The notes under the pieces: generated by a model | Database searches by the model: none | What the model saw: the letters and a program-made list of their open reading frames with translations, nothing else | What the model was told of the DNA's origin: nothing | Assembly (NCBI GenBank): GCA_046536775.1 | Contig: JAWDMD010000018.1 | Location: 1 to 9,184, forward strand | Source: Candidatus Nanopusillus sp. | GTDB taxonomy: Archaea > Nanobdellota > Nanobdellia > Nanobdellales > Nanobdellaceae | Direction of reading: 5' to 3' | Length of the DNA stretch: 9,184 nucleotides | Position numbers and translations under genes: made by a program | Shown here: positions 1 to 9,184 of the stretch, one piece after another | Position numbering within the stretch: position 1 is the first letter of the stretch | Layout of the letters: each line of letters begins with the position of its first letter

Positions 1-544
1 CCTCCCCCTCGAGCGCGCGGGCCCAGCCGGCGCCGGGGTCCTCGAACGCGTCCTTCCACACCAGCACGGGGCGCCCCAGGCGCAGGGCGGCCCGCGCCGC
101 GGCCGTCACACCGTCGCGGCCAGTCGAGCTCACCACTATCACCGCGTCCGCGAGGAGCGCGAGCAGCGAGTCGGCCGCCGCGACGTCCACCCTGTTGTCC
201 AGCGGGGGCGACGGCGAGAGCAGGAGCCCGTTCTCGCGCAGCGCCGCCCTCAGGAACGGGTCGTCCCCGGCGAGGTCCTGAACCGGCGACGGGGATATCC
301 CGACCGCGCTGAGCTCGCGGGCCGCCATCGCCACGTGCAGCGCGACGCGGTCGAGCGGGCGGAACGTGCACCCCGCGACCGCCGCCGGCGCCTCGGGGGA
401 CCCTATGACCGCCACAAGAGGCCGCGGCGCGGCCGGCCCGACCGGCCCCTCCCACCACACGATGCTAGGGGCCGCCTCGGCCTCCCTCCCGCTGGGCCTC
501 CTCCCGAGGAGGGCCTCTATCGAGACGGCGTGCACGGGCTCCAT
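1..544 (-). CDS. DprA/Smf-like (SLOG-fold) protein, divergent paralog; 3' end runs off the left edge of the window
   Basis: Absent from the ORF track (no stop in window). My translation of the minus strand from the ATG (complement of 542-544) gives 181 stop-free codons: MEPVHAVSIEALLGRRPSGREAEAAPSIVWWEGPVGPAAPRPLVAVIGSPEAP...AADSLLALLADAVIVVSSTGRDGVTAAARAALRLGRPVLVWKDAFEDPGAGWARALEGE. By eye it aligns with the DprA at 8181-9053: LLGR..SG.E..AP....EG....VAV[IV]G; [IL]AL[IL]ADAV[IV].V; AALRLGRP[LV].[IV]W..AF[DE]DP. It lacks the SGLARGIDTTAH core motif. A GGGGGGTGA Shine-Dalgarno-like run (549-557, minus strand) ends 4 nt before the ATG, and the start lies 4 nt after the stop of pilin A. Confidence 0.6.
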   Translation of the reverse strand, partial: MEPVHAVSIEALLGRRPSGREAEAAPSIVWWEGPVGPAAPRPLVAVIGSPEAPAAVAGCTFRPLDRVALHVAMAARELSAVGISPSPVQDLAGDDPFLRAALRENGLLLSPSPPLDNRVDVAAADSLLALLADAVIVVSSTGRDGVTAAARAALRLGRPVLVWKDAFEDPGAGWARALEGE

Positions 545-548
545 GCTC

Positions 549-1019
549 TCACCCCCCAGGTGTCAACGTGATCGCGGTCCCGGAACCGATGATCGTCACC
601 GAGAACGAGCTGGGCCACGCGCCCGTGTACGGCACGGTGTACGTCAGGACGGCCGGCGAGTCTGGCGGGATGGTGCTGGCGGCGTTCCCATCCACGCTCA
701 GCTGGAACTGCCCGCCCCCGAGCGTGTATGTGTTCCCCGCCACGTACGTCACCACCTCGCTCGGCGTGAAGGGGGAGGTTCCGTAGCTGTAGAGGTACAG
801 CGTCACCTGCGTGCCGCCGCTCACCGGGGTCGCGGTCCAGTAGGTCAGGCTGATGCCCACGCCGGCGGACTGCGCTGATTGTGAGACAGCGCTGGCCGCC
901 GACTGCGACGCCGCTTGGTAGCGGAGGTAGAGCGGGTAGACGGCGGCCGCGAAGACCACCATGACTATCGCGATCAGGATGATCGCGGAGAGCATCTCGG
1001 AGACGGCCGCGCGCCTCAC
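549..1019 (-). CDS. Archaeal type IV pilin-like protein (class III signal peptide), paralog A
   Basis: 156-aa ORF. The N-terminus MRRAAVSEMLSAIILIAIVMVVFAAAVY is a short basic leader followed by a hydrophobic helix of about 22 residues. The remainder is S/T/G/V-rich and beta-type. A CTTTTTAAGG TATA-like element (1039-1048) is centred 24.5 nt upstream of the ATG, which implies a leaderless transcript. Confidence 0.85.
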   Translation of the reverse strand: MRRAAVSEMLSAIILIAIVMVVFAAAVYPLYLRYQAASQSAASAVSQSAQSAGVGISLTYWTATPVSGGTQVTLYLYSYGTSPFTPSEVVTYVAGNTYTLGGGQFQLSVDGNAASTIPPDSPAVLTYTVPYTGAWPSSFSVTIIGSGTAITLTPGG

Positions 1020-1038
1020 ACAGGCGCGTGCCGTGGCG

Positions 1039-1048
1039 CTTTTTAAGG
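1039..1048 (-). promoter_or_regulatory. TATA-box-like element for pilin A, embedded in the inverted repeat GGCGCTTT(1035-1042)/AAAGCGCC(1057-1064)
   Basis: CTTTTTAAGG is an AT-rich decamer in GC-rich DNA. It sits at the same 24.5-25.5 nt spacing from a start codon as four other copies in the window. Confidence 0.6.
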
Positions 1049-1100
1049 CGCCCTTGAAAGCGCCGATTCAGTTCGGGACTCGCGGCTATTATGAGTAAGC

Positions 1101-1111
1101 ATTATCTATTA
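1101..1111 (+). promoter_or_regulatory. Possible TATA-like element for the 1134 gene
   Basis: ATTATCTATTA is an AT-rich patch centred about 28 nt upstream of ATG 1134. It does not match the CCTTTTAAGG consensus seen elsewhere in the window. Confidence 0.3.
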
Positions 1112-1133
1112 CCAGAGCAGCATACAAGTTGGT

Positions 1134-1568
1134 ATGGCCGAGGTGGCGGGAAGGATAAAGCTCGGCGATGGAACCGAGCTGGAGCTCAGAATAATGATAC
1201 TTGGTATCAGGGAGGCCGGATTCTCGCCCTTCGGCGGTGTCAACTTCAGTGTGAAGGCGGTGGGCGGGATCATCACGAAGGACGTGCCGGAGAATCTCAG
1301 GAAGGCCGTCGCCGACAAGCCGACCGCCCCTCAAGAGCCGCCCCAGGATGGATGGGAGCTCGTCGATATCATGGAGCAGGCGCCCGCGATCGCGGAGGAG
1401 TCCATCACCTCGTCGCGGGGGAGATTCACCGTGAGGGTCGCCGCCGAGGCGACGATGGTCGCGCGCAACCTGAACTACCGGGTCGTGTTCGGGAACGCGA
1501 ACGAGCCCCTGTACTGGGCCACGTGGGTGTACAAGATCACATGGAAGCCCGAGGTGAGTGGCAAGTGA
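1134..1568 (+). CDS. Hypothetical protein (144 aa), no family recognised
   Basis: The translation has protein-like composition (MAEVAGRIKLGDGTELELRIMILGIREAGFSPFGGVNFSVKAVGG...YWATWVYKITWKPEVSGK). The overlapping frame (first half of the 1091 ORF) is R/G-rich junk. Its TGA stop overlaps the GTG of the next gene. Confidence 0.6.
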   Translation: MAEVAGRIKLGDGTELELRIMILGIREAGFSPFGGVNFSVKAVGGIITKDVPENLRKAVADKPTAPQEPPQDGWELVDIMEQAPAIAEESITSSRGRFTVRVAAEATMVARNLNYRVVFGNANEPLYWATWVYKITWKPEVSGK

Positions 1569-2146
1569 GCCGTCTGAGGGAGGCCTTTGGACCCATTCCG
1601 GAAATTTCGGCGGATCAGAGCTACGAGCTGCTCTCCAGCGGCGTCCTCACGAGCGCCTCAACGGCCACCGGCTCCGACCAGTGGAGGGCGATGGGGCCGA
1701 GCGGGCAATCTGTGAGCGGTGAGATCGCAAGCATCGAAGTGCTCGCGAGCGCGCAGTGGGTCGTGCTCAGTCCCACTCTCGAGCCCTCAAAACCATTTCC
1801 AAGAGCATCGCTATCGTATGAGGCGTCCACGGCGGATCCAATGTCGGAAGCGTACCGCATAATGAACGAGGTCTCCGGGAGGCGCGTCGTCGATGTGAAG
1901 GTCGAGCCCACCGAGCCGCCCTTGGACCGCTTCGGGCCCATAGTGACCGTGACGGTCGACGCGAACGCGAGGGAGGCCCTCGAGATGTGGGTGAGGGCGG
2001 CGCGGGAGGTCCGCGGGAAGGGATTCATACTGGATGTCGCATGGACCGGGAAGACCGACGTGAGCACTGAGGAGTTCATCGAGTTTTCCGCGCGCGCGCA
2101 AGTTAGGATGGGCATACCACCGGTCATCCTCGATGATGACCAATGA
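1565..2146 (+). CDS. Hypothetical protein (about 193 aa), no family recognised
   Basis: Only the second half of the 1091..2146 ORF reads like protein (VSRLREAFGPIPEISADQSYELL...ALEMWVRAAREVRGKGFILDVAWTGKTDVSTEEFIEFSARAQVRMGIPPVILDDDQ). An in-frame GTG at 1565 overlaps the upstream stop (GTGA, 1565-1568), a typical translational-coupling arrangement. Internal ATG starts further downstream cannot be excluded. Confidence 0.5.
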   Translation: MSRLREAFGPIPEISADQSYELLSSGVLTSASTATGSDQWRAMGPSGQSVSGEIASIEVLASAQWVVLSPTLEPSKPFPRASLSYEASTADPMSEAYRIMNEVSGRRVVDVKVEPTEPPLDRFGPIVTVTVDANAREALEMWVRAAREVRGKGFILDVAWTGKTDVSTEEFIEFSARAQVRMGIPPVILDDDQ

Positions 2147-2161
2147 TGTTAAAACGACAAG

Positions 2162-2181
2162 CCTCGCCCTTCAGGGCGGGG
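2162..2181 (+). other. GC-rich stem-loop just downstream of the 1565-2146 gene
   Basis: CCTCGCCC (2162-2169), loop TTCA, GGGCGGGG (2174-2181): an 8-bp stem including one G-U pair, 16 nt after the stop. No T-run follows, so a terminator role is uncertain. Confidence 0.3.
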
Positions 2182-2230
2182 AGGGGGTCAGCATCCCGTG
2201 GGAGCGTGAGGAGGGTGAGGAGGCGCGCCC

Positions 2231-2237
2231 GAGGTGA
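2231..2237 (+). promoter_or_regulatory. Shine-Dalgarno site for the PIN gene
   Basis: GAGGTGA, extending as GAGGTGAGATCC, closely matches the GGAGGTGATCC-type sequence complementary to the 16S rRNA 3' end. There are 11 nt between this motif and ATG 2249. Confidence 0.55.
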
Positions 2238-2248
2238 GATCCGCGGAG

Positions 2249-2827
2249 ATGCCCCTCACCGTGCCCAGGTCGTACTTGGACACTAGCGTGGTGATCTCCC
2301 TGATAACCCTCGATAGCTGCTATGAGAGCGCTAATAACCTCGTGGAGGAGGCCCCAAAGCCGCATTGTGTGTCGACGTGGACTCTGGCCGAGGCCTTGGG
2401 CCGGCTCTCGGAGGGGATTAGGAGCGGAAAGAGCTCCCCCGGATACGAGTTCCTAAGGGAAGGGATGGCCAGACGGGGGATCCCACCCCTCTCCTCGTCC
2501 CTTGAGGTCTTCACATATCTCACGAAAGAGCTCTCCGCGTGGGTTGCCGAGAATGGGGTCGAGGTCTGCGACGACCCCATCGATGACGCCGAGCTGAAGG
2601 TGGGGAACCGCTCGGTGAGGGCCTTCTGGGCCATTCGCGACGCCGCCGAGCTGGCGGCCCGCTTGGGGCTCAAGGCGAAGGACGCAATTCACTTGGCGTA
2701 CGTCAGGCGGCTCCGTCCCGGCCCCCTCCTGACGGTCGACAGCGACTTCACGCGCATCGCTGAGTGGATACGTTCCTTGGGGATCGAGGTCCGCGGGCTC
2801 CCATGTAAGAAAAAGGAGGATTCCTGA
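2249..2827 (+). CDS. PIN-domain (VapC-like) ribonuclease with an internal insertion
   Basis: The four PIN acidic positions occur in order: YLDTSVVIS (N-terminal Asp), TLAEALG (Glu), AKDAIHLAY (Asp), LLTVDSDF (C-terminal Asp). I prefer ATG 2249 to the track's GTG 2234 because that GTG lies inside the SD motif. At about 192 aa it is longer than a minimal PIN domain. Confidence 0.7.
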   Translation: MPLTVPRSYLDTSVVISLITLDSCYESANNLVEEAPKPHCVSTWTLAEALGRLSEGIRSGKSSPGYEFLREGMARRGIPPLSSSLEVFTYLTKELSAWVAENGVEVCDDPIDDAELKVGNRSVRAFWAIRDAAELAARLGLKAKDAIHLAYVRRLRPGPLLTVDSDFTRIAEWIRSLGIEVRGLPCKKKEDS

Positions 2828-2860
2828 GGGCGGAAAGGCCGGATCGGTACGGAGCCGGAT

Positions 2861-2884
2861 CTTTTAAGGCGCCCTTTTAAGGCG
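2861..2884 (+). promoter_or_regulatory. Tandem TATA-like elements upstream of the ATPase gene
   Basis: CTTTTAAGGCG occurs twice (2861-2871 and 2874-2884). The second copy, as CCTTTTAAGG 2873-2882, is centred 24.5 nt upstream of GTG 2902. Confidence 0.6.
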
Positions 2885-2901
2885 GCGCGGCACGCGCGGC
2901 C

Positions 2902-5052
2902 GTGGAGAGGCTCTCGGACCGCGACCTCCTGGGGCACGCGATGGTGATAGGGGCCACCGGCTCGGGGAAGACCAACTTCCTGCTCTACACCATGCACCAC
3001 ATACACAAGAGCATGGACGCGGCCGTGATCTTCGTGGACCCCCATGGCCAGGCGTCGCTCGACCTCGCGCGTATGATACCGGAGACCCGGGTGTTCGACC
3101 CCACCTACTCGCCCTTCGGCCTCAACCCACTGGAGCTCGGGCCCTACTCCTCGAGGGAGGACCGCGCGCTCATGGTCCAGCTCCGCGTGGGCGAGCTCCT
3201 CAGGATAATGGAGGACCTATTCTCGGTGACCGTCGACCGCGCCCCGAGGCTCCTCTGGATCCTGCGCGGCGCGCTGCTCTACCTCTACACGCTCACCGAC
3301 ACCCCGACCTTCTTGGACCTCTACTACCTGCTCACGGACCTGATGGGCATGGACGAGGGGGAGGCGGCCGAGTTCCTGGAGGGCGCCGGGCTGGACGACG
3401 AGACCGTGAGGCGCACGCTGGAGGCGATATCGAAGCTGGAGAGCGCGGCATTCACGGCCGTGCTCAACAGGATCTCTAACTTCGTGCTCCCCCCGGGGTC
3501 GCTCACAGCGAAGACCTTCTGCAGCAGGCGCACGACCGTGCCGTTCGCGGAGCTCCTGAGGCCGGGCTCGATATCCGCGTTCCGCCTCCCGACGTATGCG
3601 CTCCCGGAAGACTTCCGCCGCGTCGCCACGTCGACAATAGTGATGGACGTCTACTTCGAGGTCCAGAGGCGCTTCCGCTCCCTGGAGCTGGGAGGGGGCG
3701 GGGTGTCCTCATTCTCCGGGGGGCCGGCGCCCGTCTACTTGGTGATAGACGAGTTCCAGAACGTGGCGGACCTGGACCTCCTGAAGACCATACTCGCGGA
3801 GGCGCGCAAGTTCGGCCTCTACCTGATCGTGGCGCACCAGAACATAGCGCAGGTGAGGGAGGACCTCTTCCAGAGCTTCGCGGGGAACGCCGCGCTCGTG
3901 GTCTCGTTCCGCGTTGGGCCGGACGACGCGCTCAAGATGAAGCAGGTGCTGAACGTCAAGGACCAGGCCGTCCTCACCTCACTCCCCAACTACACCGCGA
4001 TAGTGCGCAGGAACCCGGTCGGCGGCGGAATACTGACCTATTACATGCGGGTGCCGCGCGCCCCCGCGCCGGTCCTCCCGGAGGACGAGGTGCTCAAACG
4101 CCTGAGGGAGGCCCCGCCCACCGCGAACGAGGACCGCAGCATAGTCTACAGGCGCGCGATGGAGGGCGCCGCGGAGAGGTCCGGGAGGCCGCCGCTGACG
4201 CCGGCGCGCTGGGCGGTGCTGGCGGCCGTGCGCCTGGGCATGGCGACCACCTATAAGGCGCTGGTGGACCTCATGTACCACCGCTACGCGTGGGACGAGA
4301 GCGTGACCCTGTCCGCGATAAACTACCTGATGGACTCCGGCCTGCTGGTCGCGGCCGGGGCCAGCGCCGACACCGAGTACGAGGTGACCCGGGAGGCTGA
4401 GAGGTACTTCCACAGCGCGGTCGCGGGTCCCCGGGCCGGCGGGCCGGTGCACAACGCGATAGTCCGGAAGCTCCTGCACGACTACTGGGAGCGCGGCTAC
4501 TACTGCGAGGTGGACGACGGCTCGCCCGGCCCCGAGAAACCGGACATAGTGGTCTGGAGGCCGGTCACGCGCCGCGTCGAATCGAAGTTCCAGACCCGCG
4601 AGGAGCGCGACCCGGCGCGCTGGGACCCCGAGCCGGTGGCGATAGAGGTGGAGACGATGCTCGGGCGCAGGCGGCAGATACCGAGGAACTTGGAGAAGGT
4701 GAGGCGCTACCCGCGCGCCGCCTTCGTGACGGACTCGAACGCGCATAAGGAGAAGCTCAGGGCGATAATGCGGGAGGCCGGCATAGAGTATCCAATCGAG
4801 GTGGTGAACATCGGCATGGTCGAGCAGACACCGGCCGAGGAGGACCTTGACTCGTTCCTCGTCACCCTGGTGATCAACGGGTGGCCTGGCGAGGAAAAGG
4901 CCGCGGAGCTCGCCGGGGCGGACGTGGAGGACGTGAGGGAGCACTTGGAGGGCCTCATAGAGGCCGGTGTGATAAGGCGCCGCGAGGACGGGTCGCTCGA
5001 GGCGGTGGTGGAGGCCGAGGGCGGCGGCCCCGGATCCCGACCACGTGCGTAA
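2902..5052 (+). CDS. P-loop NTPase of the VirB4/VirD4(TraG)/HerA-FtsK class (AAA_10-like), fused to a winged-helix module, a PD-(D/E)xK-like module and a second winged-helix module
   Basis: Walker A GATGSGKT (2950-2973) begins at residue 17. FVDPHG follows. Walker B is VYLVIDEFQN (3733-3762). ARKFGLYLIVAHQNIAQV (about 3802-3855) resembles the TraG/VirD4 C-terminal RK.G..l..Q..sQl motif. Towards the C-terminus: a wHTH-like stretch (PLTPARWAVLAAVRLGMATTYKALVDLM...INYLMDSGLLV), a nuclease-like stretch (GGPVHNAIVRKLL...EKPDIVVW...PVAIEVET, about 4440-4810), and a terminal wHTH-like stretch (EDVREHLEGLIEAGVIRRREDGSLE). No TM segment is evident. Confidence 0.85.
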   Translation: MERLSDRDLLGHAMVIGATGSGKTNFLLYTMHHIHKSMDAAVIFVDPHGQASLDLARMIPETRVFDPTYSPFGLNPLELGPYSSREDRALMVQLRVGELLRIMEDLFSVTVDRAPRLLWILRGALLYLYTLTDTPTFLDLYYLLTDLMGMDEGEAAEFLEGAGLDDETVRRTLEAISKLESAAFTAVLNRISNFVLPPGSLTAKTFCSRRTTVPFAELLRPGSISAFRLPTYALPEDFRRVATSTIVMDVYFEVQRRFRSLELGGGGVSSFSGGPAPVYLVIDEFQNVADLDLLKTILAEARKFGLYLIVAHQNIAQVREDLFQSFAGNAALVVSFRVGPDDALKMKQVLNVKDQAVLTSLPNYTAIVRRNPVGGGILTYYMRVPRAPAPVLPEDEVLKRLREAPPTANEDRSIVYRRAMEGAAERSGRPPLTPARWAVLAAVRLGMATTYKALVDLMYHRYAWDESVTLSAINYLMDSGLLVAAGASADTEYEVTREAERYFHSAVAGPRAGGPVHNAIVRKLLHDYWERGYYCEVDDGSPGPEKPDIVVWRPVTRRVESKFQTREERDPARWDPEPVAIEVETMLGRRRQIPRNLEKVRRYPRAAFVTDSNAHKEKLRAIMREAGIEYPIEVVNIGMVEQTPAEEDLDSFLVTLVINGWPGEEKAAELAGADVEDVREHLEGLIEAGVIRRREDGSLEAVVEAEGGGPGSRPRA

Positions 5053-5093
5053 TATCAGTGCAAATATTACCGGCACGGATCAGCGCCCGTGCC
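5049..5093. other. Two hairpins in the convergent junction between the ATPase gene and pilin B
   Basis: Hairpin 1 is GTAATAT (5049-5055) with ATATTAC (5064-5070) and an 8-nt loop. Hairpin 2 is GGCACGG (5072-5078) with CCGTGCC (5087-5093) and an 8-nt loop. Hairpin 1 overlaps the ATPase stop and hairpin 2 overlaps the pilin B stop. There is no strong T-run. Confidence 0.3.
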
Positions 5094-5895
5094 CGCCGCC
5101 CTCGGCGACCGCGGCGTGGAGCACCGCGACCGCCGTGTTATTGGACGGGTTCTGGATCACCAGCTTCACCGTGTACTGGCCGGGGCCGAGCGCCCCCGTG
5201 ACGACATTGGAGATCGTCTGTCCCGGCGGGACGCCACCGTTGCCCGGGTACATGGCGCTCGTCAGGACGAGCGACCCGCTGGCGTTGTACACGCAAACGG
5301 TGATGGTCTTGAGGTTCGACCCGCCTGTGTTCTTCACGTTCACGGCGAAGCCGTTGCTGGCGGGGCCGATGCTGGCCTCGATTGATGGGGCGCTGCCCTG
5401 CACCGCGGCCGGGCCGCTGGCCCACACGTAATCGGAGCCGGTCGCCACCACCTCCAGCGGGATCGTCTGCACGACGCCGTTCGCGTACACCACCTGCAGC
5501 TCCACGGGGTAGGTGACGCCGGCCATCAGCGGGCCAAGGGCCTGCACGGGGTAGTTCGGGCCGATGTCGACGGCGCCGCCGGCGCTCTGGCCGGGCGCCA
5601 CGGCCCCGATCACCTTCACGGGGGACTGTTGCTCGACGCCGTCGAACATCATCAGGTCGACCTCGTCGATCGAGATGGTTCCGGGGTCCTTCACGGTGAC
5701 GGTGAGGACGCCCGGGCCGCCGCCTTGGGCGAGCAGGTCCACGTCCTGCACGTACACCGCCTGCGCGACGCTGCTCTGCATCATCACCTGGCGCGCGTAA
5801 CTGTAGAGGGTGACGCCGGCCGCGAGCGTGACCGCTATCAGGATCACGGTCGCTATTATCGGGGCGACTGCCCTCCTGCGGCCGGCCGCCATCAT
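5080..5895 (-). CDS. Archaeal type IV pilin-like protein, paralog B, with two tandem beta-sandwich-like repeats
   Basis: 271 aa. MMAAGRRRAVAPIIATVILIAVTLAAGVTLY carries the canonical archaeal pilin N-terminal motif ([RK]-A-[IV]-[SA]-P-I-I-A-T). Two repeats share V.VK[DN].G...PGQ[ST]...G..Y.V.L.V. The palindromic CCTTATAAGG element is centred 24.5 nt upstream. Confidence 0.9.
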   Translation of the reverse strand: MMAAGRRRAVAPIIATVILIAVTLAAGVTLYSYARQVMMQSSVAQAVYVQDVDLLAQGGGPGVLTVTVKDPGTISIDEVDLMMFDGVEQQSPVKVIGAVAPGQSAGGAVDIGPNYPVQALGPLMAGVTYPVELQVVYANGVVQTIPLEVVATGSDYVWASGPAAVQGSAPSIEASIGPASNGFAVNVKNTGGSNLKTITVCVYNASGSLVLTSAMYPGNGGVPPGQTISNVVTGALGPGQYTVKLVIQNPSNNTAVAVLHAAVAEGGGHGR

Positions 5896-5914
5896 ATCAG
5901 AATTGTTTGGGGCG

Positions 5915-5924
5915 CCTTATAAGG
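5915..5924 (-). promoter_or_regulatory. TATA-box-like element for pilin B
   Basis: CCTTATAAGG is a perfect palindrome centred 24.5 nt from ATG 5895. Confidence 0.6.
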
Positions 5925-5965
5925 GGGCGGGCGCACAGTCCCAGCTCCGCTTTCCTCAGGAACTG

Positions 5966-6001
5966 AAAGAAAAAGGGGAAATACTCGCGCGGGAAGGCGC
6001 G
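5966..6001 (-). terminator. Candidate terminator for pilin C (hairpin plus oligo-T on the minus strand)
   Basis: The minus strand reads GCGCGCCTTCCCGCGCGAGTATTTCCCCTTTTTCTTTCAG immediately after the stop at 6003-6005. A 5-bp GC stem (5986-5990 with 5997-6001) is followed by TTTTTCTTT (complement of 5966-5974). Oligo-T is the usual archaeal termination signal. Confidence 0.5.
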
Positions 6002-6002
6002 C

Positions 6003-6506
6003 TCAGCTGCCGTACTCGCTCGCGGTGACCGAGGTCGTGATGACCTGGGTCTGGCCGTTGGCGTAGCCGACGGTCAGCTGGAGCTCGTAGCTCTGGCCGG
6101 CGACGACGTTGCTGAGGCCTGATATCTGGCTGGAGGTGAGGGTGCCGCTGGCGGTCTGGCCGGGCGCTATCGGCGTAGTTATCAGCTGCACGTCCACGGC
6201 CTGGCCGGCGAAGTTGGTGACGTTGACCGAGGTGATAGTCACGGTTCCGCCGTTACTTATGGTGACCGTGAGCGTGCCCGCGCCGGTCCCGCCCGGCACG
6301 ACCAGCGAGGCGGACTGGACGTTAGCTACCTGCGAGGCGGCGCTGGAGTGCAGCATTCCGGTCGCATAAACATATAGAAATGCACCAGCAACCACCGTTA
6401 TCACTATCAGAATTATCGTCGCGATGATCGGTGAAATCGCCTTCCTGCGCGCGGAGTTGGCATCACGGTGCACCAAGGGTGCGCCGATGGCGATGGACCT
6501 CATCAC
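6003..6506 (-). CDS. Archaeal type IV pilin-like protein, paralog C
   Basis: 167 aa. ...NSARRKAISPIIATIILIVITVVAGAFLYVY is a textbook archaeal class III signal/pilin N-terminal motif. It also has V.ISNGG...APGQTASG...AGQSYELQLTVGY. A TATA-like ATATTTAAGG lies 22-25 nt upstream of the two adjacent ATGs. Confidence 0.9.
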   Translation of the reverse strand: MMRSIAIGAPLVHRDANSARRKAISPIIATIILIVITVVAGAFLYVYATGMLHSSAASQVANVQSASLVVPGGTGAGTLTVTISNGGTVTITSVNVTNFAGQAVDVQLITTPIAPGQTASGTLTSSQISGLSNVVAGQSYELQLTVGYANGQTQVITTSVTASEYGS

Positions 6507-6523
6507 CCCCTCGTGCGCGAGGG

Positions 6524-6533
6524 ATATTTAAGG
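6524..6533 (-). promoter_or_regulatory. TATA-box-like element for pilin C, overlapping the stop codon of pilin D
   Basis: ATATTTAAGG is the only AT-rich patch between the two genes and sits at the expected spacing for a leaderless start at 6506 or 6503. Confidence 0.5.
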
Positions 6534-7001
6534 GGCCGCGACCCCTCGCGGCACGGCCTCCACGTTAGCGGTGAGGGCCTCGGTCGAGTTATCCGCGAAG
6601 TATACTAGGAGCGTCACGCGGTACTGCTGGCCGGGGGACACGGACGCCAGCGCCGGGAGCTCCCCCGGCGTGAGCGCGGCCGAGGCGGAGCCGCCCGGCC
6701 CGATCGGCCCGAGCGCGCGGGCGCTGCCGCTCCAGTTGCCGAGGCCCGTCACGTTCACGCACTCGATTGGCACGGAGCCCGTGTTCACTACGGATACCGT
6801 CAGCACGGCGGGCCCGCCCGGCGGCGCGGTGAGCTGCACGCTGCCCAACTGCGCGCCGGGCGCTGAGCCCACGGATCCCATGTAGCCCAGCGTGAATTTG
6901 TAGACCGCAATACCCAGAAGAATTGTTATCACGACTATCACGAGCTCCCAGATCAGCCCGGAGCGGCTGCCCCCGCGGCGCCTGCGCATCTCGTAGTCCA
7001 C
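6528..7001 (-). CDS. Type IV pilin-like protein, paralog D (atypical G/LIWEL N-terminus)
   Basis: 157 aa from GTG 7001, with an alternative ATG at 6989. RRRRGGSRSGLIWELVIVVITILLGIAVY is a basic leader, a Gly, then a hydrophobic helix containing a Glu. VSVVNTGS...SPGQQYRVTLLVYF is shared with paralogs B, C and E. A GGAG lies 9 nt upstream of the GTG, and the gene starts 19 nt after the upstream gene's stop, so it is probably co-transcribed. Confidence 0.8.
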   Translation of the reverse strand: MDYEMRRRRGGSRSGLIWELVIVVITILLGIAVYKFTLGYMGSVGSAPGAQLGSVQLTAPPGGPAVLTVSVVNTGSVPIECVNVTGLGNWSGSARALGPIGPGGSASAALTPGELPALASVSPGQQYRVTLLVYFADNSTEALTANVEAVPRGVAAP

Positions 7002-7020
7002 GGACGGGAGCTCCGTGTTC

Positions 7021-7653
7021 TCACCTCCCGCGCTGGCCCGCCGCCTCCAAGAGGGTTGCCCCCGCGCCGGCCCTCGGCCTCACGGTCACGCGCATCGTGC
7101 GCACGGCCTCGTCCCCGACCATCACGACCAGCTCGTGCTCCCCAATGGGCCAGTCGCCCGGCGTGAACACGAGCCTGTATCTGGAGTTCGATGGCCCCAC
7201 GGTCGCGGCGGCCGCCTCCTGCCCGTCCACCAGCAGGCGAACCTTCACTGGTCCCTGGGCCTTGACCTCGCCCTCTATGACGAGCGGCACGGTCGAATCG
7301 GCGTAGAGATCCGTCGGGGGCTCCGGCTCGGCGCGCGCGGGCCCCGGCGCGGCCCCGGGCGCAGTGGGGGGCGGCTGAACCGGGCGCGGGCCCCTGTGGG
7401 TCAGCGCGTACCACAGGATGAGCTCCATCGGGACAGAGCGGACGGGGAGGCTCGCGTAGGCGACCCCGAGCAGGATCACGAACATGAAGGCGGCGAACTG
7501 CGCCAGCATCCCCGCGCCGCTCAGCGCGGCCGCCAGCCCGGCGCCCACCGCGGCCGAGAGCGCGAATATAACGATCTGGCGCGGGCTGGCGGTGAACCCG
7601 AAGATGGGGACCGACCTCTCCTCCCACCGCGAGCGCTTGGGCCACCAGGCCAT
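7021..7653 (-). CDS. Two-TM membrane protein with a PrgI/VirB3-like N-terminus, a Pro/Ala-rich linker and a C-terminal beta-rich domain
   Basis: 210 aa. EERSVPIFGFTASPRQIVIFALSAAVGAGLAAAL resembles the PrgI-family signature as I recall it (short leader, f-G-[LF]-T-x-R-Q, then a TM segment). A second TM follows (AQFAAFMFVILLGVAYA), then SVPMELILWY, a linker (PRPVQPPPTAPGAAPGPARAEPEPP) and a beta-rich tail (PVKVRLLVDGQ...YRLVFTPGDWPIGEHELVVMVGDEAVRTMRVTVRP). The shared TATA element is 25.5 nt upstream. Confidence 0.55.
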   Translation of the reverse strand: MAWWPKRSRWEERSVPIFGFTASPRQIVIFALSAAVGAGLAAALSGAGMLAQFAAFMFVILLGVAYASLPVRSVPMELILWYALTHRGPRPVQPPPTAPGAAPGPARAEPEPPTDLYADSTVPLVIEGEVKAQGPVKVRLLVDGQEAAAATVGPSNSRYRLVFTPGDWPIGEHELVVMVGDEAVRTMRVTVRPRAGAGATLLEAAGQRGR

Positions 7654-7673
7654 CGCTCACGCGTGCCGCGGCG

Positions 7674-7683
7674 CCTTTTAAGG
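7674..7683. promoter_or_regulatory. Single shared TATA-like element for two divergent leaderless genes
   Basis: CCTTTTAAGG is centred at 7678.5. The minus-strand ATG (7653) and the plus-strand ATG (7704) are each exactly 25.5 nt from that centre. The intergenic region is only 50 nt long. Confidence 0.65.
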
Positions 7684-7703
7684 GACTGAAATACGAGCCC
7701 CCG

Positions 7704-8153
7704 ATGAGCGCCGTTATCCACGGGCACGGCCCCCTGAGCAGGAGGAAGGCAATCTCCGAGATGCTCGCCGTGATAATACTGCTCTCGCTCACGATAGTCG
7801 CCGGCGTGCTGGTCTACCAGATATTCACGGGGAAGGCCAACGTCGCGTCCAGCGCGACGGCGGTGTCGATCCAGAGCCTCACGATCTCGGGCGAGAATGG
7901 CGTAATGACCATCACGGTGCAGAACACGGGCACAAGTACAATACAATCCCTCCAAGTTAAGGTCTACCAGAGCGGCGGCGCCGCGGTGAACGTGAATGGT
8001 CAGTTCTCACCGCCGAGCATCGCGCCCGGGCAGACCACCTCCGGCACGTTCACCGGGACATTCTCGCCAGGCGAGCAGTACACGGTCGTGGTCACGGCGA
8101 CGGCCGCCGGCGGCAGCACGACCACGGCGACGGCGACCGTAACCGCGTCCTGA
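7704..8153 (+). CDS. Archaeal type IV pilin-like protein, paralog E
   Basis: 149 aa. ...GPLSRRKAISEMLAVIILLSLTIVAGVLVY is a class III signal-type N-terminus with the same SEML motif as paralog A. It also has ITVQNTGTS...APGQTTSG...SPGEQYTVVVTAT and a T/A/G-rich tail. Confidence 0.9.
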   Translation: MSAVIHGHGPLSRRKAISEMLAVIILLSLTIVAGVLVYQIFTGKANVASSATAVSIQSLTISGENGVMTITVQNTGTSTIQSLQVKVYQSGGAAVNVNGQFSPPSIAPGQTTSGTFTGTFSPGEQYTVVVTATAAGGSTTTATATVTAS

Positions 8154-8176
8154 GCTCGGGGGCGGCAACCAGATAT

Positions 8177-8198
8177 CTTTTTATTTAATTTTTATTAT
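8177..8198 (+). terminator. Oligo-T terminator candidate for pilin E, overlapping the 3' end of dprA on the opposite strand
   Basis: CTTTTTATTTAATTTTTATTAT contains T5, T3 and T5 runs and starts 24 nt after the stop at 8151-8153. It is the most AT-rich patch in the window. Confidence 0.5.
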
Positions 8199-9053
8199 AG
8201 AGTCGACCGAGCCCTCGTCCAGCCTCCTCGCGCCGCGCCCCGCCATCTCCCGGGGCCACGCGAGGTTCGGGTCGTCGAACGCGCCCCTCCAGATCCAGAG
8301 GGGCCTCCCCAGCCGCAGCGCCGCCAACCCCGTGAAGGCGGTCCCGCCGGCCGGGCCCGCCTCCACTAAGACCACGGCGTCCGCTATCAGCGCGATCGTG
8401 CGGTCGCGCGCCAGGAAGTCCCGCGGCCGCGTCGCGTGCCCGGGCGGGAACTGGCTGACCGCCAAATGTTTCCTCATTATCTCGAGCTGGAGCTCCCGGT
8501 TCTCGGGAGGGTAGAACCTGTCAAGTGGGGTCCCCAAGACGGCGATGGTTCTCCCACTGCGCTCGATCGCGGCCCGGTGCGCCGTGGTATCTATACCGCG
8601 CGCGAGCCCGCTCACAATTACGGCGCCCCGCTCCGCGAGCCTCCCAGCGATCAGCCGGGCCGCGCCCAGCCCGGCCGGCGAGGGCCGCCTGGTGCCGACC
8701 ACCGCGACGCGCGGCCCCCCGAGCGGGATCTCCAGCGCGCCCTCGACGTAGAGCTCGCGTGGCGCGTACGCGCGCTCGGCGCCGCTCAGCCCGCGCCCGA
8801 GGAGTTGCTCGGGGGTGACGGCCCTCGTCCCTCCCGCCCCCCTCGGCGCGGCGCGCAGGGCGCGGGTAGCCTCAGCTCGGGGTACTTGGCCGCGAGGCCC
8901 CTCAGAACCCCGAGCGCCCGGCGCGCGTCCCCCTCGGTGGCCCAAGGCTTCCTCTCCAGGAGGATCTCCAGCCCCTCCTCCGCGGTGAACTCCGGGAAGC
9001 GCGCGTTGTACTCGCAGAACATCACGAGCGTCGCGGCGAGCTCCAGCGTCCAT
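8181..9053 (-). CDS. dprA: DprA/Smf DNA-processing protein (Rossmann-like DprA domain); the true start is uncertain
   Basis: PRVAVVGTRRPSPAGLGAARLIAGRLAERGAVIVSGLARGIDTTAHRAAIERSGRTIAVLGTPLDRFYPPENRELQLEIM...SQFPPGHATRPRDFLARDRTIALIADAVVLVEAGPAGGTAFTGLAALRLGRPLWIW matches the DprA signature: VGsR, SG[LM]A.GID..AH, iAVlG.GlD..YP..N, F..RNRiia.l.dav.vvEa. The N-terminal portion of about 75 aa from ATG 9053 is R/G/A/P-rich, looks non-coding, and overlaps the upstream ORF. The only other canonical in-frame start I found before the domain is TTG at 8945. Confidence 0.85.
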   Translation of the reverse strand: MDAGARRDARDVLRVQRALPGVHRGGGAGDPPGEEALGHRGGRAPGARGSEGPRGQVPRAEATRALRAAPRGAGGTRAVTPEQLLGRGLSGAERAYAPRELYVEGALEIPLGGPRVAVVGTRRPSPAGLGAARLIAGRLAERGAVIVSGLARGIDTTAHRAAIERSGRTIAVLGTPLDRFYPPENRELQLEIMRKHLAVSQFPPGHATRPRDFLARDRTIALIADAVVLVEAGPAGGTAFTGLAALRLGRPLWIWRGAFDDPNLAWPREMAGRGARRLDEGSVDSIIKIK

Positions 9054-9184
9054 GGGTCCATCCCCAGAATCTCGCGGGCGTACGCCGCCGCGCGGTCGGT
9101 CACCTCGACGCGGGCCGGCCGCGCCTCCGCGTAGTAGGCGTCCGCGAGGTCCGGGCTGTAGGGCCCCCGAATATACATGTCGAA
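8786..9184 (-). CDS. Hypothetical protein, possibly SocA/YwgA (Panacea, DUF4065)-like; probably partial, as the frame stays open to the right edge
   Basis: (FD)MYIRGPYSPDLADAYYAEARPARVEVTDRAAAYAREILGMDPWTLELAATLVMFCEYNARFPEFTAEEGLEILLERKPWATEGDARRALGVLRGLAAKYPEL has protein-like composition. [YW]..GP[YV][SV]P.L recalls the W.YGPV.P.LY / GPYS..L motif of SocA/YwgA-type proteins. The last 25 aa or so (RLPAPCAPRRGGREGRGPSPPSNSSGAG) look non-coding. There is an ATG at 9178, but the two codons before it are also open. Confidence 0.4.
   Translation of the reverse strand, partial: FDMYIRGPYSPDLADAYYAEARPARVEVTDRAAAYAREILGMDPWTLELAATLVMFCEYNARFPEFTAEEGLEILLERKPWATEGDARRALGVLRGLAAKYPELRLPAPCAPRRGGREGRGPSPPSNSSGAG

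Follow-up and report, generated by a model that had tools for sequence, protein, structure and literature searches.

Thaumarchaeal integrative-conjugative elements (ICEs) encode VirB4 and VirD4 ATPases, VirB6, VirB3, TadC, FlaI, PilT, a prepilin peptidase and pilins (Krupovic et al. 2019, PMC6563490). Their decay into cryptic elements has been described in the same work. The Ced and Ted systems demonstrate that a derivative of a type IV secretion system (T4SS) can become domesticated and serve import (PMC9905601). Conjugative plasmids of Sulfolobus, such as pNOB8, carry TraG-like ORFs that are homologous to the ATPase described below.

We analyzed a stretch of 9,184 nucleotides from Candidatus Nanopusillus sp. 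(contig JAWDMD010000018.1), which is referred to here as the window. It is the central portion of a gene cluster that extends beyond it and varies among strains. The host is probably an archaeon of hot springs, Conexivisphaerales-like (Nitrososphaerota). Five type IV pilin genes are found in the window together with the genes of a VirD4/TraG-class ATPase and of a VirB3/PrgI-like protein with two transmembrane (TM) helices (Table 1). The reading of the ATPase, the two-TM protein and the pilins as parts of a DNA-transfer-type apparatus is supported. The cluster is probably a hybrid type IV pilus/type IV secretion 'conjugation module', as in the thaumarchaeal ICEs. Most of the genes listed in a first-pass annotation of this DNA are real (five pilins, the ATPase, the two-TM protein, a PIN gene and two DprA-like genes). 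Its 'nuclease-like' module and 'Panacea-like' ORF were not confirmed, and the latter had no match in Pfam, NCBIfam, PADLOC or PHROG. The combination of genes had also been taken as undescribed. Since the thaumarchaeal ICEs already combine pilus and conjugation genes (PMC6563490), it is not novel.

Table 1. Features of the window, with coordinates, strand and the basis of each assignment.
Feature	Length (aa)	Coordinates	Strand	Basis
Left DprA-like gene, divergent paralogue, 3' end cut by window edge		1..544	-	PF02481 26.8 bits
pil1, archaeal type IV pilin-like	156	549..1019	-	class III signal peptide, RRA|AVSEML...
Promoter-like element directly upstream of pil1		1025..1046	-	TATA box + CGGCACGCG
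Inserted cassette orf144-orfB-PIN		1061..2861	+	indel among strains, flanking direct repeat
orf144		1134-1568	+	
orfB		1565-2146	+	
PIN-domain gene		2234-2827	+	PF01850 29.3 bits vs gathering score 23.6
Promoter-like element upstream of ATPase gene		2875..2896	+	
VirD4/TraG-class (type IV coupling protein-like) ATPase	716	2902..5052	+	Pfam, AF2 model, tblastn
pil2, pilin-like with extra C-terminal domain	271	5080..5895	-	TIGR02537 36.5 bits (cut-off 20); UpsA 5e-11
pil3, type IV pilin	167	6003..6506	-	TIGR02537 44.9 bits; UpsA 9e-18; Pilin_N 23.7 bits
pil4, pilin-like	157	6528..7001	-	UpsA 9e-6; TM helix 15-33
tm2, two-TM VirB3/PrgI-like, with C-terminal beta-rich domain	210	7021..7653	-	PrgI, TM helices, synteny
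Promoter-like element upstream of tm2		7660..7681	-	
pil5, pilin-like	149	7704..8153	+	UpsA 1.6e-10, BasC 2e-7, CARDB 26.5 bits
Right DprA-like gene, Rossmann domain only	212	8181..8819	-	PF02481 1.5e-47
orfR, 3' part of gene, overlaps DprA start, runs off right edge		8786..9184	-	L090 comparison

The ATPase scores above the Pfam gathering thresholds of TrwB_AAD_bind (46 bits), TraG-D_C, T4SS-DNA_transf and DUF87. Its AF2 model (pLDDT 83.5) matches the folds of HerA, TrwB and VirB4, in agreement with the VirB4/VirD4/HerA class first proposed. The TrwB-typical all-alpha insertion is present, and N-terminal TM helices are absent. A tblastn search matched it to the TraG-like ORF1025 of pNOB8 and relatives. 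The C-terminal part is arranged as a winged-helix (wHTH) module, a conserved alpha/beta domain and a second wHTH; it is modeled with a pLDDT of 85, and wHTH folds were the only matches found. The DNA-binding modules suggested earlier for this region are supported, as winged-helix modules. The alpha/beta domain is confidently modeled, and D538, D548, E582, E584, N596 and K599 are invariant. The nuclease-like character ascribed to the region was not borne out, as the domain had no nuclease match in Foldseek against the PDB, in a PDB profile search or in Pfam.

The top Foldseek matches of the ATPase include HerA of the HerA-Sir2, HerA-DUF4297 and DndH systems. PADLOC returned mad8 (7.8e-13) and weak HerA matches, and PIN and ShosA-like genes lie close by. 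These observations favor a defence island, in which the ATPase, a HerA-type anti-phage motor ending in a nuclease-like effector, would act jointly with the PIN and DprA/ShosA-like genes, and the pilins would be unrelated neighbors. We consider this highly improbable. It conflicts with the Pfam coupling-protein scores, the TrwB-type insertion and the homology to ORFs of conjugative plasmids, and the nuclease fold that it calls for was not confirmed. Across loci, the genes that remain next to the ATPase are FlaI and those resembling VirB2, VirB3, VirB4 and VirB6 rather than Sir2, DUF4297 or NurA; PIN and DprA genes are not among these conserved neighbors.

All five pilin-like products carry a class III signal peptide and have a single TM helix at the N-terminus, as had been read from the sequence at first pass. 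The TIGR02537 cut-off is passed by pil2 and pil3, and matches to UpsA/UpsB are sub-threshold for all five. The genes pil2 to pil5 are mutually paralogous (27-40% identity). The more distant pil1 has its single TM helix at 9-27 and matches UpsB and Arch_flagellin weakly. The TM helices of tm2 lie at 27-45 and 53-71. Its PrgI score is 19.5 bits, below the gathering score of 27, and the labels VirB3/PrgI and VirB4 are used here on the basis of sub-threshold Pfam scores together with synteny. Homologues of tm2 (3e-41 to 1e-13) immediately precede a VirB4-like ATPase gene in two loci (L008 and L012) and lie two genes ahead of it in a third (L002), which agrees with the PrgI/VirB3-like N-terminus initially reported.

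The gene pil4 lies directly downstream of tm2, with a 19-nt gap from the tm2 stop codon and no TATA-like box between them. From this arrangement the two genes look co-transcribed. A nearly identical 22-nt promoter-like element is common to pil1, the ATPase gene and tm2, and the pattern TTWAAARGCGSCRCGGCACGCG was found three times in the window against an expectation of zero. The ATPase element and the element at 7660-7684 form a 25-nt inverted repeat. In L090, a contig 92% identical to the window, the same element precedes FlaI and another pilin gene. The shared element may be a lineage-general initiator; an analogous GCATG element is present on almost every gene in the promoters of L002.

The flanks of the window were read from contigs of 88-92% identity. 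A T2SSE/FlaI-type ATPase (PF00437, 1.8e-36; 2e-180 against the FlaI of L002) ends about 200 bp past the right edge of the window in L090. The reported lack of a FlaI/PilB-like gene is therefore correct inside the window and is an artefact of where the window ends. The left flank, at 0.7-2.4 kb out, contains a VirB2-like gene (1e-44), whose small product of 121 aa has two TM helices, and 'C4' (about 1e-37), a conserved partner of the ATPase. In three sister strains (L091, L107 and L109) a VirB4-like gene directly follows the VirD4-like gene (8.8e-118). The window strain lacks VirB4 in this slot and has pil2 there. The slot is hypervariable, being occupied in other strains by a gene for a 1515-aa surface protein (L106) or by TnpB (L001), or being empty.

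The persistence of this neighborhood in related archaea had been put forward as a check. Nitrososphaerota MAG loci were compared at 35-57% ATPase identity, and in several of them homologues of the ATPase, the two-TM protein, pil1, pil3-type pilins and FlaI recur together. The two-TM homologue occurs near the ATPase family, beside a VirB4-like ATPase, in L002, L003, L008, L009, L012 and L112. The C4 gene immediately precedes that of the ATPase in L002, L005, L008, L009, L011, L012 and L013, and FlaI is found nearby in L002, L013 and L113. In L013 a pil3-type pilin adjoins TadC, FlaI and the ATPase. A pil1 homologue adjoins the ATPase in UBA164 (L004/L007; phmmer 2.6e-25).

An unlikely alternative is chance juxtaposition, in which an ordinary type IV pilus locus for adhesion or aggregation has come to lie beside remnants of a dead ICE (the VirD4-like, VirB3-like, VirB2-like and C4 genes), insertion sequences and toxin-antitoxin (TA) or defence genes, and no DNA is transferred today. 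Mosaicism is extreme among strains of 77-98% identity, and IS605 TnpB insertions are present in five contigs (L001, L090, L093, L106 and L109). The missing VirB4 of the window fits this account, as does the replaced N-terminus of the VirB4-like ORF of L109 (508 aa against 632 aa). The 16.5 kb available for the lineage showed neither an integrase or att site nor a gene for a prepilin peptidase or a VirB6-like or TadC-like protein, and the known decay of ICEs into cryptic elements (PMC6563490) provides a precedent. Against it, the ATPase is intact, and its good conservation across 25 contigs reaches as far as Conexivisphaera calida (69% identity), with invariant Walker and C-terminal residues. 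Conservation of tm2, the apparent co-transcription of tm2 with pil4, the shared promoter element and the recurrence of T4SS-like genes with pilins and FlaI in several distant MAG loci also speak against it.

The PIN assignment made initially stands, with a Pfam score above the gathering threshold. In L001, L091, L095 and L102 the orf144-orfB-PIN block is missing and pil1 directly adjoins the promoter of the ATPase gene. The direct repeat TTTTAAGGCGCCCTT is present on both flanks of the cassette (1041-1060 and 2862-2881). Neither orf144 nor orfB had a match in any library searched. The block is probably toxin-antitoxin-type cargo.

DprA-like genes lie at both ends of the window, as first described. 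The right one, whose start codon was placed by alignment with P0121 and L090, is by sequence a member of the short DprA/Smf family of Nitrososphaerota and ShosA-like (PADLOC ShosA 5.6e-64; TIGR00732 142.6, under the cut-off of 191). The left one is below the PF02481 gathering score of 29.6, and its full-length orthologue in L088 (222 aa) scores 37 bits. The reported 4-nt gap to pil1 and the SD-like stretch GGGGGGTGAG are present, and the two genes are probably co-transcribed. Internal deletions are found in two DprA-like copies: the left copy of the window has lost 18 aa internally and lacks the SGLARGID motif, and the right copy of L090 lacks GIDxxAH. The left slot holds a DprA + PRTase pair with a PADLOC ShosA/ShosT match in L093 and is truncated by an IS605 TnpB in L090; the right slot holds a PIN-like gene in the sister strains L109/L110. 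Adjacent orfR, seen in L090 as a full gene of about 294 aa (13099-13981), had no family match in the libraries searched.

These genes bear on a dedicated DNA-uptake or exchange system, an analogue of Ced/Ted using type IV pilins. Here the pili would take hold of DNA or of partner cells, DNA would be translocated and processed by the T4SS-like ATPase, and the DprA paralogues would load the entering ssDNA onto a recombinase. We judge such a system improbable. DprA-like genes do occupy both ends of the cluster, one of them operonic with pil1, the locus occurs widely within the population, and Ced/Ted offer a precedent for import (PMC9905601). In phmmer searches of the DprA-like protein against the PDB, S. 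pneumoniae DprA (101 bits) outscores E. coli ShosA (61 bits), and in a MAG of Sulfolobales (L017) a DprA-PRTase fusion adjoins an ATPase homologue. However, the related ICE-like loci yielded no DprA, both slots are replaced, truncated or internally deleted among sister strains, and no ComEC-like channel was seen. Elsewhere, DprA-like genes are paired or fused with a ShosT-like PRTase. This partner resembles ShosT (PADLOC, 1.2e-15) far more than ComF (28.8 bits, cut-off 233) and is without a Cys-rich N-terminus. The same short DprA family occupies unrelated contexts in Nitrosotenuis and other MAGs, and the combination of parts is known from ICEs (PMC6563490).

The swapped, truncated and deleted slots, the ShosA/ShosT matches, the unrelated contexts and the indel of the PIN cassette with its direct repeat together indicate cargo. 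The two DprA-like genes are most likely strain-variable cargo of TA or defence type and lie outside the core of the transfer machine; the claim that DprA is integral to the system is not supported. The alternative initially offered, conflict or defence genes next to pilus genes, fits the DprA-like and PIN genes better. A DprA-like gene occurs near the ATPase twice in the lineage of the window and once as the L017 fusion, and a functional tie could exist.

In the conjugation module that we favor, a FlaI-powered pilus of these pilins would bring about cell-cell contact. The soluble coupling-type ATPase, presumably hexameric, would bind DNA through its winged-helix modules and pass it to a membrane channel of VirB3-, VirB2-, VirB6- and VirB4-like proteins. 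DNA could be moved out of the cell, as plasmid conjugation does, or taken in, as by Ced; the sequence fits both. Because pil2 occupies the VirB4 slot, the apparatus of the window strain may be partly decayed or may rely on genes elsewhere. The window is probably part of a mosaic ICE-type module that carries putative TA or defence cargo and is possibly in the course of decay.

Thirteen plausible genes could be placed in the window, which has a G+C content of 67.6% over 9,184 bp (see table). Scans for tRNAs and Rfam families found neither in it. The G+C content of individual genes is 62.6–63.8% in orf144 and orfB (two genes without a family assignment), the PIN gene, pil3, and pil5. It is 72–77% in both DprA-like genes, orfR (also without a family assignment), and tm2, which encodes a two-TM protein. 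This spread is consistent with a mosaic origin of the window.

Features of the window and of related contigs (positions refer to the window unless a contig is named)
Feature	Position	Strand	Remark
Left DprA-like gene	1–544	−	cut by window edge
pil1	549–1019	−	pilin-like
orf144	1134–1568	+	no family match
orfB	1565–2146	+	no family match
PIN gene	2234–2827	+	PIN domain
ATPase	2902–5052	+	716 aa
pil2	5080–5895	−	pilin-like
pil3	6003–6506	−	pilin
pil4	6528–7001	−	pilin-like
tm2	7021–7653	−	two-TM gene, VirB3/PrgI-like
pil5	7704–8153	+	pilin-like
Right DprA-like gene	8181–8819	−	212 aa
orfR	8786–9184	−	continues past right edge
22-nt promoter-like element	1025–1046	−	pil1
22-nt promoter-like element	2875–2896	+	ATPase
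22-nt promoter-like element	7660–7681	−	tm2
22-nt element, L090	1390–1411	−	another pilin gene
22-nt element, L090	upstream of 15755	−	FlaI
Direct repeat	1041–1060, 2862–2881		brackets the orf144-orfB-PIN block
orfB C-terminal module	1895–2120		~75 aa
orfB module in L090 orfR	13162–13387		opposite strand to window copy
ATPase C-terminal module	4400–5052		residues ~500–716
Slot 3′ of ATPase gene	5053–5900		strain-dependent content
Slot: pil2			window, L087, L089, L090, L099, L104
Slot: VirB4-like ATPase	L091 5019–5936, L107 697–2244, L109 707–2254		8.8e-118 vs L002 protein
Slot: YVTN-repeat surface protein	L106 654–5201		1515 aa
Slot: IS605 TnpB	L001 3044–4477		
Slot: almost nothing			L094, L097, L098
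VirB4-like ORF, N-terminal part	L109 731–1250	+	~175 aa
Protein with copy of that part	L109 2914–3615	−	233 aa, membrane-anchored
VirB2-like candidate	L088 610–975		121 aa
Right DprA-like copy	L090 12499–13098	−	14-aa in-frame deletion
DprA-then-PRTase pair	L093 2121–3661		
DprA-then-PRTase pair	L115 6001–7331		Nitrosotenuis uzonensis
DprA-PRTase fusion	L017 6805–8754	−	650 aa
VirD4-like ATPase	L017 9164–12016	+	

Four Pfam families match the ATPase above their gathering thresholds: TrwB_AAD_bind (46 bits; threshold 20.5), TraG-D_C (29.7; 22), T4SS-DNA_transf (20.9; 20.1), and DUF87. Its AlphaFold2 model, built with 17 homologues (pLDDT 83.5), has a RecA-type core and an all-alpha insertion between the Walker motifs (residues ~85–220). 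HerA, DndH-C, TrwB, and VirB4 score similarly in Foldseek searches with this model. Taken together with the Pfam matches, this fits a predicted coupling protein of the VirD4/TraG class. We rejected the reading as a HerA-type defence motor on three grounds: the family assigned by Pfam, the presence of the all-alpha insertion, and the genes conserved next to the ATPase. In contrast to bacterial coupling proteins, the ATPase lacks TM helices, and the P-loop stands right at its start.

The closest relatives of the ATPase are found in JGI hot-spring metagenomes (98% and 89% identity), followed by a homologue from Conexivisphaera calida (P0003; 69%) and homologues in Nitrososphaerota MAGs (55–57%). 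Because of these best matches, the host is probably a Conexivisphaerales-like archaeon. A genome-contig search with the ATPase as single-protein query returned no relative; the alignment-based genome-contig search was dominated by Patescibacteria, and C. calida was absent from its results. Exact-sequence look-ups of the window ATPase and of P0003 gave no match. Relatives with ~28–31% identity occur in hundreds of Patescibacteria genomes, mostly Saccharibacteria (loci L021–L086), and carry an additional N-terminal PF26449 domain. When PLSDB was searched by tblastn, the ATPase matched the TraG-like 1025-aa ORF of pNOB8 and its counterparts at 25–28% identity (Sulfolobus/Acidianus conjugative plasmids pNOB8, pKEF9, pARN, pTC, and pAH1), with alignments covering 44–76% of its length. 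Thermococcus nautili pTN3 was also matched (32%). The TraG-like (ORF1025)/TrbE-like pair of the Sulfolobus plasmids is like the window ATPase in having no classical relaxase partner, but its TraG-like proteins are longer, have other terminal domains, and share low identity with it. We know of no report of type IV pilin use by these plasmids.

The last 300 residues of the ATPase are predicted to form an alpha/beta domain with a wHTH on either side (pLDDT 85). This module is found on the ATPase across Nitrososphaerota, from Conexivisphaerales to others. Residues D538, D548, E582, E584, N596, and K599 of the alpha/beta domain are invariant among 17–20 homologues. Profile searches of the PDB and Pfam with the module were empty. 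A Foldseek search against the PDB matched only winged-helix proteins, for example MarR and pNOB8 AspA. The first-pass annotation had placed DNA-binding modules at this C-terminus, and that reading is supported by the confident wHTH folds, since nothing other than winged-helix proteins was matched. For a PD-(D/E)xK nuclease, we looked for a recognisable nuclease fold or family match together with a catalytic D...(D/E)xK. No nuclease was matched by the alpha/beta domain in Foldseek against the PDB, in the PDB profile search, or in Pfam; with its confident model and invariant residues, the domain is at most a candidate nuclease.

The five type IV pilin-like proteins (pil1–pil5) are alike in their basic N-terminus, a cleavage motif of class III type, and a single hydrophobic helix, and pil2 and pil3 pass the TIGR02537 model of the archaellin/pilin N-terminus. 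All five match Sulfolobales UpsA/UpsB below threshold. The equivalogs were not reached (UpsA 25.8–64.7 bits vs 130; UpsB 19.6 vs 70), and the window pilins are relatives, not orthologues, of these proteins. The tm2 protein has two TM helices and scores 19.5 bits for PrgI, under the gathering score of 27. A homologue search with it found 6 close relatives only.

Loci around homologous ATPases (31–57% identity) were fetched, and their ORFs were clustered with those of the window. Three partners recur in the loci of Nitrososphaerota MAGs: C4, a conserved protein of ~430 aa encoded directly upstream of the ATPase; a ~600-aa multi-TM protein that is VirB6-like by topology; and a second, VirB4-like ATPase (AAA_10/TraG-P-loop) just under the Pfam thresholds. 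Homologues of tm2 were detected by phmmer in L002 (3e-41) and in L008, L009, and L012 (1e-13 to 1e-15). In L008 and L012 the VirB4-like gene immediately follows the tm2 homologue; in L002 the homologue is placed two genes upstream of it. A FlaI-type ATPase is present at the L002 and L113 loci, and a pil3-type pilin, TadC, and FlaI at the L013 locus. In L004/L007, a pil1 homologue (2.6e-25) stands beside the ATPase, together with an integrase. At L016 and L017 (Desulfurococcaceae and Sulfolobales MAGs), the ATPase occurs together with a VirB4-like ATPase and a polytopic membrane protein.

Thaumarchaeal integrative-conjugative elements (ICEs) carry VirB4 and VirD4 ATPases with VirB6, VirB3, TadC, FlaI, PilT, a prepilin peptidase, and pilins; synteny among them is poor, and no relaxase is known for them (PMC6563490). 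The MAG loci match this description, and the combination of genes seen here is thus one already described. The first-pass annotation, which proposed a new DNA-uptake module, was largely right in what it observed and partly right in its interpretation; the novelty of the combination did not hold, as Krupovic et al. 2019 already describe the mix of pilus and T4SS genes in ICEs (PMC6563490). With these elements our locus shares a VirD4/TraG-like ATPase, a putative VirB3-like protein, a VirB4-like protein (in sister strains), pilins, FlaI, the same phylum, poor synteny with much recombination in the module, and the lack of a recognisable relaxase. Direct homologues of the ATPase, tm2, pil1, pil3-type pilins, FlaI, C4, and the VirB2-like candidate occur in ICE-like Nitrososphaerota MAG loci. 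Our locus differs in that VirB4 is missing from the window in this strain, the pilin paralogues are more numerous than usual, and the module contains DprA/ShosA-like and PIN cargo. The host lineage, Conexivisphaerales-like, is outside the genomes of Krupovic et al. 2019. By sequence comparison, the cluster appears to be of a DNA-transfer type known from Nitrososphaerota ICEs rather than a new kind of system.

A metagenome scan yielded 25 further contigs that are 77–98% identical to parts of the window. On the right flank, L090 (92% identical) completes orfR and continues with a 581-aa T2SSE/FlaI-type ATPase (PF00437 1.8e-36; 2e-180 vs the L002 FlaI), which ends ~200 bp past the window edge; in L089, FlaI likewise lies ~200 bp outside the window. 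The earlier statement that no FlaI/PilB-like gene is present therefore does not extend beyond the window. On the left, L088 completes the DprA-like gene (222 aa), and in L088 and L090 it is followed by a 186-aa ORF, a C4 homologue (446 aa, ~1e-37), and a 121-aa protein. The last of these has two TM helices, lies 2.1–2.4 kb left of the window, and is homologous to an ICE gene (1e-44); by size and topology only, it is a VirB2-like candidate. Further left, L090 continues with another pilin-like gene. The window is a truncated view that hid FlaI, C4, and the VirB2-like gene. Several expected parts were not seen. No VirB4/TrbE-like ATPase is present in the window or L090 (16.5 kb), and no TadC or prepilin peptidase in the window or its flanks (16.5 kb). 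The window and 26 close contigs contain no homologue of the 594-aa multi-TM, VirB6-like protein of L002. Neither a TFIIB-ParB pair nor an att site was found in the 16.5 kb seen, and any element boundaries would lie beyond it. The ORFs of L088, L090, L093, L106, and L109 include no integrase, and eight related contigs contain no tRNA.

A hotspot lies just 3′ of the ATPase gene, a slot whose content depends on the strain; in the window strain, pil2 occupies what is the VirB4 slot of others. The VirB4-like protein has 632 aa in L002, but the L109 ORF has only 508 aa, and the N-terminal ~175 aa of this L109 ORF are duplicated in a second protein of the same contig. Another variable region lies between pil1 and the ATPase. 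The direct repeat TTTTAAGGCGCCCTT brackets a 1.8-kb block of orf144, orfB, and the PIN gene (PF01850 29.3 vs gathering score 23.6). This block is missing from four contigs (L001, L091, L095, and L102), where the pil1 and ATPase promoters stand back to back; it looks like a cassette inserted between these two promoters. Searches of Pfam, NCBIfam, PADLOC, and PHROGs gave no match for orf144 or orfB, for which no label is possible, and no recognisable antitoxin family for orfB upstream of the PIN gene. A “Panacea” label for orfR was dropped, as it has no match in the same four collections. The C-terminal module of orfB reappears in the longer orfR of L090 with 79% nucleotide identity, a sign that the two cargo regions may have exchanged domains.

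A near-identical 22-nt element, consisting of a TATA box and CGGCACGCG, precedes pil1, the ATPase gene, and tm2 (three matches in the window, with 0 expected). It ends 5–6 nt before the start codon in each case, and the transcripts behind it look leaderless. L090 has it in front of another pilin gene and of FlaI as well. The element may be a regulon signal or a promoter/initiator typical of the lineage. The latter is possible because nearly all genes of L002-type loci carry a comparable arrangement, TTTAAG-N9-10-GCATG; for the same reason, we downgraded the element as proof of a regulon. The pil4 gene follows tm2 after a 19-nt gap without a TATA-like box. Their linkage, the common 22-nt element, and the co-occurrence in distant MAGs are signs that the pilus and T4SS-like genes may work together.

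No DprA gene lies near the ATPase in any of the ICE-like relatives. The right DprA-like protein consists of a Rossmann domain only (PF02481 1.5e-47), whereas the bacterial DprA equivalog is defined by a full-length TIGR00732 match above cut-off and by SAM, Rossmann, and C-terminal domains; its TIGR00732 score is 142.6, below the cut-off of 191.15. It matches PADLOC ShosA (214 bits, 5.6e-64). In pairwise phmmer comparisons it scores 101 bits against S. pneumoniae DprA and 61 against E. coli ShosA. For the choice between these two classes, genomic context is more telling than sequence. The left gene, a divergent paralogue, is sub-threshold for PF02481 and scores 22.2 for TIGR00732.

The family of the right protein is common in Nitrososphaerota; members from Nitrosotenuis, Nitrososphaera, Caldarchaeum, and Conexivisphaerales are 55–60% identical to it. 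In L093, L095, and L100, a related DprA gene (~82% nucleotide identity) occupies the slot left of pil1 in inverted orientation. Its copy in L093, as read from the ORFs, overlaps a gene for a 278-aa PRTase. A ComF reading of this PRTase was dropped for a ShosT-like one: it scores 28.8 bits for ComF TIGR00201 (cut-off 233.55) and 1.2e-15 for PADLOC ShosT, and neither this PRTase nor the one from L115 has N-terminal CxxC pairs. ComFC has an N-terminal Cys-rich zinc finger. The order DprA then PRTase is conserved in Nitrososphaerota: a homologous pair is found in Nitrosotenuis uzonensis (L115), in an ordinary chromosomal context, and the two PRTases share 31.6% identity (E 6e-25). The two proteins are fused in the Sulfolobales MAG L017, beside a VirD4-like and near a VirB4-like ATPase. 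Other members of the DprA family have TnpB, PIN, HNH, or RHH genes nearby, or have unrelated neighbours.

In ShosTA, a type IV toxin-antitoxin system that has been characterised and also acts against phages, a PRTase toxin is paired with a DprA-like antitoxin (PMC11961720); it was compared using PMC11961720 and PMC12961424. The ShosA match of the right protein, the adjacent ShosT-matching PRTases in L093 and L115, and the L017 fusion are common ground. In the window, however, the right DprA-like gene has no adjacent PRTase. ShosA has 331 aa and an N-terminal SAM domain, whereas the archaeal protein has 212 aa and no SAM domain; the archaeal PRTase does not have the pyrophosphatase domain of ShosT, and the gene order is A then T. 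From sequence, the archaeal pair looks like a minimal ShosTA that has neither a SAM nor a pyrophosphatase domain.

Both genes vary among strains. In L109 and L110, a 189-aa PIN-like gene replaces the right DprA-like gene beside orfR, and a TnpB insertion cuts the left one in L090. The right copy in L090 has lost the conserved GIDxxAH through its deletion, and the left gene of the window has an 18-aa deletion relative to L088 and no SGLARGID motif; these two deletions suggest relaxed selection. The DprA-like and PIN genes appear to behave as swappable cargo, and mobile cargo of a toxin-antitoxin or defence type is the most economical reading of the DprA-like genes. A role of their proteins in handling transferred DNA is possible. 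Bacterial natural competence uses a type IV pilus, ComEC, ComFA/ComFC, and DprA; our locus is similar in that one neighbourhood has both type IV pilins and a DprA-family protein and that a PRTase-fold protein adjoins DprA in a sister strain. It differs in that no ComEC or ComFA was seen, the PRTase is not ComFC-like, the DprA falls under the TIGR00732 cut-off with a Rossmann domain only, and DprA genes do not recur as conserved neighbours.

The DNA-import systems Ced (Sulfolobales) and Ted (Thermoproteales), which work with Ups pili, are archaeal DNA-transfer machineries derived from T4SS, as the window cluster probably is, and UpsA/UpsB are pilins that mediate aggregation before Ced-dependent exchange (PMC9905601; PMC11868833). 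The window pilins resemble UpsA/UpsB, but their scores are far under the equivalog cut-offs. The ATPases CedB, CedD, and TedB are VirB4-class, whereas the window ATPase is VirD4-class. It is not an orthologue of CedB, CedD, or TedB (NCBIfam CedB 36.3 bits vs cut-off 700; CedD 22.5 vs 600), and both matches are limited to the P-loop region. No CedA/TedA channel protein, which would be VirB6-like, was found in the window or the available flanks; for the VirB2-like pilin CedA1/TedC, the 121-aa protein left of the window is a candidate by size and topology only. We regard as quite improbable the combined proposal that the C-terminal module would be the nuclease that archaeal conjugation still lacks, processing DNA in place of a relaxase, and that the locus is host-domesticated and Ced/Ted-like, with Ups-like type IV pili and with DprA-like proteins helping to establish incoming DNA.

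To our knowledge, archaeal conjugation is poorly understood, no relaxase has been recognised for it, and descriptions of the hybrid pilus/T4SS modules of Nitrososphaerota come from annotation only. The locus adds a thermoacidophilic, Conexivisphaerales-like example of such a module. The conserved, uncharacterised C-terminal DNA-binding module of its coupling-type ATPase is the most interesting loose end. The 26 related contigs provide a population-level split of core and swappable genes: the core would comprise the ATPase, the VirB3-like protein, most pilins, and FlaI, and the swappable set VirB4, pil2, the PIN cassette, and the DprA-like genes. DprA-family genes in archaeal islands may be ShosA-type antitoxins, not markers of competence.

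Follow-up and report, generated by a model that had tools for sequence, protein, structure and literature searches.

The question that this locus raises is whether the reading frame at its left edge, where a short DprA-like product would be encoded directly behind a type IV pilin-like gene, is a genuine member of the DprA family, whether it is expressed together with the pilin, and what such a protein could do there. The stretch of DNA that we have analysed (hereafter, the window) is an entire contig of 9184 nucleotides, and the 3' part of the gene in question, which we have named dprA2, is located outside the record: on the minus strand, the frame is open from its ATG at position 544 to the contig end (Table 1). 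The earlier note on this DNA had supposed that the ORF track omitted the gene because the frame runs off the window, and this is indeed the case, i.e. the ORF listing skips frames that are truncated at an end. Exact-product look-ups with three window proteins, aimed at the extension of the contig, gave no match. Our comparison covers 12 distinct dprA2 loci, the window included, obtained from a metagenome scan and from exact look-ups.

Table 1. Positions of the genes, junctions and promoter elements of the window that are discussed in the text.
Feature	Positions	Strand	Description	Basis
dprA2	2..544	-	5' 181 codons, runs off the contig end	translation, BLASTP, PF02481, dN/dS
Deletion junction in dprA2	385..386	-	51 nt in frame, 17 aa, orthologue residues 54-70	DNA alignments with L001/L002/L003, L009-L018
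Spacer	545..548	-	GAGC, 4 nt, from the pilin A TGA (549-551) to the dprA2 ATG	sequence
SD-like element	549..557	-	GGGGGGTGA, shares bases with the final pilin codons and their TGA	sequence
Pilin A gene (pilA)	549..1019	-	archaeal type IV pilin-like; GTG start at 1019; putative class III signal peptide MRRAAVSE/MLSAIILIAIV	
pilA/orf144 divergent promoter region	1035..1061		TATA-like TTAAAAA flanked by GGCGCC	
Promoter motif	2868..2886		before the HerA/VirD4-like ATPase gene	
Promoter motif	5911..5925		before the pilin gene 5080-5895	
Promoter motif	7670..7684		divergent region, PrgI-like gene 7021-7653 / pilin gene 7704-8153	
dprA1	8181..8819	-	canonical short archaeal DprA, 212 aa in orthologues	PF02481, 161.9 bits

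The comparison of dprA2 with dprA1, the other DprA gene of the window, gives 30% identity across ~200 columns (BLASTP, E 2e-16), and the homology, which had been noticed as shared N-terminal and C-terminal blocks, spans the full length of the alignment. Against the profile PF02481, the window copy reaches 26.8 bits, just short of the gathering cut-off of 29.6, which two of the intact orthologues pass, at 37.0 and 40.8 bits; against TIGR00732 (cut-off 191.15), dprA2 reaches 32.6 bits and dprA1 likewise stays below, at 141.2. Seven close homologues of dprA2 have been found, and those that are intact have 222-224 residues (P0002, 222 aa; P0004, 224 aa), which is the length class (~212-230 aa) of the short archaeal DprAs of Nitrososphaeria, Caldarchaeales and Thermoproteus and of dprA1, with which dprA2 also has the N-terminal motif LLGRxLxxxExxxAP in common. 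The edge ORF is a real, full-length-type paralogue of the short archaeal DprA.

The structure has been modelled with AF2 for the intact orthologue P0002, from an alignment of 39 sequences, with a pLDDT of 92.2 and a pTM of 0.90. In the Foldseek comparison of this model with the PDB, HpDprA and SpDprA come first (TM 0.74-0.78), ahead of ShosA (8ZVA, 9VZO; TM 0.66) and of the Moco-carrier (MCP) and LOG proteins (TM 0.45-0.58), a ranking that has to be read together with the composition of the AF2 alignment, which consists mostly of canonical DprAs, so that the predicted fold partly mirrors them. According to the model, intact dprA2 keeps the DprA-type Rossmann (SLOG) fold of the bacterial DprA/Smf proteins (PF02481; 3UQZ, 4LJK/4LJR, 3MAJ), to which it is homologous along the full Rossmann domain; the SAM and C-terminal winged-helix domains of the bacterial proteins are missing from dprA2, as they are from all short archaeal DprAs. 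The proposal that a second, diverged paralogue with the DprA/SLOG fold is encoded here is supported by BLASTP, profile, alignment, AF2 model and Foldseek alike.

It is in the signature motifs that dprA2 departs from its relatives. The canonical short archaeal DprAs, dprA1 included, all keep GS/TR, SGLAxGID..AH, GTPL, YPxxN, VSQFPPG, FxxRDR, VEAxxxSGT and EALRLGRP, whereas in the alignment with these archaeal DprAs dprA2 has the replacements GSP, AGCTFRPLD, ISPSPV, LAGDD, LSPSPP, VAAADS and VNSTGRDGA: GSR has changed to GSP, SGLAxGID to AGCTFRPLD, FxxRDR to VAAADS and VEAxxxSGT to VNSTGRDGA. With respect to the bacterial DprA/Smf proteins, the replaced motifs are GSR, SGxAxGID, GTPL, YPxxN, FxxRDR and ExxxSGT. 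At the SGxAxGID..AH loop, located after strand 2, dprA2 has AGCTFRPLDRVALH, which retains nothing of the motif but the Asp and the His; the SGLARGID motif had been taken for deleted, but its region is present in substituted form.

Among the residues replaced are arginines that contact ssDNA. In H. pylori DprA, these arginines are R52, R143 and R170 (PMC12961424); R139 and R234 of ShosA are the equivalents of the first two and each of them is essential (PMC12961424), and the corresponding role of R115 of SpDprA in ssDNA contact is described in PMC12961424 and PMC4066776. The three H. pylori positions map to P50, A141 and R168 of P0002, i.e. two of the three arginines are lost, and these are the essential ones: the G-S/T-R arginine (Hp R52, Sp R115) is replaced in all dprA2 copies, which have GSP(E), and in the case of the FxxR(N/D)R arginine (Hp R143, equivalent to ShosA R234), FLARDR has given way to VAAADS. 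On this alignment, dprA2 would no longer bind ssDNA in the manner of DprA.

The C-terminal block, by contrast with the overall identity of 35%, is the part of dprA2 that is most like dprA1, with 17 of 31 residues (55%) identical; it aligns to residues 247-277 of SpDprA, which hold dimerisation and RecA-contact residues, as given in PMC4066776. The dimerisation/RecA-contact block would thus be retained, and dprA2 could pair with dprA1 or bind RadA through it. That dprA1 and dprA2 have recently undergone gene conversion in this block has also been considered and set aside: the identity at third positions, 0.55-0.70, is not clearly above the expectation at ~75% GC.

The reading that we prefer, with a probability of roughly 0.45, is that dprA2 is a non-DNA-binding derivative of DprA that is co-expressed with the pilin and acts via protein contacts, the last of these steps being drawn from the regional similarity of the C-terminal block. 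Such a protein could modulate the activity of the recombination mediators at times of pilus gene expression, and the regulatory or adaptor function that the earlier note had put forward is plausible. It counts against this reading that the dprA1 of the window lacks its normal start codon (see below), so that this contig may not yield the proposed partner of dprA2, and that the dprA2 copies are closely related to one another (dS about 0.1-0.25), which makes their invariance weak evidence.

Some members of the SLOG superfamily bind ligands, and the same substitutions can also be seen as a new pocket, by which dprA2 would bind a small molecule or nucleotide and signal to the pilus system: the remodelled loops AGCTFRPLD, SPSPP and NSTGRDGA are invariant within dprA2, and the model has the likeness to MCP and LOG proteins that is mentioned above. 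We give this reading very little credence, as the DprA structures match the model far better than LOG or MCP, the glycine-rich nucleotide-binding loops of the LOG type (PGGxGTxxE) are missing from dprA2 and no ligand-related partner gene has been found.

The co-expression that forms part of the preferred reading is concerned with the junction between the pilin A gene and dprA2. By eye, the N-terminus of pilin A, MRRAAVSE/MLSAIILIAIVMVVF, is like the RRKAISP/IIATIILI of the other pilins of the window, and its profile matches are weak (UpsB 19.6 against a cut-off of 70, Arch_flagellin 18.5 against 29.5, and additionally Pilin_N). That the ATG of dprA2 lies four nucleotides past the pilin A stop codon, preceded by the SD-like GGGGGGTGA, has been confirmed in the sequence, and the arrangement of stop codon, 4-nt spacer and ATG is kept in each of the 12 loci that span the junction. 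The SD-like element occurs in the variants GGGGGCTGA and GGGGGATGA, in L010 and L016; since it is situated in the coding DNA of the pilin, its conservation is confounded and may not mean a translational role. There is no TATA-like box belonging to dprA2 itself. Based on the short spacer, the SD-like element, the conserved junction and the lack of a separate TATA box, the co-expression of dprA2 with pilin A, as had been suggested, is very probable, and dprA2 would be translated from the pilin A transcript. It would accordingly belong to a pilin transcription unit, in contrast with the canonical short archaeal DprAs, which stand alone or with a ComF-like PRTase. The earlier note knew of no described coupling between a pilin gene and a DprA-like gene; we have likewise found none in the literature that we searched (archaeal DprA and pilin, Ced, Thaumarchaeota).

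TATA-like boxes are located 24-32 nt upstream of the start of six genes, i.e. pilA, pil271, pil167, pil149, the ATPase gene and the PrgI-like gene; the statement that the pilin genes have TATA elements of their own stands for the four pilin genes among these and fails for pil157, which is without a box. The motif GGCGCCYTWWWARGS (GGCGCC-YTWWWA-RG) is present at four intergenic sites of the window, with 7 matches where 0.04 would be expected. The pilin A promoter and three other promoters of the cluster share this GGCGCC-TATA-GG motif, which suggests that the putative pilA-dprA2 unit has a regulator in common with the other genes of the cluster.

The window allele of dprA2 differs from the other copies in a deletion of 51 nt, by which the residues PAVAAASWAARSLVMRG are removed. 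About 35 residues, including the SGLARGID..AH motif and the next strand, had been thought to be missing; the actual gap comprises 17-18 residues and is located before the motif. The 51 nt are present in all 11 other loci that cover the position, and the deletion is unique to the window contig: the missing segment is damage specific to this allele, not a trait of the family. In the P0002 model, the segment corresponds to the first Rossmann helix (residues 53-68), located between the strands 43-48 and 72-76, and in the window allele ~5 residues are left to join these two parallel strands; with the helix gone and so short a connector, the allele is unlikely to fold normally and is, as far as the model can be followed, probably non-functional.

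The other DprA gene of the window is altered as well. Its extent had been given as 8181-9053, which does not hold, since the orthologues start with VTPEELL at a GTG, i.e. at position 8819; the orthologue P0110, 92% identical, begins in this way. In the window, the codon at this position is GTC, while it is GTG in L017 and L032, and the nearest in-frame starts, a TTG at 8945 and an ATG at 9053, are both located within the frame of another gene. In L032 and L017, dprA1 is preceded by an orf192-like small gene, and the ~330 nt that encode it are lacking in the window. Both DprA-family genes of this contig look impaired, unless the lesions are assembly errors.

If the loss of the 51 nt from dprA2 and the GTC in place of the dprA1 start codon were errors of assembly or consensus, the organism would carry intact genes. 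Both lesions are found solely in the window contig, and the region, with ~77% GC, has many short GC repeats. We nonetheless regard errors as unlikely: the deletion is precisely in frame and begins at a GCGCCGCC repeat that also bounds an independent deletion of 446 nt in L018, and sister contigs from other samples have different lesions, i.e. true variation is common at dprA2. The L018 deletion is out of frame and is bounded exactly by two GCGCCGCC repeats, one at nt 153, where the window deletion also starts, and one at nt 599.

Lesions occur in four of the 12 dprA2 loci: in addition to the deletions of the window and of L018, L002/L016 has a frameshift of 11 nt and L013 one of 2 nt. The sign of a pseudogene that the earlier note had named, a frameshift or an early stop, is found in these sister copies (the 11-nt, 2-nt and 446-nt lesions) but is not family-wide, and the family is under purifying selection. 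Among six intact copies, dN/dS ranges from 0.17 to 0.39 (Nei-Gojobori), and for the most divergent pair the bootstrap confidence interval is 0.18-0.52, which excludes 1; the neighbouring genes are similar, with pilin A at 0.06-0.33 and orf186, located downstream, at 0.09-0.43. The regional omega is lowest in the substituted middle region (0.27, against 0.38 in the N-terminal and 0.31 in the C-terminal region), which speaks against drift and in favour of a new sequence that is being conserved. Six full-length copies and a partial one, all free of lesions, retain start codon, spacer and full frame. From these comparisons, dprA2 appears to be functional in its clade, yet it is dispensable, since four of its 12 natural copies are broken.

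These same data bear on whether dprA2 is a redundant duplicate that decays to a pseudogene, where the adjacency to the pilin would be incidental and the constraint a residue of recent function. That every DprA signature motif is lost, that the four lesions in the 12 loci are independent and that the gene is restricted to one narrow clade, missing from the related locus L006 and from Conexivisphaera calida, all speak for decay; with a third of the copies broken and L006 without the gene, the picture fits a gene on its way out, which is a point against our preferred reading. The omega values, with a confidence interval that excludes 1, are those of the neighbouring genes, conservation within the protein is highest in the substituted motif region, the lesion-free copies retain start, spacer and frame, and the fold prediction for the intact copy is confident; for these reasons, we hold decay to be somewhat unlikely.

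The distribution of dprA2 is narrow. A HMMER search over 1.84 billion representatives returned one dprA2 cluster at 50% identity, together with fragments, the next matches being canonical short DprAs at 28-35% identity; the copies of canonical archaeal DprA number in the thousands. GTDB species representatives, scanned with P0002 and with the window ATPase, contained no relative. P0002 is 35-36% identical to the dprA1 group of its own clade and 24-30% identical to more distant archaeal DprAs, a gradient that fits a lineage-specific duplication. In the window and in L017, the two contigs that extend sufficiently far, dprA1 co-occurs with dprA2. The homologues of dprA1 carry the NCBI names Nitrososphaeria archaeon (89%), Conexivisphaera, Caldarchaeum and Nitrosotenuis, and, together with a pilin A homologue of 55% identity in C. 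calida, they place the organism, by similarity, near the Conexivisphaerales (Nitrososphaeria), as an uncultured relative of Conexivisphaera with a high GC content.

In the syntenic region of C. calida (orf121 83%, orf446 42%, orf186 35%, pilA 55%, pil149 65%), the pilin A homologue comes immediately after orf186, and no DprA-like gene, ATPase or PIN is located within 10 kb. As the junction of pilin A and dprA2 does not occur in this locus, the coupling is derived in the clade of the window. In the sister locus L006, which has pilA (89%), orf144, orf192, PIN (92%) and the ATPase (94%) in common with the window, dprA2 is likewise missing, and the gene that adjoins pilA, in the opposite orientation, is the canonical DprA P0118 (71% to dprA1), which overlaps a PRTase of 276 aa with matches to ShosT (55 bits) and ComF (28.6 bits). 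L011 and L012 are without orf144-orf192-PIN, in L017 dprA1 follows directly after an orf192-like gene, and TnpB insertions occur in L010 and L006. From this mosaic between strains, the DprA genes, the ATPase and the PIN gene seem to behave as accessory cassettes in a chromosomal pilin locus, for DNA uptake or for defence. A DprA-ComF operon was remarked on in Thermoproteus tenax in 2011 (PMC3189178); this remark and the mention of dprA in Aigarchaeota are genome-annotation remarks, and the literature on archaeal DprA that we have found consists of such remarks only.

The mosaic raises the prospect that dprA2 is a component of a defence island, derived from an antitoxin or sensor of the ShosA/PsyrA type in a variable toxin-antitoxin or defence slot. 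This prospect is nourished by the DprA and PRTase pair that occupies the equivalent slot beside pilA in L006, by the PIN gene, the HerA-like ATPase with its PADLOC mad8 match and the TnpB insertions in the neighbourhood, by the absence of the DprA-like gene, the ATPase and PIN from the C. calida locus, and by weak PADLOC matches of P0002 to ShosA (28.5 bits, C-terminal third only) and PsyrA. We consider it distinctly unlikely. No PRTase or helicase toxin adjoins dprA2 in any of the 12 loci, i.e. neither in the window nor in the 11 sister loci, and although the DprA-type fold is common to both, dprA2 has neither the SAM domain of ShosA, its 222-aa protein opening directly with the Rossmann domain, nor equivalents of the arginines R139 and R234 that the antitoxin activity needs. 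An identification of dprA1 and P0118 as parts of ShosTA, on the grounds of their PADLOC ShosA matches (214-231 bits), has been rejected: a fragment of the pneumococcal DprA scores 198 bits against the same model, which thus does not separate ShosA from DprA.

The Ups pili and the Ced DNA-import system of Sulfolobales offer a further comparison, the common theme being pili that are linked to DNA exchange, and this comparison serves as context only. The window pilins match UpsA and UpsB far below the cut-offs (UpsA 42.8 against 130), and the best NCBIfam match of the window ATPase is CedB, at 36 against a cut-off of 700 and in the P-loop region only; the window contains no CedA-like membrane protein, pilus assembly ATPase or platform protein. 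Of two Ced-related papers, PMC9905601 has no occurrence of DprA and PMC6668835 mentions it once, with respect to bacteria.

The routes by which archaea import DNA and pass it on to recombination are poorly understood, and the literature that we have searched contains no functional study of an archaeal DprA. Against this background, the most far-reaching view would be that dprA2 is a neofunctionalised adaptor of DprA fold, made together with pilin A, that links the archaeal type IV pilus, physically or by regulation, to the recombination mediators dprA1 and RadA in the cytoplasm, and that the co-regulated cluster, i.e. the five pilins, the HerA/VirD4-like ATPase, the PrgI-like membrane protein and the two DprA genes with their common promoter motif, constitutes an undescribed pilus-dependent DNA-uptake system of Nitrososphaeria, which we judge to be highly unlikely. 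The preferred reading, a DprA derivative that acts via protein contacts, is narrower: dprA2 is a modest curiosity and a variant within the known DprA family, not a new system. If the preferred reading is true, dprA2 would be a natural separation-of-function variant, which could show which surfaces of DprA make protein-protein contacts and whether archaeal pili and recombination mediators are co-regulated. Being confined to one narrow uncultured clade, often broken, and damaged in the window itself, it is a lead and not a result.

Lastly, the Rfam and tRNA scans of the window are empty and a scan of IMG/VR with the window ATPase gave nothing, while the same collection, searched with the DprA profile, contains only distant viral DprA-like proteins, at 21-30% identity.

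The comparison of the pilin locus of the window with its relatives has placed several of its genes among the accessory content of the region. A syntenic pilin locus is present in a cultured relative, Conexivisphaera calida (AP018732.1, 598724-619206), where homologues of orf121, orf446, orf186, pilA and pil149 occur together with a TFB gene; no DprA-like gene, ATPase or PIN gene is located within 10 kb of this locus, and therefore such genes are accessory insertions in the clade of the window. In a more distant relative of 41% GC (L004, JGI 3300005958, 10001-17742), a canonical DprA that is 62% identical has, at a distance of 3-7 kb, a platform gene of the T2SSF type and three pilin genes that are homologues of pil167 and pil149; thus, a loose linkage between DprA and a type IV pilus locus reaches past the clade of the window.

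Among the sister loci, the gene order around the pilA-dprA2 pair, i.e. pilin A and the diverged DprA-family paralogue behind it, is mosaic: the orf144-orf192-PIN block is missing from L011 (1301-3968) and L012 (1-967), an orf192-like gene is followed directly by dprA1, the canonical short DprA, in L017 (2-464), and a TnpB (IS605 OrfB) insertion is located behind dprA2 in L010 (1333-2754). At the sister locus that does not carry dprA2 (L006, JGI 3300017696 Ga0187310_15884, 3078-4591), the slot beside pilin A is occupied by a canonical DprA, the stop of which overlaps the start of a PRTase of 276 aa that matches ShosT (55 bits) and ComF (28.6 bits); a pair resembling ShosTA or DprA-ComF stands here instead of dprA2. 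Partial degradation of the motifs (GSSRPT/SGLATDVE and GPRRPS/SGLSEGLH) is also seen in two further short DprA-like proteins of the representative library, P0016 and P0017, and motif-degraded DprA paralogues may have more than one origin.

Intact dprA2 (L001, 4910-5578) contains two copies of the 8-nt direct repeat GCGCCGCC, at nt 153 and 599, and in L018 (1254-1500) a 446-nt deletion runs exactly between the two copies. The 51-nt dprA2 deletion of the window starts at the left copy too, and this repeat is thereby marked as a hotspot of deletion. At dprA1, the start-position codon is GTC in the window and a GTG start codon in the orthologues (L017, 1-260; L032, 355-560); directly upstream, approximately 330 nt are absent, corresponding to an orf192-like small gene in L032 and L017, and the closest in-frame starts, a TTG (8945) and an ATG (9053), lie within the orf130 frame. 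Both DprA-family genes of the contig therefore look impaired. Between the convergent pil149 and dprA1 is a 29-nt stretch, ATATCTTTTTATTTAATTTTTATTATAGA (8173-8201), which is nearly all A/T in a contig otherwise of 65-75% GC, and is probably a bidirectional terminator.

Coordinates of features in the window
Feature	Position	Strand	Remark
Promoter-like element GGCGCC-YTWWWA-RG	1035-1061, 2868-2886, 5911-5925, 7670-7684		TATA-like box within GGCGCC half-sites
PIN gene	2234-2827		precedes the 716-aa ATPase gene
ATPase, 716 aa	2902-5052	+	
PrgI/VirB3-like membrane protein, 210 aa	7021-7653	-	
dprA1	8181-8819	-	start-position codon 8819-8817

The promoter-like element has seven matches in the window against 0.04 expected, with a longer identity, CCTTTTAAGGCGSCGCGGCACGCG, shared by the promoters of the ATPase and of PrgI-like/pil149; this common element suggests a single regulator for the gene cluster, and its repeats may be substrates for between-strain rearrangements.

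The ATPase, which is without a membrane N-domain, carries Walker A at residues 17-24; its matches to the TrwB, TraG, HerA and CedB models are confined to the regions around the P-loop and Walker B, and its PADLOC mad8 match has 46.6 bits. In the C-terminal third of the protein, winged-helix matches and a PD-(D/E)xK-like pattern, 'PDIVVW...AIEVET', are discernible by eye. The PrgI/VirB3-like match of the membrane protein is weak (19.5 bits, below the cut-off), and its gene is followed by three pilin-like genes in the same orientation.
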